Shown: positions 1 to 43,870 of the stretch, piece by piece | How the letters are laid out: every line of letters begins with the position of its first letter | Position numbering within the stretch: position 1 is the stretch's first letter | Source of the DNA: Escherichia phage AnnaReinhart_Bas75 | Sequence record: PQ850596.1 | Direction: 5' to 3' (one strand) | DNA length: 43,870 nucleotides | Made by a program: the position numbers and the translations under genes | Notes under the pieces: model-generated | Seen by the model: only the letters and a program-made list of their open reading frames with translations | What the model was told of the DNA's origin: nothing | The model's database searches: none

Positions 1-42
1 GTGCGCTCTGATGGTCAGACGCATATGCAAGGGGATTCTATG

Positions 43-549
43 AAGCTGAAACTTAAGCAGCCATCGCCAGAGGTGGTACAAGCTGCACATGAAGAAGCTG
101 TTAGCGCAAACCGTCGCCGTAAACGACCGCGCGGTAAACAGAGCCTTTATCAATCATCCCGTAATTCTGCGGCATTGTGGGACCCGGACTACTGTGACGC
201 GTTAATCGAGTTCTTCGACCGCACGTCGTGGGAGCTTGTGCCAACGTCTAAGGGTGACGAACGCCCGCTGATTCAGGATAAACCACCGTCACTGGCCCGC
301 TTCGCCTTACACATCGGAGTCACTATCCCGATTATTAAGCTTTGGCTGCGTGAGATTCCCGCATTTGCAGAAGCCTGGGAGACAGCACAGGCGCTGGAAG
401 AGGCATACTTCACTGAAACGGGGGCCGCGGGCATCTCTGCTACGTTTGCCGCCGCGAAACTGGGCCTGAATAAAACAGTTGTCGCCGAAGAAGTACGCGA
501 CGAGCCAATCAGCGAAGTAACAATTAAGGTGGTGTCCGGTGAACGTTAA
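43..549 (+). CDS. putative terminase small subunit (packaging DNA-binding protein)
   Basis: ORF directly upstream of and overlapping terL; Arg/Lys-rich N-terminus; AAGGGGA RBS before ATG at 43. Frame is open back to position 1, so the true 5' end may lie upstream or at ATG 25. Function inferred mainly from position. Confidence 0.45.
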   Translation, partial: KLKLKQPSPEVVQAAHEEAVSANRRRKRPRGKQSLYQSSRNSAALWDPDYCDALIEFFDRTSWELVPTSKGDERPLIQDKPPSLARFALHIGVTIPIIKLWLREIPAFAEAWETAQALEEAYFTETGAAGISATFAAAKLGLNKTVVAEEVRDEPISEVTIKVVSGER

Positions 550-1810
550 TATCACGGCAACGGAGCCGCAAGGCGCGTTTCTCGGTATGCATTGCAAGTT
601 TCCGGCATTCGTAGCTGGCTTCGGTACGGGTAAATCCGAAGTTATGTGCAACTCTGCACTACTCGACAGCATGGAAGGTGGGAGCGATTCTATCATCGCC
701 ATGTATGAGCCGACTTATGACCTGGTGCGCCTCATCCTTGCACCGCGTATGGAAGAAAAGCTCACCGACTGGGGTATCCGGTACAAATACAACAAGTCTG
801 ACAACATAATCTATACGTCTTCCGGACAATTTGGGGATTTTGTTCTGCGTACACTTGATAATCCAGCACGAATCGTTGGCTACGAATCGTTTCGTGCGAA
901 AATCGACGAGTTGGACACCCTTAACATGGAGCACGCCGAGCACGCGTGGAACAAAGTCATCGCCCGTAACCGCCAGTTGCCGCGGACATATAAACCTATT
1001 ACACCGAAACCTGCTAATACCGTTTCCGTGTTCACTACCCCGGAAGGATTCCGTTTCGTACATGACCGCTGGGTAGTCAAAAAGAATCCATGCTACGAGA
1101 TGATTCAGGCGTCCACCCTGTCTAACCCGTTCCTGCCAGAAGATTATGTGCAGTCGTTACGCGACACATACCCAGGTCAGTTGATTGACGCCTACATCAA
1201 CGGCGAGTTCGTCAACCTGACGGCGGGGACTGTCTATTACGCCTATGACCGCAGGAAAAACAGCAGCCGCGAAACAATAAAACCAGGCGAGACTCTGTAT
1301 ATCGGGCAGGACTTTAACGTAGGCCACATGGCTAGTACAGTTTACGTGCAACGTGGCAAAGTCTGGCATGCAGTCGCCGAGTTGGTGGATATGTTCGATA
1401 CGCCCGATGTGGTGAGAGCCGTAACAGAGCGCTGGAAAAGTAAGGGCCACTATATCGTTATGTACCCCGACGCAAGCGGTAAAAACCGTAAAAGTAACAA
1501 CGCCAGCACATCTGATATTGCCCAGTTACAGCAGGCCGGCTTCGAAGTGCGCGCTAAATCGACAAACCCACCGGTTAAAGACCGCGTAGCGGCGATGAAT
1601 AAGGCGCTTGAATCTGGTATGGTCATGATTAATGAACAGGCTTGCCCTGTTACCGCACGATGCCTGGAGCAACAGGCTTACGACAAGAACGGCGAACCGG
1701 ATAAATCAGGCGGTGTGGACCACCAGAATGATGGAACCACATACCCTATCGCGTATGAAATGCCGATTCGCAAACCAGTTATTAACGTCCCGGTGACTTT
1801 CGCACTTTAA
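539..1810 (+). CDS. terL: terminase large subunit
   Basis: 423-aa ORF with GTG start preceded by AGGTGG RBS; N-terminal P-loop-like GFGTGKS; sits directly before the portal gene in canonical packaging order. Confidence 0.8.
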   Translation: MNVNITATEPQGAFLGMHCKFPAFVAGFGTGKSEVMCNSALLDSMEGGSDSIIAMYEPTYDLVRLILAPRMEEKLTDWGIRYKYNKSDNIIYTSSGQFGDFVLRTLDNPARIVGYESFRAKIDELDTLNMEHAEHAWNKVIARNRQLPRTYKPITPKPANTVSVFTTPEGFRFVHDRWVVKKNPCYEMIQASTLSNPFLPEDYVQSLRDTYPGQLIDAYINGEFVNLTAGTVYYAYDRRKNSSRETIKPGETLYIGQDFNVGHMASTVYVQRGKVWHAVAELVDMFDTPDVVRAVTERWKSKGHYIVMYPDASGKNRKSNNASTSDIAQLQQAGFEVRAKSTNPPVKDRVAAMNKALESGMVMINEQACPVTARCLEQQAYDKNGEPDKSGGVDHQNDGTTYPIAYEMPIRKPVINVPVTFAL

Positions 1811-1822
1811 GAGGATTATTCA

Positions 1823-3304
1823 ATGTTAACTATGAACGGTCAGAATCAGGGTGTTAAGACAAAACACCGGGAATGGCTGCATCACTTCGATAAATGGCAG
1901 AAGGTACGCCACGCTCTTGAAGGCGACCTTATCCGCTATCTGCGCAACGTCGGGAAGAACGAGCCTGACCAGACCTACGCAGCACAGCGACAGGAAGAAT
2001 ACGAGAACGGCGCTATCTGCTACAATTTCACCAAACGCACGCTGGCGGGGATGACGGGGTCAGTGATGCGCAAAGACCCTGAGCAGATTATCCCGCCTGA
2101 ACTTGAGTACCTGTTGCACAACGCTGACGGTTCAGGTGTCGGGCTGTGGCAGCACGCGCAGGATACGCTGATGGAGATTAACTCGATAGGCCGTGGCGGG
2201 TTGCTGGTGGACGCCCCGGAAACAGCCGCAGCAACGGCGGCAGAGCAGAACGCGGGATTATTAAACCCGGTAATCGCATTCTATACCGCGGAGAACATTA
2301 TCAACTGGAGACTCACCCGCATCGGTTCAGTGAACCGCGTGACGATGGTTGTATTGCGTGAGGCATGGGAATACTCGGAACCAGGCGCTGAGTTTGAAAC
2401 AAAATTCGGCGAGCAATACCGCGTCCTTGACCTGATTGACGGTCGCTACCGCCAGCGCATCTACCGCTTCGATGCCGAAGGTGGCGCACAGGATGAAGTA
2501 ATCGAAATCTTCCCGGAACTCGGCGAACAGTTGCGCGGTAAAATCCCGTTCACGTTCATTGGCGCAAGCAACAACGACGCCACTATAGACGATGCGCCTT
2601 TACTGCCGTTAGCTGAGCTAAATATCGGTCATTTCCGCAACAGCGCAGACAATGAGGAGTCCAGCTTCGTTGTAGGCCAGCCTACTCTGTTCATCGCCCC
2701 AGGTGAGAACATGAGCATGGAGCAATGGAAAGAAGCCAACCCTCACGGTGTGCGCATGGGGTCCCGTTCAGGTCATAACATTGGTTACGGCGGCAATGCG
2801 TTTCTGGTTCAGGCAGGAGAGAACAACCTCGCCAAACAGAACATGCTGGATAAAGAGAATCAGGCCATCCAGATTGGCGCGCAGCTTATCACCCCGACGC
2901 AGCAAATCACCGCGGAATCGGCCCGCCTGCAACGCGGCGCCGACACGTCAGTCATGGCAACAATAGCACGTAATGTAAGCATGGCGTATACCGATGCGTT
3001 GCGCTGGGTTGCGGGTATGCTTGGGCTTAGTGAAGATACTGAGATTGAGTTCAAGCTGAATATGGAATTCTTCCTGCAACCTATGACAGCTCAGGACCGC
3101 GCTCAGTGGATGGCGGATATTAACGCTGGCCTGCTACCCGCCACCGCTTACTATGCTGCGTTGCGCAAGGCAGGTGTGACTGACTGGACAGATGAGGACA
3201 TTCAGAACGCTATTGAAGACGCACCTCTGCCGTTGGGTTCTGTTGCTCAGGTAGCGGGAGAGATTCCGCAGTCGGCGCAGCAACAGGACACCACTCAGCA
3301 GTAA
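1823..3304 (+). CDS. portal protein
   Basis: 493-aa ORF immediately after terL; acidic C-terminus; followed by a GNRA-loop hairpin. Assignment by size and gene order. Confidence 0.7.
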   Translation: MLTMNGQNQGVKTKHREWLHHFDKWQKVRHALEGDLIRYLRNVGKNEPDQTYAAQRQEEYENGAICYNFTKRTLAGMTGSVMRKDPEQIIPPELEYLLHNADGSGVGLWQHAQDTLMEINSIGRGGLLVDAPETAAATAAEQNAGLLNPVIAFYTAENIINWRLTRIGSVNRVTMVVLREAWEYSEPGAEFETKFGEQYRVLDLIDGRYRQRIYRFDAEGGAQDEVIEIFPELGEQLRGKIPFTFIGASNNDATIDDAPLLPLAELNIGHFRNSADNEESSFVVGQPTLFIAPGENMSMEQWKEANPHGVRMGSRSGHNIGYGGNAFLVQAGENNLAKQNMLDKENQAIQIGAQLITPTQQITAESARLQRGADTSVMATIARNVSMAYTDALRWVAGMLGLSEDTEIEFKLNMEFFLQPMTAQDRAQWMADINAGLLPATAYYAALRKAGVTDWTDEDIQNAIEDAPLPLGSVAQVAGEIPQSAQQQDTTQQ

Positions 3305-3314
3305 GTTCACCTAT

Positions 3315-3335
3315 AGCCCCGAAAGGGGCTTTCTT
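3315..3335 (+). terminator. hairpin AGCCCC-gaaa-GGGGCT followed by TTCTT; intra-operon attenuator or processing hairpin after the portal gene
   Basis: Perfect 6-bp GC-rich stem with GAAA tetraloop and short T-tract, seen directly in sequence. Confidence 0.45.
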
Positions 3336-3340
3336 ATAGT

Positions 3341-4417
3341 ATGCTATTAACTTTAGCGCCACAGGGTTTATCTATGAGCTTACTTACATCCCTAATCAGC
3401 CATCAGATATGGCTGCAACGCACCGCATCCGGTGAGGTGAAAGACCTCACGCCGTTCATTCAGGAGATAAGGGATGAAATCAAACGGCAGGTGCTGTTAT
3501 TCGGTGACGACGGTCGCAGCACTGCGCGACTGAATAAACTGTTACGCGACCTGGAAGAAGCACTAACCGGTATTACGGGTGACTGGCAAACAAAGCTAAC
3601 AGACGACCTTAAGGAACTGGCGGCGTACGAGGCTGAGTGGAACGTAAAGACACTGACCGCCAACGTAGACGCGGAATTTGTTACGCCTACCGCTGAGCAG
3701 GTATGGGCCGCTGCCGAGTTTCAACCATTATCATTGAGCGACAAGCCCGTTGATTTCACCAAGCTGATGTCTGGATGGGGCGAAACGGAAGTAGCACGTC
3801 TTGTAACTGGAGTTAAGATGGGCTTTGTGCAAGGTCAAACCACACGGCAGATTGTTAAGAATGTTGTTGGCGCTGGTGGACTAGCCGACATCTCAGAACG
3901 TAACGCGACTACGGTAATCCGCACCGCGCTGTCCCACGTATCCAACGAGGCCCGTAACGAGACGTACCGCCAGAACGACGACATCATCGAGAAGTACGAG
4001 TGGGTGTCAACGCTTGACAGCCGCACCAGTACGATTTGCAGGGTCAGAGACGGGATGACGTGGGAAATTGGTAAGGGGCCGATGCCCCCAGCCCATCCGA
4101 ACTGCCGGTCGTGCACGGCTCCGGTAATCAGTTCCGAGTTCGACTTCCTCGATAAAGGCGCAAAACGCGCGGCTAAAGGCGCGGAAGGTGGCACTCAGGT
4201 AAGCGCAGACACCACTTACTACGAGTTCCTTAAACAACAACCGGCGTGGTTTCAGGACCAGGCGCTCGGCCCGGTGCGAGGTAAGATTTTCCGTAACAGC
4301 GGTATATCGCCGGAAGAGTTTCGCGTAATATCTGTAGATGGTTTCGGGAATCCGCTCACGCTTAAGCAGATGGCGGAACTCGATAAACGTGTTGCTGATT
4401 ATCTGAAAGGGGAATAA
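3341..4417 (+). CDS. head morphogenesis / minor capsid protein (Mu gpF / SPP1 gp7-like)
   Basis: 358-aa ORF following portal, the conserved position of F-like head morphogenesis proteins; alternative start at ATG 3374. Family assignment from position and general sequence character only. Confidence 0.55.
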   Translation: MLLTLAPQGLSMSLLTSLISHQIWLQRTASGEVKDLTPFIQEIRDEIKRQVLLFGDDGRSTARLNKLLRDLEEALTGITGDWQTKLTDDLKELAAYEAEWNVKTLTANVDAEFVTPTAEQVWAAAEFQPLSLSDKPVDFTKLMSGWGETEVARLVTGVKMGFVQGQTTRQIVKNVVGAGGLADISERNATTVIRTALSHVSNEARNETYRQNDDIIEKYEWVSTLDSRTSTICRVRDGMTWEIGKGPMPPAHPNCRSCTAPVISSEFDFLDKGAKRAAKGAEGGTQVSADTTYYEFLKQQPAWFQDQALGPVRGKIFRNSGISPEEFRVISVDGFGNPLTLKQMAELDKRVADYLKGE

Positions 4418-4878
4418 TGATGGGCTTTTTCAAAGTAACTGACGTACCGTCTCGTCGCGTAGTCCAGTACGCCCGCGTGTCTGGCTCTGGCGAGAACGTG
4501 GTATTTATTGAGGACGAAAGTGTACTCGGTACACCGGTAGATGATATGCCGTTTGCAGATAAAACCGGTATTGCGTTGCCCGCCGCCGGTATGCTTTATG
4601 AAATTCCGTATCTGGCGGACGCTGGCGACGTGTATTTCTCTGTGCAACCAAAAGACGCTGAACTGGCCGACGGCAGCGCGACTATCACTGTCGAAGTTAA
4701 AGCAGGTGAAGCGCCGTATGCACTGACCTGGTACAAAGACGGTAAGGAAGTTGTCAACGCCCCGGAAGAGGCACTTTCCTTGACGGTTAACGCAGTGGGT
4801 GAATACTTCGTTAAAGTTACCGATGCTGATGGTGTAGAGGCTGTCAGTAAAGCTGCGAAGGTCACTAAGCCCGAATGA
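4417..4878 (+). CDS. Ig-like domain protein (possible capsid decoration protein)
   Basis: 153 aa; C-terminal segment TITVEVKAGEAPYALTWYKDGKEV...GEYFVKVTD resembles Ig-like (I-set/Big-type) domains; paralogous to 8190..8540. Confidence 0.5.
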   Translation: MMGFFKVTDVPSRRVVQYARVSGSGENVVFIEDESVLGTPVDDMPFADKTGIALPAAGMLYEIPYLADAGDVYFSVQPKDAELADGSATITVEVKAGEAPYALTWYKDGKEVVNAPEEALSLTVNAVGEYFVKVTDADGVEAVSKAAKVTKPE

Positions 4879-4881
4879 TAA

Positions 4882-4905
4882 AAGGCCCCATTAAGGGGCC
4901 TTAGT
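4882..4905. terminator. bidirectional rho-independent terminator AAGGCCCC-atta-GGGGCCTT
   Basis: 8-bp GC-rich stem flanked by A-run upstream and T-run downstream; lies between convergent genes 4417..4878 (+) and 4908..5111 (-). Confidence 0.7.
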
Positions 4906-4907
4906 TT

Positions 4908-5111
4908 TCAACGGAATCTTGTGTTTAAATCCTGCTCGTGGACGACCCTCAGAACAGTGTCATAATCCCCGTATCTTCCAGGTTCAAATATATCTAATGC
5001 CTTGTAAGCAGACATTGCGTCAGGGAAAACCTGCAGAACCTTTTTAACCCGGCACAAGTCACCGTCGAACTCTTCATCGAACTCTTGAACTACTTCGCAA
5101 ATTGCATACAT
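4908..5111 (-). CDS. hypothetical small acidic protein (67 aa), single-gene minus-strand insert
   Basis: ORF with AGGAGG RBS 8 nt before ATG, own early-type promoter (5139..5167) and shared terminator; opposite orientation to flanking structural genes. Confidence 0.6.
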   Translation of the reverse strand: MYAICEVVQEFDEEFDGDLCRVKKVLQVFPDAMSAYKALDIFEPGRYGDYDTVLRVVHEQDLNTRFR

Positions 5112-5138
5112 TTTTCACCTCCTGTTTAAGTTAACTGA

Positions 5139-5167
5139 ATAGTACCCTATTATATTGGGGTGTGCAA
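5139..5167 (-). promoter_or_regulatory. sigma70-like promoter TTGCAC-N17-TACTAT containing palindrome AATAG-N4-CTATT
   Basis: Read on minus strand: TTGCAC accccaatataataggg TACTAT, then AGGAGG RBS and ATG of 4908..5111. Near-identical to sites at 14262, 37025 and 38441. Confidence 0.6.
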
Positions 5168-5442
5168 ACTATTTATTTACGTATTCCAGTTATTCCACCG
5201 AATTGTAAATGTTGGAATAAACTATTCGAATAGTTGACTTTTCACTAAAAATATGATAAGCTCCACCTGAGCTTGTGAAATATGAACAAGCGACCGCGGC
5301 GCGGGCAGGTAACGGAGCGGGACGTAAGTCCTGAGTGTAGTTACGCTGACGCGTTCGGAAGGGCCATACTCTATTGCTTGTGTAAAAAGTAACAGGTTTA
5401 CTGAGATTACGCCGTTTCTATGTTTAAATGATAAGGACTAGC

Positions 5443-5468
5443 GCCCTGCTTTAAGGCAGGGCTTTACT
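5443..5468 (+). terminator. hairpin GCCCTGC-N-GCAGGGC followed by TTTACTT
   Basis: 7-bp stem with T-rich 3' flank, immediately upstream of the Rz RBS. Confidence 0.4.
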
Positions 5469-5486
5469 TATCGAGAAAGGAGAAAC

Positions 5487-5873
5487 ATGAATCTTAAAGC
5501 AACTGTCGTAGCAGGAGCATGTTTCATCATCCTGGTTTACGCACACGGCATCTACCAGTATCGCAGCGGATGGAACGAAGGCCGGGCTAATCTCGTTTCG
5601 CAGCAACAGCAGAAAGCACAGGCTGAGTTAGCGAAGAAAACACAACGGCAGCAGCAGGATGAATCGAAGGCCGCCGCCGCTGACAACGAAGGCAAGACGA
5701 AATCAGAGGTGATTACCCGTGAAGTCGTTAAGTACATTAAAACGCCTGGTCGCAGTGTGTGCGCTTTTGACCCTGAGCGCGTGCAGCTCAAGTCCCGCGC
5801 CGTCGCAAACGCCAACTCCATCCCCGGATACGACGATGATGCAGCCGCCGTGCAAACTGGCACCGCCAAGTAG
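5487..5873 (+). CDS. Rz: i-spanin (Rz-like inner membrane spanin)
   Basis: 128 aa; N-terminal transmembrane segment (VVAGACFIILVYAHGIY), then Gln/Ala/Lys-rich predicted coiled coil; contains an embedded out-of-frame lipoprotein ORF, the hallmark Rz/Rz1 arrangement. Confidence 0.6.
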   Translation: MNLKATVVAGACFIILVYAHGIYQYRSGWNEGRANLVSQQQQKAQAELAKKTQRQQQDESKAAAADNEGKTKSEVITREVVKYIKTPGRSVCAFDPERVQLKSRAVANANSIPGYDDDAAAVQTGTAK

Positions 5874-5982
5874 CGACGCCGACGAGGATTTGGCTATCGA
5901 CGTTCAGAACGCTGAATGTGTACGGCAACTGAGGCTGAAAGTGTTTATGTTGCAGGATTACGTGAGGAATATTCTGGAATAG
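5719..5982 (+). CDS. Rz1: o-spanin (Rz1-like outer membrane lipoprotein), overlapping the 3' end of Rz in another frame
   Basis: GTG start with GAGGTGA RBS; signal peptide ending in lipobox LSAC; Pro-rich mature region (SPAPSQTPTPSP...PPC), typical of Rz1. Confidence 0.55.
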   Translation: MKSLSTLKRLVAVCALLTLSACSSSPAPSQTPTPSPDTTMMQPPCKLAPPSSDADEDLAIDVQNAECVRQLRLKVFMLQDYVRNILE

Positions 5983-6064
5983 TTGCCTTGCATGTTGGAA
6001 TAATTTATTCTTGACATGTAAATCCGGGTGGCCCGGGTTCCAACGTCCAGGGGACATACTGACT

Positions 6065-6769
6065 ATGAATCGTTTTTTACGTTATCCGTTCCAGGAAGAA
6101 GCTGGGGCAGAAGATAAAGCTGGTGGCGGTGACGCGCCGAAAATGTTCACCGCTGAAGAAGTTCAGGCGCTGATTGAGAAAGAAGTTGCCGGGCTTAAGG
6201 CTAATCAGGAAGCATTGTTGGCGGAGAAGAAAGAAGCCGCTCGCAAAGCAAAAGAGGCCGAAGAAGAACGGCAGCGCGCGCACCAGGAGGCGTTAAAAGC
6301 CGCTGGTAAGATGGACGAGTTCGAAAAGACGATTCGTAGCCAGTATGACCCGGTGTTAGCCGAGAAAGACGGTCGCATCTCCAGAATGGCAGAGCGTATC
6401 CTCGGCAGCGAACGTAAAGCGGTGCTAGGCTCTTTCGCGGGTGACTTTATTACCCCGGAAGCAGTGGACATTCTTGCGCCGTTCGTTAAGACTGAGTTCG
6501 AAGGCGATGATGTGGTTACTAAGTTTGTTGGTGCAGACGGTAACGTAATCACGACTGACCCGGAACAGTTCCGCAAATACCTGCGCGAACACAAGGCGTT
6601 TTCGCATTTGATTAAAGCAAATGCAGCTTCCGGCGGCGGGGCTTCCGGTAGCAAAGGCGGCGGGGCCGCACCAGCGTTTAAAGACATGAGTGAAGCGGAG
6701 CGTATCGCTCTGTACGAATCGAACCCTGCCGAATTTGAACGGCAACTTAAAGCCCTGAGGAAAAAATAA
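6065..6769 (+). CDS. scaffolding protein
   Basis: Highly charged, Ala/Glu/Lys-rich coiled-coil-like protein immediately upstream of the major capsid gene; ORF listed from TTG 6011, ATG at 6065 preferred. Confidence 0.6.
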   Translation: MNRFLRYPFQEEAGAEDKAGGGDAPKMFTAEEVQALIEKEVAGLKANQEALLAEKKEAARKAKEAEEERQRAHQEALKAAGKMDEFEKTIRSQYDPVLAEKDGRISRMAERILGSERKAVLGSFAGDFITPEAVDILAPFVKTEFEGDDVVTKFVGADGNVITTDPEQFRKYLREHKAFSHLIKANAASGGGASGSKGGGAAPAFKDMSEAERIALYESNPAEFERQLKALRKK

Positions 6770-7818
6770 TGGCAATTACTACTATCGGCGACATCGTAAC
6801 TGGTAAAGAATCGGTAATCCTGTCCTACATGACAGAGGACCCGGTAGAGAAAACCGCGTTCTTCCAGTCCGGTATCCTTACCTCGACTCCGTATGCCGCC
6901 GCTATCGCAAACGGCCCGTCCAACAAAGCGGTCCTGCCGTACTGGAAAGCTATTGATACCTCTATCGAGCCGAACTACTCGAACGACGTATATCAGGACG
7001 TCGCCACCCCGCGTAACGTGCAAACCGGTGAGATGGATGTTCGCGTAGCTTACCTGAACGAAGGTTTTGGTCAGGCTGACCTGACGGTAGAACTGACCAG
7101 CCAGAATCCGCTGCAATCCGTGGCTTCCCGTCTGGATAACTTCTGGCAGCGTCAGGCACAACGCCGTCTTATTGCTACCGCGCTCGGTCTGTACAATGAC
7201 AACGTAGCGGCTACCGATGCATACCACGAGCAGAATGACATGGTGATCGACGTTTCCGCTACTATGGGCTTCGACTCCGGTGCGTTCATCGACGCTACCC
7301 AGACTATGGGTGACGCGCTGATGGGTAACGGCGGTGAAGTGCTGGGGGCTATCGCGATGCACAGCTTCGTTTATGCGCAGGCTCGTAAGCAGCAGCTTAT
7401 CGACTTCATCCGTGATGCTGACAACAACACCATGTTCGCCACCTACCAGGGCTACCGTGTGATTGTTGACGACAGCATGACCGTAGTCGGTACTGGCGGC
7501 AGCCGTAAGTTCATCTCCATCATCTTCGGCAACGGCGCTATCGGTTACGGTGAAGGTTCTCCGTCAAACCCGCTGGAATACGAGCGCGAAGCGTCTCGCG
7601 GCAACGGCGGTGGCGTCGAAACCCTGTGGACCCGTAAGACCTGGTTGCTGCATCCGTTTGGTTACAGCTTCACCAGCGCAGTAATCACTGGCAACGGCAC
7701 CGAGACTATCGCCCGCTCTGCTTCATGGCAGGACCTGGCGAACGCTTCCAACTGGAACCGCGTTGTTGAGCGTAAGCATGTACCGATTGCCTTCCTGGTA
7801 ACTGGTGTCGGGGCTTAA
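6769..7818 (+). CDS. major capsid protein
   Basis: 349-aa ORF after scaffold, start overlapping scaffold stop; followed by a strong UUCG-loop hairpin terminator, as expected for the most abundant virion protein. Confidence 0.75.
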   Translation: MAITTIGDIVTGKESVILSYMTEDPVEKTAFFQSGILTSTPYAAAIANGPSNKAVLPYWKAIDTSIEPNYSNDVYQDVATPRNVQTGEMDVRVAYLNEGFGQADLTVELTSQNPLQSVASRLDNFWQRQAQRRLIATALGLYNDNVAATDAYHEQNDMVIDVSATMGFDSGAFIDATQTMGDALMGNGGEVLGAIAMHSFVYAQARKQQLIDFIRDADNNTMFATYQGYRVIVDDSMTVVGTGGSRKFISIIFGNGAIGYGEGSPSNPLEYEREASRGNGGGVETLWTRKTWLLHPFGYSFTSAVITGNGTETIARSASWQDLANASNWNRVVERKHVPIAFLVTGVGA

Positions 7819-7833
7819 GGTTAAGATATAATC

Positions 7834-7860
7834 GAGAGGGACTTCGGTCCCTCTTTTCAT
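7834..7860 (+). terminator. hairpin GAGAGGGAC-ttcg-GTCCCTCT followed by TTTCATTT (terminator/attenuator after capsid gene)
   Basis: 9-bp stem with one mismatch, UUCG tetraloop, T-rich tail. Confidence 0.6.
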
Positions 7861-7877
7861 TTACTAAGAGGTAAATT

Positions 7878-8177
7878 ATGGCTAAGACCGGAAAAGGCTT
7901 GCCTCGCAGCCTTCAGAATGTCGACTTCGGCGACTTTGACATCCCAGTAACGCCGGCTACTACCGGCGTAGTTGGTGGGGTTAAAAAGTCAGCTACTGTA
8001 GCTGCCCCCGCGGCCATTACCGCTGCCGCCGGGTCGCAGTCCGCTGCGGACCCGACTAAGCCCGAGTTCGATGCCCTTGTAGCCGAGTACAACAAACTTC
8101 GAACTGATGTAACCGCGCTGCGCACTACCGTAGCAAATCTGTTGACTGCGCTTAAAAATGCAGGAACTGTAAGCTAA
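7878..8177 (+). CDS. hypothetical structural protein (99 aa, Ala-rich)
   Basis: AAGAGG RBS before ATG; located between capsid and Ig-like genes. Confidence 0.55.
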   Translation: MAKTGKGLPRSLQNVDFGDFDIPVTPATTGVVGGVKKSATVAAPAAITAAAGSQSAADPTKPEFDALVAEYNKLRTDVTALRTTVANLLTALKNAGTVS

Positions 8178-8189
8178 AGGAGCTTAAAA

Positions 8190-8540
8190 ATGGTTGATGT
8201 AATCAAACGTCGTATTACTGGTGTTTCTGATGATTCTCCTGCCGATGGTCAGGTTGAAATCGATATGGCGAATATCTCGCCCGCATCTTTTTCTACCGCA
8301 CTTGCCGCTACCACTACCAAGTCTACGGGGCAGACGATGACTCTTACCGTAGCCGTAACTGGCGGTCTGGCCCCGTACACATACCAGTGGTACAAAGATA
8401 ACAACGCTATCCCAGGCGCTACCGCCGCCACCTACGAGAAAACTTCGCTCGCTACTACCGATTCCGGTACGTATAAAGTGGTTGTCCACGATGTATATGG
8501 TAATATTATCTCCAGCAGCACCGTAGCAACTGTATCTTAA
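8190..8540 (+). CDS. Ig-like domain protein (possible capsid decoration protein)
   Basis: 116 aa; motif MTLTVAVTGGLAPYTYQWYKDNNAI...GTYKVVVHD matches Ig-like domain signature and parallels 4417..4878. Confidence 0.55.
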   Translation: MVDVIKRRITGVSDDSPADGQVEIDMANISPASFSTALAATTTKSTGQTMTLTVAVTGGLAPYTYQWYKDNNAIPGATAATYEKTSLATTDSGTYKVVVHDVYGNIISSSTVATVS

Positions 8541-8545
8541 TACCG

Positions 8546-8561
8546 CGGCCCTTCGGGGCCG
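8546..8561 (+). other. stable hairpin CGGCCC-ttcg-GGGCCG (no T-tract)
   Basis: Perfect 6-bp GC stem with UUCG tetraloop directly after the stop of 8190..8540. Confidence 0.5.
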
Positions 8562-8576
8562 TAATAAGGAAAGGTC

Positions 8577-8756
8577 ATGGCAGATAATTATGTAATCCGC
8601 GAAAAGTACACCCACGTTGATGTTGTTGACGGTCAGGTTATGCCCGTTCGCGGTGTTGTAGAAGCGGATGAACTGGTAGCGGTTCAACCGGACAACGAAG
8701 AAGCGCACAACAACGGCGGTGGCACTAAGCGTCGCCGCCGTAAGTCAGAGGAATAA
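8577..8756 (+). CDS. hypothetical protein (59 aa; below the ORF-track size cutoff)
   Basis: ATG preceded by AAGGAAAGG; clean ORF ending just before the next gene; basic C-terminus GGGTKRRRRK. Confidence 0.45.
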   Translation: MADNYVIREKYTHVDVVDGQVMPVRGVVEADELVAVQPDNEEAHNNGGGTKRRRRKSEE

Positions 8757-8759
8757 TTT

Positions 8760-9272
8760 ATGCCGCTAATCGTGGAAACTGGGGCAATCGTCCCGAATGC
8801 CGACAGTTACATTAGTCTGGCTGACGCCCGCGCGTTAGCGGCTAATTATGGCCTTGAGCTACCGGAAGACGATACCGCCGCGGAGGTGGCCTTGCGTAAC
8901 GGCGCCACTTATGTCGGGCTTGCGGAACCGCAGATGTGCGGTCGCCGGGTATCCGCCGAACAGTCTCTGGCGTACCCACGTACGGGAACAACACTGAACG
9001 GCTTCACTGTAGCGGATAATGATATTCCGTCGCAGTTAATCCGGGCGCAGGTAATCGCCGCTGTTACATATGGCGCAGGAACTGATGTTCGGGCTAACTC
9101 TGATGGGCGTTCCGTGCAGACTGAGCGCGTAGAAGGCGCGGTGACCGTGACATACTTCAACAACGGCAACAGTGGCGCTACGACCGCGATTACCGCTGCT
9201 GACGACGCTTTACGCCCGTTATTGTGTGGCGGTCTTAACAATGGTTTCTCGTTTAACGTGTACCGGGGTTAA
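8760..9272 (+). CDS. putative head-tail connector/adaptor protein
   Basis: 170 aa, in the head-completion position; N-terminus (IVPNADSYISLADARALA) resembles gp6-like adaptor proteins. Assignment is tentative. Confidence 0.45.
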   Translation: MPLIVETGAIVPNADSYISLADARALAANYGLELPEDDTAAEVALRNGATYVGLAEPQMCGRRVSAEQSLAYPRTGTTLNGFTVADNDIPSQLIRAQVIAAVTYGAGTDVRANSDGRSVQTERVEGAVTVTYFNNGNSGATTAITAADDALRPLLCGGLNNGFSFNVYRG

Positions 9273-9274
9273 AA

Positions 9275-9889
9275 ATGGCGAAGACTAAATCAGAGATATT
9301 CACGCTAATCGGTTCCGAGCTACCGGACAACACGACCGGACTTATTACGCCTGCGAAGTTGCGCGGGGTATTAACCCAGATGGCTGACTCACCTATTTAC
9401 GCCACTCCGGGTGTTAAAGAGGTTGAAGTTCTCCGCGCTGCGTCGACAGTAGCGCAAGCGCCTACCGCAGTAGATACGGCGTTGCAGTTAACTTTCGGCG
9501 CTGCGCAGGGTAGTGCATCCGACCCGGTAATGATTAATGCCGCTGGCCTGGTTACATTTAACACCGCTGGCAACTACGCCGTTCGCATCAAGTTACAGGC
9601 GGGGCGCACAGGGGCCAGCGGCACGCCCATCCTGTTATCGCGCATTCTTCTTAACGGAGCTCAATACGGCTCACCAGCTGCCACGAAACTGGTAAGCGCC
9701 GATGTAACAATCCCGATTGAATCCCGTGTAGTGATTAACCCAACCGCCGGGCAAACATTCGCCGTTCAGATTATGCGAGATAGCGCCGGGACTAACTTCG
9801 GAGGCGTATACCCGCAGGTGGCTACTGTAACTGCATGGGGCACGGCACCGTTAGCGTTACTGGTTATTTCGAGACTGGAGGCTGCGTAA
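9275..9889 (+). CDS. hypothetical structural protein (204 aa)
   Basis: Tightly packed in structural operon with translational coupling to neighbours. Confidence 0.5.
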   Translation: MAKTKSEIFTLIGSELPDNTTGLITPAKLRGVLTQMADSPIYATPGVKEVEVLRAASTVAQAPTAVDTALQLTFGAAQGSASDPVMINAAGLVTFNTAGNYAVRIKLQAGRTGASGTPILLSRILLNGAQYGSPAATKLVSADVTIPIESRVVINPTAGQTFAVQIMRDSAGTNFGGVYPQVATVTAWGTAPLALLVISRLEAA

Positions 9890-10020
9890 TGCGTAAAATA
9901 ATTAATATGTGGATTAACTCTGATTTTTTGTGGAAGTACGAATTTTTGGTATCAGTGTTTGCGCTGGTATCAACAACAGCTCTAATTATATTTTTAGCGG
10001 TTTGCGGGGAGTCAACATGA
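9889..10020 (+). CDS. small membrane protein (43 aa) encoded by an AT-rich insert
   Basis: ATG overlapping upstream stop (TAATG); single hydrophobic helix LVSVFALVSTTALIIFLAV; local GC clearly lower than flanks. Confidence 0.45.
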   Translation: MRKIINMWINSDFLWKYEFLVSVFALVSTTALIIFLAVCGEST

Positions 10021-10376
10021 GCACCGCTTTCAGCAAACGTATGCAGGGCGTGGGTACACGCCTGCTAACCAAATTCGGCAGCACAGTATCTCTGGTTCGC
10101 GCTGGCTCGAAAGTGTGGGATGAAGTTCTCGGTGAATACGTCTGGTCTGCGGATGAAGTGTTGCCGTTGAAGGCTGTTCCGGTTCCGGTAAACGCGGGAC
10201 TGGTAAACGGTACGACGATTCAGGCTGGCGACATGATTGTTAAAGCGGATTGCAGCGTCGTTCCGAAGATGGAAGACAAAGTGCAATTCGGTGGCGAGCA
10301 GTGGTCTGTCGTAGCCATTGAGAAGAAGATGGTTAACGATGATGTCGTGGCATACTTTATTCAGGTGAGAAAATGA
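10017..10376 (+). CDS. hypothetical head-tail joining protein (119 aa)
   Basis: ATG 10017 overlaps upstream stop (ATGA); position between connector and tail-completion genes. Confidence 0.5.
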   Translation: MSTAFSKRMQGVGTRLLTKFGSTVSLVRAGSKVWDEVLGEYVWSADEVLPLKAVPVPVNAGLVNGTTIQAGDMIVKADCSVVPKMEDKVQFGGEQWSVVAIEKKMVNDDVVAYFIQVRK

Positions 10377-10873
10377 GTTTCGCGCTTGATGTCTCTAAGT
10401 TCGTGGAAAAGGCGAAGAAGAACCCTGAGAAGGTGATGCGTCAGGTGTCTATCAAGCTGTTTTCCGCTATTATAAAGGCGAGTCCGGTGGATACTGGCCG
10501 CTTTCGTATGAACTGGATGGCCTCTGGCGGTACTCCTGCTTCCGGTACGAGTCGCGGTACCGACCCTAGCGGGGCGAACGCGATAAGCGCTATGGTTTCT
10601 ACGGTGTCAGGTTTACCCGACTGGAGCGAGTTTACCCTGACAAATAACCTGCCGTATGCGGAAGTTATAGAGTTCGGGGGTTACGCTACTGGCTTCCACG
10701 GCCCTAAGCGCCCTTCTAACTTAGGCTCTAAATTTGTTGGCCCATTGAGGCCGAAAGCGCCCAGCAGAACAACCACAGACGGATATTCCCTTCAGGCTCC
10801 GCAAGGTGTTGTCCGGGTTAACGTTCAGCGATTCAATAAACTGCTCGAAGAAGAAGCGAGGAAGTATAAATAA
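10373..10873 (+). CDS. tail completion protein, HK97 gp10-like
   Basis: 166 aa; motif SPVDTGRFRMNW matches the conserved PVDTG-R signature I recall for the HK97 gp10 family. Confidence 0.55.
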   Translation: MSFALDVSKFVEKAKKNPEKVMRQVSIKLFSAIIKASPVDTGRFRMNWMASGGTPASGTSRGTDPSGANAISAMVSTVSGLPDWSEFTLTNNLPYAEVIEFGGYATGFHGPKRPSNLGSKFVGPLRPKAPSRTTTDGYSLQAPQGVVRVNVQRFNKLLEEEARKYK

Positions 10874-11286
10874 TGGGCTACTTTGAGGACTTAACAAAAG
10901 CGTTCGATGTTCCGCTGGTAGCCTTCGGAACCGCCAACGGCATCAAGGTTGCGCTTGAAAACATCGACGCGCCGACGTCAACCGATACGCCGTATCTGGC
11001 GAGTTACATGCTACTGGCAGATACCGAGCAGGCGGATTTGTTCTTCACTGAGCAACGCTCTGGTATTTATCAGGTAGACATTAACTACGCATCGGTGAAA
11101 GGTAGCGCGCCAATCAATAAAATGGCAGACTTACTTAACACGGCGTTTAAAGCAGGTAAGTCATTTTCGCGTAACGACATCTGCGCCGAGGTTCAATCGG
11201 TTAGCCTGGGGCCGCTGATTGTAGAAAACGGATGGGCCAAACGACCATTGTCAATTAACTTTATTGCATTCACCAAGAGGCTGTGA
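10873..11286 (+). CDS. putative tail terminator / tail completion protein (137 aa)
   Basis: Position immediately upstream of the major tail protein gene; start overlaps previous stop. Confidence 0.45.
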   Translation: MGYFEDLTKAFDVPLVAFGTANGIKVALENIDAPTSTDTPYLASYMLLADTEQADLFFTEQRSGIYQVDINYASVKGSAPINKMADLLNTAFKAGKSFSRNDICAEVQSVSLGPLIVENGWAKRPLSINFIAFTKRL

Positions 11287-11288
11287 AT

Positions 11289-12455
11289 ATGGCTACAACT
11301 CCTTTTAAGGGCGCGAATACCGCGCAATTCTATGTGGCGGAAACTACCCCTGGCGTAACACCGACTAACCCGGTATGGTCGCCGTTGCGTAACACGGGCG
11401 GCGTTCCCGCTGTAACCCGCGATGCACTGACTTCCAACGAACTGGACGGCAGCCGTGAAACTACATCCATCCGAACCGGTAACAAGCAGGTTAGCGGGGA
11501 GTATGCCATCGAACTTAGCTCTCGTAGCCAGGATGATTTCCTTGCGGGAGCGATGACTTCTACGTGGCAAGCTGGGGTAGAGATTACTGGCGCCGGAATT
11601 ACGGTCGCCCCAGCAGGTAAAACATTCACCCGCGCTGCCGGTAGCTTCATTACTGACGGTGTAGAAGTTGGCGACCTTATTGCGTTCACCGACTTAACCG
11701 GCGACAACGCAAAACCGTTTATCGTGACCGCGGTTTCCGCTCTGGTAGTTACGGGCGCAGGTATTCAACACACGCTGACAGCAGAGACAGTAACCACTGA
11801 CGCAAAAACTGGCGACAAGCTGGAAACCGGTAACGCGTGTAAGACGTTCTCCATCCTGACGTGGTTCAAGGGCCAGTGTGGTAACCCGGACGCGTACATG
11901 CTGACCAAAGGTGTGGAAATCTCTGGCTTTACCGTAGAGCAGGCGGTTAACGCCATGGTCACCGGCAGCTTCCCGTTCATCGGCCTGAGTCAGGAGATTC
12001 TTACCGCGCCGCCGTCTGGCTCTGATTTCTCTCAGGTTACGTTCACCGATGAGCCGTTCTCGTCGGTAGATGTGTCGGTGTTCGATGGCTCCACGCCGTT
12101 GCGTTGCGATACTCTCACCATCACCAACGACAACGGAGCTTCCGCGCAGTTCGAACTCGGTAACAGTAGCGTGGCGTTCGTCGAACGTGGACGCGCAGCT
12201 AACACATTCTCTATCTCTGGCAAGCTGTACGACATGGCGATGATTCAGAAGTTTATCAACGAGCAGCAGGTAGAGATTAACTCTATTCTGGCAGGGGTAA
12301 ACGGGGCTATGTCTTTCAGTTTGAAACGTGCAGAGCTTACGGCGGTTACACCTGAGATTGGTGGGCCTGAGTCAATCACTCAGTCCATTGAAGGCCAGGC
12401 TACCGGCAATCAGTACCAGTCGTCTATCGTAATTCAACGTATCACCTACGCATAA
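11289..12455 (+). CDS. major tail protein
   Basis: 389 aa, Thr/Gly/Ala-rich; AAGAGG RBS; followed by strong terminator; located upstream of chaperone-tape measure genes. Confidence 0.6.
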   Translation: MATTPFKGANTAQFYVAETTPGVTPTNPVWSPLRNTGGVPAVTRDALTSNELDGSRETTSIRTGNKQVSGEYAIELSSRSQDDFLAGAMTSTWQAGVEITGAGITVAPAGKTFTRAAGSFITDGVEVGDLIAFTDLTGDNAKPFIVTAVSALVVTGAGIQHTLTAETVTTDAKTGDKLETGNACKTFSILTWFKGQCGNPDAYMLTKGVEISGFTVEQAVNAMVTGSFPFIGLSQEILTAPPSGSDFSQVTFTDEPFSSVDVSVFDGSTPLRCDTLTITNDNGASAQFELGNSSVAFVERGRAANTFSISGKLYDMAMIQKFINEQQVEINSILAGVNGAMSFSLKRAELTAVTPEIGGPESITQSIEGQATGNQYQSSIVIQRITYA

Positions 12456-12460
12456 AACTA

Positions 12461-12483
12461 AGGCCCCTTTCGGGGCCTTTTTC
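12461..12483. terminator. bidirectional terminator AGGCCCC-tttc-GGGGCCT with flanking A and T runs
   Basis: Between convergent major tail gene (+) and minus-strand cassette; same stem sequence as terminators at 4882 and 24518. Confidence 0.7.
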
Positions 12484-12714
12484 TCACTCATCAATATTAC
12501 TTCGATACTCCCGTAACTTCTCCAGACTTTCAATTGCTTCTGCTAAGTCGGTTCCGGTGTCCTTATGCCCGCGAAGACCCATGCACAATAACTTCTTCAA
12601 TGCGTGCTGTAGTGCGGGGTCACGGATGTCGAAGGCACGGAGAACATCGTAAACGTCTACGGTCATAGTGCTGCCGTGAGTGTTTGTCATTGTTCGGTTG
12701 TATTTTGAAGTCAT
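12484..12714 (-). CDS. hypothetical protein (76 aa), last gene of minus-strand insert
   Basis: Start overlaps stop of phosphoesterase gene; no recognisable motif. Confidence 0.5.
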   Translation of the reverse strand: MTSKYNRTMTNTHGSTMTVDVYDVLRAFDIRDPALQHALKKLLCMGLRGHKDTGTDLAEAIESLEKLREYRSNIDE

Positions 12715-13841
12715 CCCAGCATCTCCGGTGAAATAGTTAAACGTGCGACCTCGCCATATTCGGCGCTATAAGTAATTACATTTGCACTACGGCCTGACAT
12801 CCACCCGCCGCGGGAGGCATAGGCGTCTTTAGCCGCTAAGGTGCGGTGTTGCTCAACAATCATGTTACGGCTTTCTACAATCTTCTGGTGGTGCAGGTGG
12901 CCTACGTGGGCGTAGCTATAGACACTCTCACCGAACGCTTTGCGGAATTTGGCAATCATAACCGGTTCGATAGCATCGAATCGCGCCTTATGCCCGTGGT
13001 GAAAGAACAACGTCGTTTTTCCGTGTTGCACCATCTTGTAAACATCCGGCGACGTATCGACAATCACTCGGCTGTCGTTCGAATATAAAACTGTGAACAT
13101 TTCAGCCAGCCATACAGAGCCTACAGGGTCATGGTTCCCCTGTACGATAAGCAAGCGAACATTTTTATGTTTAACCAGTGCCATATCTACAACACGGCGT
13201 ACCATACGAATCATGTAGCGGACGAGTTTCTGGTAGCGAGTGTCTGCGTCCAACACGTGACGCGACTCAGGTGTAACGGCATCCAGACTATCGAAGTGCG
13301 CGAAATCACCCAGCAGGTTAATAACTCCTGTTCCTGCATCCGGTGCTTTCTGAAACGCCGCGTCGAACCAACGAGAGAACAGGTCTTCCGCAATCTTTAT
13401 ATCCCAGTCGTCGCCGCTCTCGTCGGCCCAGGCAAGCATACCGAGATGGAAATCAGATACCGTGTAAAGATTGAGTAGCTTGTCGTCGCGTTTGGCTCGA
13501 GTCGCTTTAGCCGGCGCAACTGGCGTAATCTCTGACTTCATGCCTTCAATCACGGCTTTCATCAACTCGACCTGACGTTCAGCGTCGGTGTCTGTCTTAA
13601 CCCATTGCAACTTAGTATTGCCGAACTCGTCTACCAGAGACGACGTCCCTTTAATCTTGTAGCCGTCTGGGACAAGGTGGCTAACGTCACGCCCGTGGCC
13701 TACACCTTTCTTAGCCAGCTTCGCTTTACGGATACGAATAACTCGGTCTGAGATGCCGTATTTACGGGCGATGTCTACATTCTTCATCCCGGCGTTCAAT
13801 TCTTCCTGTAACTGTTCGTCGGTTATTTTCTTCTGGGCCAT
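12711..13841 (-). CDS. HTH domain fused to calcineurin-like metallophosphoesterase
   Basis: 376 aa; N-terminal HTH-like segment (KNVDIARKYGISDRVIRIRKAKL); C-terminal phosphoesterase motifs in order: SDFHLG (D-x-H), GDFAHFD (GD-x-x-D), GNHD, then His-rich HHGH and GHLHH. Confidence 0.7.
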   Translation of the reverse strand: MAQKKITDEQLQEELNAGMKNVDIARKYGISDRVIRIRKAKLAKKGVGHGRDVSHLVPDGYKIKGTSSLVDEFGNTKLQWVKTDTDAERQVELMKAVIEGMKSEITPVAPAKATRAKRDDKLLNLYTVSDFHLGMLAWADESGDDWDIKIAEDLFSRWFDAAFQKAPDAGTGVINLLGDFAHFDSLDAVTPESRHVLDADTRYQKLVRYMIRMVRRVVDMALVKHKNVRLLIVQGNHDPVGSVWLAEMFTVLYSNDSRVIVDTSPDVYKMVQHGKTTLFFHHGHKARFDAIEPVMIAKFRKAFGESVYSYAHVGHLHHQKIVESRNMIVEQHRTLAAKDAYASRGGWMSGRSANVITYSAEYGEVARLTISPEMLG

Positions 13842-13906
13842 GCTTACTTCCTCGTGTTTAGGATTTGTCCTATTTAACCACAGTGGATTCCTTTAAATAA
13901 AGGCAA

Positions 13907-14233
13907 CTATTTACTTTCTGCGCCTATCGCCCACCCTGTCATTACCATTTGCAGACGGGTGGCTGTCAGTAGGCTATAGAAAGCATCTCCGTTTTTCTCT
14001 ACCGAACGTATCACTGTGTAGGTTACGGCCTGCGGGGGTAGGCCCGATTTACCAACCTCCACGGCGGCCTCACACTCGCGAACTGTAGAGTCCTTGAACG
14101 CCTTTACAATAGTAGGGTCGGCTTTATCAAGCACACCAGAAGTCATAAGAACAGATTCACTAAATACCTGTTCGCACGGGGCTCCAAAAGTAGCAAAAGA
14201 CATAAAACCCAGAGCTAGTACTAATTTACGCAT
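13907..14233 (-). CDS. secreted/periplasmic small protein (108 aa) with N-terminal signal peptide
   Basis: MRKLVLALGFMSFATFGA signal-peptide-like N-terminus; GAGGA RBS; first gene downstream of early-type promoter 14262..14290. Confidence 0.55.
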   Translation of the reverse strand: MRKLVLALGFMSFATFGAPCEQVFSESVLMTSGVLDKADPTIVKAFKDSTVRECEAAVEVGKSGLPPQAVTYTVIRSVEKNGDAFYSLLTATRLQMVMTGWAIGAESK

Positions 14234-14261
14234 AATTATTTCCTCAGTAAGTTACATGTGA

Positions 14262-14290
14262 ATAGTACCCTATTATATTGGGGTGTGCAA
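14262..14290 (-). promoter_or_regulatory. sigma70-like promoter TTGCAC-N17-TACTAT with AATAG-N4-CTATT palindrome
   Basis: Identical 29-bp core to 5139..5167; drives minus-strand cassette 14233..12484. Confidence 0.6.
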
Positions 14291-14397
14291 GTAGTGTGCT
14301 AGAATAAGTTTGCGCCTAGTGTCGCACACGAAAAGCGGGTGGTTCCCGCCTGGCGCATTAACCATAACCAGTAACCTCTTAACCAAAGGACTAAAGA

Positions 14398-14814
14398 ATG
14401 AAACTTTCTGATTTCTATTTTGCCGACCGCCACGCCGCCGGTACTAAAATGCCTATCCTTCTGCCCAGTGGTAAAGATTCCGGTGAATGGTTGCAGGTCA
14501 TCGGCCCCGATTGTGACGCTGGTGTTCGTGCGGGCCGTGCCTACACAACGGCAATTCGACGCCTTACGGAAGAACTTGCGCCATTAGATAAAGAGTGCGA
14601 GGCGCTGAATAACTGGGCGCGCTATAATGATGAGAAGGGCTGGCGGGTGATGGACCTGAACAAGCAGCTTGCCGTGGAAATCGTCACCGGTTGGTCATTC
14701 GACGAACCATTCAGCAAAGAGGCGCTTGCTAACCTGTTCGACCAGTACAGTGGGTTGGCAGAGGCCGTAGTTAAGCATCACACCGATAGCCGTGAGAAAC
14801 TCTCGGAAAAGTAA
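14398..14814 (+). CDS. tail assembly chaperone (gpG-like)
   Basis: 138-aa ORF directly upstream of tape measure; downstream ORF in -1 frame overlaps its end (see frameshift feature). Confidence 0.65.
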   Translation: MKLSDFYFADRHAAGTKMPILLPSGKDSGEWLQVIGPDCDAGVRAGRAYTTAIRRLTEELAPLDKECEALNNWARYNDEKGWRVMDLNKQLAVEIVTGWSFDEPFSKEALANLFDQYSGLAEAVVKHHTDSREKLSEK

Positions 14815-15176
14815 AAGCGCTGTATGAATTTGCGCAATGGTGCTTTGTCGACCGCCACAAACGTAAGCAATTCGACGACATCGCGGCGGGCCACCAGGCG
14901 GCTTTGATTGCAATGGGCGTGATTAAAGAACCGCAGATGAAAGAAGCGACGGGGCCGGAATGCCCCGTTTCTCTTATCGACGTGTTCGAGAAATACCGTG
15001 CCATTAAATTCCTACAGCGCGAAACAGATGATACTATCGTTATAATCCCGCGCGATGCGCTCAAATGGCAAGATTTGGTAGCGTTTCGTGATGTCGCCGG
15101 TTACGGCATAAGTTTGTTCGAAGCCGAGGTTATCATGGGCTTAGACGGAATATTTGAGGGCAGAGAAGATGGCTGA
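14398..15176 (+). CDS. tail assembly chaperone frameshift fusion (gpGT-like), requires -1 shift near 14805..14811
   Basis: -1 frame opens at 14796 (after TGA 14793-14795) and runs to 15176; zero frame stops at 14812; candidate slippery heptamer G GAA AAG at 14805-14811. Fusion ends where tape measure starts. Confidence 0.55.
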
Positions 15177-17481
15177 TACGGCTTCCCTAATTGCCAGAGT
15201 AAAAACAGAAGGCGCTGATGTAGCCGCTAAACAGCTTGACGCTATGGCGGCATCCGCAGACCGTGCGGACACATCCGTAAACAAACTAACGCCGGATGTT
15301 AATAAAGTAAACTCCGCTACGTCTAAAGCGGCTTCTGACGGTTTCGCTAAATTCCGTAACGCCGCCGGGCAGGTAGGCTTCCAGGTGCAGGACATGGTCG
15401 TCCAGTTGCAGTCCGGCACGTCTGCATTCGTAGCAATCGGGCAACAAGGCTCTCAGCTTGCGGGTGCTTTCGGCCCTGGTGGTGCGGTGCTTGGGGCTGT
15501 AATTGCTCTTGCGTCAGCTATCGGTGGCGTCTTGTACAAATCGCTAACAGAGGCGGAGGGGAGTTCAAAAGACCTCGAAGCCGCGCAGAAACAGTTAAAA
15601 GACACCTTCCAGCAAACAGCATCCGGCTCTCTCGAACTGACAGACGGCCTTATCCAGCTTACCCAAATCAGCCGAGAAGCGGCGGAGACTCAGCTCGCTC
15701 TGGCTAAGGCTAACGCAGACCTTATCGCGCAGCAAACAGCTAAAGCCGTTCGAGAGGACGCAGAATCATGGGAGACATGGAAAGCCTCCACAGCATCGGC
15801 TATTAGCCAGTATGATGCGCTGGTTTCTAAGGGTGCTGATGTAGGCGACACGTTAGAAAAACTCGGTGGCACTTACGAGGGTAATATCGTAGGCGTCAAC
15901 ATGCTGGCACAGAATATAGCAGAGCTTAGTAGTAAGTTCGGGGTTAACCGTGACCAGGCGCTGGAGATGATAGCGGCACAGAGCGCGTTTAATAAAGAGC
16001 CGACCGCTGAGAATGCCCGCCGCATCGCCGATGTGTTTACCGACTGGCTTGGTAACACTAAGCAGTTGAACCCGGAACTTATCCGCCTGACAGACAACGC
16101 CAACAAAAACGCCACGGCGCTGGAAAACGCAGAGAAGTCGGCAAACGCGGCGGCGGAGGCTCAAAAGAACCTCGGTCGTAACGTTAACTCAACCACGCAG
16201 AGATTCCAGGAACAGAACGAAGCTATCGTCAAGAATCAGCAAATCGCCATCTTAAGCGACCGTGAGCGTATCAGGGCACAAGCTGAACTGGATAAGCAGG
16301 CGTTCGCTAAACGTGAAGCTGTCACCAAAGAACAGATAGCCGCGTATAACGCTGCCCGTGACGCGGAAGCGCAGCAAGACATAGCTCGCATTGACAAGAC
16401 CGAGAAAGAGAAGGCAGACCGCGAGGCTAAATCGAACGAGAAACGTCTGGCGGCGCAGGCCAAACGCGAAGAAACGGCGGCGCAACGTCAGAAAAAAGCG
16501 GCGGAAGATTTCCTCGCTACTGTCGACCGAACAACCGGAGACGAAATTTCTCGCATCACGGCGGCAGAAGAGCAGAAACTGGCGAAACTTGAAGAGTTTA
16601 ACCGCGCCGGAACAATAAGCCAGCAGCAGTACGAAAACGCCAAAACGCAGATTATGCTCACCGCCGAGCAGGCCCGACAGGAAGAACTGGATAAGAAAAG
16701 AAAAGAAGCCCAGGAAAAGCAGCAGAAAGGCGACGACTTCATGGCACAGATTATGGGCCAGAACGCTACTGAGCTTGAGCTTCTCGACATCCAGGAACAG
16801 CAGAAGCTGGCGGTCGCGGATAAGTATCGAGAGCAGGGGCTTATTAACGAGGAACAGTATCAGGCGGCACTTAACGCTATAAATGAGCAGTATGCTACGA
16901 AGCGCGCCGACGCTTTAGGTAATTCTTTCGGTGACATGGCGGCTAATGCTAAAACAGCATTTGGCGAGGCGTCCACCGCGTATAAAGCGTTTGCTATCGC
17001 ACAGGCAACTATCGCCACGTACACATCGGCTATCGAGGCATATAAGTCAACGGCTGCCATCCCTGTTGTCGGCCCATTCCTGGCGCCGGTTGCTGCGGCT
17101 ACTGCCGTTGCCGCGGGGCTGGCTAATATCGCCAAAATCCGCTCGGCGCGTGAGCAGGGCGGGCAGTTATCCGCCGGGCAGGCTTCTACTATCGCAGAAC
17201 GCGGTAAACCAGAAGTTATTATGCCTGCTGGTGCATCGCGAGTACGCACTGCACAGCAGATGAAAGAAATTATGGGGCAAAACGGGTCTTCTTCCGGCCC
17301 ATCTAATGTTACCATCGTAAACAACACGAGTTCTCAAATCGGCAACGTATCCACTGAGCAAGATGATGAAGGCCGTTTGCGTATCATCATAGAAGAGCAA
17401 GTTGCTGCATCTTTGCAGAACAGCAACAGCAAGATTAGCAAGGCCCGCAAAGCCACAAGAAATGCGCCGGGGTTTAAATAA
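15169..17481 (+). CDS. tail tape measure protein
   Basis: 770 aa from ATG 15169 (ORF opens at TTG 15154); Ala/Gln/Glu-rich coiled-coil character; hydrophobic Gly/Ala-rich segment (AFGPGGAVLGAVIALASAIGG); largest gene of the tail block. Confidence 0.8.
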   Translation: MADTASLIARVKTEGADVAAKQLDAMAASADRADTSVNKLTPDVNKVNSATSKAASDGFAKFRNAAGQVGFQVQDMVVQLQSGTSAFVAIGQQGSQLAGAFGPGGAVLGAVIALASAIGGVLYKSLTEAEGSSKDLEAAQKQLKDTFQQTASGSLELTDGLIQLTQISREAAETQLALAKANADLIAQQTAKAVREDAESWETWKASTASAISQYDALVSKGADVGDTLEKLGGTYEGNIVGVNMLAQNIAELSSKFGVNRDQALEMIAAQSAFNKEPTAENARRIADVFTDWLGNTKQLNPELIRLTDNANKNATALENAEKSANAAAEAQKNLGRNVNSTTQRFQEQNEAIVKNQQIAILSDRERIRAQAELDKQAFAKREAVTKEQIAAYNAARDAEAQQDIARIDKTEKEKADREAKSNEKRLAAQAKREETAAQRQKKAAEDFLATVDRTTGDEISRITAAEEQKLAKLEEFNRAGTISQQQYENAKTQIMLTAEQARQEELDKKRKEAQEKQQKGDDFMAQIMGQNATELELLDIQEQQKLAVADKYREQGLINEEQYQAALNAINEQYATKRADALGNSFGDMAANAKTAFGEASTAYKAFAIAQATIATYTSAIEAYKSTAAIPVVGPFLAPVAAATAVAAGLANIAKIRSAREQGGQLSAGQASTIAERGKPEVIMPAGASRVRTAQQMKEIMGQNGSSSGPSNVTIVNNTSSQIGNVSTEQDDEGRLRIIIEEQVAASLQNSNSKISKARKATRNAPGFK

Positions 17482-18881
17482 TGAGCGACTTATATTTCCC
17501 ACGTAGCCTTAAGCCAATTGTATCGAAAGGCTACTCAATGACCAGACGTAACAACGTCTGGAGTGTAGATTTAGCTGGTGGCGGTGTACGTCAGGGGCGC
17601 GACACGTATTACGACGTGTTCCCTGTTAGCGTAACCCTGATTACATCCGCAATGGGGCGACAGGCGTTTCTGTCGTTCCTCGAAAAAGTAGACGGCGGTG
17701 CGTCAAGTTTCTGGATGGCGCACGACTTCGGCATGGGTATTCAGGATTACCAGGTAACAATCACGTCAACCATCGCAGAGTCCACCGAAGATGGTATTAA
17801 CTGGACAATTACTTTCACGGCAACCGCCGAGAAATCGCCGTTCCAGGACCTTGAGAACCAGTGCCTGATTAACAATCTGCCAGATTTGTACGGCTGTTAC
17901 GGGGATTGTCTGGGTAGTTTCCTGAAAATATACGCGAACTATGAGACGACGTTCCCTCGCATCTGGAGCAATGAAGGGCCTGCAGGATACCCGCCGATTA
18001 ACATGCTGGCATCTACGCTTGATAGCCGCATTGTTTACGATGGGCCACAGGTTTACTACATCAACCGCAACGGCAATCTTGTGCAGTCCGCCGCTAATGA
18101 ATGGCCTCTTACGTTTATTGATGGGGTTGCTGTCGGGCGTGTGCCGCCGGAAAAGGCGGCTATCAACGTGGTAGAACACTCTAACAACTTACTATCTACA
18201 TCATTTTCACGCACCAGAACAAAAACAACGGCGAGTTCTTTGACGTTATTCCAAGAAACTTACGCCGCTAAATTAACCGCAACGTCGGTATCAGGGAACC
18301 ATTATATAAACCAGGCAGAGTCCCCAGAACAAGAAACAAGATACTCTATTAGTGCTATTATAAAAGCAGATGAGTACCAGTCATCCGCGGTAGCCATCGG
18401 CAACCGAAACGCTTTAGATAATTTCCAGTATGCCTATGTTGACTTAGCCTCTGGCTATTTGATATCAGGCGACACCTCAAGGTCGTTCGTAAGCAATCTT
18501 GGTGGTGGGTGGTATCACGTTTCAATGTCCGCGGACACTAACGACTCCGGCGGATTGATTTATTCGCAGATAAACATGTTGTCGCCGTCTAACTCCCTCA
18601 CCTTCACAGGGGATGATGTCAGCGGGTTCATTATAGCCCTAATCCAGATGGAGCCTTCAGAGTTTGCCTCATCCCCGATAGTAACCGAGGAGTCACCAGT
18701 AACCCGAACGACGGCATCCGCAAAAGTAACCATGAATGGCGCGACAAGCATTGACATTACCTACTCCGACGGCTCCGTGATAAACGTTCAGGCTGTTGAC
18801 GGTTACGCCTCCATACCCCAAGCGGATTCGGCGTGGGGTAGTAAGTACATCACTCGTATTGATTTTAATGTGGACGGTTAA
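17481..18881 (+). CDS. distal tail protein: lambda gpM-like N-terminal domain with ~340-aa C-terminal extension
   Basis: N-terminal region (VSVTLITSAMGRQAFLSFLEKVDGGASSFWMAHD) matches lambda gpM pattern V-TL...FLE..GG..SF-W from memory; rest is Ser/Thr/Asn/Tyr-rich. Confidence 0.5.
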   Translation: MSDLYFPRSLKPIVSKGYSMTRRNNVWSVDLAGGGVRQGRDTYYDVFPVSVTLITSAMGRQAFLSFLEKVDGGASSFWMAHDFGMGIQDYQVTITSTIAESTEDGINWTITFTATAEKSPFQDLENQCLINNLPDLYGCYGDCLGSFLKIYANYETTFPRIWSNEGPAGYPPINMLASTLDSRIVYDGPQVYYINRNGNLVQSAANEWPLTFIDGVAVGRVPPEKAAINVVEHSNNLLSTSFSRTRTKTTASSLTLFQETYAAKLTATSVSGNHYINQAESPEQETRYSISAIIKADEYQSSAVAIGNRNALDNFQYAYVDLASGYLISGDTSRSFVSNLGGGWYHVSMSADTNDSGGLIYSQINMLSPSNSLTFTGDDVSGFIIALIQMEPSEFASSPIVTEESPVTRTTASAKVTMNGATSIDITYSDGSVINVQAVDGYASIPQADSAWGSKYITRIDFNVDG

Positions 18882-18884
18882 TTT

Positions 18885-19400
18885 ATGAGCCAGGAATCAG
18901 TAGAAGCAGCCTATCGCCGTAAGCTGGCCTCAAATCCAGACGGCGAGATGGACTACATCACGTTGCAAATCAGCCACCCGTTGCTGTCAAAGACGTACTA
19001 TCTTGTGCGCGGGCTACAGGAACTTACGGCAACACTGGAGACAGGCGAAACTATCACGTTCGAACCTACCCCGATGGAGGCGTCGGGGGCCGCTAACAAC
19101 AGTGATATGGACCAGACGACTACGTTTACTTTACCGGATATTCTCAATCAACTTGACGATGAGATGGATAAAATCCCTATGAGTAACACCGAGTTGCCGA
19201 AGTTCGTCTTCCGTCGTTACGTCAGCACAGACCTGTCTTATCCGGCTGACGGTCCTGTCATGTATGAGTTGCAGGCCATCAACCAGGAGAAGGGCGAGTT
19301 CTCCGCGGATGTTGGTACACCTATGCTGAACCAGCGAAGCACTGGTATACTGATGACACCTAAAGAGATACCGTTATTACGCGGCCTGTTGACCACATGA
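18885..19400 (+). CDS. putative minor tail protein (171 aa, gpL-position)
   Basis: Gene order after Dit-like gene; no motif recognised. Confidence 0.4.
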   Translation: MSQESVEAAYRRKLASNPDGEMDYITLQISHPLLSKTYYLVRGLQELTATLETGETITFEPTPMEASGAANNSDMDQTTTFTLPDILNQLDDEMDKIPMSNTELPKFVFRRYVSTDLSYPADGPVMYELQAINQEKGEFSADVGTPMLNQRSTGILMTPKEIPLLRGLLTT

Positions 19401-19762
19401 ATATTAACGACTACACGGGCATACCTTACGACTTTCGCAAGCGCAATTGCTGGCATCACGTGCGCATTGTCCGCGCGGATGCCGGGTTAGAAACCCCAGC
19501 GTTCGACGTTGCAAGCCCAACGGCGATTAACGAAGCGTTTGACGAAGGGCATCGCAACACGAAGGGGCTTACAAAAATTGATAAGCCTGAAAACTTCTGT
19601 GCGGTTCTTATGGGGTATCGCCGTGGCGGTCGTATCGTGTGGCACGCGGGAGTTTACTTCGACGGGATGGTGAGTCATTGCGAGCTTGCGTCCCGTCAGG
19701 TACGGCTTGACAGGCTGGCGGATCTCAGAGACACGTACACGGAGATTGAATTTTGGCGATAA
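19397..19762 (+). CDS. putative tail assembly protein with Cys/His pair (possible NlpC/P60-like, gpK-position)
   Basis: 121 aa; conserved-looking Cys (RNCWHHV) and His (WHAGVY); position equivalent to lambda K. Tentative. Confidence 0.35.
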   Translation: MNINDYTGIPYDFRKRNCWHHVRIVRADAGLETPAFDVASPTAINEAFDEGHRNTKGLTKIDKPENFCAVLMGYRRGGRIVWHAGVYFDGMVSHCELASRQVRLDRLADLRDTYTEIEFWR

Positions 19763-22320
19763 TCCTGCACTACACGCGAAACGCTGATGGCGCTTTCAAC
19801 CGTACAAAACACGTCGGGATGCCGATGGAGTTTGTCGTTAACCGTATCCCGGACGGCGTTCCGGTACGCGTCTATCTTGGCGAGATTGGTGATGATACTG
19901 ATGTTACAGACGACTTCGACGCGCTCAAAGACGAGGACGCCGTGTACCACATTATTGAGGGCGCTGGCGGCGGCATTGGCGACGCCATCGGGAGTGTATT
20001 CAGTTTCATCCTTAAGCCAATCGCCAAATTGTTCGGGCTAAACACAGCGGCTAACGCTAATTATTCCGCTACCAACAATCAGGCTACGTCGCCTAACAAC
20101 AGTCTCACCGACCGCTCAAACAAGCCACGACCTTATGAGCGTTCCTATGATATCTGCGGGACAGTGCAGACCATCCCCAATGACCTGATGCAGACATATA
20201 AGGTGTTTAATGCCGCGGGTGCGCTTATTGAATATGCGTACTATGACGCCGGTCGAGGGTATCTGCATATTGAGGAAGACGGTGTAACTGAGGCAGATAC
20301 CCGAATCAGCGAGATAACTGGCTCGTCGGTGACGGTGTATTCTCCTTACACTTCGCCGAATAACACCAGCACACCACAATTGCATATCGGCGACCCTATA
20401 GACCAGAAATTGTACGTTACATTTAAAAACGCCGATGTCGATGGCGCTGTTCTTCCCGCCCCTAATGATATCGCTATAGACGTGCAGGACTACACTGTCC
20501 AGCGGCAGGGAACAACCGGCGTTGTGGTAGGCGATGACGCTGGTTTCGATGAGTTTTTGGCGGTCGGGGACCTGGCATACTTCGATAACGTATATGCAGA
20601 TACAACCCCAGGGTCTTTGGGTAATGAGGTTAACCTGGACGGGAGGTACACGGTTCTTTCGGTTAGTGAAACCACCCTTATTGTGGACGTCAGTACAAAT
20701 CAATCAGTATGGAACCAGCTAGGGGCGTCTGTGTGGTTTATAGGTGAAGAGGGTAACCATCTTATAGGCCCGGCGGACACTTACGCGGCTTCTCTCTCTG
20801 AATGGGCGTACATCACCCGCGGTACTGTCGACCGTGTTGTAGCCAATGTCGCCGCCAGCAACGGCATGTATAAATACAACGGCGACTATAACCGCGCTTC
20901 AGTGACAGTCGAACTGCAATACCAGATGGTAGATGAATTGAAACAGCCTGTAGGTGACATATTTACCGTACGAGGAACCGTAACAGGCCGGAACACGGAT
21001 TACACAGGGATTACTCTTTACGGAAGTTTACCAACTGCTTCCAGATTCCGCGCCCGTATGCGTCGTGTTTCGGACACCGATAAAGATTTTGAAGGTACTG
21101 TTAGCGACGAGGTTACTTTCACTAATCTGTATGGGCAGTCGCTGGACACAACCCCCCACTACGGCAACCGTACTACCGTACACTGCGCCCGTAAACAAAC
21201 CCCACGTGCAGCCGAGGTGTCCGAACCGGAACTGCGCATGATTGCGACCGAGATGTGCTACAAATACTTAGGTAACGGCGTATTCGATACGGTAATGACA
21301 CCGAACACTCAGGCCGTGCAGTCGCTAATCAGGCTGGCGCGTGACCCTGTGGTGGGTAATCTGGACCTGACAACGGCAAACATGGACAAGTTACTTGCTG
21401 TGCAGGAAGAGATTGAGTCATATTTCGGAAGTGAATTAGCGGGGCAGTTCTGCTACACGTTCGACGACTACGACACCACAATGCAGGACATTGTTCAGAC
21501 TATAGCTGAAGCCGTGTTCTGTACTGCGTACCGTAAAGGCGCGGATATTATGTTGCGCTTCGACCGTCCTGTCGCGGGGCCTGAAATGGTGTTCACCCAC
21601 CGCAGTAAGACGACCGGTACGGAGAAATGGACCCGCACATTCAACGATTCGACTACCTACGATAGCCTTTCGTTCTCGTACATCGACCCGGATACTAACG
21701 TACAGGAAACTATTTATATCCCGGAAGAACTCGGTGCAAACACTGAGGAATACGAATCGAAGGGCGTGCGCAACTACCAGCAGGCGTACTGGCTTGCGTG
21801 GCGTCGATATCAGCGCAATGCGTTAAGTAAAGTTGTCGTAGAGTTCGAAGCTACCGAAGAAGGCGCTCTAGCTACTCCCGGCGGCGTAATCAGCGTGGTT
21901 AAAGGCTCCCGCATCGCGCCGCAGGATGGTTATGTTGTCGCCGTTAATGGGCTTACGCTTACGCTGTCGCAGCCGGTTACGTTTACTCCTGGTGATGACC
22001 ATTCCATCATTCTTAAGAAGCGCGACGGCTCTGTGCAGAGTATTTCTGTTATCAAAGGAAGCCACGACCGCGAAGTGATTATGCTCTCCGCGCCGGAGGA
22101 GGCAATCTACACGGGGAATAGTGCGCTAAAAACTGAGTTTTCATTCGGCAACGAAGCAAGGCATAATGCTCAGAAGATAGTTGTTTCTTCAATCGACCCC
22201 GGCGACGACCGCACGGTCAAGATTACGGGCTACAACTATGATGACGGATTCTATAAATACGACGGCGTCGCGCCATACGGCAGCGGTTTCTCCGACGGAT
22301 TCAGCAATGGTTTTAATTAA
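19753..22320 (+). CDS. tail tip / central fiber protein (gpJ-like host specificity protein)
   Basis: 855-aa ORF after K-like gene; listed ORF opens at TTG 19753, alternative ATG at 19819. Confidence 0.55.
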   Translation: MAIILHYTRNADGAFNRTKHVGMPMEFVVNRIPDGVPVRVYLGEIGDDTDVTDDFDALKDEDAVYHIIEGAGGGIGDAIGSVFSFILKPIAKLFGLNTAANANYSATNNQATSPNNSLTDRSNKPRPYERSYDICGTVQTIPNDLMQTYKVFNAAGALIEYAYYDAGRGYLHIEEDGVTEADTRISEITGSSVTVYSPYTSPNNTSTPQLHIGDPIDQKLYVTFKNADVDGAVLPAPNDIAIDVQDYTVQRQGTTGVVVGDDAGFDEFLAVGDLAYFDNVYADTTPGSLGNEVNLDGRYTVLSVSETTLIVDVSTNQSVWNQLGASVWFIGEEGNHLIGPADTYAASLSEWAYITRGTVDRVVANVAASNGMYKYNGDYNRASVTVELQYQMVDELKQPVGDIFTVRGTVTGRNTDYTGITLYGSLPTASRFRARMRRVSDTDKDFEGTVSDEVTFTNLYGQSLDTTPHYGNRTTVHCARKQTPRAAEVSEPELRMIATEMCYKYLGNGVFDTVMTPNTQAVQSLIRLARDPVVGNLDLTTANMDKLLAVQEEIESYFGSELAGQFCYTFDDYDTTMQDIVQTIAEAVFCTAYRKGADIMLRFDRPVAGPEMVFTHRSKTTGTEKWTRTFNDSTTYDSLSFSYIDPDTNVQETIYIPEELGANTEEYESKGVRNYQQAYWLAWRRYQRNALSKVVVEFEATEEGALATPGGVISVVKGSRIAPQDGYVVAVNGLTLTLSQPVTFTPGDDHSIILKKRDGSVQSISVIKGSHDREVIMLSAPEEAIYTGNSALKTEFSFGNEARHNAQKIVVSSIDPGDDRTVKITGYNYDDGFYKYDGVAPYGSGFSDGFSNGFN

Positions 22321-22332
22321 AGAGGACTCTAT

Positions 22333-24513
22333 ATGTCAAGCGGATGCGGTGACGTTTTAAGCCTGGTGGATTTACAAACCGCCAAGAAACACCAGATTTT
22401 CGAGGCCGAGGTTATCACCGGTAAAGCTGGCGGTGTAGCTACGGGTGCTGATATTGATTACGCAACTAATCAGGTTACGGGACAGACACAGAAGACGTTG
22501 CCAGCCGTGTTGCGTGACGCCGGGTTCAGACCTGCGCCATTCACATTCGAAACAGGTGGGACTTTGGGCGTTAACGACGCTGACCTGGCGGTGTTGTGGC
22601 CAGGGCCATCAGGCGACGGCAACTATTATGCATGGAAAGGTGCCCTGCCAAAAACCATCCCGGCATCCTCAACGCCAGCATCTACGGGCGGAGTAGGCCA
22701 GACCGCATGGGTTGCCGTTAGTGAAGCTGCATTGCGCCGTGATTTGGCCCTAAGCACTGGCGCAGGGTTAGTTGGGACAACATCCGGCAGGACCGTACAG
22801 GCAGAGTTTGACTACCGCAAGACTCAAGCAGCAAAAACAGAGATAAACATACTTGACTACCTTCCAGCTAACGTGATCGCAGCTCTAAACGATGTTAACG
22901 CGTCAAAAGCACTAGGAAGCGTAAGGACATACATTGAGCAGGCTTTAGCGGCAGCAACTAGCGAGAATATCGGTACTGGGGTTACTTTACGTTTCCCGGC
23001 TGGGTTCTTTTGGCTTGATTCTACTCTTAACCTTCCAAAAAGGACGCGTATTGTTGGGGTCTACCCAGAAACATACTTTATGGCTCTCCCTGACTTTACT
23101 GGCACTAACGTAATTGCCGGTTCCACAGGACCCGCTATAGTCGCTATTGATAACACAGGACAAGACCCGTTTTATATTGAAGGTTTCCAGATAAACGCAG
23201 ATGGTTCCCAGCCGAATGTGGTTGGGCTGCACATTGGCGGCTGCCGTAATTCCGTCGTCCGTCGGATATCTGTATCTGGAACCTTCGATGCTGCTGTTGT
23301 TATCCACCCTAAAAACGCAACATCTGGAGACGTGGAGAACCTGGAATTAAGCCACGTATGGACATTAGGCGGTGGGCTTGTGCTCAGGACTAATACAGAT
23401 ATCGACCGTGGAAATTTAACAGGCCTGTCATTCCGGGATTGTATGTTTTTCAGCACAATCGGCAACAACCCTTCATGGGCGACATCTGGCAACCCTAGTA
23501 TCAGGTTCTCCTGCCATGTAGACCGACAGATTTTTGCATGTACATTCGACCGTGTAGGATGGGCGAGTCGCGCAACATACGCCATCTATTCAGAAAGCCT
23601 AGCCGGAAATAGTGCATCTGATGTCAAGGGCTTCCGCGATATTCATTTTACAGATTTCCACGGAGAAGCCCACAATGCCGATGGGTCATTAACAGCGGAC
23701 TGTACTTTTGCCCTTCTTGCGAATATGCGTAACAGTACATTTACTAATATCCAACGCTCCGGCGCTGTGACTCGCGGCGGCATTATCATGGATGGGTGCG
23801 AATACGTAACATTCAACTCAGTATCATTTGCGGACCCTAATATCACAACAGGAACAACGACACCTTGTTGCGTATACCAGAACTCCACCAACAGATTTAA
23901 TAGATTTATTAACTGTGACTTAACAGATGCAACCGGGAGCATGTTTGATTTAGCCGGTTGGACCGTGTCATCCAGTGTAATGTATTATTTTAAGGGTCTT
24001 TTTTGGGACGATAGTGGGACAAGTACCTGGGAGAGTGAACAAATGTCTTCAAAACCATTTGTTCTTTTTAAAAGGTCTGCGCTTAACGCCAATAACGGTT
24101 CTGCTTACCCGCAGGAATCAGGCGTAACTATGGCTACTTCTGGTGATAATCTACAGGTTACCTTTGCACGAGACGCTACCACAAAAACATTCACAATACC
24201 AATCACAACTACAAACGCTGTTTTCAACAACCACGACCGTGTTTATGTCCTATTCCGTCATCAGTTCACTAGCTATGGCACTGGCACAGTTGTAAAAATA
24301 GGGCTTGGAACATCCTATGTGACTATCTCACCTCAGACAGGGAACGATTATTTTGCGGCTATTAGCTTAGCACGTAGCCAGGCTACTAGTTTTAATATAC
24401 AAGTAACCTATAGCGGGGCCTCAGCTGACTGCGGAATATTAATTAGGGATTTAATTATTTCTGACAGGATGCCGTGGGTGCCGAACTTCACCAAAGCATT
24501 ACTTTGCGATTAA
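22333..24513 (+). CDS. tailspike / receptor-binding protein with probable beta-helix polysaccharide depolymerase domain
   Basis: 726 aa; N-terminal segment typical of tail-fibre anchor domains; central/C-terminal region shows repetitive Gly/Asn/Ser/Thr-rich pattern of beta-helix enzymes; last structural gene; GC drops in the 3' part. Confidence 0.55.
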   Translation: MSSGCGDVLSLVDLQTAKKHQIFEAEVITGKAGGVATGADIDYATNQVTGQTQKTLPAVLRDAGFRPAPFTFETGGTLGVNDADLAVLWPGPSGDGNYYAWKGALPKTIPASSTPASTGGVGQTAWVAVSEAALRRDLALSTGAGLVGTTSGRTVQAEFDYRKTQAAKTEINILDYLPANVIAALNDVNASKALGSVRTYIEQALAAATSENIGTGVTLRFPAGFFWLDSTLNLPKRTRIVGVYPETYFMALPDFTGTNVIAGSTGPAIVAIDNTGQDPFYIEGFQINADGSQPNVVGLHIGGCRNSVVRRISVSGTFDAAVVIHPKNATSGDVENLELSHVWTLGGGLVLRTNTDIDRGNLTGLSFRDCMFFSTIGNNPSWATSGNPSIRFSCHVDRQIFACTFDRVGWASRATYAIYSESLAGNSASDVKGFRDIHFTDFHGEAHNADGSLTADCTFALLANMRNSTFTNIQRSGAVTRGGIIMDGCEYVTFNSVSFADPNITTGTTTPCCVYQNSTNRFNRFINCDLTDATGSMFDLAGWTVSSSVMYYFKGLFWDDSGTSTWESEQMSSKPFVLFKRSALNANNGSAYPQESGVTMATSGDNLQVTFARDATTKTFTIPITTTNAVFNNHDRVYVLFRHQFTSYGTGTVVKIGLGTSYVTISPQTGNDYFAAISLARSQATSFNIQVTYSGASADCGILIRDLIISDRMPWVPNFTKALLCD

Positions 24514-24517
24514 AACT

Positions 24518-24540
24518 AAGGCCCCAAACGGGGCCTTTTC
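24518..24540. terminator. bidirectional terminator AAGGCCCC-aaac-GGGGCCTT
   Basis: Between convergent tailspike (+) and minus-strand replication-module genes; same stem as 4882 and 12461. Confidence 0.7.
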
Positions 24541-24541
24541 T

Positions 24542-24679
24542 CTATGCTTCTGATAACTTCTCCAGTACAAACGCCAGTTGCGCATTCGCCGTGTCTCTTT
24601 GCTGCCGTAGTCGCAGAACCTCTTCTTCGAGTTCCTTGATACGTTTTTGCAATGCTGGAATCGGGGCTATGATGTTCAT
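24542..24679 (-). CDS. hypothetical small coiled-coil protein (45 aa; unlisted)
   Basis: ATG at 24679 overlapping stop of upstream gene; Leu/Glu/Arg-rich helical sequence. Confidence 0.3.
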   Translation of the reverse strand: MNIIAPIPALQKRIKELEEEVLRLRQQRDTANAQLAFVLEKLSEA

Positions 24680-24861
24680 TTCTTACCTTCGCTTTTCTTG
24701 AAGCTGCGCTTTACGTCCGGCAGCGTGTAACATCGTGACTTTTCATATTTACCGTTCGAGCTTACTAAAACAAAGCTGTTGCCGTCTTTTGATATGTACT
24801 CGATGGTGAAAGTATTGAATGAGCGTATGCTGTATATTTCATCACCAACATTAAGTTTCAT
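24676..24861 (-). CDS. hypothetical protein (61 aa)
   Basis: Start overlaps stop of helicase gene (translational coupling). Confidence 0.45.
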   Translation of the reverse strand: MKLNVGDEIYSIRSFNTFTIEYISKDGNSFVLVSSNGKYEKSRCYTLPDVKRSFKKSEGKK

Positions 24862-26282
24862 TTCTTACCTCGTCTCTTCATGTAATTAAGCAATTCTTCC
24901 TGCACCGATTTCTTCTCGTCCGTACGCGCAGCGACAACCTCGTCCAGTGTGTTTTTAGCAACGATATGATAGAGGAACACCGGGCGCTCGTGGCCTGCCT
25001 GTTTCTGGCGGACCGGGCCTATTCGTTCGACAACCTGCAAATAGTGCTCAAGGTTCCAGCCTTGCGAGATGAATGCCAGATGGTGTCCGCCGTCCTGTAA
25101 ATTCAAACCATGACCGGCTGATGCGGGATGCACGCATAAGATTTCTATTTCACCCCGGTTCCACGCCTCCATCTGCTTATTACCCTTCGCGCCTTTGGCA
25201 AACGCCTGTGCTTGCGGGAATCGCTTAAGGATGCGCTCCAGTTCGTGCTTGAACTGATAGGCCACCAGTAACGGTGCCCCCTGTAACTCCTCAACAATGG
25301 ACTCGAGCGCATCAAGTTTCGTGTCGTGCACTTTCTCCCATTCTTTGGTTGCTTCGCCGTCTTCGCCCGTCACATACACGGCACCGGAAGCAATCTGCAA
25401 GCACTTAGCCGTTTTAGCGGCAGCGTTGGCAGCCTGCACCTCCCCACTCTCCAGTTCCGCGATTAACTTTTTCTCCATGTCGTCGTACGCCTGACGCGCT
25501 TTCTTCGGCAGGTCTATTTCGACCGGTACGATAATCGGCGCTTCACAACCAAACCACTCGGCAGGGTCTATGGTCAGGCTGATGTCTTTCATCTTCTGAT
25601 GAATCTCATTATCCGCACCCGGTCGTGCATGATACTCGCGGGCCATAGCCGATTTACCTTTCTGTACCGAGTTAAACCAGCGGTCGGTGAATGCTGTGTA
25701 CGAAGAGCCGAGGCGCTCGCCAGCGTCGATAAACCAGTTCTGACCCCACAAGTCTTTGAGGCCGTTTGGTGACGGTGTGCCTGTCAGGTTGATGAAACGC
25801 TTAACCTTTCCGAACGCAACCTTGCTGAGCGCCTTTGCCCGCTTGCTACCACCCGAACGGCTGCGGAACGATTTAAGCTTCGTGCTTTCATCGGCAACGA
25901 TAACCGTAAAAGGCCAGTCGTCTTTGCCGTAGTAGTCAATTAGCCACTCGATAACTTCGTAGTTAGTGCACACCACGTTAGCATCTGACTCCAGCGCTGC
26001 GATGCGGCGCTTCTCCGAACCAGTTGCATCTACGACACGCAGACAAGGGAATTGCCATTTCTCTTGTTCAGCGGGCCACGTACCGGACGCAACACGTAAC
26101 GGGGCAAGGATTAACACGCGGTCCTCTTCCGTAAGCTGCCCGTTGCGGAACAGGCGGTTGAGCACCCACATAGTGGAGGAGGTTTTACCTCCCCCCATTC
26201 CGCACCAGATATTACAGCGCGGGTGTTGCAGCATGAACGAAGTCATTAGCTTCTGGTACTCACGCCTTTGAAACTTACTCAT
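24858..26282 (-). CDS. SNF2-family DNA helicase
   Basis: 474 aa; Walker A GMGGGKTSS, DEST (DExx) box, C-terminal helicase region (HPASAGHGLNLQDGGHHLAF). Confidence 0.75.
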   Translation of the reverse strand: MSKFQRREYQKLMTSFMLQHPRCNIWCGMGGGKTSSTMWVLNRLFRNGQLTEEDRVLILAPLRVASGTWPAEQEKWQFPCLRVVDATGSEKRRIAALESDANVVCTNYEVIEWLIDYYGKDDWPFTVIVADESTKLKSFRSRSGGSKRAKALSKVAFGKVKRFINLTGTPSPNGLKDLWGQNWFIDAGERLGSSYTAFTDRWFNSVQKGKSAMAREYHARPGADNEIHQKMKDISLTIDPAEWFGCEAPIIVPVEIDLPKKARQAYDDMEKKLIAELESGEVQAANAAAKTAKCLQIASGAVYVTGEDGEATKEWEKVHDTKLDALESIVEELQGAPLLVAYQFKHELERILKRFPQAQAFAKGAKGNKQMEAWNRGEIEILCVHPASAGHGLNLQDGGHHLAFISQGWNLEHYLQVVERIGPVRQKQAGHERPVFLYHIVAKNTLDEVVAARTDEKKSVQEELLNYMKRRGKK

Positions 26283-27072
26283 TTACTGCCCCCATGAACG
26301 CCTTTATAAATTCAGCGGCTACTTGCGGGACGATGGCATTGCCATAACCGCGCAATCGTCCCACTCTTGCGGATACCCCATGAGTTGCCTCGCAAAATCC
26401 GCCTGGTATGACTCTAGTTTCCTTATCTGCTCCATGGTTGGGTTTCCATGAATCCCATAAACATGAAGCCACATCTGGCGATAAAGAGTATCGTTCCTGA
26501 ATTTTCCGTCCTTTCTGTAAAATGTCTTGCTGAGATCCCCGTAATCCTTCCATCCTCGCGCCGTTGGTGTCGCCCATCCTCGCGCCAAAGATGATTCTTT
26601 TCCTTTCCTGTGGAGAGCCGACGCTGCAAGCTGGCAATACTGACGCCCCGCAGGCGTAGCCTTTGTCTTCCAGGTTAAGGAATACAAAATCGAGCCAGTG
26701 CTTCCCAATTGCTGCTGCAACCTGCTCTCCAAACAGCAATTCAGGCTTGCACTCTCTGATGAGCCTGAGAAATGCTGGGGCAAGGTGTCGATCGTCGTCA
26801 AATCCGAGAGACTTACCGGCAACGCTAAACGGCTGGCAAGGTGGTGATCCTGTCCAGAGTCGAGTGCTTTCTGGTATTCCTGCCAGCTGGAGTGCAAGGG
26901 GCCACCCTCCGATTCCGGCAAAGAAGTGACACTGTGTAAATCCTTCCAGGTCTGAAGGGGTGACTTCGGTGATTGATCGTTCATCGACATATCCGTAAGG
27001 AATTAGTTTATTGTTAATTAATTCACGCAGCCACGCGGCTGCGCCTTTATCCCATTCGTTGTAATAGTTCAT
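26275..27072 (-). CDS. DNA (cytosine-5)-methyltransferase
   Basis: 265 aa; motif I FAGIGG and motif IV PPCQPFSVAGK (catalytic Pro-Cys), plus FGEQV (ENV-like). Confidence 0.75.
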   Translation of the reverse strand: MNYYNEWDKGAAAWLRELINNKLIPYGYVDERSITEVTPSDLEGFTQCHFFAGIGGWPLALQLAGIPESTRLWTGSPPCQPFSVAGKSLGFDDDRHLAPAFLRLIRECKPELLFGEQVAAAIGKHWLDFVFLNLEDKGYACGASVLPACSVGSPQERKRIIFGARMGDTNGARMEGLRGSQQDILQKGRKIQERYSLSPDVASCLWDSWKPNHGADKETRVIPGGFCEATHGVSARVGRLRGYGNAIVPQVAAEFIKAFMGAVNE

Positions 27073-27260
27073 TTCGCCACCAGCACCAGCTCTTTACGCC
27101 CGAACGCCGTAACGTTACCCGTTACATCTTCGATAACCAGTTTACCGTTCGACTCGACGAACACCATATCAACGGCAACAGGACGACGGGTCTTAACGTT
27201 GAAAATCATGTCACCCGGTACGATGTCACGTGCTGGTTTGCGGTCGTATTCGTGTTTCAT
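27069..27260 (-). CDS. hypothetical protein (63 aa)
   Basis: Downstream of promoter 27295..27323; start overlaps VRR-NUC 3' end. Confidence 0.5.
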   Translation of the reverse strand: MKHEYDRKPARDIVPGDMIFNVKTRRPVAVDMVFVESNGKLVIEDVTGNVTAFGRKELVLVAK

Positions 27261-27579
27261 TTCTCAATTCCTTATATTGTTGGTGTATGTGCTTACTATA
27301 ATAGTCTGCTATTAGGGTGTCAATCTGTTTTATCGAACCAACGACAAAAACATTTGCACCACGTTTACGCATCCGCTCGTGCTCTCGTAACTGGTGCGGG
27401 TCTGGCTTCGTGTTTTCGTCTTTCTTAACCTCGACGAACCAGATGATGCCACCAGGGAGAATTACCAGCAGGTCGGGGGCGCCGGAGCGCCCCTCATAAG
27501 ACAGCTTACGAACGAGGCCACCAATGGCCTCGAATCGCTCTTTTGCGTATTTCTGCACGCGCCCCTCAGGCGTACTCAT
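27226..27579 (-). CDS. VRR-NUC domain nuclease
   Basis: 117 aa; PD-(D/E)xK-type core (GAPDLLVIL ... FVEVKK). Confidence 0.65.
   Translation of the reverse strand: MSTPEGRVQKYAKERFEAIGGLVRKLSYEGRSGAPDLLVILPGGIIWFVEVKKDENTKPDPHQLREHERMRKRGANVFVVGSIKQIDTLIADYYSKHIHQQYKELRNETRIRPQTST
27295..27323 (-). promoter_or_regulatory. sigma70 promoter TTGACA-N17-TATAGT with AATAG-N4-CTATT palindrome in spacer
   Basis: Minus strand reads TTGACA ccctaatagcagactat TATAGT; embedded in 3' coding region of VRR-NUC gene, upstream of 27069..27260. Confidence 0.55.
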
Positions 27580-27660
27580 CTATACACCCCTCACGTTTCG
27601 TATGTTCAGTACCGCAGCGCGGACAGATTCGACAGTCTTCTTCATAAAACCAGTAGATTT

Positions 27661-27791
27661 TCATTCCAGCACCCACAGATAAATTGCGATGAACATGCCC
27701 AATATGGCAACCATCATGCCGTATTGACCCTCGTGACAGTAGACACCTGCGGCAAATCCCGCCAGTACCGCGATAATCAGTTTACTTAGCA
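27661..27791 (-). CDS. small membrane protein (43 aa; unlisted)
   Basis: ATG at 27791 overlapping polymerase stop; hydrophobic sequence LIIAVLAGFAAGV...MMVAILGMFIAIYLWVL. Confidence 0.35.
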
Positions 27792-29962
27792 TAGCGTTTT
27801 AACTCCTGACCTTCCGCTACAAGAGGGAACCCCTCCGCCCATTCTGGTAATTCGCACATCAATCGCTCAAGCTCTGCGACATTGTATTCCGGCGTATCTG
27901 GAGTTTCGCAGATAATCTCATCGTGGACATGAAGTACAATTGGATAACCGTTTGCTTCTACGTTCAGCAGCGCGTTGGCCAGCAAATCACGGCACAACGC
28001 CTGAGTGCAGTTTTCCACCAGTTTACCAGAGTAGGTGTACTGGAAGCCCCACTGCCGGGTTAACTGGTTTTCGCCCTGGTACTTGATGCGCACGTTAGTA
28101 GACACCTTTCCATCTTCGTCTGTCTCTTTCGACACACTTAATCCGACGCCCGGGTATGACATAACGCGACCCGACGGCAACGTCATGCGCAACCACCAGC
28201 CCGCGACTTTGTCGCCGTTGTTGTCTGTCTCTATGTTACGCGAAAACTTAACGCCTCGCGGTCCTGCGGTGAACTCTTTACCTGGATTGCGGATAGCGGC
28301 CATAGCTGCGTCTTCAATATCTCGCCAGAAAGCTACTGTTTCAGGGTGTGACTCTCGCCACATACGCTTGATAGCGTCACAGGTACGCCACACTTTCTTA
28401 TCAAGAATATACGATGGTCGGTCATCCTTCTCCCCGGGTCGCGGCGGTCGCTTGGCTTCCTGAATACGTGCCCATTCATAGCCGCGTGCAGTAGCCGCCC
28501 AGATGTGGTCCGGGAAAGTACCGTCCATTGTTTTTGACATATCAACAAGGTCAAGTCCGAGGTTCTTAGCAAACTGAACGAAAGCGCCAACACCACCAGC
28601 GTAGCCGAGGCCAAGCTCGCAGGCTTTACCAATCTGGCGCAAGTCTTTGCGTTCCTTCTTAATGTAATCCGGCTCCATGCCGAACATCTTACCCGCGGTT
28701 ACACAGTAAATGTCCAGCCCGGCGCGGAACGTATCTAGCGCGGTTTCTTCGCCTGCCAGCCACGCAAGCCCCCGACCTTCAACGTTAGAGTAATCGGCGA
28801 CGACAAACTTTTTTCCGGCTTCCGGGATAATGCAGCTACGCACCGTCGATGCCGTTAGCTTGGCTACGTCGAAACGGCGATGCGCACGACCCTTAAGTAG
28901 CGCTGAAATGCCCTTATCCAGTTCATCATCGTGATAGTACCCGCGCGCCAGGTTCTGTGGTTGGAAGCCTTTACCTGCGAACCGTAACGTACGCTTGGCC
29001 CCACCGTACTGGATGCAACCACGGCGGCGGTCGTCCGACGAGCGACCCAACAGCAGCGGGTTATATTTCGTTGACGCAGTGGACGCGGCCCCGAGGCGCA
29101 TTTCTATAATTGTGCGGGCGTCGTCGGGTAAATCCTCATCCGCCAGCAGGTCGTTAAGCGTTGACTTCTGTGCATTGTGTATGCGGTGCGCGGGCGCAAG
29201 TTCACGCAGAATCGGCAGGAAGTCTTTACCAGTAAGCGAGCCGCCGTATTTACGTTGAGCTTCTTCCTGTAACTGTGCCTTGTGCTTCTCTACGGCTTCA
29301 ATAGCGGCTTCCGCCAGTGCGACGTCAACCTTAAATCCGCGGTCGTTGATTAACTGGTCAAGCTCCAGTACACGGTCTTCGAACTCGGAGTTACCCCAAC
29401 GCGGCAGCTTATGGAAGACTTCACGCATCGCAGTGATGTCGCTCACGGCGTACCTGATGAACATCGCCCACTCGTCAGGGTGAGTTTCTGCGGTGTAGCG
29501 GCGGATTTTGTAGTTCTTCGGCGTCGGTTTAGAGAAACGCTTAATCAGAGCCTTGCCGCGTTTATCTTTCGCGTTGTCTGCAGACACGCCCAGCACTTCG
29601 CACAGCGCATCGAGTGACCCCGGCAGCGCGTGACGAAACGCCCAAATCATCGTATCAATGGCGTTGCTTACGGGAATATCAAAGCCCCAGCAGTGTTTCA
29701 TGATGAGCCTGTCGAACATTGAGCCGTTGTGCCACACCATCTTAATACGACTGTTCGGCTTAACCAGGCGGCGCAGTGCGCGGTGCAAATCACCCGGCAT
29801 GTCGCTTCCGTCGGTGCAATCCCATACCCGCACAGGCTCGTCGTCAAAAGCATATGTGCAGATAAGCACTTCGGTAGTCGGGTGTTCGGCGTAAGCGTAG
29901 GAGCCGACTTTCTTTAAATCGGCTTCGGAGAATGTTTCAAAGTCCAGGTATAAGTAGCTCAT
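27782..29962 (-). CDS. DNA polymerase, family A, with 3'-5' exonuclease domain
   Basis: 726 aa from ATG 29962 (AAGGA RBS); Exo I motif LDFETFS, motif B-like RQIGKACELGLGYAGG, motif C VLHVHDEI. Confidence 0.85.
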   Translation of the reverse strand: MSYLYLDFETFSEADLKKVGSYAYAEHPTTEVLICTYAFDDEPVRVWDCTDGSDMPGDLHRALRRLVKPNSRIKMVWHNGSMFDRLIMKHCWGFDIPVSNAIDTMIWAFRHALPGSLDALCEVLGVSADNAKDKRGKALIKRFSKPTPKNYKIRRYTAETHPDEWAMFIRYAVSDITAMREVFHKLPRWGNSEFEDRVLELDQLINDRGFKVDVALAEAAIEAVEKHKAQLQEEAQRKYGGSLTGKDFLPILRELAPAHRIHNAQKSTLNDLLADEDLPDDARTIIEMRLGAASTASTKYNPLLLGRSSDDRRRGCIQYGGAKRTLRFAGKGFQPQNLARGYYHDDELDKGISALLKGRAHRRFDVAKLTASTVRSCIIPEAGKKFVVADYSNVEGRGLAWLAGEETALDTFRAGLDIYCVTAGKMFGMEPDYIKKERKDLRQIGKACELGLGYAGGVGAFVQFAKNLGLDLVDMSKTMDGTFPDHIWAATARGYEWARIQEAKRPPRPGEKDDRPSYILDKKVWRTCDAIKRMWRESHPETVAFWRDIEDAAMAAIRNPGKEFTAGPRGVKFSRNIETDNNGDKVAGWWLRMTLPSGRVMSYPGVGLSVSKETDEDGKVSTNVRIKYQGENQLTRQWGFQYTYSGKLVENCTQALCRDLLANALLNVEANGYPIVLHVHDEIICETPDTPEYNVAELERLMCELPEWAEGFPLVAEGQELKRYAK

Positions 29963-30114
29963 TTCTTTTTCCTTAAATCCAGTGCCTTCGTTTCGCTGAG
30001 TCTTATTTTCATACAATCACGGCAAATCCACACATGCCTGTACCCGGCGCGGTACTCATCCGCGTACCACGGAAGCGGTTTCATATATCGGTATACGTGC
30101 TTACAGAAAAACAT
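29959..30114 (-). CDS. hypothetical small Cys-containing protein (51 aa; unlisted), possible zinc ribbon
   Basis: AAGGA RBS; stop overlaps polymerase ATG (ATGA); paired Cys (FFCKH ... WICRDCM). Confidence 0.35.
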   Translation of the reverse strand: MFFCKHVYRYMKPLPWYADEYRAGYRHVWICRDCMKIRLSETKALDLRKKK

Positions 30115-30134
30115 GATTTTTGACCCCTAGTAAA

Positions 30135-30154
30135 AAGGCCCAATGAAGGGCCTT
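30135..30154 (-). terminator. rho-independent terminator AAGGCCC-N-GGGCCTT with T-run on minus strand
   Basis: Directly downstream of stop of 30174..30800. Confidence 0.6.
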
Positions 30155-30173
30155 AGTTAAATTGATTCAGATA

Positions 30174-30800
30174 TTAGCGGCGGCGACGTTCGCGGCGCGG
30201 TGCTTCATCTTCTTCGTCGTCTTCCAGGTCATTGACGCTCGCAGCGACTTTAGAACCGCCGAACGCTTTGCCTTCGCCAACGTATTTAATCGCCAGCAGG
30301 TTAACGCCGAGGACTTTGTATTTCTGGCTGAACCAGATTTCAACGCTTACGTTAGCTAAGCATCCGCTGTAAACCTGTTCACCTTCAATCTGTTCGCCGT
30401 CTACGTTGAAGTCCTGCTCTACCTGAGTCTCACCTTTTTTAGAGGTTACAATCAGCGGCTGTTTCTGTGCCTTCGCTTTGAAGTAGAAGCCTTCCGGGAA
30501 GTCTTCAAACGGATTGTCGCGCTCGGCAATGTCTTTAATCGCGCATTTATCCATGTGCTTACCTTCACCGTAGTTGGACTTCATCCATTTCTCGGCAGCG
30601 GCTGCGCCTAACGCTTCTTCAACTACAGCGTAAACGGTGTCGTAGAGTGCATCGATTTGAGCATGGTCAGACGGCAGGATGATAGTCGCGCTGTACTGGC
30701 CTTTAGTGATTGAGCCATCATCGTTTTCACGGTCTTTTTCACGTTCAAATACGTTAACCCAAGCAGTGTTTACTTTACGCAGATTCAGTTTAATACCCAT
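30174..30800 (-). CDS. putative ssDNA-binding protein (function tentative)
   Basis: 208 aa; C-terminal acidic stretch DLEDDEEDEA then Arg-rich tail; own strong promoter and terminator suggest high expression. Confidence 0.4.
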   Translation of the reverse strand: MGIKLNLRKVNTAWVNVFEREKDRENDDGSITKGQYSATIILPSDHAQIDALYDTVYAVVEEALGAAAAEKWMKSNYGEGKHMDKCAIKDIAERDNPFEDFPEGFYFKAKAQKQPLIVTSKKGETQVEQDFNVDGEQIEGEQVYSGCLANVSVEIWFSQKYKVLGVNLLAIKYVGEGKAFGGSKVAASVNDLEDDEEDEAPRRERRRR

Positions 30801-30859
30801 CTTAATTTCTCGCTTTTAAGTTTCGTTTACTCCGGGAAGCTGCCCGGTCAGTGATTAGA

Positions 30860-30888
30860 ACTATAATAGCTAACTATTCAGGTGTCAA
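30860..30888 (-). promoter_or_regulatory. sigma70 promoter TTGACA-N17-TATAGT with AATAG-N4-CTATT palindrome
   Basis: Minus strand reads TTGACA cctgaatagttagctat TATAGT; upstream of 30174..30800. Confidence 0.6.
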
Positions 30889-31107
30889 ATAAAATTTCGC
30901 AATACGGACTATGTTCTCGAAATCATTCATATCAACGGGTTCGAATTCATCCTCCACATGGTTGTATCGCACCATCGTGCCGTTCAGGAACGTAAACGAT
31001 TCCGAATGGATATAACCGCCCCAGCGCCATATCATCACAAAATCTTTATCTGTGGGCATTTCATTTACTTGAATCATTCCAAATCCCCCTCTGTTACCTG
31101 ATTCCAC
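30874..31107 (-). CDS. hypothetical protein (77 aa)
   Basis: Start overlaps 3' end of nuclease gene. Confidence 0.45.
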   Translation of the reverse strand: MESGNRGGFGMIQVNEMPTDKDFVMIWRWGGYIHSESFTFLNGTMVRYNHVEDEFEPVDMNDFENIVRIAKFYLTPE

Positions 31108-32330
31108 TCAGGACGTTTGTCGTCTGCCGTTGCGACACATGGTGCGCCTGGCTTACGGGTAATGAAGTCTTTCAGTTCTTCTTCCGGTACAATTTTAACC
31201 GCTTCGGTCGGTGTCATAAGAACTACCTTTTGCAGCATAGTACCGTACTTCTCGAATACTGCGTCGGTATCTTTCCACGCACGATTACCGTGGCGACCTT
31301 CAACCAGTTTGTATCCTGGCACTTTCTTACCTGAATGCAAAGCAGCAGCCATCGCTTTCTCAACCTTGTCGATGTGCTGGCGCAACAACGGCAGCTTCTC
31401 ATACTCAGCGACGAGTTGCTCTGGCGTAAGTTCCAGCGCACAGTCGTCCTCAAGTTCTTCCGCCAGTACCGCGTTAACGGTTTTTGTACGAGCTGCGCAC
31501 TGTTCCGAGAAACGACACCACTGACAACCATCTACCGACGGCTTGAAGTCCGACGCTTTAAGGTTCTTCTTGCCACGGGAATAAGCATCAAGGGCTAACA
31601 GCGCTCGTTTCCGCGCGAACTTAGCGAACAGCTCCAGACCTTCAACCGAGATGTCCCATTCCGACGCGCCTCCAGCATACGGCTGGAAGATGACCAGACG
31701 AACCACGGTGATGTTATAGCGTCTCTTGAGTCGGCGATAAACACCGAGAGCGTAAAGCATAAGCTGCTTGTTTTCTTTCGCTTCGACACGATGTCGCCCG
31801 GTTTTCAGGTCACCGATAATGAGCATGTGCCCGTCGGTGTTAGCCAGTTCCTGCACGGCTACAAGGTCGGCGGTTCCGAACGTCTCAACGCCTTCGTAAC
31901 CCGGATGCAGCACCTCAGTAAGATTTACGCGCATCTCCAGCTTAGCGTAAGTCGCCACGTCAATAATCGCTTTGCAGTAGTCGGTGTACTTGCGTACCTG
32001 CTCAATCATGTCAGCCGTAATAAGTACCGCACCTTTCATCGGACTGATTAGCGCCTTAATCTGACCTTTACCCTCATCCAGCACGTAAGCGCCGACTTCT
32101 CGTTCTAACGGCAAAGCAGTTCCTTTGATGTACTGATTCAGGTGAATCTCAGATATCGTGTGCATAGCCGTGCCTGATATGGCGGCTTTACCTGACGTGT
32201 TAGGAATGTCTTTTTCACATGCCAGCGATGCACTGCACGCCAACCATTTCTTAGCACCAGACGGCGACAGTAAGGCGTGTACATCGTTATTTCCGCCGCG
32301 TTCCTTTAAAACCATGCTCTGCTCTCCCAC
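31074..32330 (-). CDS. PD-(D/E)XK exonuclease with C-terminal Cys cluster (Cas4-like)
   Basis: 418 aa; N-terminal LSPSGAKKWLAC motif; C-terminal Cys cluster DGCQWCRFSEQC. Confidence 0.55.
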   Translation of the reverse strand: MGEQSMVLKERGGNNDVHALLSPSGAKKWLACSASLACEKDIPNTSGKAAISGTAMHTISEIHLNQYIKGTALPLEREVGAYVLDEGKGQIKALISPMKGAVLITADMIEQVRKYTDYCKAIIDVATYAKLEMRVNLTEVLHPGYEGVETFGTADLVAVQELANTDGHMLIIGDLKTGRHRVEAKENKQLMLYALGVYRRLKRRYNITVVRLVIFQPYAGGASEWDISVEGLELFAKFARKRALLALDAYSRGKKNLKASDFKPSVDGCQWCRFSEQCAARTKTVNAVLAEELEDDCALELTPEQLVAEYEKLPLLRQHIDKVEKAMAAALHSGKKVPGYKLVEGRHGNRAWKDTDAVFEKYGTMLQKVVLMTPTEAVKIVPEEELKDFITRKPGAPCVATADDKRPEWNQVTEGDLE

Positions 32331-32584
32331 TGGTCAATTAAATGCCGTGTCTTGTGGTCGCAATGTAAGGCCCATCCATACATCGACTCGAAGACATAAA
32401 AGTCGGGCTTGGCGAATGTCGTGCGTTTAATCCGCGACACGTGACGACCTATATCTTTAGGACGCGGTACTTTGCCTAAGTACGCCATCTCTTCCATCTG
32501 GTGTGCACCGGACGGCGCACGCAACAGCCACAACGCCTCTGTGTTATCCCGCCTGTCTACGGCGCGGTAGAGTTGGTAAATCAT
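32306..32584 (-). CDS. hypothetical protein (92 aa)
   Basis: Coupled to downstream nuclease gene; His/Cys-containing C-terminus. Confidence 0.4.
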   Translation of the reverse strand: MIYQLYRAVDRRDNTEALWLLRAPSGAHQMEEMAYLGKVPRPKDIGRHVSRIKRTTFAKPDFYVFESMYGWALHCDHKTRHLIDQWESRAWF

Positions 32585-32627
32585 ATTTCCGCCCCTCCGT
32601 TAAAGCGACCCGAAGGCCGCCTGATAG

Positions 32628-33128
32628 TTATTCTTCTTCGAAATACTTGTTCTTGATTGCTGTCAAGCGTTCCAGGTATTCAGCCAGGTCTTCGTCTTTA
32701 ATCGCTGCAATCTTCATTTTCTTACCTGTGAACTCTTCCAGCAGTTCATCAGAATCATCGCACGCGGCATCGCTCGGACCTTCGTTAATTGCATCGTCGA
32801 TAGCCTGAATCTGGTCGCGCAGAGACTTATAGTCTACTTCTTCTTTCTCTTCTTCCGGCTCTGGCGTCGTTTCCTCTACTTTAGCTTTACGCGGCTTGCG
32901 TTTTGGCTTCTCTTCTTCTGCCGGTTTAGTGTCAACGATGTCTTCACCTTCTACCGGGATTTCTTTTGTTGCTTCTTCAGCGCACTCAGCTACCGCTTCT
33001 TTGGTGTACGATACCGTCTCTACTTCCAGCGGCGTGGCAACCTGAACAACTTGTTTCGCACTGTTCGCGGCAATCAGTTCGTGCGCAACTACGAAACGTT
33101 CCAGTAATACTAAGAATTTCTCTAACAT
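32628..33128 (-). CDS. hypothetical highly acidic protein (166 aa)
   Basis: Glu/Asp-rich with a central Lys/Arg patch; good RBS GGAGAATAAATAATG. Confidence 0.5.
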   Translation of the reverse strand: MLEKFLVLLERFVVAHELIAANSAKQVVQVATPLEVETVSYTKEAVAECAEEATKEIPVEGEDIVDTKPAEEEKPKRKPRKAKVEETTPEPEEEKEEVDYKSLRDQIQAIDDAINEGPSDAACDDSDELLEEFTGKKMKIAAIKDEDLAEYLERLTAIKNKYFEEE

Positions 33129-33152
33129 TATTTATTCTCCTGTTTATTTGGG

Positions 33153-33317
33153 CTACTCGCCGTCGCCTTCTGTAAGGCTATCGTCTATTAATTCAAATTT
33201 ACCGTTTGGGTGTTGAATAGCTTCTTGCCCGCAATGGTCGCAGACAACAAGTTTATCGAACCCATCAAACTCATCCCCTACTACGCAAGAAAGTACAAAT
33301 TTATGTTTTGTGCACAC
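33153..33317 (-). CDS. hypothetical small Cys-rich protein (start uncertain)
   Basis: Protein-like frame with paired Cys (SCVVG ... VCDHCG) downstream of promoter 33409..33437; only GTG at 33317 found as start and the frame stays open upstream. Confidence 0.3.
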   Translation of the reverse strand: MCTKHKFVLSCVVGDEFDGFDKLVVCDHCGQEAIQHPNGKFELIDDSLTEGDGE

Positions 33318-33408
33318 TTCTTGCGGAGCGCCGAAAATTGCTCGAAAACCTTTAGCTATGGCCCCAGTGATTGTGTTCTTATCTGCCCCTCTCGTTTGGT
33401 ATGGGCTA

Positions 33409-33437
33409 ACTATAATAGCGAACTATTCACATGTCAA
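33409..33437 (-). promoter_or_regulatory. sigma70 promoter TTGACA-N17-TATAGT with AATAG-N4-CTATT palindrome
   Basis: Minus strand reads TTGACA tgtgaatagttcgctat TATAGT; followed by conserved AAACGAGAGG leader. Confidence 0.6.
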
Positions 33438-33457
33438 TGGGCTTTTCTAAAATAATT

Positions 33458-33471
33458 AATATGGTACTATT
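33458..33471 (+). promoter_or_regulatory. second palindromic box (AATAT-ggta-CTATT) in divergent control region before the XRE gene
   Basis: Imperfect copy of the AATAG-N4-CTATT box 44 bp from the first; overlaps TACTAT that may be the -10 of the plus-strand promoter. Confidence 0.4.
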
Positions 33472-33501
33472 CACATATCAACTGACTAAGGAGTAATTGA
33501 C

Positions 33502-33717
33502 ATGCAACCATCTGAACTAGGCATCCGTGTAGAACAACGCCGCAAAGAACTCGGCATCTCCCAGCGCCGTCTGGCGGTCCTGGCTGGCGTTTCCCAGGGC
33601 GCGATTAACCAGCTTGCGCTCGGGGTAACTCAGGACGTCCGGCCGGCGACGCTGTTCAAGCTGGCGGAAGTGCTACAAGTAGACGCCAAGTGGCTGGCGT
33701 TAGGTGAAGGGGCTTAA
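33502..33717 (+). CDS. XRE-family (Cro/CI-type) HTH transcriptional regulator
   Basis: 71 aa; classic HTH_3 signature LGISQRRLAVLAGVSQGAINQLALG; AAGGAG RBS; only plus-strand gene inside the minus-strand replication module. Confidence 0.8.
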   Translation: MQPSELGIRVEQRRKELGISQRRLAVLAGVSQGAINQLALGVTQDVRPATLFKLAEVLQVDAKWLALGEGA

Positions 33718-33732
33718 AGCCCCTTTCTTTTT
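33707..33732 (+). terminator. rho-independent terminator AAGGGGC-ttaaa-GCCCCTT followed by TCTTTTT
   Basis: Hairpin overlaps the stop codon of the XRE gene; strong T-tract. Confidence 0.65.
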
Positions 33733-33734
33733 AC

Positions 33735-35942
33735 CTATTCCAAATCCTCCTCTGTCACCACCAGCATCTCATTTGGTTCGTATAGTGTCTTCGGCCTTAA
33801 TCTATCCCCTATTCTTTCGGGTATACGATATGTTCTCGGTACTACTTCGCCGTTAGCATCGCAACCAAGCATTAGTTCTCCATCTTTCAACATTTTATCA
33901 AGATGGGTGTTAGTCACAGAGAAGTCACCGGAACGAGCCACTATCTGCTGCTGAGTAAAACCGCGACCTGTGTCATCTGACTGTTGCAGGTCTTCCAGTG
34001 CCGAAAGTATTGACTCCTTCCTTACTTCATCCCTGCCGCGTTTAACTTCTTCCTTTACTTTTTGCTTACCTTCTTTCGTCAACCCTTCTTCCCGCTCTTT
34101 CTCCTCGTCAGTTTTGAACGGCTCGAAACCCCACGGCATCAACACAAGCGCCTTGTGTGGTTCAGGAAGGTCCAGGTTTACGATTGTGCCGTATTCTTCT
34201 GTGCCCCCCAGGAACTCAACCGCACGGTACTCTTTCGGCGGCGGAGCTTCGCGGAACTGCACAGACTCCAGCACCATGCCAACCGTTTTCTGTTGAGGAC
34301 CGTGCTTAAATTTCGAGTGGTATACGTTTATTTGACGGTCGGTTGCACGTTCGATTGTCAGTTCCACGTCAACACCCGCATACAGCGCCCCACTGCCGCG
34401 TGCTTTCTTTCCACCCTTCGGCGTATGGTGGACAACGCCTACTGCGGCTTTAGTTGCATCGCGTACTTCTTTCAGAATGGCGATAACTTTACCCATGCCG
34501 ATTGCTGTTGATGAACTGTTCTCGTCGAACTTATCAATCGTCAGTGCCAGGGTCTGGTTAAGGGTGTCGAACGCAACCATGCCAATTGGCTCGTCGCCAG
34601 CAGTTTCGCGCATTAACTTAATCAGGCTTTTAAGTTTGCCGACTTCGCCCATATCGATGACGTGTACATAATCTTTACCTTCCCCGCCATATTTAGCCGC
34701 TAGTGCATCAATACGGGTGCGTGTAGCTGCGCCACCCTCACCATCAATATAGAAATGGTGGCAACGTTGGGTGTCAGCCCCCGCAAACCGGTACCCGGCG
34801 GCGCTCAGGTACATCATCCCCAGCGTATAGAATGATTTGTACGTGCCGGATTCCCCGACAATATCCCAGATACAATCCGACGGCATGTACCCCTCAACGA
34901 CGAAATCAGCCTTTACCGGTTCTGGTAACTCGTCCTCTTCTTCAAGGTCTTCCAGCGTGCAAGTTACAGGCTCCTCGTTCTCTGTGCGGTGCAGTTCTTC
35001 AATCTCTTCTTCCGGTAAATCAGGCAGAGCCGCACGAATGCTGTTAATACTGATAGGTTGCTTGTCTACGTTAAGCTCGTCTGGCAGGCCGCACATACGC
35101 AGGGCCAAATGCTGTCGGCGGTTAAGCTCGGTGCAAGCGCCGTTGTTTGTATGCTGGCAGACAAAGCGCACTTCTTTACCGTCGAGCATTATGCTGGTGG
35201 AGCCCTTGCCTGTATGCAGATGTTCGTTAGGGCATGGCACTTCGTACCCGCGCCCGGAAGATAAAGCGTCAAGGCCAAGCTCGGCTTCGCAGAAGTGTGC
35301 TATATCCGCGTTAAGCCCATGCTCATCAGCGGCAAGTGTTTTAGCCTCACGCTTACGCAACCCCATCTCTTCGGCTTTCTTGATGTACCGCTCGGCACGG
35401 ATAACACGCCCTTCTGTAACCGTTATCTTCGACTCTTTGTGCGGCAGGTAGATAAGGCGGTTGCCATCTTCCGTGCAGTGGTCGCGCAACGCTTCGTCTA
35501 TTTCTAACTCTGCACAAATAGCACGTTGCACCATCCACGCGTCGTTAGAGTTAAACGGCGTGCGAGCTGGAACCAGAACGCGGAAAGCGTAATCTCCGTT
35601 TTTACACACATGCTGATGCGATGCCGTTGTATGCAGAATATTGAAGAACGGTGCGTTCTTGAATTTGCGGGTAAGGTCGCGGTACTGAGTACGGTTGAGA
35701 TGGTCAAAATCGAACTTAACCACACTGTCTTCCAGAATAGCGTTCTTACGGCGACCGCCAACAGGCGCAATAGCTTTCTGTTTAATCTTGGCCGCGTCGT
35801 ACTCTTCCTTAGTCCATGACGGGTCCACGGATAAACGCTTCGATGTATCGCAGACATACTCCACAAACTGCTCGAGCGGCATCTCACGCGCTACAGGGTT
35901 TTTATCGAATGTGTTACGCAGCGTTGCAAAAACAATATTCAT
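33735..35942 (-). CDS. DNA primase/helicase (P-loop NTPase)
   Basis: 735 aa; Walker A GESGTYKS; RecA-like region with VVHHTPKGG; size and position typical of phage primase-helicase. Confidence 0.6.
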   Translation of the reverse strand: MNIVFATLRNTFDKNPVAREMPLEQFVEYVCDTSKRLSVDPSWTKEEYDAAKIKQKAIAPVGGRRKNAILEDSVVKFDFDHLNRTQYRDLTRKFKNAPFFNILHTTASHQHVCKNGDYAFRVLVPARTPFNSNDAWMVQRAICAELEIDEALRDHCTEDGNRLIYLPHKESKITVTEGRVIRAERYIKKAEEMGLRKREAKTLAADEHGLNADIAHFCEAELGLDALSSGRGYEVPCPNEHLHTGKGSTSIMLDGKEVRFVCQHTNNGACTELNRRQHLALRMCGLPDELNVDKQPISINSIRAALPDLPEEEIEELHRTENEEPVTCTLEDLEEEDELPEPVKADFVVEGYMPSDCIWDIVGESGTYKSFYTLGMMYLSAAGYRFAGADTQRCHHFYIDGEGGAATRTRIDALAAKYGGEGKDYVHVIDMGEVGKLKSLIKLMRETAGDEPIGMVAFDTLNQTLALTIDKFDENSSSTAIGMGKVIAILKEVRDATKAAVGVVHHTPKGGKKARGSGALYAGVDVELTIERATDRQINVYHSKFKHGPQQKTVGMVLESVQFREAPPPKEYRAVEFLGGTEEYGTIVNLDLPEPHKALVLMPWGFEPFKTDEEKEREEGLTKEGKQKVKEEVKRGRDEVRKESILSALEDLQQSDDTGRGFTQQQIVARSGDFSVTNTHLDKMLKDGELMLGCDANGEVVPRTYRIPERIGDRLRPKTLYEPNEMLVVTEEDLE

Positions 35943-36067
35943 TTCTTTTTCTCCGCACGTTCTAAGGCTTCCTGCATACGGCGCATTGCGCGGTTCATCT
36001 TTACCGGTGCGAAGAAGTCAGCGCCGTGTTTCTGGCGGCGTAGCTGTGGAACTATTAACTTTGTCAT
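35939..36067 (-). CDS. hypothetical small basic protein (42 aa; unlisted)
   Basis: AAGGA RBS; stop overlaps primase ATG (ATGA). Confidence 0.35.
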   Translation of the reverse strand: MTKLIVPQLRRQKHGADFFAPVKMNRAMRRMQEALERAEKKK

Positions 36068-36136
36068 TGTATAATCCTTATGCTTACTTTGATGATTTGT
36101 ACTTTAGCCCCGACGTTCTGGCGTTGGGGTTTCTTT

Positions 36137-36427
36137 TTACCGTTTAGCCAACCCTTCCAGCAAATTTTTATACTCTTCAAAATATTCCTCGACCAAATCA
36201 TCGCCGAAATAGAAGTCGATATACTCGAGATTATCTCTTACGTTAAGCGATGCCGACATGGTGCTTAGTTGGCGTAAGCTAATTAGCTTCATTTCTGTTT
36301 CTACGCAGAAAGGCCGGTAGGTATCAAGATGGCAAGAGATATTGAAGCATAAAGCGAACTCTCCGGCCACGGAGTGAACCATATACACTTCGTTTTCTGC
36401 TTTATTGTGGAAAATTACGCCTTTCAT
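36137..36427 (-). CDS. hypothetical protein (96 aa)
   Basis: Start overlaps stop of upstream HTH gene; acidic C-terminus. Confidence 0.5.
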   Translation of the reverse strand: MKGVIFHNKAENEVYMVHSVAGEFALCFNISCHLDTYRPFCVETEMKLISLRQLSTMSASLNVRDNLEYIDFYFGDDLVEEYFEEYKNLLEGLAKR

Positions 36428-36606
36428 TTCACGTTCTCCTTAATCCATGCTTCGACTTTATTACGGTCAAATGTTCCCGGTAAACGGCGGCCCATAACCT
36501 TAATACAGCAGTCAGGGAATTTGCCGCTGCGCAACCAGTTATTAATCGTCTGACGTGTCACCCCGATACGTTCAGCTACTTCATTCTGCGTCATATAATG
36601 CGACAT
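36424..36606 (-). CDS. AlpA/excisionase-type HTH DNA-binding protein
   Basis: 60 aa from ATG 36606 (CAGGAGATATAAAAATG); motif TQNEVAERIGVTRQTINNWLRSGKFP. ORF-track version extends to 36720 but lacks RBS. Confidence 0.6.
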   Translation of the reverse strand: MSHYMTQNEVAERIGVTRQTINNWLRSGKFPDCCIKVMGRRLPGTFDRNKVEAWIKENVK

Positions 36607-36703
36607 TTTTATATCTCCTGTTTGTTTGGTGAAACTGAGTATAGGATAGCGGGAATGTAAAAGCAACCAATCTCTGTAATATTTAATCTTTACAAAAATG
36701 TTA

Positions 36704-36733
36704 TTGAAAGTTCTTGACACATGTTTGTATAAT
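36704..36733 (+). promoter_or_regulatory. candidate sigma70 promoter TTGAAA-N18-TATAAT
   Basis: Good -35/-10 with 18-bp spacer; no protein-coding gene follows for about 350 bp. Confidence 0.4.
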
Positions 36734-36757
36734 GGTTTTGGGACTTGTATATATTAC

Positions 36758-36795
36758 GGAGTTGACGAACCCTCCCCGAGGGATTCGTCAACTCC
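36758..36795 (+). other. long inverted repeat / RNA hairpin (17 bp stem with one bulge, CCC loop)
   Basis: GGAGTTGACGAA-CCCTC ccc GAGGG-a-TTCGTCAACTCC read directly from sequence. Confidence 0.6.
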
Positions 36796-36932
36796 TCCCA
36801 GACAGCTGAGATGCTTGCCTTGGGGTTTAAGGATAAGTGTATCTAAATCTCATTTAAAGAAGTAACCCGCTGAAATATCTACTGTTTCTTAATGTGCCGT
36901 AGATTCGCAACCGTAAAAATGTAACGATTATT

Positions 36933-36955
36933 GGGCAGGCTTAAGCCTGCCCTTT
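36933..36955 (+). terminator. hairpin GGGCAGGC-ttaa-GCCTGCCC followed by TTTAGTT
   Basis: Perfect 8-bp stem, plus-strand orientation, in a non-coding region. Confidence 0.5.
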
Positions 36956-37024
36956 AGTTACCAAGTAATAAGAATAAAGGCACAACCCTCCCCGAAGAAT
37001 CACAACGGCAACGTAACTATTCTC

Positions 37025-37053
37025 TTGCACACCCCAATATAATAGGATACTAT
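37025..37053 (+). promoter_or_regulatory. sigma70-like promoter TTGCAC-N17-TACTAT with AATAG-N4-CTATT palindrome
   Basis: Near-identical to 5139 and 14262 copies; followed by CGAAACGAGA leader, AGAGGAG RBS and ATG 37088. Confidence 0.6.
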
Positions 37054-37087
37054 TCACTTATCGAAACGAGACAGAGGAGTGGTGGTT

Positions 37088-37279
37088 ATGTTTAAGAAGG
37101 GTCAGTTGATTAAAACGATGTACGGTAGCTTAGGTATTATTGAAAAGAAATCGGCAGTGTACCGAAGTTCTTATGTCGTTAGCTTACTCAGGGAGCACGG
37201 GTTAAGTTCCGCGGCGTATTACCAAGAGTATGAAATGAAACTAATTGGCAACAATTTTAAATTCAAAGGGGTGAAGTGA
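37088..37279 (+). CDS. hypothetical early protein (63 aa)
   Basis: First gene after promoter 37025; RBS AGAGGAG. Confidence 0.5.
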   Translation: MFKKGQLIKTMYGSLGIIEKKSAVYRSSYVVSLLREHGLSSAAYYQEYEMKLIGNNFKFKGVK

Positions 37280-37494
37280 TGGAAGAATTAATTTGTATTG
37301 AATCCCGCCAGGATGTGCAGGATTGGTTTGTGAAAGGTAACAAATATTCGTCAGGAGTATATTACGACGGCCGTCGATACGTTTTAGATGAAGACGGTGA
37401 TGAATGGGATTTAGAGGACACTGTGGGCGAGACTTTAACCGTTAGTTTTCTTCAATGTTGTTTCCGCATCATTCACAACGGCGCCGAATCATGA
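37279..37494 (+). CDS. hypothetical early protein (71 aa), acidic
   Basis: ATG overlaps upstream stop; RBS AAAGGGG. Confidence 0.5.
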   Translation: MEELICIESRQDVQDWFVKGNKYSSGVYYDGRRYVLDEDGDEWDLEDTVGETLTVSFLQCCFRIIHNGAES

Positions 37495-37526
37495 TGCTCG
37501 TGCCGACGACTCTGAGGGAGGTTGCC

Positions 37527-37751
37527 GTGAATAATATTTTAATTGTGGGGGTTGATATGAGTCCATATAACCAATTCCGCCTTGAGCGTCTACGTCGCGG
37601 ATTAAGTAACGCTAAATTAGCTCTCGATATATGGGAGAGTACGCCATATTTTTCCTCGAAGGCCTGGTATGTAGCTCGCGCTAAAGCGTCCGTACAGTAC
37701 CGCGAGTATAAGTTAAACAGTTTCCTTAAACACCACGGGGTAGCGTTATGA
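37527..37751 (+). CDS. hypothetical early protein (74 aa)
   Basis: GTG start with strong GAGGGAGG RBS; ORF-track version starts upstream at 37455. Confidence 0.45.
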   Translation: MNNILIVGVDMSPYNQFRLERLRRGLSNAKLALDIWESTPYFSSKAWYVARAKASVQYREYKLNSFLKHHGVAL

Positions 37752-37891
37752 GAGAAGCATTCGAACGATGGGCCGTCGTAGAGGGTCTGCCGGTTAACAA
37801 GGGTTTAAAGAAAGAGTACCTGAACGTTAAGACGCGTCTTGCGTGGCGGGCGTGGAAAGCTGGTGCGCAAGCTGTGATGAATAAGGGGTGA
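37748..37891 (+). CDS. hypothetical early protein (47 aa; unlisted)
   Basis: ATGA overlap with previous gene; ends 3 nt before the next ATG. Confidence 0.35.
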   Translation: MREAFERWAVVEGLPVNKGLKKEYLNVKTRLAWRAWKAGAQAVMNKG

Positions 37892-37894
37892 TTT

Positions 37895-38089
37895 ATGGGT
37901 AAGTGGATTAAGTGTAGTGAGCGGATGCCGGGTGACTTTGAAGATGTCCTGGTTTCGGATGGGGGTAACGTCGAGGTGATGTGGTGGGACTGCGACGGTT
38001 TCTGGGATTGTTGGGCGCCGCGCAACTCAAACATCGATATAGACGATGTGACTCACTGGATGCCGTTACCTGAGCCGCCAGAAGTGTGA
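37895..38089 (+). CDS. DUF551-like small protein
   Basis: 64 aa; Trp/Cys/Asp-rich with WIKCSERMP ... HWMPLPEPP pattern resembling DUF551 as I recall it. Confidence 0.45.
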   Translation: MGKWIKCSERMPGDFEDVLVSDGGNVEVMWWDCDGFWDCWAPRNSNIDIDDVTHWMPLPEPPEV

Positions 38090-38232
38090 TGTTATATTGT
38101 AACAATAGTTTGGGATTTTACTGAGTGACTTACGCTGCTACACAGCAGCGTACAACTTTAGATTAGTGTCGTCAAAAAGCGACACTTTCACCAAACGCAA
38201 CAATCGAAGTGACTATTGCAGGAGACGCAACA

Positions 38233-38400
38233 ATGATTACTAAAGAACAAGCGCAATCATTATATGATGCGATTATCGCAGTTGCAGAGGCACACGCGGA
38301 CTACGCAACAGCGGATTACTATAGTGTTGACGACGCTGGGGGTAGGAAACGCGAGGCCGAGACAAATTTATGGGATGTGTTGCAGAGGATGACCTCGTAA
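38233..38400 (+). CDS. hypothetical early protein (55 aa)
   Basis: AGGAGA RBS before ATG 38233. Confidence 0.45.
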   Translation: MITKEQAQSLYDAIIAVAEAHADYATADYYSVDDAGGRKREAETNLWDVLQRMTS

Positions 38401-38440
38401 CCTGTCCCGTGGTGACAATACAAACACCAATAAAATTTAC

Positions 38441-38469
38441 TTGCACACTAAGATAGAATAGGCTACTAT
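38441..38469 (+). promoter_or_regulatory. sigma70-like promoter TTGCAC-N17-TACTAT with AATAG-N4-CTATT palindrome
   Basis: TTGCAC actaagatagaataggc TACTAT; followed by ACAAACGAGAGGAG leader and ATG 38501. Confidence 0.6.
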
Positions 38470-38500
38470 TCATTTACACAAACGAGAGGAGAGACGGAAG

Positions 38501-38650
38501 ATGGTTACTTTGATGGTTATGGAATTCGAAAACAGCGTAGCAACTTACCGCGAGATGACTATGGCGCAGGCGTATCACCTGGCCTCAAACGGCAACTTCT
38601 ACAAGGCGCAAATCATCAATGAGTTCGGGGTAATTGACTATGAATTTTAA
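38501..38650 (+). CDS. hypothetical early protein (49 aa; unlisted)
   Basis: GAGGAGAGACGGAAG RBS region then ATG; overlaps start of next gene. Confidence 0.4.
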   Translation: MVTLMVMEFENSVATYREMTMAQAYHLASNGNFYKAQIINEFGVIDYEF

Positions 38651-38912
38651 CAGTTACACCGTGACCGTTGATTTTGAGGGGCTGGAGTTGCCCCTCCCCA
38701 ACAACTACAGATATATAACACGTGACCGTTTCGGTTTTATCCAGGGGTGGCGGAACAAACCAACAGACACTGAGTTCGGGATGTCAGGAGGAGAAGAGTT
38801 GCCGATCACTTTCGGGCATCAGAGTAGTAATGAAAAACTTAAAACTGTGATTCGTAAGTATCGACGCCGTGGTAATACCGGGCTTATAGCGATAACCGGC
38901 GCTGTTGAGTAA
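38640..38912 (+). CDS. hypothetical early protein (90 aa)
   Basis: ATG 38640 overlapping upstream stop. Confidence 0.5.
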   Translation: MNFNSYTVTVDFEGLELPLPNNYRYITRDRFGFIQGWRNKPTDTEFGMSGGEELPITFGHQSSNEKLKTVIRKYRRRGNTGLIAITGAVE

Positions 38913-38931
38913 ACGGGAGGAGAGACAGAAG

Positions 38932-39618
38932 ATGAGTAACAAAAACGAAGTATTCGAGTACCTGATTGACCAACTACGTCAGCAGGTAAATAACAACCAG
39001 TGCGAAGACCTGGCGCATGAGGTGCAGTCACTTAAGAATCAGTTACGTGATGCGTCGGCGCTGGTGGCGGAGTTGCAGGAAGACAACATTAAGAAATCTG
39101 AGCACATATCGCACCTGTCGGAACTGGTGGACGAGTTGATGGGGACTATAACGTTAATGAACGGGGACGTTGAGGCTTACAAAGTTCTACGCAAATGTGC
39201 GTGCGCCTATGGGCAATCCGGTTGTCGCGACGACGCCGCTCATATCGAGAAATCGTGGATTGAGCACGCTGGCGCCGCATGCCCTGTACCGGACGATACT
39301 GTTGTTGATATTAAATTCCGAAACGGCAAAATGGAAAGTAATACCAAAGCGCTATGGTGGAGTTGGGGCCTAAATGGCGGACCATACGAAATTGTTGCGT
39401 ACCGTGTTGCCGCGCAACAATGCAATAAGGACGATACTCGTGAGTGCGCGCATGATTGGGTGCTGGACGAAAAAGGGGACTACTTCATTTGCGCTAAATT
39501 CGGTAAGCAAGAAGCTGACTTAATTGATTGCCGACACACTAATACCGTCGGTTTGCGTAAGGGCTTTGCGCCGGGGTTTACTAAAAAGTGTCTGGATTGC
39601 GGGGCTAAACTGAAATGA
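38932..39618 (+). CDS. hypothetical protein with N-terminal coiled coil and C-terminal Cys-rich domain
   Basis: 228 aa from ATG 38932 (GGGAGGAGAGACAGAAG RBS); about 12 Cys in C-terminal half (CACAYGQSGC ... CPVPD ... CLDCG). Confidence 0.55.
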   Translation: MSNKNEVFEYLIDQLRQQVNNNQCEDLAHEVQSLKNQLRDASALVAELQEDNIKKSEHISHLSELVDELMGTITLMNGDVEAYKVLRKCACAYGQSGCRDDAAHIEKSWIEHAGAACPVPDDTVVDIKFRNGKMESNTKALWWSWGLNGGPYEIVAYRVAAQQCNKDDTRECAHDWVLDEKGDYFICAKFGKQEADLIDCRHTNTVGLRKGFAPGFTKKCLDCGAKLK

Positions 39619-39818
39619 CCAGCATCCTCTTTATCTGGGTACTGTCCGCAGGCCAGATGCAACTGGCGGCAGCAGAAACGTTTTATTCGATGGAGGCGTG
39701 CCAGTCAGCGGCACGCGCCGCAGAGAACGCGCACTTCCTGTTTCAGGGCGACAAGCCAAACGATTCAGAGGTACGCGCTATCTGCTCACCTAAGCGACTT
39801 GGTAAACAGGAGAAATAA
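39615..39818 (+). CDS. small secreted protein (67 aa) with signal peptide
   Basis: N-terminus MTSILFIWVLSAGQMQLAAA resembles a Sec signal peptide; two Cys in mature part. Confidence 0.45.
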   Translation: MTSILFIWVLSAGQMQLAAAETFYSMEACQSAARAAENAHFLFQGDKPNDSEVRAICSPKRLGKQEK

Positions 39819-39819
39819 C

Positions 39820-40005
39820 ATGGTACAGAGATACGATGTATGGTGCATAGAAGATATTTTTAAGAATAGCCACGACGGTAGCTATGTTAAATACGAAGAC
39901 TACGCGAAACTCGAAGCCGAGTTGCAGAAATACAAGGACCAGTTTCCTGATTACGTTGAGTGCGCGAACTGTGGGTCAGTTACACATGTGGAGGGGGTGG
40001 AGTGA
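39820..40005 (+). CDS. hypothetical protein (61 aa), CxxC pair at C-terminus
   Basis: CAGGAGA RBS; ECANCGS motif. Confidence 0.45.
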   Translation: MVQRYDVWCIEDIFKNSHDGSYVKYEDYAKLEAELQKYKDQFPDYVECANCGSVTHVEGVE

Positions 40006-40286
40006 TGTCTCTTGCAACTGACATCCTGAAACGAAGCGGCCTTGCGCCGCTGTCACCGAAAGTTAAGACGCGAGCACGTAACGCAACTTACAAGGAACTG
40101 GCAGAACGGCGTAAAGCTATCCGCGCCTGTGGATTCCAGAACGGGAAGGCCGTTAACCTCGGTGAGTTTAAAACACAGGAACGCGCGGCAATCGCTAATC
40201 GGTTATTTAATTACTGGAAATCGCTGGGATACGAGGATATTCCGACGAAACCACAGAGACGACAGTACATCTGGAGACACAAATAA
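40005..40286 (+). CDS. hypothetical protein (93 aa)
   Basis: ATG overlaps previous stop; GAGGGGGTGGAG RBS. Confidence 0.5.
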   Translation: MSLATDILKRSGLAPLSPKVKTRARNATYKELAERRKAIRACGFQNGKAVNLGEFKTQERAAIANRLFNYWKSLGYEDIPTKPQRRQYIWRHK

Positions 40287-40361
40287 ACCGTTATTAAGAT
40301 AATTCCTACCCGTGGTATCCTCCAGTTACTGCATACTTAATACGCACCTGGAGGATTCATC

Positions 40362-40670
40362 TTGGATAAATTTACTGAAACAGTGACTGGGTGGCTTCTG
40401 GCAGCCGCACTAGCTGGTGGGGTAATCGGACTACGACAACATAAGTCCGCTATTTCCGGCCCTATCGACGGCTTCTGCTTTATTGCAACTGGCTTCACTT
40501 GCGCCGTATTTGGCGCACCTCTCGCAGCTCAATGGTTTGGAATCACGGGCGACCGTGAAATCGCAGGCCTGGGCTTCATTATCGCTATTCTCTGGATGCC
40601 TATCTATTCCCGTCTGTCCGGTATCGTCGCCGGAGAATACATCGCACGTCGAGGAGGCCCGGATGAATGA
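40362..40670 (+). CDS. holin (three predicted transmembrane segments)
   Basis: 102 aa; three hydrophobic stretches and charged C-terminus; CTGGAGGA RBS; immediately upstream of endolysin. Confidence 0.6.
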   Translation: MDKFTETVTGWLLAAALAGGVIGLRQHKSAISGPIDGFCFIATGFTCAVFGAPLAAQWFGITGDREIAGLGFIIAILWMPIYSRLSGIVAGEYIARRGGPDE

Positions 40671-40935
40671 GTTATTCTGGTTCTGCGGTATGCTGGCAAT
40701 CGGAGGCACATCGCTGTTTAATGTGTATCATCCCAGCGTTGACGACGGGCTATTTGGCCGGGTGCTCTATATCCTGACTGCTATTGTCTGCGCCGCAGGA
40801 TGTATCCACCTGTTACAGGGCAGCATGTCTCCGACGCTGCCTGAGACATTAATCACATTAGTTGCGCTGCGCCAGATTCGTCAGGCGTGGCTGTCATACG
40901 GAGGACATAAGCGTGTCTCGAAATATTTCAGATAA
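40663..40935 (+). CDS. second lysis-associated membrane protein (two TMDs; holin or antiholin candidate)
   Basis: 90 aa from ATG 40663 (GGAGG RBS); two hydrophobic segments; overlaps both neighbours. Confidence 0.45.
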   Translation: MNELFWFCGMLAIGGTSLFNVYHPSVDDGLFGRVLYILTAIVCAAGCIHLLQGSMSPTLPETLITLVALRQIRQAWLSYGGHKRVSKYFR

Positions 40936-41398
40936 TGGATTGCATTTCACCGCTGCGTTCGAGGGATTCCGCGGAACTGCATACCGCGCTACGCCGAACG
41001 AGAAGTACCTGACTATCGGGTACGGGCACTATGGGCCGGACGTAACCCCGGGTAAGACCATCACACCGGGGCAAGGCCTCCTGTTACTGAATCGTGATAT
41101 GGCTAAGGCCGTAGCTGCGGTTGACGCAGCAGCACACCATTCATTGACACAGGCACAGTTCGATGCAGTGTGCGACCTGGTATACAACGCAGGTGCTGGT
41201 GTGATTGCAGCTGCTACCGGCACAGGAAAGGCGCTGCGTTCTGGTGACATCGCGACACTGCGGGCTAAACTGGCGCTGTTTATCAACCAGAACGGCAAAC
41301 CGTTACTTGGTCTGCGCCGCCGTACTGCCGGGCGTCTTGCACTGTTTGACGGCAAGCCGTGGCAGGAGGCGGAGGCCATTGGGAGGGCTGTTAAATGA
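40913..41398 (+). CDS. endolysin, phage lysozyme (GH24 / T4-lysozyme-like)
   Basis: 161 aa from GTG 40913 (GGAGGA RBS); N-terminal catalytic region FEGFRGTAYRATPNEKYLTIGYGH resembles the E...D...T lysozyme core. Confidence 0.75.
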   Translation: MSRNISDNGLHFTAAFEGFRGTAYRATPNEKYLTIGYGHYGPDVTPGKTITPGQGLLLLNRDMAKAVAAVDAAAHHSLTQAQFDAVCDLVYNAGAGVIAAATGTGKALRSGDIATLRAKLALFINQNGKPLLGLRRRTAGRLALFDGKPWQEAEAIGRAVK

Positions 41399-41487
41399 CA
41401 GAGTTTGACTTCATTTTCCTGGCTATTGGAGCTGGTGCGATAGCTGGCGCGATTTGGGGTGTGATTGACGCTCTCCGTAAAGGTTGA
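41395..41487 (+). CDS. small hydrophobic peptide (30 aa) coupled to endolysin
   Basis: ATG overlaps endolysin stop (ATGA); single Gly/Ala-rich TM-like helix. Confidence 0.35.
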   Translation: MTEFDFIFLAIGAGAIAGAIWGVIDALRKG

Positions 41488-41553
41488 CACCTAAGACTAA
41501 TCCGACGATACTTAAATCACCTCCTGTTCCATCCCTCTGCTCTCCAGTTTTAT

Positions 41554-41583
41554 CCCGGCCCTGACCCAGCCGGGATTTTTTTA
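41554..41583 (+). terminator. rho-independent terminator CCCGGC-N9-GCCGGG followed by ATTTTTTT
   Basis: 6-bp GC stem plus 7-T run after the lysis cassette. Confidence 0.7.
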
Positions 41584-41604
41584 TCTATTTTCTGCAATGA
41601 CTAG

Positions 41605-41633
41605 TTGACTATTACCTACGACCCTATTATATT
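41605..41633 (+). promoter_or_regulatory. sigma70-like promoter TTGACT-N17-TATATT
   Basis: Followed by CGACAACGAGAACGGAG leader similar to those after promoters 37025 and 38441. Confidence 0.5.
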
Positions 41634-41729
41634 TACTCCATCGACAACGAGAACGGAGTAGAGAAGATGAGTAACGTACAGACAATCGCAATAACCGAGG
41701 AACTTGAAGCCAAATGTATCGCATAGACT

Positions 41730-41915
41730 ATGGGTAATGACCTGGTTGCTATGCGTAAATTTCCAATGAAAATCACAGATACCGAAGCATTCAAAGACGC
41801 ACAACTGATGGCGCGTATCGCCGTTAGTAACCTGAGCCGCAATATCCCTGCGGATGCGTTCTGGTTCGCTGCTATGCAGACACTGAAAGCAGCTTATGCA
41901 GGAGAGAAGAAATGA
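41730..41915 (+). CDS. hypothetical protein (61 aa); possibly continuous with upstream 19-codon ORF 41667..41726 across an in-frame TAG
   Basis: ATG 41730 lacks an RBS, while ATG 41667 has a strong one and is in the same frame, separated by a single TAG. Confidence 0.4.
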   Translation: MGNDLVAMRKFPMKITDTEAFKDAQLMARIAVSNLSRNIPADAFWFAAMQTLKAAYAGEKK

Positions 41916-42064
41916 CAGTCTATGTCGTAGAAGGGCGTAACGAATATGAAGACCCCGAAGTATTGGGTGTGTTCGGCGCCGAGGAATCGGCGAAGCACTT
42001 TGTTGACATGGAACAGGGCACTTACGACTTTTTCTCAGTTACAGAATGGGAGGTACAACAATGA
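41912..42064 (+). CDS. hypothetical protein (50 aa; unlisted)
   Basis: ATGA overlap with previous gene; GGAGAGAAG RBS. Confidence 0.35.
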   Translation: MTVYVVEGRNEYEDPEVLGVFGAEESAKHFVDMEQGTYDFFSVTEWEVQQ

Positions 42065-42219
42065 GTGAACAAGGACCAGTAAGCCAACCATTACGGGTAG
42101 GCCGTAAAGTCAGTAACACCCCGTTCCCGTCACGCGAGGAACTGATGAAACGCAACAGTTTCCCCGGGCCGGACAAGAACAAGTATCTTAATCGCATGTG
42201 GGGAGAGCGTAAAGAATGA
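42061..42219 (+). CDS. hypothetical protein (52 aa; unlisted)
   Basis: ATGA overlap with previous gene; GGGAGG RBS. Confidence 0.35.
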   Translation: MSEQGPVSQPLRVGRKVSNTPFPSREELMKRNSFPGPDKNKYLNRMWGERKE

Positions 42220-42401
42220 CTGACCGCGAATATGAAAAGATGATGGTTGAGGCCGTTAACAGCGGCGTAGACATCGGACACGTGATGCGCGTCCTGAATA
42301 CTAAAATCGCGGTAGCCGAGCAAATGGTGGAGTCGCTTTATGAGACGCGCCGCGAACTGATTAACCGCTTCAACCTGAACAAAGGTGACACCAATGCCTA
42401 A
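42216..42401 (+). CDS. hypothetical protein (61 aa)
   Basis: ATGA overlap; chain of translationally coupled small ORFs. Confidence 0.45.
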   Translation: MTDREYEKMMVEAVNSGVDIGHVMRVLNTKIAVAEQMVESLYETRRELINRFNLNKGDTNA

Positions 42402-42693
42402 AATCACAATTGCATCGCTCGAGCGCCGTATTATGGTGCTTGAGTCGGAGAAACAGACGTTAGGCGGGCAACTGTCAATTAACGGTGAGTTTCAACTGGA
42501 GGCGTATAAAGAACTTCTAGAGGCGTTTAAAGAGCTACAAGCCATCGCGTCTGACATAGAAAATATGATTGGATTGTTGCAATCCGGGGAGTGGGCCGAA
42601 CACTGCACTAAATCGGCGTTAGGAAAACGGCTTGAGACGGAGATTACTGACATGCTGAGTTGTCTTGTTGAGGCGCCAGATGAGCACGCCTGA
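42394..42693 (+). CDS. hypothetical coiled-coil protein (99 aa)
   Basis: ATG 42394 inside listed ORF 42385..42693; overlaps previous stop. Confidence 0.45.
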   Translation: MPKITIASLERRIMVLESEKQTLGGQLSINGEFQLEAYKELLEAFKELQAIASDIENMIGLLQSGEWAEHCTKSALGKRLETEITDMLSCLVEAPDEHA

Positions 42694-42862
42694 GCCGGTA
42701 GTTATCGATGGCGTCCTGTGGAAACCTTACTCGGTTAACCACATCGACGCCGATGGGAAGAAGTTCAGTTTCTACATTTTTGCGATTAGCCGTGAGCACG
42801 CTGCGTGTGTAGTAGACGATATACGAGAAACGGCGTGGCTTGGCGATGAGATAGTGGGGTGA
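42680..42862 (+). CDS. hypothetical protein (60 aa)
   Basis: ATG 42680 with GAGG RBS. Confidence 0.4.
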   Translation: MSTPEPVVIDGVLWKPYSVNHIDADGKKFSFYIFAISREHAACVVDDIRETAWLGDEIVG

Positions 42863-42949
42863 GAGCATGAGTCTTGAGGCGGTTATTGGTCTTGTAGTGG
42901 CAAGCTATTTTATCGGCGTATTGGTTGGTTTTGTGTGGGGTCGAAAATA

Positions 42950-43231
42950 ATGGCGCGTACTGTTGCATCGAGATTCACTGATATTGAATCTGCGATAGAA
43001 GAGGCCGTCTATCGTAAATATGCAAACGCCAGTGAAACACAGAATTACGGTGTTATCTCGGTCAATGGCATGTTCGAAACACGCAGGGTGCGCGCTTGTC
43101 GACCGCAAGAGTTTATATGGTCTACAGAGGGGTTGGTTCCTCGGTGCCTCGTTCTTACTAACGGCAGCCATACGGTGTTCGTAGACCTGGATAAGAAAGA
43201 CATAACGGTTACTAAGGGAGAGATTAATTGA
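42950..43231 (+). CDS. hypothetical protein (93 aa)
   Basis: ATG 42950 inside listed ORF 42935..43231. Confidence 0.45.
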   Translation: MARTVASRFTDIESAIEEAVYRKYANASETQNYGVISVNGMFETRRVRACRPQEFIWSTEGLVPRCLVLTNGSHTVFVDLDKKDITVTKGEIN

Positions 43232-43464
43232 TTACCAGCATTCCTAACCTTATTAAAGAATTTGGCACGATGGCGGAGACGTGCCGACAAACAGGCCTCA
43301 ACGAAATGACGATTGCGAAGTACAGCAAAGACGTGAAATGCGAGCGCCATGTAATTTATAATAACCGCCTTATGACGCACGTTAAGACAAGCCCGGTGTT
43401 ATTCACGCGCCGTGGTATCACTAAAACAGAGCAACGCATTGCGCGAGAGGAGAGCGGGGAATGA
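43228..43464 (+). CDS. hypothetical protein (78 aa)
   Basis: ATGA-type overlap with previous gene. Confidence 0.45.
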   Translation: MITSIPNLIKEFGTMAETCRQTGLNEMTIAKYSKDVKCERHVIYNNRLMTHVKTSPVLFTRRGITKTEQRIAREESGE

Positions 43465-43733
43465 TTGAATATGATAACTACCACATAAACCGGTGTGAGG
43501 CACTTGAATTTTTGTCCAGAAACTTCCACGATTTCCCAGAACACATGCCTAATGTACGCGAAGTTGCGGAGGGTATTTCCGAGAACATATTCAAAGGCTG
43601 GCGATTCGTCGTTATTGATTCTGGTGAGTTGGTTTTCGCTGATTGCCTTTCACCATGTATTCGTAAAATAGACCTTGAGGAATTTAATGCAACTTTTAGT
43701 CTTTCCGAATGCCTGGGTTATAGCGGTAGCTAA
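43461..43733 (+). CDS. hypothetical protein (90 aa)
   Basis: Start overlaps previous stop; followed by terminator at 43793. Confidence 0.45.
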   Translation: MIEYDNYHINRCEALEFLSRNFHDFPEHMPNVREVAEGISENIFKGWRFVVIDSGELVFADCLSPCIRKIDLEEFNATFSLSECLGYSGS

Positions 43734-43792
43734 CGACCATTACGGCGGCGACGGTAAACGAGCGCCACGCCACGGCCTATATAACTGATACA

Positions 43793-43814
43793 AGCCCTCT
43801 ACGGAGGGCTTTTC
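43793..43814 (+). terminator. rho-independent terminator AGCCCTC-tacg-GAGGGCT followed by TTTT
   Basis: 7-bp stem, tetraloop and T-run after the last small gene. Confidence 0.6.
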
Positions 43815-43870
43815 TGTACATCCCGCCCAATCCCCTTATATAATCCCTTTAGACGCGTAGGGCGCGTCTG

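Follow-up and report, generated by a model that had tools for sequence, protein, structure and literature searches.

What does a leftward-transcribed cassette in the middle of the tail genes of a virulent siphovirus encode, and what could its central enzyme do for the phage? The window analysed here, the whole 43,870-nucleotide stretch from Escherichia phage AnnaReinhart_Bas75 (PQ850596.1), is that of a Kagunavirus, and phage Bas70, a member of the public BASEL collection, is 100% identical to it across the cassette region. The features on which the analysis rests are the following.

4908-5111, 67-aa ORF of a second reverse mini-cassette in the head-gene region
5139-5167, minus strand, 29-mer identical to that at 14262-14290, predicted to drive this mini-cassette
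11283-12455, plus strand, tail-tube gene (Pfam Phage_tube_2, E 7e-38)
12460-12479, hairpin terminator AAGGCCCC-TTTC-GGGGCCTT, called on the minus strand, with the plus-strand T-run identified by inspection
12484-12714, minus strand, 76-aa ORF in a variable slot downstream of the 376-aa gene
12711-13841, minus strand, 376-aa ORF, helix-turn-helix (HTH)-fused metallophosphoesterase (phrog_704), the constant cassette gene
12714-13487, minus strand, metallophosphoesterase catalytic core, residues 119-376
13710-13820, minus strand, predicted LuxR/FixJ (GerE)-type HTH, residues 8-44 of the 376-aa protein
13907-14233, minus strand, 108-aa ORF in a variable slot upstream of the 376-aa gene
14262-14290, minus strand, promoter-like 29-mer TTGCACACCCCAATATAATAGGGTACTAT (TTGCAC-17-TACTAT); the start codon of the 108-aa ORF lies about 30 nt downstream
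14398-14814 and 14904-15176, plus strand, tail-assembly-chaperone genes (Pfam Phage_TAC_4, Phage_TAC_18)
37025-37053, plus strand, near-identical 29-mer copy heading a rightward small-ORF array
38441-38469, plus strand, further copy (the fourth) of this promoter element lying within the small-ORF array, its spacer diverged

The coordinates of the three minus-strand ORFs (108, 376 and 76 aa) match exactly those given in the initial annotation, and the ORFs are regarded as real genes because tblastn found homologues of each in phage records (2,036 for the 376-aa, 773 for the 76-aa and 98 for the 108-aa protein). The stop codon of the 376-aa gene and the start codon of the 76-aa gene overlap by ATGA. 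The reverse cassette, its terminator and the repeated early-type promoter element that had been described before were all present. Its location between the tail-tube gene and the tail-assembly-chaperone genes had been considered an unusual interruption of the tail operon, but the same position is used in Kagunavirus and Jerseyvirus generally, with 451 records matching the DNA. Across Guernseyvirinae the position of the cassette is kept and the 376-aa gene is constant, while the genes on either side of it are swapped. Conservation at this position together with a defined morphogenetic role had been named as grounds against a host-takeover function; the conservation was found, a morphogenetic role was not.

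A predicted bidirectional intrinsic terminator at 12460-12479 ends both the tail-tube transcript on the plus strand and the cassette transcript on the minus strand, and hairpins of its type also occur at 24518-24537 and about 4880-4902. At the other end of the cassette lies the 29-mer; the window contains 4 occurrences of it or a near copy, where 0.07 would be expected. The hexamers TTGCA(C/T)-17-TA(C/T)TAT are conserved in phage Jersey, and the spacer between them has diverged there. The 29-mer is termed early-type because the copy at 37025-37053 heads the small-ORF array, so that its temporal class is presumed from position. The promoters of the replication operon are of another form, TTGACA-17-TATAGT. 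A generic sigma-70 scan made no call at 14262-14290. The same scan called TTCACA-16-AATAAT at 14262..14235, which was set aside because transcription would start inside the ORF. Full-text literature searches found no transcriptome for Guernseyvirinae. The conserved non-coding stretch between the promoter element and the first chaperone gene (14291-14397) matched no Rfam family and showed no significant folding (z -1.1 and -1.7).

The 376-aa protein carries the motifs D130-F-H132, G178-D179-F-A-H182-F-D184, G235-N-H-D238, H281-H-G-H284 and G314-H-L-H-H318. The complete set of metallophosphoesterase motifs reported in the initial annotation is thus present, except that motif II reads GDxxHxD and not literally GDxxD. 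All seven ligands of a dinuclear metal centre (D130/H132, D179, N236/H237, H282, H315/H317) were identified and are invariant in 119 sequences. The metal ligands and the general-acid His are unchanged in these 119 homologues at 26-97% identity, and the invariant core residues comprise D130, H132, D179, H182, D184, N236, H237, D238, H282, H312, H315, H317, E330, H332 and D339. A search with the Metallophos HMM, proposed earlier as a check, remained below the gathering threshold (22.1 bits against 27), as did Metallophos_2 (17.0 against 21.5). The family is divergent, and its placement in the calcineurin-like metallophosphoesterase superfamily rests on the motifs and on the fold, which is the four-layer alpha/beta sandwich characteristic of this superfamily. 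The catalogued family is phrog_704, whose 'DNA repair exonuclease' profile matches residues 3-375 over positions 1-389 of 390 (E 1.5e-162); this label is an annotation transfer for which no experimental basis was found.

Several comparisons relate the enzyme to nucleases of the superfamily. The single sequence gave no significant match in the PDB. When the family profile was compared with all PDB sequences, only T. maritima Mre11/SbcD was significant (E 8e-5 to 5e-3), with the match spanning motifs I-III including GDLLH and the next PDB match at E 0.2. Motif II fits the Mre11/SbcD type GD(L/I)(F/L)(H/D), as in a nuclease-type phosphodiesterase core, and the hallmarks of lambda-type/PPP protein phosphatases (GDxVDRG, GNHE and the PPP fold) are missing from the protein. 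The protein also differs from the Mre11/SbcD family, which includes T. maritima Mre11, the SbcD proteins of S. aureus and E. coli and the phage analogues T4 gp47 and T5 D13. Sequence identity is only 13-18%, and only 183-188 residues of the protein can be aligned to SbcD/Mre11 chains of 319-362 residues. Both the capping domain and the Rad50/SbcC-binding tail are absent, the protein ending with its core at residue 376, and unlike Mre11/SbcD it begins with a module of HTH, beta-hairpin and helix. No Rad50/SbcC gene was found in the cassette, annotated in the closest record or beside homologues at 13 annotated loci. The small subunit DP1 of PolD, the archaeal 3'-5' proofreading exonuclease, shares about 12% identity with the protein. 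An OB fold could not be recognised in the latter, and the annotation contains no DP2-like gene. T1-type phages with the gene are not known to encode a polymerase. Another member of the superfamily, the Pseudomonas putida MPE nuclease (PDB 6NVO), is a stand-alone Mn-dependent DNA endonuclease from a nucleic-acid repair gene cluster, and one public record (P0101) names a homologue of the 376-aa protein after it.

The N-terminal HTH of the initial annotation is supported by evidence that is weak but convergent. The first 50 residues have a pI of 10.1. The GerE match (E 0.026, 14.6 bits) is under the cut-off of 23.5, and the FixJ matches have E 1.3 and 0.003, the latter being the faint and only match in NCBIfam. 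Among homologues, Pfam matches to HTH_8, HTH_30, HTH_23, HTH_28 or HTH_29 are recorded. In Foldseek the HTH superposes locally on DosR/EvgA at 0.6-0.7 A over 38 residues, with E >0.1. When the N-terminal 118 residues alone were used as the fold query (model pLDDT 69), all matches stayed short of E 0.001 and consisted only of local superpositions on LuxR-type HTHs; the module of HTH, beta-hairpin and helix as a whole has no significant fold match.

An HTH of LuxR/FixJ type could also mean that the protein is mainly a transcription factor, which would bind the 29-bp promoters and regulate the early cassettes, with the phosphoesterase domain being sensory or secondary. The spacer of the 29-mer, CCCCAATATAATAGGG, is an imperfect palindrome at three promoters, and the protein faintly resembles phrog_836, which is a late transcriptional activator. 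The spacer is not kept in Jersey or in the fourth 29-mer copy, however, and homologues in other phage families retain the protein and not the 29-mer promoter. Every catalytic residue is invariant across the family, and an enzyme is therefore favoured, leaving a mainly regulatory protein very improbable. As a further twist, the HTH of such an enzyme may recognise the partly palindromic early promoters, so that the enzyme would regulate its own cassette.

The family itself is already known to be common in phages and annotated, and is not peculiar to one phage. Homologues are known from 2,036 phage records and, at 50% identity, from about 4,500 clusters. They occur in T1-like phages, Webervirus, Dhillonvirus, Era103-like podoviruses and Vibrio and Roseobacter phages, usually among genes of DNA or nucleotide metabolism. 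Neighbouring genes encode helicase, Dam, SSB, ligase, endonuclease VII, PNK and dNMP kinase. Helicase, VRR-NUC and Dam are found in T1 and KP36, SSB in Vibrio phages, ligase in CPX, and exonuclease, endonuclease VII, PNK and ligase in Era103 and Lidtsur. Across 66 dereplicated loci, the neighbour seen most often is a DNMK-family kinase (16/66), followed by a trypsin-like protease (15/66) and an unannotated 271-aa family (13/66). A PNKP-type HAD phosphatase and a dNMP kinase are frequent downstream neighbours, and the order of metallophosphoesterase, HAD_PNKP phosphatase and dNMP kinase is repeated in K1H-type Kagunavirus, Webervirus and Eracentumvirus. From its sequence relatives and their surroundings, the gene appears to be a widespread, near-core part of DNA metabolism, which an accessory anti-defence gene would not be.

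This distribution bears on the proposal of the initial annotation that the enzyme hydrolyses nucleotide-based signals, such as the cyclic (oligo)nucleotide messengers of CBASS, Pycsar, Thoeris or type III CRISPR. Nothing that was found points to such an anti-defence hydrolase, and there was no PADLOC match. The 2023 PADLOC library, which may predate the calcineurin-CE model, contains no model similar to the 376-aa protein. The phage signal-degrading enzymes Acb1, Apyc1 and AcrIII-1 have other folds. An HTH fusion has no obvious role on small molecules, nucleases account for the nearest folds and for every significant sequence match in the PDB, and the gene is conserved in >2,000 phage genomes within DNA-metabolism modules and is not patchy like known anti-defence genes. 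Hydrolysis of defence signals is accordingly given a slim chance.

The neighbourhoods also bear on two further explanations. The enzyme may be a 2',3'-cyclic phosphodiesterase or 3'-phosphatase that heals broken ends of RNA or DNA, working with the HAD phosphatase, the P-loop kinase and sometimes the ligase in the repair of tRNA or DNA cut by host nucleases. It adjoins HAD_PNKP (E 7e-20) and a P-loop kinase gene in K1H, KP36, Era103 and Lidtsur, and a ligase gene follows it in Era103 and precedes it in CPX. End healing by metallophosphoesterases is established for the phosphatase module of Clostridium thermocellum Pnkp and for lambda phosphatase (PMC2190708). It could alternatively act on the nucleotide pool, interconverting free dNTP, dNDP, dNMP, NAD or ApnA in favour of phage synthesis or against host defences. 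Such an enzyme might work by itself or, in relatives, together with their HAD phosphatase and dNMP kinase. Neighbours are enriched in DNMK and in dGTP_diPhyd_N (5/66 loci), and a family in 8/66 loci, with no Pfam matches, looks HD-phosphohydrolase-like by eye only. A parallel is provided by the PUA-Cal-HAD defence system, in which a calcineurin-like enzyme and a HAD phosphatase act on dATP and dADP (bioRxiv 10.64898/2026.01.15.699771). Motif II, which is Mre11-like (GDxxH), favours a polymer substrate over free nucleotides, as do the HTH and the fold ranking, and a nucleotide-pool enzyme is judged improbable. Elsewhere in the window tblastn found no dNMP kinase, HAD phosphatase or ligase; since this phage is without these genes of its relatives, a salvage or repair partnership is not obligatory. 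End healing is likewise considered unlikely.

On balance we lean towards an early, HTH-tethered, Mre11/SbcD-like DNA nuclease, which would serve either host-DNA breakdown with nucleotide salvage or the processing of DNA ends. We infer that the substrate is DNA, as we do the timing and the physiological role, whereas gene structure, conservation, an intact catalytic site, fold neighbours and synteny were shown; the promoter element common to the cassette and the small-ORF arm was counted in support. The protein would be a Mn2+/Mg2+-dependent DNA phosphodiesterase (exo- or endonuclease) of the Mre11/SbcD/PolD-DP1 branch, and its basic LuxR-type HTH probably tethers it to DNA, replacing the cellular capping domain and the Rad50/SbcC partner. 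Leftward transcription would start from the sigma-70-like 29-bp promoter, which also heads small, presumably early, ORFs, and would stop at the hairpin at 12460-12479. In the first option the host chromosome would be broken down early to supply dNMPs, which relatives with a dNMP kinase and 3'-phosphatase gene directly downstream could re-phosphorylate. In the second, DNA ends and intermediates would be trimmed during phage replication or recombination.

No experimental study of this family came up in full-text literature searches. As a functional precedent, by analogy, the metallophosphoesterase of cluster A mycobacteriophages (A10ZJ24 gp48, Bxb1 gp47) comes closest to the proposed role; it is early and located among replication genes. 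In M. tuberculosis, early-expressed A10ZJ24 gp48 breaks down host DNA, and replication of the phage DNA depends on it (PMC12287305). These proteins belong to another subfamily, however, with 255 aa, no HTH and a D-x-Q motif I. Membership of the 376-aa protein in the characterised mycobacteriophage family was rejected (hhalign probability 2.1%, E 0.023 over 75 columns). Bxb1 gp47 is also the recombination directionality factor of Bxb1.

The putative nuclease is near-ubiquitous in T1-like phages, Webervirus, Dhillonvirus and Guernseyvirinae, which are small virulent enterobacterial siphoviruses used as model and therapy phages. Many of these phages are without a polymerase or Rad50 partner. Knowing whether its role is host-DNA degradation, phage-DNA processing or end repair would fill a gap in how they handle DNA, and bears on generalized transduction and on the triggering of nucleotide-sensing defences. 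A bolder suggestion, which we regard as speculative, is that the family may be the host-chromosome-degrading enzyme of T1-like, Dhillonvirus and Jersey/Kagunavirus phages, feeding dNMP salvage. In many relatives the salvage route would be completed by an adjacent 3'-phosphatase and dNMP kinase. If true, whether nucleotide-sensing and dNTP-depleting immunity is triggered or evaded by these phages would depend on the nuclease, and it would define a minimal, Rad50-independent, HTH-tethered Mre11-type nuclease.

The flanking genes are interchangeable cargo of variable slots and not obligate partners of the putative nuclease. The match of the 76-aa protein to the phrog_2452 profile (E 2e-36) covers just the C-terminal part of that profile, and homologues of the protein in the 773 phage records are mostly free-standing small ORFs, including that of Jersey. 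In K1H the downstream slot is occupied by an unrelated pair of genes, for a HAD phosphatase and a dNMP kinase, and in the DNA alignment with K1H the whole stretch between the stop codon of the 376-aa gene and the terminator is cleanly replaced. An origin of the 76-aa ORF as a deletion remnant of the K1H P-loop kinase was rejected, as BLASTP gave no alignment. The 108-aa protein (phrog_14165) is confined to Guernseyvirinae (the 98 records) and has two cysteines and a signal-peptide-like N-terminal segment, MRKLVLALGFMSFATFGA, judged by eye only. In its place Jersey encodes a 59-aa two-TM protein that resembles superinfection-immunity proteins, and the upstream slot carries a candidate envelope or exclusion protein.

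Listing of ORFs in the cassette region (12484-14290) returned three minus-strand ORFs, encoding proteins of 108, 376 and 76 aa and matching the description in the initial annotation exactly. A Phage_tube_2 gene lies on one side and two tail-assembly-chaperone genes on the other, so the proposed three-gene reverse unit between tail genes was borne out. The bidirectional terminator placed beside it was also recovered, as the following hairpin:

12460-12479, both strands: hairpin terminator AAGGCCCC-TTTC-GGGGCCTT, with a T-run on each strand

Three AAGGCCCC-4nt-GGGGCCTT hairpins were found, at 12460-12479, 24518-24537 and ~4880-4902, each at a convergent-transcription junction, and this hairpin appears to be the standard bidirectional terminator of the phage. 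Its own promoter and bidirectional terminator insulate the cassette from the surrounding late operon.

A generic scan missed the early-type promoter proposed at 14262-14290, but a pattern search with TTGCAY-N16-18-TAYTAT gave four occurrences in the window, where 0.07 would be expected:

5139-5167, minus strand: near-identical copy of the 29-mer
14262-14290, minus strand: near-identical copy of the 29-mer, ahead of the cassette
37025-37053, plus strand: near-identical copy of the 29-mer
38441-38469, plus strand: fourth copy of the pattern

Both plus-strand copies lead strings of small ORFs beside the divergence point with the replication operon, and small-ORF strings at such a point are the usual arrangement of early genes. 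Phage Jersey retains the hexamers (TTGCAT-17-TATTAT) despite a diverged spacer, a phylogenetic footprint that supports a real promoter. "Early-type promoter" is a reasonable but unproven label for the 29-mer. The replication operon contains three better sigma-70 matches, all TTGACA-17-TATAGT (11/12 to consensus):

27295-27323, minus strand: promoter inside the replication operon
30860-30888, minus strand: promoter inside the replication operon
33409-33437, minus strand: promoter inside the replication operon

These are unlike the 29-mer, so the phage has at least two promoter classes. The 29-mer spacer CCCCAATATAATAGGG (14262-14290 copy) is an imperfect palindrome (12/16) with a perfect TATAAT inside; it is identical in two copies, one base off in the third, and not kept in Jersey or the fourth copy. 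The spacer may serve as an operator or be no more than a trace of recent duplication.

Single-sequence Pfam searches with the 376-aa protein (12711-13841, minus strand) gave sub-threshold matches throughout (Metallophos_2, 22 bits; Metallophos, 17 bits; GerE, 14.6 bits). Using PHROGs, a full-length match to phrog_704 'DNA repair exonuclease' was obtained (E 1.5e-162). In an alignment with 118 homologues (26-97% identity), the invariant residues are D130, H132, W146, G178, D179, H182, D184, T190, G235, N236, H237, D238, H282, G283, H312, H315, H317, E330, H332 and D339. They include every dinuclear-metal ligand, which marks the protein as a predicted active enzyme. The AF2 model (pLDDT 88, pTM 0.76) shows a phosphoesterase core (119-376) preceded by an HTH of three helices (8-44), a disordered linker (47-52) and a module of beta-hairpin plus helix (62-101). 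The HTH is basic (residues 1-50, pI 10.1), matches FixJ/GerE weakly and can be superposed locally on the HTH of DosR and of EvgA at 0.6-0.7 Å; HTH_8, HTH_30, HTH_23, HTH_28 and HTH_29 are the Pfam matches recorded on homologues. Together with the invariant metal ligands, these data uphold the initial call of an HTH-fused metallophosphoesterase (MPE).

When the family profile was compared with all PDB sequences, T. maritima Mre11/SbcD was the sole significant match (E 8e-5 to 5e-3; next match, E 0.2), spanning motifs I-III with GGGDLLHADN opposite GDLLHSRN. This nuclease match leads non-nuclease members by a modest margin, and a putative nuclease is the best reading of the protein, not a proven one. 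In contrast to Mre11/SbcD, it has neither the capping domain nor a Rad50/SbcC partner, and would represent a partner-less variant of the Mre11/SbcD-type nucleases, tethered by its HTH.

The family is widespread, with tblastn hits in 2,036 of 50,697 phage records and, when 1.84 billion representatives were searched exhaustively, 4,567 clusters at E<=1e-3 (1,129 at E<=1e-30), whose members are mostly 370-420 aa with alignments starting near the N-terminus. Gene location varies by lineage:

T1, KP36 and SG01 (Drexlerviridae): downstream of helicase, VRR-NUC and Dam, upstream of lysis genes
Dhillonvirus (73% identity): between lysis and terminase genes
Podoviruses phiEa100/Era103 and Lidtsur: downstream of exonuclease and endonuclease VII
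Vibrio phage: downstream of SSB
Campylobacter CPX: downstream of DNA ligase; homologue without HTH

The Dhillonvirus bov22_1 gene (3992-5134 of the examined sequence) is 73% identical to that of Kagunavirus, the phages being otherwise unrelated; with the different location, this suggests fairly recent horizontal exchange among small coliphages.

A recurring order, MPE, PNKP-type HAD phosphatase (Pfam HAD_PNKP, E 7e-20) and P-loop kinase (phrog_139 dNMP kinase, E 1e-39 to 1e-47), was seen in K1H and L AB-2017 (Kagunavirus), KP36 (Webervirus) and phiEa100, the last with a ligase following the kinase. End healing together with PNK-type partners is a possible but less likely role; such partner genes are absent from the window's phage. 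Neighbours within 3.5 kb were clustered for 66 dereplicated loci, most of them holding distant alphaproteobacterial-phage homologues taken from IMG/VR. A DNMK-type dNMP kinase was the most frequent family (16/66), followed by a trypsin-like protease (15/66) and an unannotated 271-aa family (13/66); a family in 8/66 has no Pfam match and is HD-phosphohydrolase-like by eye only, and DUF7768 and dGTP_diPhyd_N proteins occur in 6/66 and 5/66. The neighbour survey and lineage contexts therefore place the family in the company of DNA or nucleotide-metabolism genes, and not of the small, hypervariable genes that anti-defence loci typically contain.

Across the 2-kb cassette region, the window matches Escherichia phage MarieHeimVoegtlin_Bas70 (PQ850619; a BASEL collection phage of the genus Kagunavirus, subfamily Guernseyvirinae) at 100% identity and other Kagunavirus isolates at 94-99.5%; DNA-level matches cover 451 phage records, the majority Salmonella Jersey-like and E. 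coli Kagunavirus. PQ850619.1 departs from the window in places and its annotation therefore serves as a guide only: the coordinate offset grows from 0 at 4.9 kb through +1 at 8.7 kb to +19 from 10.4 kb onwards, the window exceeds the record by 605 bases (43,870 vs 43,265), and the early region differs, with two plus-strand 29-mer copies in the window and one in the corresponding stretch. Within Guernseyvirinae, the nuclease gene and the site between tube and chaperone genes are constant, while the flanks vary:

Downstream slot, Bas70: 76-aa gene
Downstream slot, K1H and L AB-2017: HAD phosphatase and dNMP kinase
Downstream slot, Jersey: HNH endonuclease, 76-aa homologue and Ant-like protein
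Downstream slot, other isolates: HNH endonuclease
Upstream slot, Kagunavirus and some Salmonella phages: 108-aa secreted-type protein, found in 98 records, every one Guernseyvirinae-type
Upstream slot, Jersey: 59-aa two-TM protein matching a superinfection-immunity PHROG

Bas70/K1H alignment breakpoints fall precisely at the nuclease stop codon and the terminator, and the description that fits the cassette best is a conserved nuclease gene flanked by two cargo slots. The Jersey cassette (3759-6696 of the examined sequence) encodes, in order, the 59-aa protein, nuclease, HNH endonuclease, 76-aa homologue and Ant-like anti-repressor; the locus therefore gathers mobile and accessory genes.

In the protein, the dinuclear active site is intact, fold and motif II are nuclease-like and the HTH is basic; its gene is served by a promoter and terminator of its own and has DNA or nucleotide-metabolism genes as conserved neighbours. 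The HTH would tether a Rad50-independent Mre11-type nuclease to DNA, and the enzyme would be produced together with the early small-ORF genes. Host DNA might be degraded and its dNMPs re-used, directly so in phages with an adjacent dNMP kinase and 3'-phosphatase; or DNA ends and intermediates might be trimmed for replication or recombination. A comparable double role, in the breakdown of host DNA and in recombination-dependent replication, is played by T4 gp46/47; T1 is known to degrade host DNA by a genetically defined function that is not known to have been assigned to a gene. The nearest precedent in function comes from mycobacteriophage A10ZJ24, whose early metallophosphoesterase gp48 breaks down host DNA and is required by the phage to replicate its own DNA in M. 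tuberculosis (PMC12287305). This gp48 belongs to a different subfamily, and the comparison is therefore 'works like', not 'member of'.

Other possible roles are action on the free nucleotide pool, comparable to a calcineurin-CE plus HAD defence system hydrolysing dATP and dADP, a mainly regulatory role, and the hydrolysis of signals suggested initially. Each of these, like end healing, is made less likely by one or other of the HTH, the evidence from fold and motifs, the broad conservation and the lack of partner genes in this phage. No support was found for an anti-defence signal hydrolase, and action on nucleic acid is the better of the two initial ideas.

Hundreds of public genomes already carry an annotation of the gene, and no experimental work on it was found in the literature; as part of a model phage collection, it is a tractable target. 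In the Bxb1 record NC_002656, product names are displaced by one gene; for example, gp46 is labelled 'site-specific recombination directionality factor RDF' and gp47, itself the RDF, 'metallo-phosphoesterase'. Labels in such records are therefore unreliable.

A stretch of ~100 nt of non-coding DNA (14291-14397) separates the cassette promoter from the chaperone start codon; between Kagunavirus and Jersey it is better conserved than the adjoining coding DNA, with GCGCCAGGCGGGAACCACCCGCTTTTC nearly invariant. Predicted folding was not significant (z -1.1 and -1.7) and Rfam gave no match for this stretch. The chaperone/tape-measure operon must restart, since the bidirectional terminator precedes it, and the stretch may hold its late promoter or 5' leader; the 30-aa ORF annotated there in Bas70 is probably spurious.

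A second reverse mini-cassette of the same build lies among the head-morphogenesis genes (4880-5167, minus strand):

5167..5139, minus strand: promoter, identical 29-mer
Within 4880-5167, minus strand: ribosome-binding site AGGAGG
5111..4908, minus strand: ORF of 67 aa, acidic (pI 4.5)
~4880-4902: terminator AAGGCCCCTTAATGGGGCCTTTT, same hairpin type as that of the nuclease cassette

Follow-up and report, generated by a model that had tools for sequence, protein, structure and literature searches.

The 43.9-kb window, by which we mean the whole stretch of DNA analysed here, represents all or nearly all of the genome of a Kagunavirus coliphage (subfamily Guernseyvirinae). Two of its small open reading frames are the subject of this work. 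ORF1 (13907..14233, minus strand) encodes a 108-aa precursor that is predicted to be secreted and helical, belongs to phrog_14165 and is a homologue of Jersey gp25. ORF2 (39615..39818, plus strand) encodes a 67-aa protein with a hydrophobic N-terminus, a near-core protein of the Guernseyvirinae that falls in phrog_3766. Both ORFs are present where the original prediction had placed them, and the minus-strand orientation of ORF1, which that prediction did not give, is added here. The ORF1 region is 99.5–99.6% identical to the corresponding regions of the BASEL phages Bas72, Bas73 and Bas76, and the ORF2 region is 96% identical to that of Bas76. These BASEL relatives are virulent siphoviruses, with O-antigen or capsule glycans as their receptors (PMC11990801). 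The two products are labelled as hypothetical proteins in the near-identical phages (Bas76_0023 and Bas76_0066); searches of Pfam, NCBIfam and PADLOC returned zero matches for either, and both land in PHROGs families of unknown function.

ORF1 heads a leftward cassette of three genes, flanked by the genes for the tail tube and the tail chaperone and divergent from the latter. The second gene (12711..13841, minus strand) encodes a 376-aa protein described as a metallophosphoesterase or ‘DNA repair exonuclease’, whose N-terminus weakly matches a helix-turn-helix, and the third (12484..12714, minus strand) encodes a protein of 76 aa to which no function was assigned. The cassette ends at a strong intrinsic terminator (12460..12479, minus strand), in which a T run follows an 8-bp GC-rich stem. 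It has the features of a moron: its own promoter and terminator, a position between conserved genes, and a cargo that is swapped among relatives. We refer to the first position of the cassette as the slot.

The start codon of ORF1 is preceded by the Shine-Dalgarno sequence GAGGA, 7 nt ahead of the ATG (14241..14245, minus strand), and by a sigma-70-type promoter, TTGCAC-17-TACTAT, 29 nt upstream of the ATG (14262..14290, minus strand), which is weak, with 7 of 12 positions agreeing with the consensus. The palindrome AATAGTACCCTATT lies over the -10 element (14261..14274) and is a candidate operator common to six other promoter-like sites. Further copies of the promoter were found at 5139..5167 (minus strand), 28 nt before the minus-strand ORF 4908..5111, and, together with the palindrome, at 38441..38469 (plus strand), 32 nt before the ORF 38501..38650. 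A repeat search revealed a 32-nt perfect repeat, with 5136..5167 identical to 14259..14290. Four promoter-like sites precede the minus-strand replication genes, three of them with the sequence TTGACA-17-TATAGT (at 33437, 30888 and 27323) and a weaker one at 37064, and the palindrome AATAGnnnnCTATT is common to these sites and the 32-nt repeat. With one mismatch allowed, this palindrome has 12 matches in the window, compared to 0.9 expected.

ORF2 is the fourth gene after the promoter copy at 38441..38469, at a distance of 1.15 kb with three genes in between, and its ATG and the stop codon of the ORF ahead of it overlap. The original proposal of early-type promoters ahead of both genes was borne out in part: both lie downstream of one promoter type, TTGCAC-17-TACTAT with the AATAGnnnnCTATT palindrome. 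Early expression by the host RNA polymerase is plausible, as the sigma-70-type promoters share the operator-like palindrome with the promoters of the replication genes. No transcriptome of a Guernseyvirinae phage was found in the literature.

The -35 sequence TTGCA, the 17-nt spacing and a -10 of the form TAnnAT are kept before the slot gene in phages K1G, K1H and Jersey and at two distant metagenomic loci (L003 and L007). The top match for ORF1 in the promoter scan, TTCACA-16-AATAAT (14262..14235), was rejected because its start would lie inside the ORF, past the Shine-Dalgarno sequence. The 32-nt repeat was also considered as a rightward promoter homologous to those of the replication genes. 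The leftward reading as TTGCAC-17-TACTAT is preferred because it is common to all three copies, each with a Shine-Dalgarno sequence and an ATG at 28–32 nt, and because it is kept in the distant loci. The motif is partly palindromic, so the rightward tail genes could be driven by it also, or instead, and the repeat at 14259..14290 may have a bidirectional role.

Signal-sequence analysis of ORF1 and ORF2

The ORF1 protein begins with MRK (net charge +2), continues with LVLALGFMSFATFG and then reads APCEQ. Its h-region comprises a 14-residue hydrophobic core inside an uncharged stretch of 17 residues. The predicted signal peptide covers residues 1-17 (MRKLVLALGFMSFATFG↓A, where the arrow marks the cleavage site; 14183..14233, minus strand), with the signal peptidase I site placed by alignment of homologues. 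Cleavage is predicted after G17, in the context T-F-G↓A-P-C, with small residues at positions -1 and -3 and no proline at +1. A proline does occupy position +2, and the exact cleavage position is uncertain.

A loose heuristic for signal peptides picked out 45 of 315 ORFs and was replaced by a stricter rule test for the n-, h- and c-regions, which 8 of 9 E. coli signal peptides passed as controls. When the rule test was applied to mechanically called ORFs of at least 60 aa, 6 of 181 passed, and the real genes among them were ORF1 and the two spanins; shuffled ORF1 sequences passed at a rate of 1.8%. Among the 85 annotated proteins of Bas76, the ORF1 ortholog was the sole passer that was neither a holin nor a spanin nor a tiny membrane peptide.

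The same layout is found throughout the family. In all 13 aligned members, the most distant at 27% identity, the n-region is charged +1 to +3 and is followed by an uncharged stretch of 12–23 residues and an AXA-type site, which lies 1–5 residues ahead of the first invariant cysteine. At the alignment column of the ORF1 cleavage site, the homologues read SFA↓H, ALA↓S, AIA↓G, VAA↓E, ASA↓M, AKA↓T, AGA↓T and ADA↓A. A textbook signal peptide stands at the N-terminus of the six distant full-length homologues (27–47% identity), as illustrated by MKHLIIALSFFSLPALA↓SPCEQ, MKHVFIALALTTAALSFGAKA↓TTCDQ, MKNILSLSAAIGLFISSSAIA↓GPVCER, MKRLAKLAMLVAVLGLAAPVAA↓EEKFPCEQ and MNKKVISIIIVAASFSASA↓MSSVVCER, and more divergent family members from IMG/VR keep the arrangement as well. 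The frequency of the top residue across the family is 0.46 in the N-terminal region and 0.62 in the mature part; the signal region thus varies more than the mature part, a pattern expected of targeting peptides that are cleaved off. The classical signal sequence originally ascribed to ORF1 is accordingly upheld by both the rule test and its family-wide conservation, and ORF1 is very probably an exported protein.

Other modes of targeting were considered. ORF1 has no lipobox of the form [LVI][ASTVI][GAS]C, with G-A-P-C in its place, and in homologues the cysteine comes 2–6 residues after a signal peptidase I site, which rejects a lipoprotein processed by signal peptidase II; its n-region (MRK) has no S/T-R-R-x-F-L-K motif for the Tat pathway. 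The hydrophobic segment might instead be an uncleaved signal anchor that tethers the protein to the inner membrane, given that T-F-G↓A-P, with its glycine at -1 and proline at +2, is a weaker site than AXA. This is improbable, however, in view of the textbook sites at the same alignment column in homologues and of an h-region of 12–17 residues, which in most members is below the length of a typical membrane span.

The mature ORF1 protein is predicted to have 91 aa, a mass of 9.7 kDa and a pI of 5.0. A profile search over 1.8 billion representative proteins recovered ten relatives only, and two cysteines, C20 and C54, are invariant across the 13 aligned family members. The AlphaFold model is all-helical with a mean pLDDT of 77, and is of low confidence in residues 1-15 only. 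Comparison of the model to the PDB using Foldseek gave nothing at E ≤ 0.001, and no match was found to PDB sequence profiles or, at E ≤ 1, to Pfam, the Imm_superinfect family (PF14373) included. In BFVD, the model resembled uncharacterised phage proteins only. As modelled, the mature protein is fold-novel, with no structure of known function resembling it.

The classical signal sequence also ascribed to ORF2 is not supported: its n-region is uncharged, its hydrophobic run is short, it has no kept cleavage motif and it failed the rule test. ORF2 is present in 474 phage records as a near-core gene of the subfamily, and a profile search returned 98 relatives, of which a spread of 21 was compared. 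In 19 of the 21, the protein starts with MTS and the n-region carries no positive charge (net 0); the MTS sequence contains no twin-arginine motif. The run without charged or strongly polar residues extends over 10–13 residues (ILFIWVLSAG), which is enough for an h-region, and L5, F6, W8 and G13 within the N-terminus are invariant or nearly so. Waiving the charge rule did not rescue ORF2 in the rule test. Searches against PDB sequence profiles gave only a chance match to titin, and the structure model (pLDDT 55) is uninformative.

The hydrophobic N-terminus of ORF2 is probably a structural part of the protein and not a cleaved signal peptide. ORF2 could still be exported, either through an atypical uncharged signal peptide cut after AAA20 or as an N-terminal anchor with a periplasmic C-terminal part. 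Consistent with this, the first 20 residues in the window are uncharged and end in AAA↓E, the nearly invariant C29 and C57 would suit a periplasmic disulfide, and an upstream start in some homologues would place MRVKE before the hydrophobic run. We consider export of ORF2 unlikely, since 19 of the 21 homologues lack the positive n-region, a run of 10–13 residues is too short to span the membrane, and the sequence AAA↓E becomes LEG↓I, PPT↓T, LET↓V or RPV↓T in homologues, with T, V, L, P and R occurring at -1 and -3, sites that signal peptidase would refuse. In addition, conservation of the N-terminus is about equal to that of the remaining sequence (0.68 compared to 0.72), unlike signal peptides in general and unlike ORF1, and the rule test was failed.

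ORF1 and the Imm-family gene at the slot

In phage K1G, the slot is occupied, behind an identical promoter sequence, by a gene for a 63-aa protein with two membrane spans. This protein matches Pfam PF14373 (Imm_superinfect) with an E-value of 7.5e-13 and 48.6 bits (cut-off 27.9), and also belongs to phrog_1039, ‘immunity to superinfection’. The Imm-family proteins of these phages are themselves annotated only by virtue of their homology to T4 Imm. Comparison of the DNA of the window with that of K1G delimited a segment without similarity, 13874..14257 (minus strand), which corresponds to ORF1 and its leader; on either side, homology resumes at the promoter and at the downstream gene. The swapped segment has a GC content of 0.458, compared to 0.507 for the genome.

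ORF1 matched 98 phage records and the Imm-type gene 368, while a fusion query of both matched a union of 453, the shortfall of 13 being mostly weak Imm matches in unrelated large phages that were lost with the longer query. Broken down by organism name, the counts are exactly additive for Escherichia (29 + 73 = 102) and for Kagunavirus (3 + 8 = 11), and for Salmonella they stand at 327 compared to 326. The two genes were adjacent in zero records, and a search for an Imm gene anywhere in the window or in Bas76 found none. ORF1 and Imm are mutually exclusive across about 450 genomes, with Imm present in about 350 related phages. A pair of Jersey-like contigs, with chaperone genes that are 96% identical, carry ORF1 in one case and Imm in the other. 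The shared slot, the sharp swap, the additive counts and the Jersey-like pair therefore identify ORF1 and Imm as alternative cargo of one slot. An earlier paper counted the Imm gene among those that set K1 phage P apart from phages G and L; these last two are ORF1 carriers, but the paper made no inference about ORF1 (PMC5582158).

The position is kept by the distant ORF1 homologues, which are the first gene on the strand opposite the tail genes and lie between the tail tube and the tail chaperone/tape-measure genes; in one contig (L007), the ORF1-family gene is the sole insert at the slot. Other occupants were surveyed in 80 loci from IMG/VR, fetched with the chaperone gene as an anchor, in which the first divergent gene was classed after simple gene calling and partly by eye. 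The Imm family occupies 31 of these loci and the ORF1 family 21, and divergent secreted relatives of ORF1 (MKTLLAVLLGSSMALSFSAEA↓VSC...) are found in 4. A family with one N-terminal membrane span accounts for 7 loci, lipoproteins with an LSGC or LAGC lipobox for 3 (L052, L054 and L058), and another two-span protein and another secreted protein for 1 each. The remaining 12 were left unclassified, about 10 because there was no clear divergent gene or the gene looked cytosolic, and 2 because there was too little upstream sequence.

The first slot position thus holds at least six unrelated families of secreted, lipid-anchored or membrane proteins. The enrichment is strong, because only about one protein in ten of the Bas76 proteome is secreted or membrane-bound; by a rough estimate, the probability that six of seven slot families would be of the envelope type by chance is about 1e-5.

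A possible role of ORF1 in superinfection exclusion

The original prediction named both small proteins as candidates for superinfection exclusion. ORF1 is retained as a candidate, now as the precise allelic alternative to a T4 Imm-family gene, and nothing ties ORF2 to exclusion. What makes ORF1 a good candidate is that it is, by prediction, secreted and that its slot is filled in relatives by a superinfection-immunity protein; on this basis, we give superinfection exclusion an even chance of being its function. The case is one of guilt by position, and homology gives no tie to exclusion.

We hypothesize that ORF1 would be transcribed from its own promoter (14290..14262) by the host RNA polymerase, and that its Sec-type signal peptide (residues 1-17) would carry it across the inner membrane, to be cut by signal peptidase I. 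An acidic, all-helical protein of about 91 aa would be released into the periplasm, where C20 and C54 would probably pair in one disulfide. There it would stop the genome delivery of related phages that arrive later, by acting on an ejected tail/tape-measure or tip component, or on a host envelope factor that those phages need. We propose more tentatively, at somewhat below an even chance, that ORF1 founds a new and structurally novel family of periplasmic exclusion proteins of glycan-targeting siphoviruses, functionally interchangeable with the Imm type, and that the slot is a dedicated exclusion slot used by at least six envelope families.

The known exclusion protein closest to ORF1 in format is Spackle (gp61.3) of phage T4, an early periplasmic protein of 75 aa that forms a helical bundle with one disulfide, has a cleaved signal peptide and partners with an Imm-type membrane protein in the biology of the phage (PMC7677548). 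Mature ORF1 would likewise be small (about 91 aa) and is predicted to be helical, with two invariant cysteines. The two proteins share no sequence or fold similarity, however, and T4 carries Spackle and Imm together, whereas ORF1 and Imm alternate here. Spackle targets the tail lysozyme gp5, whereas a Pfam search of the tail proteins of this phage (tape measure and distal tail) detected no lysozyme or other enzymatic domain, which suggests that the target of ORF1 probably differs from that of Spackle. The Imm family itself (PF14373) takes the place of ORF1 in the slot, behind the same promoter, in about 350 related phages, but Imm is a two-span inner-membrane protein of about 60 aa, whereas ORF1 is predicted to be soluble and secreted.

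In its genomic setting, ORF1 resembles HK97 gp15, the first described moron, which mediates superinfection exclusion, lies between the tail chaperone and tape-measure genes, and depends for its effect on features of the incoming tail (PMC3594210). Like gp15, ORF1 would be a small protein of the envelope under transcription signals of its own, and its gene adjoins that of the tail assembly chaperone. The two differ in that gp15 belongs to the YebO family of membrane proteins and is produced by a prophage, whereas ORF1 is of unrelated sequence, predicted to be secreted and encoded by a virulent phage. Exported lipoproteins, early or accessory, that prevent re-infection by blocking the FhuA receptor are represented by Llp of phage T5 and Cor of phages T1 and phi80. 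ORF1 is similarly predicted to be exported to the envelope, and lipoproteins fill the slot in some relatives, but ORF1 itself has no lipobox, and the phages considered here use glycan receptors and not FhuA.

The main alternative is that ORF1 is exported but serves another function in the envelope. Such functions include lysis timing (compare T4 RI, a periplasmic antiholin), protection from lysis-from-without, inhibition of a periplasmic or outer-membrane host factor, and disturbance of the display of O-antigen or capsule, which would keep progeny from being lost on debris. The same evidence for a signal peptide and a periplasmic location applies to these functions, the fold of ORF1 matches no known exclusion protein, and the masking of a receptor would be useful to phages that depend on surface glycans (PMC11990801). 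On the other hand, ORF1 is 26 kb from the holin/endolysin genes and 8 kb from the spanins, and it is replaced by an Imm-family protein and not by lysis or glycan-modifying genes. The ORF1 family also spans phages with different glycan receptors (K1 capsule, O16 and Salmonella O-antigens), which argues against a glycan-specific target. We regard another envelope function as a minority reading, distinctly less likely than exclusion. It is more doubtful still that the slot is a mere hot spot of recombination, open to small accessory genes of every kind, where the envelope targeting of the cargo implies no shared function: the sharp ends of the swap, at a promoter and a downstream gene that are both conserved, the few loci with cytosolic-looking or unclear ORFs (L035, L037 and others) and the unrelated enzymes in the cassette are in keeping with it, but at least six unrelated envelope families come first in the slot against about one-tenth of the Bas76 proteome, and the commonest occupant belongs to the experimentally defined exclusion family of T4 Imm, which blocks DNA entry.

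Superinfection exclusion settles which phages share a host, and so bears on phage cocktails; many proposals have been made to use Kagunavirus and Jerseyvirus phages in therapy and biocontrol. To our knowledge, only a handful of exclusion proteins are understood mechanistically. ORF1, predicted to be secreted, novel in fold and alternating with a protein of the Imm type at one defined slot, is a credible candidate for a new kind of periplasmic superinfection-exclusion factor; ORF2 no longer counts among the likely exported proteins. BASEL reference phages, which are grown on K-12 with restored O-antigen, carry the slot, making the system directly testable. The slot also provides a simple genomic rule for finding further candidates, namely the first gene divergent from the tail chaperone gene. 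If the proposed role of ORF1 in exclusion is true, the slot could serve as a source of new exclusion mechanisms, and competition groups within the Guernseyvirinae would be defined by cross-exclusion between phages of the ORF1 type and the Imm type.

A palindrome in both promoter types

In the window, replication genes are preceded on the minus strand by near-consensus sigma-70 promoters of the TTGACA-17-TATAGT family (27294-27323, 30859-30888, 33408-33437 and 37035-37064), every one of which carries the palindrome AATAGnnnnCTATT within its spacer. The palindrome has further sites at 5138, 14261 and 38457, and in promoters of the TTGCAC-17-TACTAT type, which precedes ORF1 (the gene of the signal-peptide-bearing protein), it overlaps the -10 element. 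It has 12 matches in the window compared to 0.9 expected and looks like an operator common to both promoter types, for some regulator.

Within the replication operon, ORF 27661-27792 (-) encodes a very hydrophobic 43-aa protein with two predicted membrane spans; a second tiny hydrophobic ORF (50 aa) lies nearby in the close relative Bas76. A GC-rich hairpin, TAAAACTAAGGCCCC....GGGGCCTTTT, is present in two copies with 90% identity (12453-12481 and 24511-24539), both at meeting points of convergent transcription units, and these are likely bidirectional terminators.

Leftward genes and the intergenic stretch beside the ORF1 promoter

The gene after ORF1 (12711-13841, -) encodes a 376-aa 'DNA repair exonuclease'/metallophosphoesterase, whose N-terminus weakly matches HTH regulators (GerE and a late transcriptional activator PHROG); the protein could be a regulator besides an enzyme. 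The minus-strand ORF 4908-5111, located within the head module, encodes an acidic 67-aa protein and is predicted to be driven by a promoter repeat identical to that of ORF1; the structural operon thus seems to hold this ORF as another small leftward insert, its second. The head-gene region also contains an Rz-like spanin pair (5487-5873 and 5719/5839-5982, +), ~35 kb away from the holins and endolysin (40362..41398): the i-spanin has an N-terminal anchor, and the o-spanin, which overlaps it, has the lipobox LTLSAC.

At 14309-14373 (+), in conserved intergenic sequence that separates the ORF1 promoter from the tail chaperone gene, there is a match to the int-alpA RNA motif of Rfam (RF02996). 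The score in a local search was 35.8 bits, exactly the gathering score, and the match was absent from the results of the whole-window gathering search; the corresponding match in the related phage K1G scored 31.8 bits. The predicted int-alpA-like motif would belong to the leader of the transcript that covers the chaperone and tape-measure genes. Relatives have a small ORF annotated at this place (Bas76_0024; 14273..14386, -, in the window), which is probably not a real gene.

Slot occupants and structural neighbours of ORF1

In related IMG/VR contigs, the slot adjoining the tail chaperone gene is occupied by other small envelope proteins, mutually unrelated and uncharacterised: some are lipoproteins, some form a family with a single membrane span, one has two spans and one is a further secreted protein. 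The loci, retrieved with the chaperone gene as anchor, include L052 and L054 (MKLLIIAAAVALSGC...), L058 (MKRLIAVVAFCLAGC...) and L039-L046 (MTQFIIAILAMGLNLAVLFFVV...), as well as L059 and L084.

A Foldseek comparison of the ORF1 model with BFVD returned uncharacterised proteins of 105-132 aa (probability 0.94-1.0, TM 0.5-0.55) from Salmonella phage SE1Kor, Serratia phage Tsm2, Pectobacterium phage Arno162 and Escherichia phage phiEB49 (gp19). These modelled similarities suggest that the ORF1 family may be wider than the Guernseyvirinae.

What the first reader, a model, noticed from the sequence alone, without database searches (positions are those of the whole stretch)
14796..14811. Programmed -1 frameshift site joining the two tail assembly chaperone ORFs
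The chaperone ORF stops at 14812-14814, while the -1 frame is open from 14796 through 15176, ending where the tape measure gene begins. The shift must occur within 14796-14811, where G GAA AAG (14805-14811) resembles the lambda G-T slippery site G GGA AAG. A conserved frameshift at this position is well established for siphovirus tail assembly genes; the exact slip site here is my inference.
Basis: partly seen in the sequence, partly recalled or inferred. Interest (0 to 1): 0.5.

Follow-up and report, generated by a model that had tools for sequence, protein, structure and literature searches.

The report
Tail-chaperone frameshift with long-range RNA helix
This is the expected ribosomal -1 frameshift that makes a longer version of a phage tail-assembly chaperone, but it uses a minimal A_AAG slip site next to the stop codon and appears to be helped by a previously undescribed RNA helix that starts 5 bases downstream and pairs with sequence about 190 bases away.

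Summary
The chaperone ORF (14398-14814) stops at TAA 14812-14. The -1 frame is open from 14796 to 15176 and has no start codon before 14904. The window is a Kagunavirus (identical here to BASEL phage Bas73). The fused 259-aa product is already annotated in RefSeq K1H and in fFiEco02, but not in Bas73, and one genome paper on a relative states there is "no canonical slippery sequence".

Ninety-four distinct relatives show that the conserved element is not a lambda-like heptamer. It is the tetranucleotide A_AAG, with a variable preceding codon (GAA, GCA, GTA, GGA, AAA, CAA) and a stop codon directly after it in 93 of 94. The 31 start-less codons after the site are under purifying selection only in the -1 frame.

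New here: GCGCUG, always 5 nt after the AAG, is frozen at wobble positions. It pairs with CAGCGC about 190 nt downstream (window 14817-14832 with 15005-15020), or at +129 in another sub-clade. There are compensatory changes, and RNAalifold recovers the helix de novo. A_AAG is reported to need a strong 3' stimulator in E. coli, so this helix is the likely stimulator. That role is inferred and untested.

The parts
14398..14814 (+). G-like tail assembly chaperone ORF (138 aa), frame 0, stop TAA 14812-14814
   Evidence: Pfam Phage_TAC_4 1e-8; PHROG 15027 positions 1-138, 1.2e-65
14796..14811 (+). Only stretch where frame 0 and the -1 frame are both open (permitted shift window)
   Evidence: TGA 14793-95 closes the -1 frame upstream; TAA 14812-14 closes frame 0
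14805..14811 (+). Heptamer context G_GAA_AAG (non-canonical; P-site codon GAA)
   Evidence: In 94 distinct relatives the heptamer is GGAAAAG 62, CGCAAAG 11, GGTAAAG 8, AGCAAAG 5, GGGAAAG 2, GGCAAAG 2, TGTAAAG 2, AAAAAAG 1, CCAAAAG 1
14808..14811 (+). A_AAG tetranucleotide slip site: tRNA-Lys moves from AAG (14809-11) to AAA (14808-10)
   Evidence: Invariant in 94/94 distinct relatives. A_AAG is the most shift-prone tetramer in E. coli (PMC4066793)
14812..14816 (+). 5-nt spacer UAAAA, whose first three bases are the frame-0 stop codon
   Evidence: Spacer length is invariant. The stop is adjacent to AAG in 93/94. The Val codon that overlaps it is GTA in 92, GTG+A in 1 and GTT in 1
14817..14832 (+). 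5' arm of the long-range helix (GCGCUGUAUGAAUUUG); encodes A-L-Y-E-F in the -1 frame
   Evidence: Inverted repeat I2. GCG and CTG codons are frozen in 43/43 while 23 other conserved degenerate columns vary. Paired with probability 0.96 in a 400-nt fold
15005..15020 (+). 3' arm of the long-range helix (UAAAUUCCUACAGCGC); encodes K-F-L-Q-R in the -1 frame
   Evidence: 90.7% of cells paired in 48 sequences with covariation. Recovered de novo by RNAalifold. The Arg codon CGC has 0 bits of synonymous entropy against 2.2-2.4 for other Arg columns
14817..15020 (+). Structured ~204-nt RNA domain closed by the helix
   Evidence: Fold of 14812-15030: -79.8 kcal/mol against -62.9 +/- 4.5 for shuffles, z = -3.8, 0 of 200 shuffles fold as well
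14811..15176 (+). T segment read in the -1 frame after the shift (G14811 is re-read: GTA AAA GCG ... TGA 15174-76). The fusion is 259 aa with junction ...LSEK|VKALYEF...
   Evidence: Pfam Phage_TAC_18 9.5e-18; PHROG 15027 positions 138-259
15169..17481 (+). Tape measure protein gene; its ATG overlaps the T stop by 8 nt
   Evidence: PHROG 1538 2.8e-194; Bas73 annotation

Best explanation
A minority of ribosomes translating the chaperone gene shift back one base at A_AAG (14808-14811). The single E. coli tRNA-Lys (anticodon UUU) decodes AAG (14809-11) and re-pairs with AAA (14808-10). Translation then continues GTA AAA GCG CTG ... in the -1 frame to TGA 15174-76. This gives a 259-aa G-T fusion (...LSEK-VKALYEF...), while unshifted ribosomes terminate at once at TAA. 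The site is a tetranucleotide (Z_ZZN) site rather than a lambda-type heptamer, because re-pairing of the P-site tRNA is not conserved. A tetramer alone is barely shifty, so the shift is probably driven by an RNA helix whose first base pair lies 5 nt after the AAG. That helix is 14817-14832 paired with 15005-15020 (15 pairs, one mismatch, about -18 kcal/mol), and it closes a ~204-nt folded domain. It would sit at the mRNA entrance of a ribosome holding GAA in the P site and AAG in the A site. The adjacent stop codon is itself under selection and may add a second chance to slip (Lys-tRNA in the P site, slow termination). Shown here: ORF geometry, coding constraint in the -1 frame, invariance of A_AAG, of the 5-nt spacer and of the stop, and conservation and covariation of the helix. 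Inferred: that the helix stimulates shifting, the efficiency (probably a few percent), and the role of the stop.
For: Geometry. Homology of both halves to tail assembly chaperones, with a PHROG profile spanning the junction. Fused CDS annotated in K1H RefSeq and fFiEco02. The -1 frame is coding from the first codon after AAG: pN/pS 0.37 against 1.49 and 1.49, wobble entropy 1.28 against 0.59, and no conserved start (L016, L028 and L029 have none in 42 codons). A_AAG in 94/94 distinct relatives down to about 44% identity; P-site codon variable (GAA 62, GCA 18, GTA 10, GGA 2, AAA 1, CAA 1). Nucleotide-level constraint 3' of the site: only V139 GTA, A141 GCG and L142 CTG are frozen among 26 invariant degenerate columns. 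Helix in the window: inverted repeat; MFE closing stem with z = -3.8; pairing probability 0.96 in a 400-nt fold, mean 0.89 over 34 clusters. Helix in relatives: +203 helix 90.7% paired in 48 sequences against 24-49% when slid; 17 double-change cells against 3.4 +/- 1.6 (0/500); pair 21/208 shows U-A 20, C-G 8, G-C 3. +129 helix 92.6% paired against 5-57% when slid. L096 has GCGUUG paired with CAACGC, a compensatory change; L068, L012, L074, L111 and L102 keep pairing through G-U. In the +129 group CAGCGC stays exact in a different codon phase while the amino acids vary. RNAalifold de novo returns only this helix. A helix of at least 8 bp is anchored 4-5 nt after AAG in 94% of 34 clusters, against 9.5% for arbitrary anchors; at least 13 bp in 35% against 0.09%. 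[quoted passage not shown] The NNA_AAG class and the single tRNA-Lys of E. coli: PMC5009743.
Against: No experimental evidence exists for the fusion protein or for any effect of the helix. A closing helix with a 170-190-nt loop is unusual for a bacterial frameshift stimulator and may form slowly behind translating ribosomes. Both arms lie in conserved protein motifs (A-L-Y and K-F-x-Q-R), so part of the conservation is due to the protein. Covariation is modest: 3 covarying pairs in the +203 group and 2 cells in the +129 group. The sequences are phylogenetically related, so the shuffle controls overstate significance. L079 has a weakened helix (12/15 with two internal mismatches). Four of 34 clusters have pairing probability below 0.5. 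A short local fold is not special (z = +0.67). In this particular phage, G_GAA_AAG allows partial P-site re-pairing (G-U at the middle position), so a tandem slip cannot be excluded.
Confidence: 0.8

Rival explanations
1. Lambda-type tandem slippage on the heptamer G_GAA_AAG: both the P-site tRNA-Glu (GAA to GGA) and the A-site tRNA-Lys (AAG to AAA) re-pair, and the heptamer alone is sufficient.
For: GGAAAAG differs from lambda's GGGAAAG by one base and is the commonest variant (62 of 94). Two relatives carry GGGAAAG itself and one carries AAAAAAG. GAA to GGA keeps positions 1 and 3 and gives G-U at position 2 (sequence reasoning).
Against: The P-site codon is not conserved. GCA (18 sequences, in contexts CGCAAAG, AGCAAAG and GGCAAAG) and GTA (10) cannot re-pair in the -1 frame. 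Even the best V_VVA_AAG heptamers give only about 0.3% without a stimulator in E. coli (PMC4066793). This model does not explain the frozen 3' motif and helix.
Confidence: 0.15
2. 'Shifty stop' route: the ribosome translocates normally, so Lys-tRNA sits on AAG in the P site with UAA in the A site. Slow termination lets the peptidyl-tRNA slip to AAA, and GUA is then read. The product is identical.
For: A stop codon directly follows AAG in 93 of 94 relatives. The overlapping Val codon is held as GTA (92) or GTG+A (1), although any Val codon would serve the protein. This shows selection for an adjacent stop.
Against: L066 has AAG UUA UAG (stop one codon later) yet keeps A_AAG, the 5-nt spacer and the helix. 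The 5-nt spacing of the helix fits AAG in the A site, not the P site. UAA and UAG are efficiently terminated in E. coli (general knowledge, not tested here). This route could act as well as, rather than instead of, the A-site route.
Confidence: 0.25
3. No frameshift: the downstream ORF is translated on its own, from TTG 14904, or from CTG 14820 as annotated in Bas73.
For: Bas73 annotates a separate 118-aa CDS starting at window 14820. PHROG 4557 and Pfam PF23812 are modelled on such stand-alone ORFs. The Shashou paper states there is no canonical slippery sequence (PMC6776780).
Against: 14820 is CTG. TTG 14904 is not conserved. L016, L028 and L029 have no ATG/GTG/TTG in the first 42 codons. 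Protein conservation and purifying selection start at the codon directly after AAG, 31 codons upstream of 14904.
Confidence: 0.03
4. The long-range helix is real but has another purpose (mRNA stability, control of tape measure translation, a recombination linker), or it is a by-product of two conserved peptide motifs. On this view the frameshift relies on A_AAG and the stop alone.
For: Both arms encode conserved residues. Lambda G-T is reported to need little beyond its heptamer (my recollection of Levin et al. 1993; not checked here). The loop is very large for a bacterial stimulator.
Against: Wobble positions are frozen only in the two arms. In the +129 group the partner is exact while the amino acids vary and the codon phase differs. 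Compensatory changes are present. The 5' arm always starts 5 nt from the slip site, whatever the partner position (+44, +70, +87, +115, +129, +200/203). Tetramer sites need a stimulator (PMC4066793).
Confidence: 0.25
5. Transcriptional slippage by RNA polymerase on the A run produces a -1 mRNA.
For: None beyond the presence of AAAA at 14807-14810.
Against: The run is only 4 A here and 3 A in the 38 relatives with GTAAAG, GCAAAG or GGAAAG contexts. That is far shorter than the runs of about 7 or more associated with slippage (PMC5009743, general statement).
Confidence: 0.02

Closest known systems
Phage lambda G / G-T tail assembly chaperone -1 frameshift (Levin, Hendrix and Casjens 1993; Xu, Hendrix and Duda 2004; as summarised in PMC5009743)
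   Same: Two overlapping ORFs directly upstream of the tape measure gene. The second ORF is in the -1 frame and has no start of its own. The slip is on AAG read by tRNA-Lys. The outcome is an abundant short product plus a rare fusion.
   Different: Lambda uses the canonical heptamer G_GGA_AAG some codons before the G stop. Here only A_AAG is conserved, the stop is adjacent, and a conserved 3' RNA helix is present. There is no detectable sequence similarity to lambda G/T; the Pfam families are TAC_4 and TAC_18.
IS3 transposase frameshift cassette: A_AAG tetramer, 5-nt spacer and pseudoknot (PMC4066793; PMC6815119)
   Same: Same tetranucleotide, same 5-nt spacer, and dependence on a strong 3' structure in E. 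coli.
   Different: The IS3 stimulator is a compact local pseudoknot. Here it is a helix closing a ~200-nt domain, and no pseudoknot is shown. The gene context is different.
IS911 -1 frameshift stimulated by a three-way junction (Rettberg et al. 1999, cited in PMC4066793)
   Same: The stimulator is the base of a multi-branched structure rather than a simple hairpin.
   Different: IS911 uses A_AAA_AAG plus an upstream Shine-Dalgarno element. Here there is no SD-like element (4 of 34) and the site is a tetramer.
NNA_AAG hexanucleotide sites: B. subtilis cdd CGA_AAG and IS1222 G_CGA_AAG (PMC5009743, section 31)
   Same: Single-tRNA slippage of tRNA-Lys, with the preceding codon only modulating efficiency.
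   Different: The cdd event is incidental and depends on an upstream SD. Here the event is conserved, functional, and paired with a 3' structure and an adjacent stop.
E. coli dnaX A_AAA_AAG with upstream SD and downstream hairpin
   Same: tRNA-Lys AAG-to-AAA slippage with a 3' helix about 5-6 nt away. One relative (L082) has A_AAA_AAG plus a local 10-bp hairpin.
   Different: No SD element, a non-canonical heptamer and a long-range rather than local helix in the window.

Membership tests
Tailed-phage G/GT tail assembly chaperone frameshift (lambda type) | Two overlapping ORFs immediately 5' of the tape measure gene, the second in the -1 frame | tested here: met
   14398-14814 and 14796-15176; tape measure ATG at 15169
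Tailed-phage G/GT tail assembly chaperone frameshift (lambda type) | Located between the major tail (tube) gene and the tape measure gene | tested here: met
   The tube protein gene is 11283-12455 (Pfam Phage_tube_2 6.6e-38). However, three minus-strand ORFs (12484-14233) lie between it and the chaperone gene
Tailed-phage G/GT tail assembly chaperone frameshift (lambda type) | Downstream ORF lacks its own start and is under coding constraint from the overlap onward | tested here: met
   pN/pS 0.37 in the -1 frame only; no conserved start codon
Tailed-phage G/GT tail assembly chaperone frameshift (lambda type) | Canonical X_XXY_YYZ slippery heptamer in the overlap | tested here: not met
   G_GAA_AAG is not X_XXY_YYZ, and relatives carry C_GCA_AAG, G_GTA_AAG and others. 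More distant homologues do have T_TTT_TTC, T_TTT_TTT or A_AAT_TTT
Tailed-phage G/GT tail assembly chaperone frameshift (lambda type) | Protein homology to tail assembly chaperone families | tested here: met
   Pfam Phage_TAC_4 (35.9 bits, cutoff 21.1) and Phage_TAC_18 (64.6 bits, cutoff 27); PHROG 15027
Tailed-phage G/GT tail assembly chaperone frameshift (lambda type) | Fusion protein detected, and required for tail assembly | not testable with these tools
   Needs mass spectrometry, a western blot or genetics
Z_ZZN tetranucleotide -1 frameshift cassette with 3' stimulator (IS3 type) | A_AAG in the correct register within the overlap | tested here: met
   14808-14811; present in 94/94 relatives
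Z_ZZN tetranucleotide -1 frameshift cassette with 3' stimulator (IS3 type) | Stable RNA structure beginning about 5-8 nt 3' of the motif | tested here: met
   The helix starts 5 nt after AAG. Prediction. Conservation and covariation. Control. The structure has not been probed experimentally
Z_ZZN tetranucleotide -1 frameshift cassette with 3' stimulator (IS3 type) | Frameshift efficiency depends on the structure | not testable with these tools
   Needs a reporter assay with arm and compensatory mutants
dnaX / IS911 type cassette | Shine-Dalgarno-like stimulator about 10 nt upstream of the slip site | tested here: not met
   An SD-like 4-mer lies within 20 nt upstream in only 4 of 34 clusters
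Any curated Rfam frameshift element | Match to a covariance model | tested here: not met
   No hit at E <= 1 in 14600-15300 on either strand

The most novel reading that the evidence does not exclude
The GCGCUG...CAGCGC helix is a genuine frameshift stimulator, and the first defined for a phage tail-chaperone frameshift. It works with a bare A_AAG tetramer and an adjacent stop codon. It is evolutionarily mobile: the 5' arm is fixed 5 nt from the slip site, while the 3' partner has been re-invented at different distances (+44, +129, +203) and in different codon phases in different lineages of Guernseyvirinae-like phages.
Probability: 0.55. Interest if true: 0.65.

Novelty: new variant of a known kind. 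Interest (0 to 1): 0.5.

Why it matters
The frameshift itself is textbook and is already annotated in some relatives. It is missing or denied in others: Bas73 has two separate CDSs, one starting at CTG, and the Shashou paper says there is no canonical slippery sequence. The evidence here settles the annotation for a large group of E. coli and Salmonella phages, many used in therapy and biocontrol: join at A_AAG to give a 259-aa product.

It also gives a concrete, testable model for how a non-canonical site can supply the small fixed fraction of fusion protein that tail assembly needs: tetramer, 5-nt spacer, and a long-range helix with natural partner switching. Frameshift prediction tools that look for heptamers and local structure would miss sites of this type.

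Tried and rejected
- **Local downstream hairpin.** The fold of 14812-14910 is no better than shuffles (z = +0.67). RNAalifold on the first 100 nt of 13 relatives found nothing (-0.1 kcal/mol). Both missed the helix because its 3' arm lies beyond +100.
- **Upstream Shine-Dalgarno stimulator.** Absent.
- **Rfam families.** No match.
- **Solved structures by sequence.** No meaningful hit (best E = 0.44), so structure prediction was not pursued. It would not bear on the frameshift.
- **Independent initiation at TTG 14904 or CTG 14820.** Rejected on conservation.
- **Transcriptional slippage.** Rejected because the A run is too short.
- **Pairing of GCGCUG with the conserved Trp codon region (the window's local hairpin).** Not conserved in other clades.
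- **Literature.** Searches for a described stimulator in tail-chaperone frameshifts, or for this clade's slip site, found only the Shashou remark.
- **Not checked.** I did not inspect the exact join coordinates used in the K1H and fFiEco02 records. Only their length (779 nt, 259 aa) was seen, and it agrees with a join at the AAG.

Full report
**1. The observation.**
- Frame 0 reads ...CGT GAG AAA CTC TCG GAA AAG TAA. The 138-codon ORF 14398-14814 ends at TAA 14812-14814.
- The -1 frame has TGA at 14793-95 and is then open from 14796 to TGA 15174-76.
- That stop overlaps the tape measure start codon (ATG 15169) by 8 nt.
- The only stretch where both frames are open is 14796-14811.
- The first ATG/GTG/TTG in the -1 frame is TTG 14904.

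**2. What the genes are.**
- The upstream ORF matches Pfam Phage_TAC_4 (1e-8).
- The -1 ORF matches Phage_TAC_18 (9.5e-18).
- The next gene is a tape measure protein (PHROG 1538, 2.8e-194), and 11283-12455 is a tail tube protein.
- PHROG 15027 is a 259-position tail assembly chaperone profile. It matches the upstream ORF over positions 1-138 and the -1 ORF over positions 138-259, so fused products are already in the databases.

**3. Where the window comes from, and how relatives are annotated.**
The region is 100% identical to Escherichia phage GertrudWoker_Bas73 and several other Kagunavirus genomes (Guernseyvirinae). In all, 223 phage records match. Annotation is inconsistent:
- RefSeq K1H and fFiEco02 carry a two-piece joined CDS of 779 nt (259 aa), described as a 'frameshift product'.
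- Bas73 annotates two separate chaperone CDSs. The second begins at window 14820, which is CTG.

**4. Is the -1 ORF translated by frameshifting?**
I collected 50 loci from IMG/VR and 67 from metagenomes. This gave 94 distinct sequences of this clade, down to about 44% amino-acid identity, plus a few more distant homologues.
- In every case a -1 ORF of about 121 codons runs from the end of the chaperone gene to the tape measure gene.
- Protein conservation in the -1 frame starts at the first codon after the AAG (V-x-A-L-Y-x-[FY]-A-x-W...F-D-x-I...H), which is 31 codons before window 14904.
- Over those 31 codons, pN/pS is 0.37 in the -1 frame and 1.49 in each of the other two frames. Third-position entropy is 1.28 bits against 0.59 at the first two positions. 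The -1 frame never has a stop.
- No start codon is conserved, and L016, L028 and L029 have none in the first 42 codons.
- Independent initiation is therefore very unlikely, and a -1 shift inside 14796-14811 is the only reading that fits.

**5. Which bases are the slip site?**
Among the 94 distinct relatives the last sense codon is always AAG and is preceded by A. That is, A_AAG is invariant.
- The preceding codon is GAA (62), GCA (18), GTA (10), GGA (2), AAA (1) or CAA (1).
- The heptamers are GGAAAAG 62, CGCAAAG 11, GGTAAAG 8, AGCAAAG 5, GGGAAAG 2, GGCAAAG 2, TGTAAAG 2, AAAAAAG 1 and CCAAAAG 1.
- tRNA-Ala on GCA or tRNA-Val on GTA cannot re-pair one base back, so the conserved element is the tetramer and not a lambda-type heptamer.
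- This matches the known NNA_AAG class (B. subtilis cdd, IS1222, IS3). In that class the sole E. coli tRNA-Lys pairs weakly with AAG and better with AAA (PMC5009743).
- More distant homologues (30-35% identity) use canonical heptamers several codons before their stop: T_TTT_TTC (L049, L051), T_TTT_TTT (L053) and A_AAT_TTT (L052). The frameshift is older than this particular site type.

**6. The adjacent stop codon is selected.**
A stop follows the AAG directly in 93 of 94 sequences (TAG 60, TAA 32, TGA 1). The overlapping -1-frame Val codon is GTA in 92 and GTG followed by A in 1, although any Val codon would encode the same protein. The exception, L066, reads AAG TTA TAG and keeps everything else.

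**7. A nucleotide-level constraint 3' of the site.**
Across 43 distinct fusion ORFs there are 26 invariant amino-acid columns with four- or six-fold degenerate codons.
- In 23 of them, 3 to 6 synonymous codons are used.
- The only three with a single codon are V139 GTA, A141 GCG and L142 CTG, directly after the slip site.
- The motif GCGCTG sits exactly 5 nt after the AAG in 88 of 94 sequences. The variants are GCGTTG (3), GCGCTC (2) and TCGCTG (1).

**8. The partner.**
A local hairpin does not explain the constraint. Searching further downstream, every representative has the exact complement CAGCGC at one of two places:
- at +203 from the stop, in frame as Gln-Arg codons of a K-F-x-Q-R motif; or
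- at +129, in a different codon phase (xCA GCG Cxx), where the encoded residues vary (A/P/T/I - A - R/Q/P).

In the window:
- the arms are 14817-14831 and 15006-15020 (15 nt, 93% complementary), extended by one G-U pair to 14832/15005 in the MFE structure;
- the duplex energy is -18.3 kcal/mol;
- the fold of 14812-15030 uses the helix as the closing stem of a ~204-nt domain, with -79.8 kcal/mol against -62.9 +/- 4.5 for shuffles (z = -3.8, 0 of 200);
- when 400 nt downstream of the stop are folded, the motif pairs with the +203 partner with probability 0.96.

Over 34 clusters below 90% identity, the mean pairing probability is 0.89, and 30 clusters exceed 0.5.

**9. Comparative tests of the helix.**
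- **+203 group** (48 distinct sequences, positionally homologous alignment A3). 90.7% of cells are paired, against 24-49% when the 3' arm is slid by 1-3 columns. There are 17 double-change cells against 3.4 +/- 1.6 in shuffles (0 of 500). Three pairs covary. Pair 21/208 shows U-A 20, C-G 8 and G-C 3; it links the wobble base of a Tyr codon to the first base of an Ile/Val codon about 190 nt away.
- **+129 group** (38 sequences, A4). 92.6% of cells are paired, against 5-57% when slid, with two double-change cells.
- **Individual exceptions behave as predicted**. L096 has GCGUUG with CAACGC (C-G to U-A). L068 and L069 have GCGUUG with CAGCGC (G-U). L012 (CAGCGU), L074 and L102 (CGGCGC) and L111 (UAGCGC) keep pairing through wobble. 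L079 (GCGCUC) is weakened.
- **Synonymous entropy in the +203 group** is 0 bits at Ala2, Gln68 and Arg69, against 2.2-2.4 bits at three other conserved Arg columns.
- **De novo prediction.** RNAalifold run on A3 returns this helix and nothing else (10 pairs).
- **Internal control.** A contiguous helix of at least 8 bp is anchored 4-5 nt after the AAG in 94% of clusters, against 9.5% for arbitrary anchors in the same ORFs. The figures are 65% against 1.5% for at least 10 bp, and 35% against 0.09% for at least 13 bp.
- **Other partner positions.** Some lineages have further or alternative partners (+44 in L082, L070, L078, L081 and L114; +70, +87, +115), but the 5' arm never moves.

**10. Mechanism.**
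Sharma et al. tested all tetramers in E. coli (PMC4066793).
- Without a stimulator the tetramers are at background (0.147% against 0.112%).
- A_AAG is the best and reaches up to 5.6% with the IS3 pseudoknot.
- Their IS3 cassette has a 5-nt spacer.

The arrangement here is A_AAG, a 5-nt spacer and then a stable helix, which is the same design. With GAA in the P site and AAG in the A site, the first base pair (14817) lies 11 nt from the first P-site base, about where the mRNA enters the ribosome (general knowledge). There is no upstream SD-like element. I therefore propose the following steps:
- a helix-stalled ribosome;
- slippage of tRNA-Lys from AAG to AAA;
- continuation at GUA.

The adjacent stop may give a second opportunity, by P-site slippage during slow termination. 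Alternatively, it may simply release unshifted ribosomes before they enter the helix. This part is inference. The product is the same by either route...LSEK-VKALYEF..., 259 aa. A yield of a few percent would match what lambda needs (G:GT about 30:1, PMC5009743), but the yield was not measured.

**11. Caveats.**
- Nothing here is experimental.
- Both arms lie in conserved peptide motifs.
- The sequences are related, so shuffle-based significance is overstated. The tool itself warns of this.
- A closing helix with a loop of about 170-190 nt is unusual for bacterial frameshift stimulators. The IS911 three-way junction is a partial precedent (cited in PMC4066793).
- The helix could serve another role.

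**12. Novelty and verdict.**
The frameshift is an ordinary member of the G/GT class and is already annotated in some relatives. What is not described in Rfam or in the literature I could search is its architecture in this clade. That architecture is a bare A_AAG tetramer, a selected adjacent stop, and a conserved long-range helix whose 3' partner has moved during evolution. I rate it a new variant of a known kind, with moderate interest.

Noticed in passing
window 14820-15176 (Bas73 CDS Bas73_0027); window 14904: The deposited Bas73 annotation starts the second chaperone CDS at CTG (14820), and PHROG 4557 (118 aa) is built on such calls. Pfam PF23812 (Phage_TAC_18) begins its match exactly at TTG 14904. 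The model therefore seems to start at a spurious gene-caller start and to omit the conserved first 31 residues of the T segment.
   Followed up: partly
window 12484-14233 (minus strand) and 14235-14279: Three minus-strand ORFs sit between the tail tube gene and the chaperone gene, in the opposite orientation to the tail module. They are a 76-aa ORF, a 376-aa metallophosphoesterase / 'DNA repair exonuclease' (PHROG 704), and a 108-aa protein with a signal-peptide-like N-terminus. Back-to-back promoter-like sites lie in the 164-nt gap before the chaperone gene.
   Followed up: no
window 14948-14969: A terminator-like hairpin (GACGGGGCC GGAAUG CCCCGUU followed by UCUCUUAU) lies inside the T coding sequence, over the G-P-E-C-P codons and within the loop of the long-range domain. 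Many relatives have a similar GGGGCC...GCCCC hairpin followed by a T-rich run, but those lacking the GPECP motif do not.
   Followed up: no
L049, L051, L052, L053 (IMG/VR loci): Homologues at 30-35% identity keep the -1 overlap but use canonical heptamers (T_TTT_TTC, T_TTT_TTT, A_AAT_TTT) 6-16 codons before their stop. They lack the AAG-stop-GCGCUG arrangement.
   Followed up: partly
L082:1008-1100; L070, L078, L081, L114: L082 has a dnaX-like A_AAA_AAG heptamer, and its GCGCUGUUUG pairs with CAAACAGCGC only 44 nt downstream (a local 10-bp hairpin, probability 1.00). L078, L081 and L114 carry CAGCGC three times (+44, +122, +203), and L070 carries it twice (+44, +203). This suggests alternative or redundant partners.
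   Followed up: partly
L066:1023-1060: This is the only relative in which the stop is not adjacent to the AAG (AAG TTA TAG). Its Val codon is GTT, and it still has the 5-nt spacing and a 13-bp helix.
   Followed up: yes
window 14873-14896 with 15076-15099, and 14867-14885 with 15051-15069: Two further long inverted repeats (24 nt at 71% and 19 nt at 74% complementarity) link the T coding region to sequence beyond the 3' arm. They were not tested for conservation.
   Followed up: no

Follow-up and report, generated by a model that had tools for sequence, protein, structure and literature searches.

The 466-aa gene product examined here is the distal tail protein (Dit or DTP) of a Kagunavirus, and its residues 163 to 466 form an optional, self-contained accessory module that displays a hypervariable domain of the GTA_spike_fiber family. 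The explanation that accounts best for the observations overall, and which we consider reasonably probable, is a Kagunavirus Dit with an appended hypervariable module that acts as an auxiliary glycan-binding adhesin.

Gene context and identity as a distal tail protein

Analysis of the window (the whole stretch of DNA that was analyzed, 43,870 nucleotides) revealed that the ATG of the 466-aa open reading frame shares one base with the TAA stop codon of the 775-aa tape measure gene (TAATG) and that the two genes are translationally coupled. The source phage is a Kagunavirus. In the BASEL phage Bas76, the counterpart is approximately 96% identical at the nucleotide level over positions 17481 to 18881 and is labelled "hypothetical protein." The tape measure gene lies directly upstream and the hub and tip genes lie downstream (Table 1), which is the position of a Dit gene in siphophages. 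The order of the genes for the tape measure protein, the 466-aa protein, the DUF1833 protein, the 121-aa protein, the gpJ-like protein, and the tailspike matches gp18-gp17-gp16-...-gp14-gp13 of phage Sf11. The 121-aa protein gave no Pfam or NlpC/P60 match, whereas lambda gpK does match NLPC_P60. The tailspike gene is 99.8% identical at the nucleotide level to the gene of the O16-type Bas76 tailspike, and its product is presumed to dock to the Dit adaptor.

Table 1. Genes of the tail tip region and segments of the distal tail protein (aa, residues of the 466-aa protein)
Feature	Coordinates	Strand	Evidence or remarks
Tape measure protein gene	15154..17481	+	phrog_1538 at 2.9e-194
Distal tail protein gene, 466 aa + stop	17481..18881	+	ATG start; homologue of Sf11 gp17
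Ring (tube-like) domain at the N terminus, aa 1-~120	17481..17840	+	AF2, Foldseek, phrog_384 at 1.5e-37; no Pfam match
Adaptor, aa ~121-162	17841..17966	+	predicted helices 124-131, 133-152 (AF2, low pLDDT); conserved Cys128/Cys139
Stem of the accessory module (conserved), aa 163-224, PPINLLASTLDSRIVY...GRVPPE	17967..18152	+	near-invariant columns
Hypervariable GTA_spike_fiber/CBM-like beta-sandwich, aa 225-405	18153..18695	+	
C-terminal beta region of the module (conserved), aa 406-466, SAKV.MNGATSIDITYSDG...WGSKYITRIDFNVDG	18696..18878	+	invariant columns; pLDDT 55-79
DUF1833 minor tail protein gene; position of Sf11 baseplate hub protein 1/lambda gpL	18885..19400	+	PF08875 7.5e-17; phrog_396 2.1e-51
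121-aa minor tail protein gene, overlaps neighbors; position of lambda gpK	19397..19762	+	phrog_329 "minor tail protein" 9.6e-12
gpJ-like hub/central tip protein gene	19753..22320	+	phrog_469 2.4e-249; Sf11 gp14, 9occ_E, E=4e-26
Tailspike gene, 726 aa	22333..24513	+	Tail_spike_N 1.3e-13; Sf11 gp13, 9occ_G, E=4.5e-12 over residues 53-160

A distal tail protein with such an appendage is an already described protein type. Its closest characterized relative is gp17 of Shigella phage Sf11 (Protein Data Bank entry 9OCC; Subramanian, Dover and Parent, J Virol 2025; locus L029 in our set). Cryo-EM and mass spectrometry showed that six copies of gp17 make up the DTP of Sf11, a ring that connects the last tube ring to the trimeric hub; gp17 binds the tailspike through a helix and has a large C-terminal appendage that points outward (PMC12724387). 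A phmmer comparison with gp17 (9occ_C) gave E=2e-86 over residues 153 to 464, and a profile search gave 2.3e-141; the C-terminal approximately 300 aa are homologous to the Sf11 appendage over their full length. The model of the N-terminal domain, which is moderately confident only, matched gp17 chains 9occ_C/D in Foldseek (E=4.8e-4, TM of 0.41 to 0.46). Comparison of the Kagunavirus-type and Sf11 N domains at the sequence level revealed no link (hhalign probability of 0.3%; approximately 21% identical), and a PDB search with an N-domain profile free of Sf11-type sequences returned nothing. An earlier strong profile match of the N domain to Sf11 was rejected as an artefact because Sf11-type sequences were present in that profile. 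The docking helix of the Sf11 type is acidic and bundles with the three N-terminal helices of a tailspike trimer. The sequences of the adaptor and the Sf11 docking helix differ and can be aligned only at an "LP.(L/V)Y" anchor, the predicted helices at residues 124 to 152 being of low confidence. Residues 1 to 52 of the tailspike also differ from the N terminus of Sf11 gp13. Gene order, homology of the tail tip to Sf11, and the fold match of the N-domain model support the identity of the gene product as the distal tail protein. By analogy with the Sf11 structure, six copies would assemble into a ring that joins the tail tube to the trimeric hub, and the helical segment at residues ~121 to 162 would anchor six tailspike trimers.

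The preliminary description had called the product a gpM-like distal tail protein on the basis of a lambda gpM motif in its N-terminal part. The role as a distal tail protein is borne out by the evidence above, and in lambda it is gpM that fills this role as a hexamer, its gene directly following that of the tape measure protein (PMC10721106). However, membership in the gpM family was rejected. PF05939 (Phage_min_tail; gathering threshold of 39 bits) matched neither the full protein nor its halves, residues 1 to 163, or any of nine N-domain variants at E<=10, while lambda gpM, used as the positive control, reached 135.5 bits (1.2e-39). The motif itself is present, with residues 48 to 79 (PVSVTLITSAMGRQAFLSFLEKVDGGASSFWM) aligning to gpM residues 43 to 73 at 39% identity over 31 columns, but this alignment is not significant (hhalign probability of 2%, E=0.025). 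The relationship to gpM is kept as a functional analogy. The size estimate of four times gpM was accurate (466 versus 109 aa, a factor of 4.3).

Layout, fold, and optional presence of the accessory module

A Ser/Thr/Asn/Tyr-rich extension of ~340 aa starting at residue ~126 had also been proposed. The bias in composition was confirmed: these four residues make up 33.1% of residues 126 to 466 and 36.5% of residues 225 to 405 (Ser, 16.6%), compared to 20.8% in the other long open reading frames of the window. The extension is real as well, but it begins at residue 163 and comprises about 304 aa. Residues ~121 to 162 are part of the core protein, since naturally short versions of 164 to 166 aa stop directly after "TFPRIW"; the nearly invariant adaptor is kept in the short Dits. 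The junction between short and long forms is precise and lies after Trp162.

In the ring domain, AF2 predicted strands at residues 26 to 31, 47 to 55, 77 to 82, 87 to 94, 99 to 102, and 108 to 118 and a helix at residues 57 to 71 (pLDDT of ~50 to 78), a secondary structure that would fit a tube-protein-like beta-sandwich flanked by a helix. The stem hardly varies among the sequences of Kagunavirus, Skatevirus, and Sf11, and residues 163 to 226 stayed at pLDDT <50 in two AF2 runs. Both the stem motif and the C-terminal beta region are also conserved in standalone homologues of ~300 aa. The model was confident for the variable domain only (pLDDT of 84 to 97 over ~170 residues), which rules out the extension as a disordered linker. 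The structural similarity search suggested in the preliminary description showed the variable domain to have a predicted CBM-like beta-sandwich that can be superposed on beta-jelly-roll CBMs of the CBM4/6/16/22-like type. Its structural neighbors include the HFTV1 head turret. No Pfam CBM family matched the protein. A CBM-like fold alone does not prove sugar binding.

Searching NCBIfam with the protein revealed a match to GTA_spike_fiber (NF048003.1) with 87.7 bits (curated cutoff of 36 bits; E=1.3e-24), in which residues 224 to 410 cover positions 3 to 181 of the 182 model positions and thus nearly the complete model. The match of the variable domain to Rcc01080 of RcGTA reached E values down to 2.5e-34. 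The variable domain is a member of the GTA_spike_fiber family and homologous to the RcGTA head spike fiber. Binding of tagged Rcc01080 amounted to 100% with capsulated cells and 4% with a capsule-less mutant (PMC10218006; PMC7296036). Related domains were found in the lateral tail fibers of Vequintavirinae.

The module is optional. The N domain was detected in 498 phage records and the full module in only 71; Dits of 157 to 166 aa that end at the junction were found in Bas81 and in 21 of 41 IMG/VR relatives. The module also occurs as standalone proteins of 290 to 330 aa and fused to gpL. When the genomic surroundings of the standalone homologues were scanned for with a single protein, the matches were a further Dit-fused copy and distant sequences from alphaproteobacteria. 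Most of the variable domain is missing at one locus (L016).

Allele diversity, tailspike pairing, and proposed function

Identity between the proteins drops across the variable domain only. Within the conserved frame the domain shows cassette mosaicism, with at least 29 alleles, and such diversification is typical of receptor binders. The allele of the source phage was found in only 16 of 50,697 records and spans Kagunavirus and Skatevirus. Glycan binding by the module, although putative and inferred, is likely, and it is plausible that the module serves as a second host-recognition element. The stem and the C-terminal beta region constitute the frame that displays the hypervariable CBM-like domain. 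Most likely, six copies of this domain would protrude from the tail tip and reversibly bind cell-surface polysaccharide, for which O-antigen, capsule, or another glycan are candidates. Binding would raise avidity or help to orient the tip and would leave the enzymatic work to the tailspikes. The module would be an auxiliary adhesin, and the phage would not depend on it as a receptor-binding protein. Homologous flanks for swapping the variable domain as a cassette, whether inside one phage genus or across genera, are supplied by the conserved frame. Phages of Kagunavirus and Skatevirus are described at present as having the tailspike as their only receptor-binding protein. A more far-reaching reading is possible but less likely than not, namely, that the Dit of Kagunavirus and Skatevirus is a second host-range determinant exchangeable independently of the tailspike, that the GTA-spike-fiber cassette binds a specific surface glycan, that the source allele binds the O16 O-antigen or a co-occurring glycan, and that the same adhesin is used on GTA capsids, Dit, gpL, and baseplate wedges.

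A stronger role, in which the variable domain is the primary O-antigen specificity domain, co-determines host range with the tailspike, and is O16-specific in the source allele, is unlikely. It derives from the pairing of alleles with tailspikes. The source allele is accompanied by an O16-type tailspike, with one of two unrelated domains, in 16 of 16 records from two genera, but these records are not independent, as they represent about three backbone/tailspike combinations, and sampling bias is likely because 10 of the 16 were isolated on one host strain. Among the 17 long-Dit records with an O16-type tailspike, a different allele is present in only one (naive Fisher p of 5e-15). The ten BASEL members with the allele, Bas74 to Bas76 included, are all O16-dependent (PMC11990801); the O16 set of phages was without Bas75. 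However, DUEC01 carries an O16-type tailspike (98% identity) yet another allele, and Bas81 depends on O16 for infection though it has no module. Bas70 to Bas73 and Bas74 to Bas76 share the allele but differ in sensitivity to O16 glucosylation, and this difference tracks the tailspike, not the Dit allele. General coupling of allele and tailspike was not observed in the dereplicated loci, where only one of seven same-allele pairs shared the tailspike domain (permutation p=0.22). The same tailspike was found with different alleles (L002/L005 versus L010/L028). A one-to-one co-variation of the allele with the receptor-binding domain of the tailspike was ruled out by this dereplication and by the counterexamples.

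The pairing data also bear on a reading that is still more improbable, according to which the extension acts as a structural brace or as a spacer, positions or stabilizes the six tailspike trimers or bridges the 6-fold/3-fold symmetry mismatch, and contacts the tailspike, not the host. Sf11 gp17 does bridge the symmetry mismatch and dock the tailspikes (PMC12724387), and the near invariance of the stem, together with its poor prediction as a monomer, is as expected for an interface. But one and the same allele occurs alongside tailspikes whose receptor-binding domains share only ~20% identity, and near-identical tailspikes occur with alleles that are ~31% identical. Moreover, short forms devoid of the module carry homologous tailspikes, the entire module including the stem exists in standalone and gpL-fused form, and the appendage points away from the tail in the Sf11 map. 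A passenger role of the module, largely neutral or of slight benefit, is very improbable. In this reading it would be a mobile decoration that spreads by recombination, plays no part in the infection of standard hosts, and might instead bind environmental matrices (mucus or biofilm, for example). In favor of it, close relatives often lack the module, an in-frame deletion occurs in one case, module-free phages infect the same host, and the structural neighbors include the HFTV1 head turret. Against it, conservation of the frame is strong even across genera, reading frames stay intact in at least 29 alleles, discrete cassette exchange with hypervariability is the usual mark of selection on a binding surface, and homologues occur in baseplate wedges, tail fibers, and a capsule-binding fiber.

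An auxiliary adhesin on the Dit would be of practical relevance. The kagunaviruses and their relatives are common Escherichia coli phages that are considered for therapy and as synthetic biology chassis, and at present only the tailspike is held responsible for their host range (PMC11990801). Glycan binding by the module on the Dit would mean that prediction and engineering of host range should weigh two exchangeable cassettes instead of one, and it would supply a function for the unexplained appendage in the Sf11 structure. If the module is accessory or neutral, it represents an ordinary example of modular tail tip evolution. Experiments are eased by the natural variants, which offer short and long forms, the precise junction, and conserved recombination flanks of the variable domain.

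Comparison with known systems

Lambda gpM shares role and gene position with the protein described here, as well as the short local motif. Unlike this protein, gpM has neither adaptor nor appendage, and the neighboring gene belongs to the family Phage_tail_L in lambda versus DUF1833 here. The "evolved" Dits of siphophages of Gram-positive hosts and the insertion domains of T5 pb9 and RcGTA g12 likewise provide an extra domain of carbohydrate-binding type that is optional within a phage group. In Skunavirus, the CBM-type domain of the evoDit promotes adsorption to exopolysaccharide-bearing hosts (PMC10688798). The likening of the extension to such modules in the preliminary description holds for the CBM-like fold but not for the architecture. 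In the evolved Dits the CBM is inserted into a galectin-like or OB-fold C-terminal domain, whereas here the short forms consist of ring and adaptor only, there is no galectin domain, and a complete portable module is appended after the presumed tailspike-docking segment.

Proteins gp46 of Pseudomonas phage Pa193 and gp45 of E217 (Protein Data Bank entries 9B45 and 8ENV) are baseplate wedge (triplex) proteins of a contractile tail with a different N-terminal architecture. Rcc01080 (ghsB; Protein Data Bank entry 6TB9) is a relative of the variable domain. Residues 224 to 410 correspond to a full-length family member, both are flexible, outward facing, and beta-rich, and binding of capsular polysaccharide has been experimentally shown for Rcc01080. 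In contrast, the N terminus of Rcc01080 is anchored to a pentameric base on the capsid and not to a tail, and the stem and C-terminal frame found in the phages have no clear counterpart in Rcc01080.

The closest parallel is Sf11 gp17, which occupies the same gene position, has a near-equal length (457 versus 466 aa), and is followed by homologous gp14 and gp13 genes. The Sf11 paper assigns no function to the gp17 appendage and makes no mention of a relationship to the GTA head spike fiber (PMC12724387). The modules of the two proteins are homologous throughout, with nearly identical stem and C terminus, whereas the ring domain and adaptor are of a different sequence type and the variable domain is a different allele.

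Distal tail protein resembling Sf11 gp17

The gene upstream of the tip and tailspike genes is a genuine ORF with an ATG start, which shares one base with the TAA stop of the tape measure gene. The phage is a Kagunavirus (Guernseyvirinae), and comparison with Bas76 (BASEL phage VerenaMeyer) revealed 96% nucleotide identity to a gene annotated as 'hypothetical protein' and 99.8% identity of the tailspike genes. Searching the PDB revealed gp17 of Shigella phage Sf11 (9OCC chain C, 457 aa) as the best sequence match (E=2e-86). Cryo-EM and mass spectrometry identified gp17 as the distal tail protein (Dit), which forms a ring of six copies; its helix ~129-152 forms a bundle with each trimeric tailspike's three N-terminal helices, and its 'large extra appendage', directed away from the tail, was not assigned a function (PMC12724387). 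The gpJ-like protein and the tailspike of the window are homologous to Sf11 gp14 and gp13, so the whole tail tips match.

The preliminary description read the protein as gpM-like with a C-terminal extension. The functional guess was correct, because gpM is the distal tail protein of lambda (PMC10721106). Family membership was not supported: the Phage_min_tail profile (Pfam PF05939) matched none of nine N-domain variants, whereas lambda gpM scores 135 bits. The gpM motif quoted there is present, but only as a weak similarity, with 39% identity in 31 columns and an hhalign probability of 2%. The compositional bias attributed to the extension was confirmed, with S+T+N+Y accounting for 33% of residues 126-466 versus 21% in the other long ORFs of the window.

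An alignment of 33 homologues and two AlphaFold2 models defined the domain layout. Sequence statistics gave no link between the Kagunavirus-type and Sf11 N domains; this link rests on synteny, the common C-terminal module (stem, variable domain and C-terminal region) and a moderate fold match to gp17 (9occ_C/D, Foldseek E=4.8e-4). The protein is an Sf11 gp17-type distal tail protein on a different ring-domain backbone, and fused to it is a putative adhesin module that belongs to the GTA head-spike-fibre family.

Tail genes and Dit protein domains (L numbers denote tail loci of relatives)
Feature	Position	Length	Remark
Tail tube protein	11283-12455	390 aa	
Three ORFs	12484-14233 (-)	76, 376 and 108 aa	between tube and chaperone genes
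Tail assembly chaperone	14398-14814		
Tape measure protein		775 aa	
Dit	17481-18881 (+)	466 aa	
DUF1833 minor tail protein			downstream of Dit gene
Minor tail protein	19397-19762	121 aa	lambda gpK position; downstream of Dit gene
gpJ-like tip protein		855 aa	downstream of Dit gene
Tailspike		726 aa	downstream of Dit gene
Ring domain	residues 1-~120		
Adaptor	residues ~121-162		predicted helices
Adaptor cysteines	17862-17909 (residues 128-143)		
Stem	residues 163-224		nearly invariant; no confident model
Variable domain	residues 225-405		hypervariable beta-sandwich; pLDDT 84-97
C-terminal beta region	residues 406-466		conserved
Bas80 inserted ORF	L045 7346-8221 (-)		annotated endonuclease
DUEC01 inserted ORF	L057 5135-5881 (-)		
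Dit with deletion	L016 10001-11089	363 aa	

Cys128 and Cys139 of the adaptor, usually with Cys143, are (nearly) invariant in short and long Kagunavirus/Jerseyvirus-type Dits and absent from Sf11/Skatevirus-type Dits; they may be linked by a disulfide or bind a metal in the presumed tailspike-docking segment. The 121-aa minor tail protein matches only a portion of phrog_329 ('minor tail protein'), and no NlpC/P60 or JAB signature was detected in it, unlike in lambda gpK. Residues 10-373 of the tube protein match the 266-position Phage_tube_2 profile, which implies that it is longer than the profile by ~100 residues; these may constitute an insertion or decoration domain. The tail module is broken by three reverse-strand ORFs; the 376-aa product is annotated in relatives as a DNA repair exonuclease/calcineurin-like phosphoesterase, and NTEC3 carries an additional HNH homing endonuclease at this site.

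An optional module with an exchangeable domain

Among 41 related IMG/VR loci, 21 encode a short Dit of 164-166 aa, ending just past 'TFPRIW' (residue 162), and 19 a long one. In the remaining locus (L016), the variable domain is mostly deleted in frame and the stem and C-terminus are kept. L016 shares 95% tailspike identity with L013, whose Dit is full length. Skateviruses, on an unrelated backbone, show the same polymorphism (Bas81, 157 aa; Bas77-80, 457 aa), and their junction lies at the corresponding position. Of 50,697 phage records, 498 contain the N domain (361 from Salmonella phages) and only 71, all from Escherichia or Shigella phages, the full module.

The search of 1.84 billion cluster representatives yielded 1,676 relatives. 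Some of these stand alone as proteins 290-330 aa long; their matches cover stem, variable domain and C-terminus together, and NCBI names them 'phage head spike fiber domain-containing protein'. In one family (552 aa, Rahnella prophages), the complete module is fused N-terminally to a lambda-type gpL (NF048003 at 102-292; TIGR01600, minor tail protein L, at 358-548), so a tail-tip protein other than Dit also bears this putative adhesin module.

At least 29 variable-domain alleles (70% identity) were found among the top matches and loci. Sliding nucleotide identity to close Kagunavirus relatives is 85-100% in the flanks versus about 50-60% in the variable domain. The reverse holds for the comparison with Skatevirus Bas79, with ~55% throughout but 88-100% over the stem end, variable domain and C-terminus. 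These patterns indicate that the variable domain behaves as a cassette.

The tape measure/Dit gene overlap is lost in Bas80 and DUEC01 through insertion of a reverse-strand ORF between the two genes, which may be a homing element close to a recombination hot spot. Between Skatevirus Bas77-80 and Kagunavirus Bas70, Bas71 and Bas73, the receptor-binding domains of the tailspikes share 95-96% protein identity (Bas72 matches at 98% nucleotide identity), but the N-terminal anchors share only ~30%, which shows tailspike domain exchange between genera in parallel to the Dit cassette; tailspike exchange in general was remarked on in the BASEL paper (PMC11990801).

Allele, O-antigen and tailspike

The allele of the window was found in 16 of 50,697 records, from Kagunaviruses (Bas70-74, Bas76, NTEC3 [two records], SCS92, XY2, 590B and KMB35) and Skateviruses (Bas77-80). 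All ten BASEL carriers depend on the O16 O-antigen (PMC11990801), and each of the 16 has an O16-type tailspike domain, of one of two kinds that are only ~20% identical. This association is suggestive but not conclusive, because the 16 records represent about three independent backbone/tailspike combinations, with ten isolates from one host strain; DUEC01 combines the second O16-type tailspike (98% identity) with a different allele; Bas81 has a short Dit, yet infects via O16; dereplicated loci showed no significant coupling of allele and tailspike, and identical tailspikes come with different alleles and vice versa; and sensitivity to O16 glucosylation tracks tailspike type, not Dit allele. An independently reassorting accessory adhesin therefore fits these data better than a strict O-antigen determinant. 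The data also speak against a variable domain that has to fit a particular tailspike.

Relation to known adhesins

The variable domain matched NCBIfam NF048003 (GTA_spike_fiber) over the whole model with 87.7 bits (cut-off, 36), and module profiles matched the RcGTA head spike fibre Rcc01080 (E=6.8e-26 and 2.5e-34). The flexible fibre formed by Rcc01080 binds capsular polysaccharide; the tagged protein bound 100% of wild-type cells versus 4% of a capsule-less mutant (PMC10218006; PMC7296036). A distant copy of the domain occurs in lateral tail fibre proteins of Vequintavirinae. The putative adhesin module likely binds glycans. For phages so far described with a single receptor-binding protein, it is a concrete and testable candidate as a second element of host recognition.

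In the literature searched, no paper relates the Dit appendage to the head spike fibre family. This assignment is an addition of the present analysis, as are the candidate for a second recognition element and the evidence that the appendage forms an optional and portable cassette whose frame (stem and C-terminal region) is conserved. The kind of protein is already known from Sf11 gp17, from evolved Dits that carry CBMs in phages infecting Gram-positive bacteria (PMC10688798), and from T5 pb9 and RcGTA g12, with their sugar-binding insertion domains.

Follow-up and report, generated by a model that had tools for sequence, protein, structure and literature searches.

The tailspike modules of phages determine the O-serotypes that they infect, and their precise mapping is therefore useful for host-range prediction and for the engineering of therapeutic or diagnostic phages. 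Publications of 2023 and 2025 already gave the essentials of the module considered here, which is O16-specific, glucosylation-sensitive and pectin-lyase-like, and is swapped among Kagunavirus, Skatevirus and Gamaleyavirus (PMC10408124, PMC11990801). Infection by phages Bas74-76 depends on the O16 O-antigen and is blocked by GtrABS glucosylation, and Bas81 and Bas96 are O16-dependent phages as well (PMC11990801). Conserved motifs flanking the receptor-binding domain have been proposed as recombination hotspots (Pas et al. 2023, PMC10408124). Herein, we describe a tailspike gene in a DNA stretch of 43,870 nt (the window), which is an ordinary, previously described case of receptor-binding-module swapping. 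The gene very probably codes for the only receptor-binding tailspike of a Kagunavirus siphovirus, composed of a widespread attachment domain and a rare O16-recognising beta-helix module that forms an exchangeable cassette. Our analysis adds junctions at nucleotide resolution, at which chimeric spikes could in practice be spliced (gene nt 194, nt 373–480, and the stop codon), evidence of recombination reaching into the module, and a caution that a step in GC within genes of this kind is for the most part an effect of protein composition and an unreliable sign of foreign origin.

The tailspike locus and its attachment domain

The tailspike gene spans positions 22333–24513 on the plus strand, where the ORF list gives an ATG start and 726 aa, exactly the reading frame proposed in the earlier note. 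It is the sole receptor-binding protein gene at the locus, immediately preceded by the gene of a J-like central tail protein (19753–22320) and located upstream of the convergent replication module. The position after the J-like tail protein gene and the genus-type N-terminus mark it as a tailspike of Kagunavirus (Guernseyvirinae).

The tailspike of Escherichia phage VerenaMeyer_Bas76 (Kagunavirus) is like the window's in gene, locus, length and boundaries. Its gene, Bas76_0032 (‘tail spike protein’; PQ850632.1, XPK43695.1), has the same start and stop, and the two are 99.8% identical at the nucleotide level, with five nucleotide differences. The single amino acid difference lies at residue 377, Gly in the window and Asp in Bas76, inside a loop insertion restricted to close relatives. 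A patch of 4 synonymous nucleotides at gene nt 336–348 is a further difference. The window as a whole is not the Bas76 record at a constant offset, an identification that we rejected: the collinear blocks are 88–98.6% identical and separated by indels, which makes the window a distinct mosaic relative. No terminal redundancy of the window was found. Equivalents of the tailspike are also carried by Bas74, NTEC3, SCS92 and 590B (Kagunavirus). The receptor-binding part (aa 161–726) is 99.8% identical to that of Bas76 and 97.3% identical to that of Bas74, and by its identity to Bas76 it belongs to the Bas74-76 O16 clade of the BASEL phylogeny. By transfer from these near-identical published proteins, the window's tailspike, with its G377, would have the O16 phenotype. 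The proposal that the module sets host range is consistent with the published phenotypes of Bas74-76 (PMC11990801).

A conserved N-terminal anchor had been proposed from the sequence, and PHROG, Pfam, PDB sequence matches and tblastn all bore it out. PHROG tail-spike families (phrog_29731, ‘tail spike protein’) match aa 1–136 (E = 2e-70). Pfam Tail_spike_N (PF18668, TSP1/Gp66-type) scores 51.3 bits (cut-off 25; E = 1.3e-13); the match covers aa 97–130 (22621–22722) and is aligned to the C-terminal half of the model. When the protein was compared with the PDB by phmmer, matches to solved tailspikes were confined to aa 6–187, those to CBA120 TSP1/3/4 and other solved spikes lying within aa 53–187. 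By tblastn, aa 1–160 matched 1,659 phage records.

The first anchor segment (aa 1–65; 22333–22526, plus strand) is the genus-wide virion-attachment segment of Kagunavirus/Guernseyvirinae. About 90 phage records match gene nt 1 to ~190 only, at 88–92%, and the sequence of Golestan stays collinear with the window's from the tail gene upstream as far as nt 194 and diverges beyond. The tailspike N-termini of Salmonella Jerseyviruses are 74–79% identical to aa 1–135. The second segment (aa 66–124; 22527–22704, plus strand) includes the front half of the Tail_spike_N-type domain and is restricted to a Kagunavirus sub-lineage: Bas70-73 and DUEC01 match gene nt 1–440/480 at 94–96%. The N-terminal 160 residues (anchor, Tail_spike_N-type domain and neck) would fix the spike to the tail tip, beside the J-like protein.

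Bas70-73, Golestan, the K1-specific endosialidase phages and the Salmonella Jerseyviruses share the locus, the first 65–160 residues and the downstream terminator with the window. In contrast, the receptor-binding parts of these other Kagunavirus/Guernseyvirinae tailspikes, some of which are annotated as beta-propeller endosialidases, are unrelated or barely related to the window's. A tblastn search with aa 161–726 did not recover them (Bas70-73, Golestan and others), and the BLASTP alignment to Bas70 ends at aa 264.

Boundaries and exchange of the receptor-binding cassette

The horizontal swapping of the module, suspected in the earlier note, was confirmed by recombination junctions and by the presence of the same module in three genera. 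Bas70, Golestan and KMB35 are collinear with the window at 92–97% from the tail protein gene into tailspike nt 194–480, and the collinearity returns from the tailspike stop codon onward. Golestan breaks at nt 194, while Bas70 is collinear through nt 480; the backbone homology of both restarts exactly at 24510. Junctions were mapped at gene nt 373, 426 and 480 and at the stop codon, those at nt 373 and 426 being the points at which Bas81 and Bas96 join the window's gene.

The 5' boundary of the cassette is a 108-nt cross-genus junction (aa 125–160; 22705–22812, plus strand) that comprises the end of the Tail_spike_N domain and the neck. It is common to five genera regardless of the module behind it: its nucleotide identity is 85–93.5% in Kagunavirus (Bas70-76), Skatevirus (Bas77-81), Nonanavirus (Bas82) and Kayfunavirus (Bas105), and Gamaleyavirus (Bas96) has it from nt 426 on. 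The junction matches motifs one and two of PMC10408124, by position only. The 3' boundary consists of the stop codon and a bidirectional intrinsic terminator between convergent genes (24511–24545, stem 24518–24537), which was scored on both strands and whose hairpin has a free energy of −16.5 kcal/mol (z = −3.6). Bas70, Bas81 and Bas82 have kept the terminator sequence, which is hence conserved across Kagunavirus, Skatevirus and Nonanavirus, and Bas96 has kept it in part; 25 IMG/VR contigs, mostly of 41–45 kb, contain its exact pattern. With a junction shared by five genera, mapped breakpoints and a conserved terminator, the locus has the properties of a mobile cassette as described by Pas et al. 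2023 (PMC10408124). The 108-nt junction would act as the upstream recombination handle of the cassette, and the stop codon with its conserved terminator as the downstream handle. Homologous recombination at these handles would move the cassette between unrelated phages of the same hosts.

The module is rare: 5.8 billion proteins yielded 12 clusters, 1.84 billion proteins yielded 24 representatives, and 11 out of 50,697 phage records contain it. Its family is also found joined to four other kinds of anchor (Tail_spike_N, T7 tail fibre N, P22 head-binding, and BppU_N). In Skatevirus TanjaMuster_Bas81 and Gamaleyavirus RudolfBernhard_Bas96, the window's module is present from aa 125/142 as far as the C-terminus, at 82% nucleotide and 89–90% amino acid identity. 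Their anchors, however, are unrelated to the window's (28–45% nucleotide identity over the N-terminal part; the N-terminal region of Bas96 is ~390 aa), and their virions differ as well, Bas81 being a siphovirus of another genus and Bas96 an N4-like podovirus. The copies in Bas81 and Bas96 are 99% identical to each other, and their divergence from the window's module is uneven along its length, with dS values of 0.23, 1.9 and saturation in three segments. The module is under purifying selection (dN/dS 0.03–0.11). In Bas82, a relic of the last 27 codons of the module lies past the stop of the current gene, which shows that the module was once replaced there.

Recombination takes place within the cassette, too. 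Bas74, NTEC3 and 590B are 100% identical to the window's tailspike across gene nt ~361–1800, and the identity then drops to 76–88%, the last ~295 nt of the window's gene being another synonymous allele. This independently exchanged tip allele lies at gene nt ~1887–2178 (aa ~630–726; 24219–24510, plus strand). At the tip, the third-position mismatch to these three phages rises from 0.00–0.01 to 0.43–0.44, and the maximum chi-square for the breakpoint was 203–217, while none of 200 permutations exceeded 25. The proteins encoded by the tip alleles differ at only ~4–5 of 97 residues. A more far-reaching idea is that the module comprises at least three to four independently recombining segments (cap and first helix turns, distal helix, and a tip of carbohydrate-binding-module type from ~aa 630), whose tip allele or variable loops, such as the 375–377 insertion with G377/D377, tune the use of O16 variants (e.g., glucosylated versus non-glucosylated) or a second outer-membrane contact. 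We regard this idea as speculative and rather improbable; if it were true, the shuffling of sub-modules would adjust host range in addition to swaps of the whole cassette.

Fold and predicted activity of the module

Direct assignment of the C-terminal part by Pfam and by phmmer against the PDB failed: beyond the anchor, Pfam returned nothing at E ≤ 1, neither a catalytic family nor a direct match to PF12708 or PF13229. The fold was therefore assigned from an alignment of the family and a predicted structure. PF12708 was matched by 9 of the 31 homologues and PF13229 by 3 of the 31, which links the window's protein to these families indirectly, and the family profile matches GH55, phi29 gp12 and the Sf6 tailspike. 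The structure model, a monomer with a pLDDT of 92–98 at the SGDVEN motif, places a helical cap and a right-handed parallel beta-helix (IPR011050 / SSF51126) at aa 161 to ~595 (22813–24117, plus strand). This is the O-antigen-binding body and presumed catalytic part of the spike, and the beta-helix foreseen from the sequence thus held up when the structure was predicted.

The family alignment is shallow (31 sequences; an exhaustive search yielded only 24 representative clusters). Its most conserved motif, SGDVEN, includes D333-V-E335-N336 (codons at 23329–23340, plus strand) and may serve in catalysis or substrate binding. D333 and N336 do not vary among the 31 sequences, 28 of which also have E335. 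R305/N306/S307 and G360/N361/T363 are conserved ~28 residues to either side of the motif, a distance of one helix turn; E445 and D559 are each found in 29 sequences of the alignment. Solved beta-helix enzymes have just 8–15% sequence identity to the tailspike, so catalytic residues are not transferable from them.

Among described proteins, the O-antigen-cleaving tailspikes of the podoviruses Sf6, HK620 and P22 and the CBA120 spikes TSP1-4 have a helix identity of only 8–13% to the window's, and they differ from it in their anchors (P22-type head-binding domain) and glycan specificities. The AlgE4 mannuronan epimerase, the GH28 and GH55 hydrolases and the RbmB lyase belong to the same pectin-lyase-like superfamily. 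Unlike the window's tailspike, these enzymes are cellular and lack virion anchors, and their substrates and in part their chemistry differ. The C-terminal part of the spike (aa ~598–726; 24124–24510, plus strand) has the lowest GC within the gene and has diverged the most, and is modelled as a beta-sandwich tip resembling carbohydrate-binding modules. The spike is presumably a trimer. Trimers were predicted for BASEL spikes (Fig 12 legend, PMC11990801), and trimer prediction is reported to have failed for O16-targeting receptor-binding proteins (PMC10408124).

We propose that the beta-helix of residues 161–595 binds the non-glucosylated O16 O-antigen of E. coli and most probably cleaves it hydrolytically via the conserved acidic residues D333, E335 and E445, both the depolymerase activity and the residues assigned to it being what we infer. 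Such cleavage would let the virion work down the LPS layer to the outer membrane. If the spike were instead a beta-helix adhesin, it would bind the O16 O-antigen without cleaving it. We consider this unlikely, since a polar and acidic ladder (R305, D333/E335/N336, N361/T363, E445, D559) is kept across homologues of 20–40% identity, and such (near-)invariant ladders typically mark an active-site groove. Among the other strong fold matches, almost all are enzymes that cleave glycans or tailspikes of demonstrated activity. Moreover, a phage whose sole receptor-binding protein acts on a long O-antigen must get through the layer.

That the spike acts as a polysaccharide lyase or as an O-acetyl esterase, and not as a glycoside hydrolase, is very unlikely, even though some of the best fold matches (AlgE4, RbmB, K5 lyase, and PL6 alginate lyases) are lyases or epimerases and the O16 antigen of K-12 carries an O-acetyl group on rhamnose. 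Known esterase spikes use SGNH or alpha/beta-hydrolase domains, and neither domain was found by Pfam or fold searches, which speaks against an esterase here. Esterase tailspikes do occur in Gamaleyaviruses, e.g., in G7C (cited in PMC11990801). A lyase mechanism was set aside because the O16 backbone, ->2)-beta-D-Galf-(1->6)-alpha-D-Glcp-(1->3)-alpha-L-Rhap-(1->3)-alpha-D-GlcpNAc-(1->, has no uronic acid (PMC11218652). This excludes beta-elimination, so that a hydrolase is more likely than a lyase of the pectate-lyase type.

Base composition of the gene

The mean GC content is 0.507 in the window and 0.479 in the tailspike gene, and the composition is not uniform along the gene. Maximum-likelihood change points fall at gene nt ~470–474 (window ~22803) and ~1449 (window ~23781), and the three resulting segments have GC contents of 0.561, 0.482 and 0.422. 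The drop described in the earlier note as starting at about 22750 is thus real, with its change point ~50 nt later. The minimum, which had been placed near 24000–24500, lies in the 300-nt windows at 23800–24100 (0.40), and values of 0.42–0.44 persist up to 24500. The 300-nt window at 22501 has the highest GC of the whole window (0.597), and that at 23801 is among the 13 lowest of ~870. The log-likelihood ratio of a single step, 8.06, was reached by none of 500 within-gene codon shuffles (maximum 7.34). Of the amino acids said to be enriched beyond the anchor, Asn does rise from 1.9% to ~7% and Ser from 6% to 8–10%, but Gly falls from 13.8% to 7–10% and Thr is unchanged. The region is not repetitive at the sequence level, contrary to its first description: self-BLASTP of the tailspike returned the identity match alone and TRF only a trivial 29-nt match.

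By itself, the GC step is poor evidence of foreign origin, for which it had been taken. It sits mainly in codon positions 1 and 2 (GC1 0.59 to 0.47), and a step in GC3 only inside the gene is not significant alone (reached by 162 of 1000 permutations), so we dropped it as a junction argument and kept the contrast between gene and genome. From amino acid composition and backbone codon usage, GC contents of 0.587, 0.531 and 0.498 are predicted for the three segments, where 0.558, 0.483 and 0.424 were observed in this comparison; roughly two thirds of the fall is therefore a protein-composition effect. The alternative modules in the same slot of sister phages are equally GC-poor (Bas70 0.462, Golestan 0.473). 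The synonymous composition signal is nevertheless real at the level of the gene. At 0.442, its GC3 ranks last among the 29 ORFs that are 120 aa or longer (mean of the others 0.565, sd 0.043), and GC3 is 0.419 in the receptor-binding module and 0.376 at aa 546–726. That the step reflects beta-helix amino acid composition and local selection, is uninformative on horizontal origin, and belongs to an old resident gene is extremely improbable as a complete account: it is right for most of the GC amplitude and is refuted beyond that by the junction mapping, as the sharp junctions and the 82% nucleotide identity to the Skatevirus and Gamaleyavirus genes show exchange, GC aside, and sister Kagunaviruses that are ~95% identical in the flanks have unrelated modules. 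The GC of the module is also constant at ~0.45 across three backbones of 0.51, 0.46 and 0.435. The remaining low-GC islands of the window consist of small-gene clusters and intergenic DNA and have no connection with the tailspike.

Anchor and fold of the tailspike

The tailspike ORF was confirmed at 22333-24513 on the + strand, with an ATG start and 726 aa; the gene is directly preceded by a J-like tail protein gene (19753-22320) and followed by a terminator and then convergent replication genes. The conserved N-terminal anchor proposed in the earlier note was borne out for aa 1-160. PHROG tail-spike families matched aa 1-136 (E=2e-70), Pfam Tail_spike_N matched aa 97-130 (51 bits, cut-off 25), matches to solved tailspikes were confined to aa 6-187, and tblastn with aa 1-160 retrieved 1,659 phage records, with Salmonella, Escherichia, Klebsiella and others as hosts.

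For aa 161-~595, Pfam gave no family from the sequence alone. An alignment of 31 family members was assembled, among them the 12 proteins of the first protein search and most of 24 representative clusters (1.84 billion proteins). The AlphaFold model from this alignment (pLDDT 81.8, pTM 0.83) had CBA120 TSP4, K2-2 TSP, Depo32 and Sf6 as its best Foldseek matches, while homologues carried PF12708 (9/31) and PF13229 (3/31), so that the suggested beta-helix fold was upheld. The family profile also matched GH55 glucanases, phi29 gp12, the Sf6 tailspike and LKA1 gp49. Conservation peaked at aa 292-351, where D333 and N336 of an SGDVEN motif are invariant; R305/N306/S307 and G360/N361/T363 lie one helix turn to either side, and E445 and D559 are further conserved residues. 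The cluster representative P0001 (726 aa, 99% identical, from an E. coli-labelled assembly) has Ala333, versus Asp in 31/31 aligned members; this may be either an error or a naturally inactive variant.

Base composition and its limits as evidence

Mean GC is 50.7% in the window and 47.9% in the tailspike gene. Maximum-likelihood segmentation placed change points at gene nt ~470-474 (counted from 22333; window ~22803) and ~1449 (window ~23781), giving three segments with GC of 0.561, 0.482 and 0.422; the drop claimed from about 22750 thus holds within about 50 nt. The 300-nt interval at 22501 has the highest GC of the entire 43.9 kb (0.597), and that at 23801 is within the 13 lowest of about 870. 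Uniform composition can be dismissed, since none of 500 within-gene codon shuffles matched the observed step. The lowest-GC stretch pointed out in the earlier note coincides with the most divergent segment of the module (aa 161-726). The window's lowest GC values (0.37-0.41, below the tailspike) lie elsewhere, at 36000-37100 and 4951-5250. The former holds groups of tiny hypothetical genes, together with an excisionase-like regulator and a divergent intergenic region; the latter corresponds to a small gene on the minus strand that follows the Hoc-like gene.

The step is borne chiefly by codon positions 1 and 2. When GC was predicted from amino acids alone, using the codon usage of the window's other long ORFs, the segments were expected at 0.587, 0.531 and 0.498, against 0.558, 0.483 and 0.424 observed. 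A GC3-only step within the gene was not significant, being reached by 162 of 1000 permutations. A synonymous signal does exist at the gene level: gene GC3 (0.442) ranks last among the 29 ORFs with 120 aa or more (the rest average 0.565, sd 0.043), and falls to 0.419 in the module and 0.376 in its last 181 codons. The description of the part after the anchor as Gly/Asn/Ser/Thr-rich and repetitive stood only in part: Asn and Ser rise, but Gly falls, Thr is flat, and a search for sequence-level repeats in the tailspike found none.

Module exchange and its junctions

The case for module exchange stands independently of GC. By megablast, gene nt 1-~190 is common to about 90 phages, nt 1-440 to 5 and the full length to 8, while Skatevirus Bas81 and the Gamaleyavirus podovirus Bas96 share only the 3' four fifths (from nt 373 and nt 426, each 82%). 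In pairwise BLAST, collinearity with Bas70 runs from the tail gene upstream through nt 480 and is regained precisely at the stop codon (window 24510); therefore, the composition change point (nt ~474) falls at a real recombination junction. Collinearity with Golestan ends at nt 194 and also restarts at 24510. The 108-nt segment nt 373-480 is 85-93.5% identical in Kagunavirus, Skatevirus, Nonanavirus and Kayfunavirus genes, regardless of the downstream module; Gamaleyavirus has it from nt 426 only. On its 3' side the cassette is bounded by the stop codon together with a GC-rich hairpin (24518-24537), which scores on both strands as an intrinsic terminator and separates the tailspike from convergent small genes. 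The hairpin is kept in Bas70 (Kagunavirus), Bas81 (Skatevirus) and Bas82 (Nonanavirus), and 25 IMG/VR contigs, of the size expected for Kagunavirus, contain the exact pattern.

The module (aa 161-726) was found in 11 of 50,697 phage records, and its wider family behind Tail_spike_N, T7-tail, P22 head-binding and BppU_N anchors. The modules of the siphovirus Bas81 (L002:5001-6809) and the N4-like podovirus Bas96 (L003:4167-5922), from the same kind of sample, share 99% nucleotide identity (dS 0.04, 100% over aa 368-545), implying that the module passed from one morphotype to the other very recently. In Bas82, the final 27 codons of such a module persist on the minus strand (L007:3501-3581, PQ850612.1 30586-30666) as CGILIRDLVISDRMPWAPNFTKALLCD*, out-of-frame and untranslated, 9 nt beyond the stop of the current tail fibre gene. 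This relic matches the C-terminus of our tailspike at 25/27 residues, is followed by the same conserved terminator, and looks like the scar of an earlier module replacement. Junctions, a module common to three genera and the relic together bear out the swapping of receptor-binding modules.

The module is itself mosaic. Synonymous divergence from Bas81 and Bas96 climbs along it, from 0.23 (aa 161-367) through about 1.9 (aa 368-545) to saturation (aa 546-726), with dN/dS of 0.03-0.06 in the two unsaturated segments. The third-position breakpoint against these phages lies at nt ~1152 (chi-square 86; permutations <=13.5), and that of KMB35 at nt ~1632. Identity to Bas74, NTEC3 and 590B is 100% over nt ~361-1800 and 76-88% beyond, third-position mismatch rising from 0.00-0.01 to 0.43-0.44 (chi-square >200; permutations <=25); their tip proteins have about 4-5 differences in the last 97 residues. 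Judged by these sequences, the tip alleles diverged anciently under strong constraint and have been recombined onto an otherwise identical helix.

Receptor and closest relatives

Bas74-76 infect E. coli K-12 only with O16 O-antigen restored, and the GtrABS glucosylation system, which the cryptic prophage CPS-53 carries, blocks them (PMC11990801). The O16 backbone, Galf-Glc-Rha-GlcNAc, is without uronic acid (PMC11218652); therefore, hydrolytic endoglycosidase is the most likely chemistry, and the tailspike would act as such on O16 O-antigen. That the tailspike is a trimer and catalytic is our inference, as are the choice of catalytic residues and the function of the tip. Genus-conserved anchors with serogroup-specific receptor-binding domains have been reported in Kagunavirus and 7 other genera, conserved motifs on either side of the domain being putative recombination hotspots (PMC10408124). 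In conclusion, the earlier observation is confirmed and its interpretation supported. As a case it is ordinary, and the literature already describes it; the present analysis contributes junctions mapped to the nucleotide, mosaicism within the module, the relic in Bas82 and caution over GC as evidence.

The gene shares its boundaries and 99.8% identity with Bas76_0032 ('tail spike protein'), which belongs to Escherichia phage VerenaMeyer_Bas76, one of the Kagunavirus phages in the extended BASEL collection. That the window is simply the Bas76 record (PQ850632.1) was rejected: genome-wide the two differ (for example at window 7872-8258, 27568-28745 and 40006-41400), collinear blocks being 88-98.6% identical with indels. 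The window also carries ~319 additional nt close to the Hoc-like decoration gene, and its replication module is nearest to KMB35 and Bas70. The window is a further mosaic member of the Bas76 clade, and its backbone too is mosaic. The two tailspike genes differ at 5 nt and one residue, 377 (window 23461-23463), which is Gly here and Asp in Bas76, Bas74, NTEC3, 590B, KMB35, XY2, Bas81 and Bas96 alike, and sits within a 3-residue loop insertion confined to close relatives. The other 4 differences are synonymous, cluster at gene nt 336-348 (window 22668-22680), are absent from the other Kagunaviruses compared, and resemble a patch of micro-conversion.

What the first reader, a model, noticed from the sequence alone, without database searches (positions are those of the whole stretch)
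26275..27072. Compact phage-encoded C5-cytosine methyltransferase
Motifs FAGIGG and PPCQPFSVAGK place this firmly in the m5C methyltransferase family, yet the protein is only 265 aa with a ~45-aa N-terminal extension before motif I. No partner restriction endonuclease is evident, so this is an orphan methylase, most plausibly protecting phage DNA from host restriction or marking DNA for packaging or replication.
Basis: partly seen in the sequence, partly recalled or inferred. Interest (0 to 1): 0.45.

Follow-up and report, generated by a model that had tools for sequence, protein, structure and literature searches.

The report
Two-subunit methylase from nested genes
The "compact" phage cytosine methylase is only the catalytic half of an enzyme whose DNA-recognition half is encoded by a second, unannotated gene lying entirely inside it in another reading frame, a layout kept in thousands of phages and prophages.

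Summary
The ORF is real: minus strand 26275-27072, 265 aa, with FAGIGG, PPCQPFS (Cys79), EQV, QERKR and GNAIVP. It is not a complete enzyme. It has no target-recognition domain and no motif IX.

Those parts are encoded by a second ORF, β (26319-26990, 223 aa), nested in the +1 frame. Frame A stays open from motif IV to X in 136 of 138 loci fetched using β. Frame B is open from upstream of motif IV in all 138. All 63 complete α genes fetched using α alone also carry an intact β. The third frame has 11-13 stops.

Substitutions switch frame along the gene. In the window's own TRD type, 23 of 30 changes fall on β's third codon position (β 86% identical, α 56%).

The "N-terminal extension" is motifs II-III placed ahead of motif I (+17 to +21 bits when rearranged, nothing in controls).

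This matches the published M.EcoHK31I architecture: α and β both required, with β nested in α. No restriction enzyme is present, so "orphan" holds. K1G annotates both ORFs; Bas71 and RefSeq E. coli prophages annotate only α.

Verdict: new member of a known, rarely recognised kind.

The parts
26275..27072 (-). α ORF (frame A), 265 aa: the catalytic subunit, with motifs II-III, I, IV, VI, VIII, a linker, then X. Its ATG overlaps the stop of the upstream 63-aa ORF (ATGA), and its last 8 nt overlap the start of the helicase gene.
26319..26990 (-). β ORF (frame B, +1 relative to α), 223 aa, nested entirely within α. Inferred to supply the target-recognition domain and motif IX.
   Evidence: (phrog_1008)
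26947..27066 (-). α aa 3-42 (YYNEWDKGAAAWLRELI...GYVDERSITEVTPSDL): the counterpart of motifs II-III, located ahead of motif I.
   Evidence: De-permutation test: +17 to +21 bits in PF00145 and TIGR00675, with no gain in reversed-segment controls. TIGR00675 aligns α residue 3 to profile position 25.
26905..26925 (-). α motif I, FFAGIGG (aa 50-56).
   Evidence: Aligned to M.HhaI residues 3-32.
26824..26844 (-). α motif IV, PPCQPFS (aa 77-83), with catalytic Cys79 at 26836-26838.
26719..26733 (-). α motif VI, FGEQV (aa 114-118). The same bases encode the conserved Leu-rich helix of β.
26596..26613 (-). α motif VIII, PQERKR (aa 154-159).
   Evidence: aligned to PQKRER of M.HhaI
26401..26577 (-). 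α linker (aa 166-224). It is kept free of stop codons but is not constrained as protein. It is the out-of-frame reading of β's TRD.
   Evidence: α 56% vs β 86% identical; differences 23/5/2 at A1/A2/A3; frame A open in 136 of 138 loci
26320..26349 (-). α motif X, GYGNAIVPQV (aa 242-251). GNA starts exactly 44 nt after the first residue of β's (W/Q)LMG motif in 140 of 142 loci.
26745..26990 (-). β N-terminal region (aa 1-82). It is open but not constrained as protein, is predicted to be disordered, and overlaps α motifs I-IV. An in-frame stop lies 4 codons upstream of the first ATG.
26616..26744 (-). β conserved block (aa 83-125: L..CLESRLQQQLGSTGSILYSLTWKTKATPAGR...ASA), predicted as a helix plus a β-hairpin. 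Its core, ILYSLTWKTKATP, shows low variability at all three codon positions and overlaps α between motifs VI and VIII. The flanks follow α's pattern.
26403..26579 (-). β target-recognition region (aa 138-196: GWATPTARGWKDYGDLSKTFYRKDGKFRNDTLYRQMWLH...). This is a minority TRD type with a single W.TP module.
26352..26402 (-). β motif IX-like block (aa 197-213: ADFARQLMGYPQEWDDC).

Best explanation
The locus encodes a two-subunit DNA cytosine-5 methyltransferase from two fully overlapping genes on the minus strand. α (26275-27072) is the catalytic subunit. It carries the cofactor-binding and catalytic motifs in the order II-III, I, IV, VI, VIII, then an unconstrained linker, then motif X. β (26319-26990, +1 frame) starts a few codons upstream of motif I. 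It has a dispensable-looking N-terminal tail, then a conserved helix and hairpin (inferred to be the α-binding element), then the variable W.TP target-recognition region and a motif IX-like block. Inferred steps: both polypeptides are translated independently from one mRNA and assemble into the active enzyme. β sets the sequence specificity. The enzyme methylates phage DNA during replication, most plausibly to escape host restriction. Shown here: both frames are kept open, protein-level constraint alternates between the frames, and the motif content of each frame is complementary. Not shown here: translation of β, assembly of α with β, activity, and the target site.
For: Layout. In 138 diverse loci fetched using β, motifs IV and X are in the frame one base back from the frame of the WLMG.P..W motif. 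Frame A is open from motif IV to X in 136 of 138, over 129-334 codons. Frame B is open from upstream of motif IV in 138 of 138. The third frame has a median of 11 stops and is never open. Among loci fetched using α only, 63 of 63 complete α genes have an intact β.

Null control. Only 9 of 189 ordinary ORFs in the same loci have a +1-frame open run of 200 codons or more, against 140 of 142 here.

Constraint. Codon-position entropy follows α's pattern from the N-terminus to motif VI, at motif VIII and at motif X. It follows β's pattern in the W.TP modules and motif IX. All three positions are low at β's GSTLYKLTWK.RATP, which lies 5' of α's motif VIII. For the window's own TRD type, window vs L167 shows 23/5/2 differences at β positions 3/1/2, with β 86% and α 56% identical. 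The pattern is reversed in the N-terminal and motif X regions.

Motifs. α matches M.HhaI only at motif I and motifs IV-VIII. Splicing β's TRD and motif IX block between α's motif VIII and X raises PF00145 from 78.0 to 88.7 bits (controls 79.8 and 77.7). For K-01 it extends the alignment to profile position 321 of 324.

Start. 134 of 135 loci have a frame-B ATG before motif VI, and the first one lies 10-24 codons upstream of motif I in 115 of 135.

Family size. The β profile finds 26,443 cluster representatives.

Precedent. M.EcoHK31I needs α and β. β is encoded entirely inside α in another frame, α has motifs I-VIII and X, β has motif IX, and the two work when expressed from separate plasmids (PMC2836561, PMC3404938).

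Orphan status. No restriction enzyme is annotated in Bas71 or in the E. coli prophage context.
Against: There is no direct evidence that β is translated in this phage. Its Shine-Dalgarno is weak (-3.3 kcal/mol, against -8.4 for the helicase gene), and its start codon is not at one fixed position across the family. β gets no Pfam hit and no PDB hit on its own. The motif IX assignment rests on pattern similarity and a gain of only 5-11 bits. The AlphaFold models of α and β alone were poor (pLDDT 41 and 55), so there is no structural support. Sequence homology to M.EcoHK31I could not be checked. The literature places the TRD of M.EcoHK31I in α, not in β. The anti-restriction role is inference only.
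Confidence: 0.85

Rival explanations
1. One reading: the 265-aa protein alone is a complete, unusually compact m5C methyltransferase, and the nested frame is irrelevant.
For: α has motifs I, IV, VI, VIII and X, passes the Pfam threshold, and is the only ORF annotated in Bas71 and in RefSeq E. coli prophages.
Against: α has no segment under protein-level constraint between motif VIII and motif X. Pfam covers only profile positions 59-165. The nested frame is kept open in 138 of 138 and 63 of 63 loci, and it is the constrained frame in exactly the region where a TRD and motif IX belong. M.EcoHK31I α alone is inactive (PMC2836561).
Confidence: 0.05
2. One polypeptide is made by two programmed ribosomal frameshifts: +1 after motif VIII into the TRD and motif IX frame, then -1 back into the motif X frame.
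For: The A-B-A alternation of constraint is what a doubly frameshifted single chain would also show. A -1 shift right after EWDD would join motif IX to LRGYGNAIVPQV in canonical order (sequence).
Against: A canonical slippery heptamer is present between WLMG and GNA in only 1 of 140 loci, and no conserved homopolymer exists. Frame A stays open through the whole variable TRD, and frame B stays open about 130 codons upstream of any possible shift site, neither of which this model needs. β's conserved GSTLYKLTWK block lies 5' of α's motif VIII, so one chain could not contain both. M.EcoHK31I works from two separately expressed genes.
Confidence: 0.05
3. The nested ORF is a non-functional by-product of sequence composition, or a relic of an old frameshifted gene.
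For: β's first ~82-95 residues are not constrained as protein. Long alternative-frame ORFs can arise by chance in some genes (9 of 189 controls).
Against: 140 of 142 loci against 9 of 189 controls have an open run of 200 codons or more. Substitutions concentrate on β's third codon position in the TRD and motif IX. The layout is conserved from E. coli phages to Ochrobactrum, Desulfovibrio, Spirochaetaceae and Acidobacteria. TRD cassettes are exchanged independently while both frames stay open.
Confidence: 0.03

Closest known systems
M.EcoHK31I (and, from memory, its isoschizomer M.EaeI), a heterodimeric m5C methyltransferase of E. coli HK31 (Lee, Kam and Shaw 1995, as cited in PMC2836561 and PMC3404938)
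   Same: [quoted passage not shown] Alternative internal Met codons can start β.
   Different: M.EcoHK31I belongs to a restriction-modification system (target YGGCCR), whereas this gene is an orphan in a lytic phage replication module. The literature places the predicted TRD in α, whereas here the constrained, variable recognition region is in β. For M.EcoHK31I, N-terminal deletions of β weaken association with α, whereas here β's first ~82-95 residues are not constrained. Sequence homology could not be tested because the sequence and the primary paper were not available.
M.AquI, a split m5C methyltransferase (Karreman and de Waard 1990, as cited in PMC3404938)
   Same: A natural two-polypeptide C5 methyltransferase split within the variable region.
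   Different: In M.AquI the large subunit has motifs I-VIII and the small one has IX-X, in consecutive genes. Here motif X stays on α and β is fully nested in another frame.
Escherichia phage K1G ORF31 (C-specific methylase) and ORF30 (Mte8-like protein), NC_027993 / GU196277
   Same: The same genus and the same locus. Both nested ORFs are annotated in K1G (274 and 230 aa), and RefSeq names both 'DNA methyltransferase'.
   Different: The window carries a divergent allele: the gene body is 63-73% identical against 93-98% in the flanks, with a different TRD type. I found no published functional interpretation of the K1G pair as α and β subunits.
M.HhaI and M.HaeIII, canonical monomeric m5C methyltransferases (PDB 10mh, 1dct)
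   Same: α aligns to M.HhaI residues 3-32 (motif I) and 75-169 (motifs IV-VIII), including PCQ, ENV/EQV and QxRxR.
   Different: The canonical enzymes are single chains with motif order I-II-III-IV...VIII-TRD-IX-X. Here the order is II-III-I-IV...VIII-linker-X on one chain, with TRD-IX on another.

Membership tests
DNA cytosine-5 methyltransferase (Pfam PF00145) | Motif I FxGxG (AdoMet loop) | tested here: met
   FFAGIGG at aa 50-56, aligned to FAGLGG of M.HhaI.
DNA cytosine-5 methyltransferase (Pfam PF00145) | Motif IV PCQ with the catalytic Cys | tested here: met
   PPCQPFS at aa 77-83 with Cys79; found in frame A in about 140 loci.
DNA cytosine-5 methyltransferase (Pfam PF00145) | Motifs VI (ENV) and VIII (QxRxR) | tested here: met
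   GEQV at aa 115-118 and QERKR at aa 155-159, aligned to ENV and QKRER of M.HhaI.
DNA cytosine-5 methyltransferase (Pfam PF00145) | Profile score above the curated threshold | tested here: met
   PF00145 scores 78 bits against a cutoff of 22, but covers only profile positions 59-165. TIGR00675 scores 63.2, below its cutoff of 100.65.
DNA cytosine-5 methyltransferase (Pfam PF00145) | TRD and motif IX on the same polypeptide, between motifs VIII and X | tested here: not met
   α aa 166-224 is unconstrained out-of-frame sequence. The TRD and motif IX-like block are in the +1 frame.
DNA cytosine-5 methyltransferase (Pfam PF00145) | Canonical motif order I-II-III-IV | tested here: not met
   The order is II-III-I-IV. 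Rearranging it in silico adds 17-21 bits in two profiles and two family members, while reversed controls add nothing.
DNA cytosine-5 methyltransferase (Pfam PF00145) | m5C-forming activity | not testable with these tools
   Requires bisulfite, EM-seq or nanopore sequencing of virion DNA.
M.EcoHK31I-type nested heterodimeric methyltransferase | α carries motifs I-VIII and X | tested here: met
M.EcoHK31I-type nested heterodimeric methyltransferase | β ORF lies entirely inside the α gene in another frame | tested here: met
   26319-26990 lies within 26275-27072, in the +1 frame. The layout is conserved in 138 of 138 and 63 of 63 loci.
M.EcoHK31I-type nested heterodimeric methyltransferase | β carries motif IX | tested here: inconclusive
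   The pattern L(N)P...(R/W)LMG(F/Y)P.EW resembles motif IX. The splice test adds 5-11 bits, and for K-01 the alignment reaches the profile end. β alone has no Pfam or PDB hit.
M.EcoHK31I-type nested heterodimeric methyltransferase | Both polypeptides are required for activity | not testable with these tools
   Shown for M.EcoHK31I only (PMC2836561).
M.EcoHK31I-type nested heterodimeric methyltransferase | Sequence homology to M.EcoHK31I α and β | not tested
   The sequence is not in any accessible collection, and the primary paper PMC306636 is not held.
M.EcoHK31I-type nested heterodimeric methyltransferase | Paired with a cognate restriction endonuclease | tested here: not met
   No restriction enzyme is annotated in Bas71 or in the E. 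coli prophage context. It is an orphan.
M.AquI-type split methyltransferase | Small subunit carries motifs IX and X and is encoded downstream of the large subunit | tested here: not met
   Motif X is in the α frame, 44 nt after β's motif, and β is fully nested.

The most novel reading that the evidence does not exclude
This nested α/β pair may represent one of the largest and longest same-strand overlapping gene pairs in bacterial viruses (over 26,000 β clusters, overlaps of 200-300 codons), and one that annotation pipelines routinely reduce to a single gene. Two of its features may be undescribed. First, the specificity domain lies in β, built from a variable number of W.TP modules and swapped as a cassette. 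If M.EcoHK31I is a member of this family, that would revise the published assignment of its TRD to α. Second, α has a permuted motif order, II-III-I-IV, which is not among the permutations of C5 methyltransferases that I know of.
Probability: 0.45. Interest if true: 0.72.

Novelty: new member of a known kind. Interest (0 to 1): 0.6.

Why it matters
It corrects the reading of a gene present in hundreds of sequenced Guernseyvirinae phages and many prophages. Annotating only the 265-aa ORF misses the subunit that most likely sets sequence specificity. Predictions of specificity, REBASE-style comparisons and expression constructs based on α alone would therefore fail. The locus is also a clean natural example of long dual coding: one stretch of DNA yields two proteins that must fit together, and the specificity cassette is exchanged while both frames stay open. 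That makes it useful for studying how overlapping genes evolve, for benchmarking gene callers, and for engineering split methyltransferases.

Tried and rejected
- AlphaFold2 of β (alignment A1) and α (alignment A2) gave mean pLDDT of 54.8 and 41.4. That is too poor for fold searches, so none were run.
- The β profile found nothing among PDB sequences, even at E ≤ 10.
- The α N-terminal segment, as a single sequence and as a profile, found no methyltransferase among PDB sequences. The permutation was then supported by the rearrangement test instead.
- I tested whether β's start codon is a fixed ATG inside α's VDERSI motif held by synonymous choice. It is present in only 69 of 135 loci, and GAT vs GAC there is 81:50. 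This idea is rejected in favour of a start zone 10-24 codons upstream of motif I.
- I looked for single-chain relatives with β's TRD in frame after motif VIII. Only L065 (K. michiganensis) and P0039 look like this, and both appear to be one-off frame swaps. The long hits in the exhaustive search have no catalytic motifs in frame.
- Literature searches for Kagunavirus or Guernseyvirinae DNA methylation, for Mte8, and for Bas71/Bas76 gave nothing usable.
- The primary M.EcoHK31I paper is not held, and the 2010 paper has no supplementary text held.
Full report
**Observation**

The window is a Kagunavirus (K1G-like E. coli siphovirus), 98.6% identical over this region to phages Bas71 and Bas76. 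The reported ORF lies on the minus strand at 26275-27072 and encodes 265 aa. FFAGIGG is at aa 50-56 and PPCQPFSVAGK at aa 77-87. Pfam PF00145 is well above threshold (78 bits), but it covers only aa 67-169, which is profile positions 59-165 of 324.

**A second gene inside the first**

The same strand has a 223-aa ORF in the +1 frame at 26319-26990, entirely inside the first. It matches PHROG 1008 ("DNA methyltransferase"), whereas the reported ORF matches PHROG 363. In phage K1G both ORFs are annotated (ORF31, 274 aa; ORF30 "Mte8-like", 230 aa). In phage K-01 they are 314 and 270 aa. In relatives the second frame reads NWPTPTANDYKG ... LNPAHSRWLMGYPPEWDD. An Ochrobactrum prophage has the same nested layout, with ORFs of 360 and 298 aa. 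I call the frames A (α) and B (β).

**How general is the layout?**

Using a β alignment (A1), I fetched 80 loci from bacterial genomes and 80 from viral contigs. The bacterial loci include alpha-, beta-, gamma- and deltaproteobacteria, Spirochaetaceae, Acidobacteria, Planctomycetota and Thermaceae.

- In the 138 loci where all three motifs could be found, motif IV (PCQ.FS) and motif X (GNA.) lie in the frame one base back from the frame of WLMG.P..W.
- GNA begins exactly 44 nt after the W of that motif in nearly every locus (140 of 142).
- Frame A is stop-free from motif IV to X in 136 of 138 loci, over 129-334 codons.
- Frame B is stop-free from upstream of motif IV in 138 of 138.
- The third frame has a median of 11 stops and is never open.
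- As a null, only 9 of 189 other long ORFs in the same loci have a +1-frame open run of 200 codons or more, against 140 of 142 here.
- Because those loci were chosen through β, I repeated the check with loci fetched through α only. All 63 complete α genes contain an intact β ORF with the motif.
- An exhaustive profile search with β found 26,443 cluster representatives, 7,987 of them at E ≤ 1e-30, and almost all top hits begin at profile positions 1-7.

**Which frame is under protein-level selection, and where?**

I measured nucleotide entropy by codon position on codon-threaded alignments of about 135 loci.

- From the N-terminus to motif VI, at motif VIII and at motif X, variability follows the normal coding pattern for α (α's third position most variable).
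- In the W.TP modules and over NPAHSRWLMG.PPEW, it follows the normal coding pattern for β (β's third position most variable).
- Over β's GSTLYKLTWK.RATP, all three positions are uniformly low. That block overlaps the weakly conserved stretch of α between motifs VI and VIII.
- β's first ~95 residues in that alignment (aa 1-82 in the window) are not constrained as protein.

For the window's own minority TRD type I compared four members: the window, L167, a P2/186-like prophage (L165) and another kagunavirus (L168).

- Over the 59-codon TRD, window vs L167 has 23, 5 and 2 differences at β positions 3, 1 and 2. β is 86% identical there and α only 56%.
- In the N-terminal region the counts are 8, 5 and 19, with α 89% and β 80% identical.
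- In the motif X region they are 3, 0 and 8.

So aa 166-224 of the "265-aa protein" evolve as an out-of-frame reading of β.

**What each chain contains**

α aligns to M.HhaI only at residues 3-32 (motif I) and 75-169 (motifs IV-VIII).

TIGR00675 aligns α residue 3 to profile position 25. I then moved aa 2-42 in silico to between the motif I segment and motif IV:

| Construct | PF00145, window | PF00145, Ochrobactrum | TIGR00675, window | TIGR00675, Ochrobactrum |
|---|---|---|---|---|
| Native | 78.0 | 47.0 | 63.2 | 36.2 |
| Rearranged | 98.8 | 68.3 | 80.6 | 54.2 |
| Rearranged, segment reversed (control) | 78.8 | 47.9 | 60.6 | 35.8 |

The rearranged constructs cover the profile continuously from position 4-5. 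The motif order is therefore II-III-I-IV. The segment alone does not reach solved structures, so this rests on the rearrangement test only.

For β, I spliced its TRD and motif IX block between α's motif VIII and motif X. PF00145 rose to 88.7 bits for the window (native 78.0, reversed control 79.8, linker removed 77.7). For K-01 it rose to 65.7 bits, with the alignment running to profile position 321 of 324 (controls 59.3-61.1). This support for "motif IX is in β" is modest but consistent. β alone has no Pfam or PDB match.

**Mechanism**

The best-supported model is two polypeptides translated from overlapping frames that assemble into one enzyme.

The published precedent is M.EcoHK31I. [quoted passage not shown] The two work when expressed from separate plasmids, and internal Met codons can start β (PMC2836561, PMC3404938).

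The alternative of two programmed frameshifts is unlikely for four reasons:

- There is no conserved slippery site (1 of 140 loci) and no conserved homopolymer.
- Each frame is kept open far beyond what frameshifting would need.
- β's conserved block lies 5' of α's motif VIII, so one chain could not contain both.
- M.EcoHK31I works from two separately expressed genes.

β's start is inferred. 134 of 135 loci have an ATG in frame B before motif VI, and the first one lies 10-24 codons upstream of motif I in 115 of 135. A frame-B stop usually lies just before it. In the window an in-frame stop lies 4 codons before the first ATG. The window's β Shine-Dalgarno is weak.

**Context and role**

The gene sits in the replication module, in the order DNA polymerase, VRR-NUC nuclease, 63-aa ORF, α/β, SNF2 helicase. 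Start and stop codons overlap on both sides of α. No restriction enzyme is annotated in Bas71 (82 features) or next to the E. coli prophage copies, where RefSeq annotates α only. "Orphan" therefore stands.

Compared with K1G, the flanks are 93-98% identical, the gene body 63-73%, and the TRD 27-47%. L168 joins a K1G-like catalytic part to a window-type TRD. This cassette exchange fits selection for changing specificity, as expected for an anti-restriction methylase. That role is an inference and was not tested.

**Comparison and novelty**

The locus works like M.EcoHK31I and meets the architectural criteria that could be tested. Sequence homology to M.EcoHK31I could not be tested.

Differences from the published description:

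- It is an orphan carried by a phage.
- The constrained recognition region is in β, whereas the literature assigns the TRD to α.
- α's motif order is permuted.

It is not M.AquI-like, because motif X is on α and β is fully nested. Since the architecture has been known since 1995 and K1G already lists both ORFs, I rate this a new member of a known but rarely recognised kind. The size of the family, the location of the TRD in β and the motif permutation may be new, but I could not verify that from the literature available here.

Noticed in passing
window 26947-27066 (α aa 3-42): α's motif order appears permuted (II-III before I). The in-silico rearrangement adds 17-21 bits in two independent profiles. 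I know of no described C5 methyltransferase with this order. How the Rossmann sheet would be wired is unresolved, because the α model was poor.
   Followed up: partly
L065 2317-3530 (Klebsiella michiganensis DSM 25444): A natural frame swap just after motif VIII. One 393-aa ORF joins α motifs I-VIII to β's TRD and motif IX in frame, while motif X is left in a separate ORF. It could be an indel, a pseudogene, a sequencing error or an evolutionary intermediate.
   Followed up: partly
P0039 (289 aa, single metagenome contig): A protein joining α aa 1-103 directly to β's C-terminal part, skipping motifs VI-VIII. This is probably a frameshift error in the assembly.
   Followed up: no
P0241 (497 aa) and P0246 (758 aa): In some relatives the β frame reads through into a downstream domain. 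P0241 continues into an NPPY-type, adenine-methylase-like domain. If these fusions are real, they argue that the β frame is translated.
   Followed up: no
P0295 (547 aa): A β homologue with a ~200-aa Cys-rich (CxxC...CxxC) insert in the otherwise unconstrained N-terminal region. It may be an inserted HNH-like nuclease.
   Followed up: no
P0267 and alignment A1: The number of W.TP modules in β ranges from one (the window) to about nine (P0267). The recognition region therefore looks like a variable array of short repeats.
   Followed up: partly
L165 3001-3636; L170 3893-4699: Gene callers disagree about this gene. In a P2/186-like prophage on metagenome contigs only β (211 aa) was called, while RefSeq calls only α (268 aa) for the corresponding gene in E. 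coli EC6868. Public databases therefore hold thousands of β proteins with no domain annotation.
   Followed up: yes
window 27069-27072 and 26275-26282: α's ATG overlaps the stop of the upstream 63-aa ORF (ATGA), and the helicase ATG lies 8 nt inside the end of α. This suggests translational coupling along the replication module.
   Followed up: partly
window 26161-26220 (5' end of the helicase gene): This 60-nt stretch is only 58% identical to K1G and 55% to L168, but 100% identical to K-01, amid flanks that are 80-100% identical. It marks another small mosaic patch, just downstream of the methylase gene.
   Followed up: no
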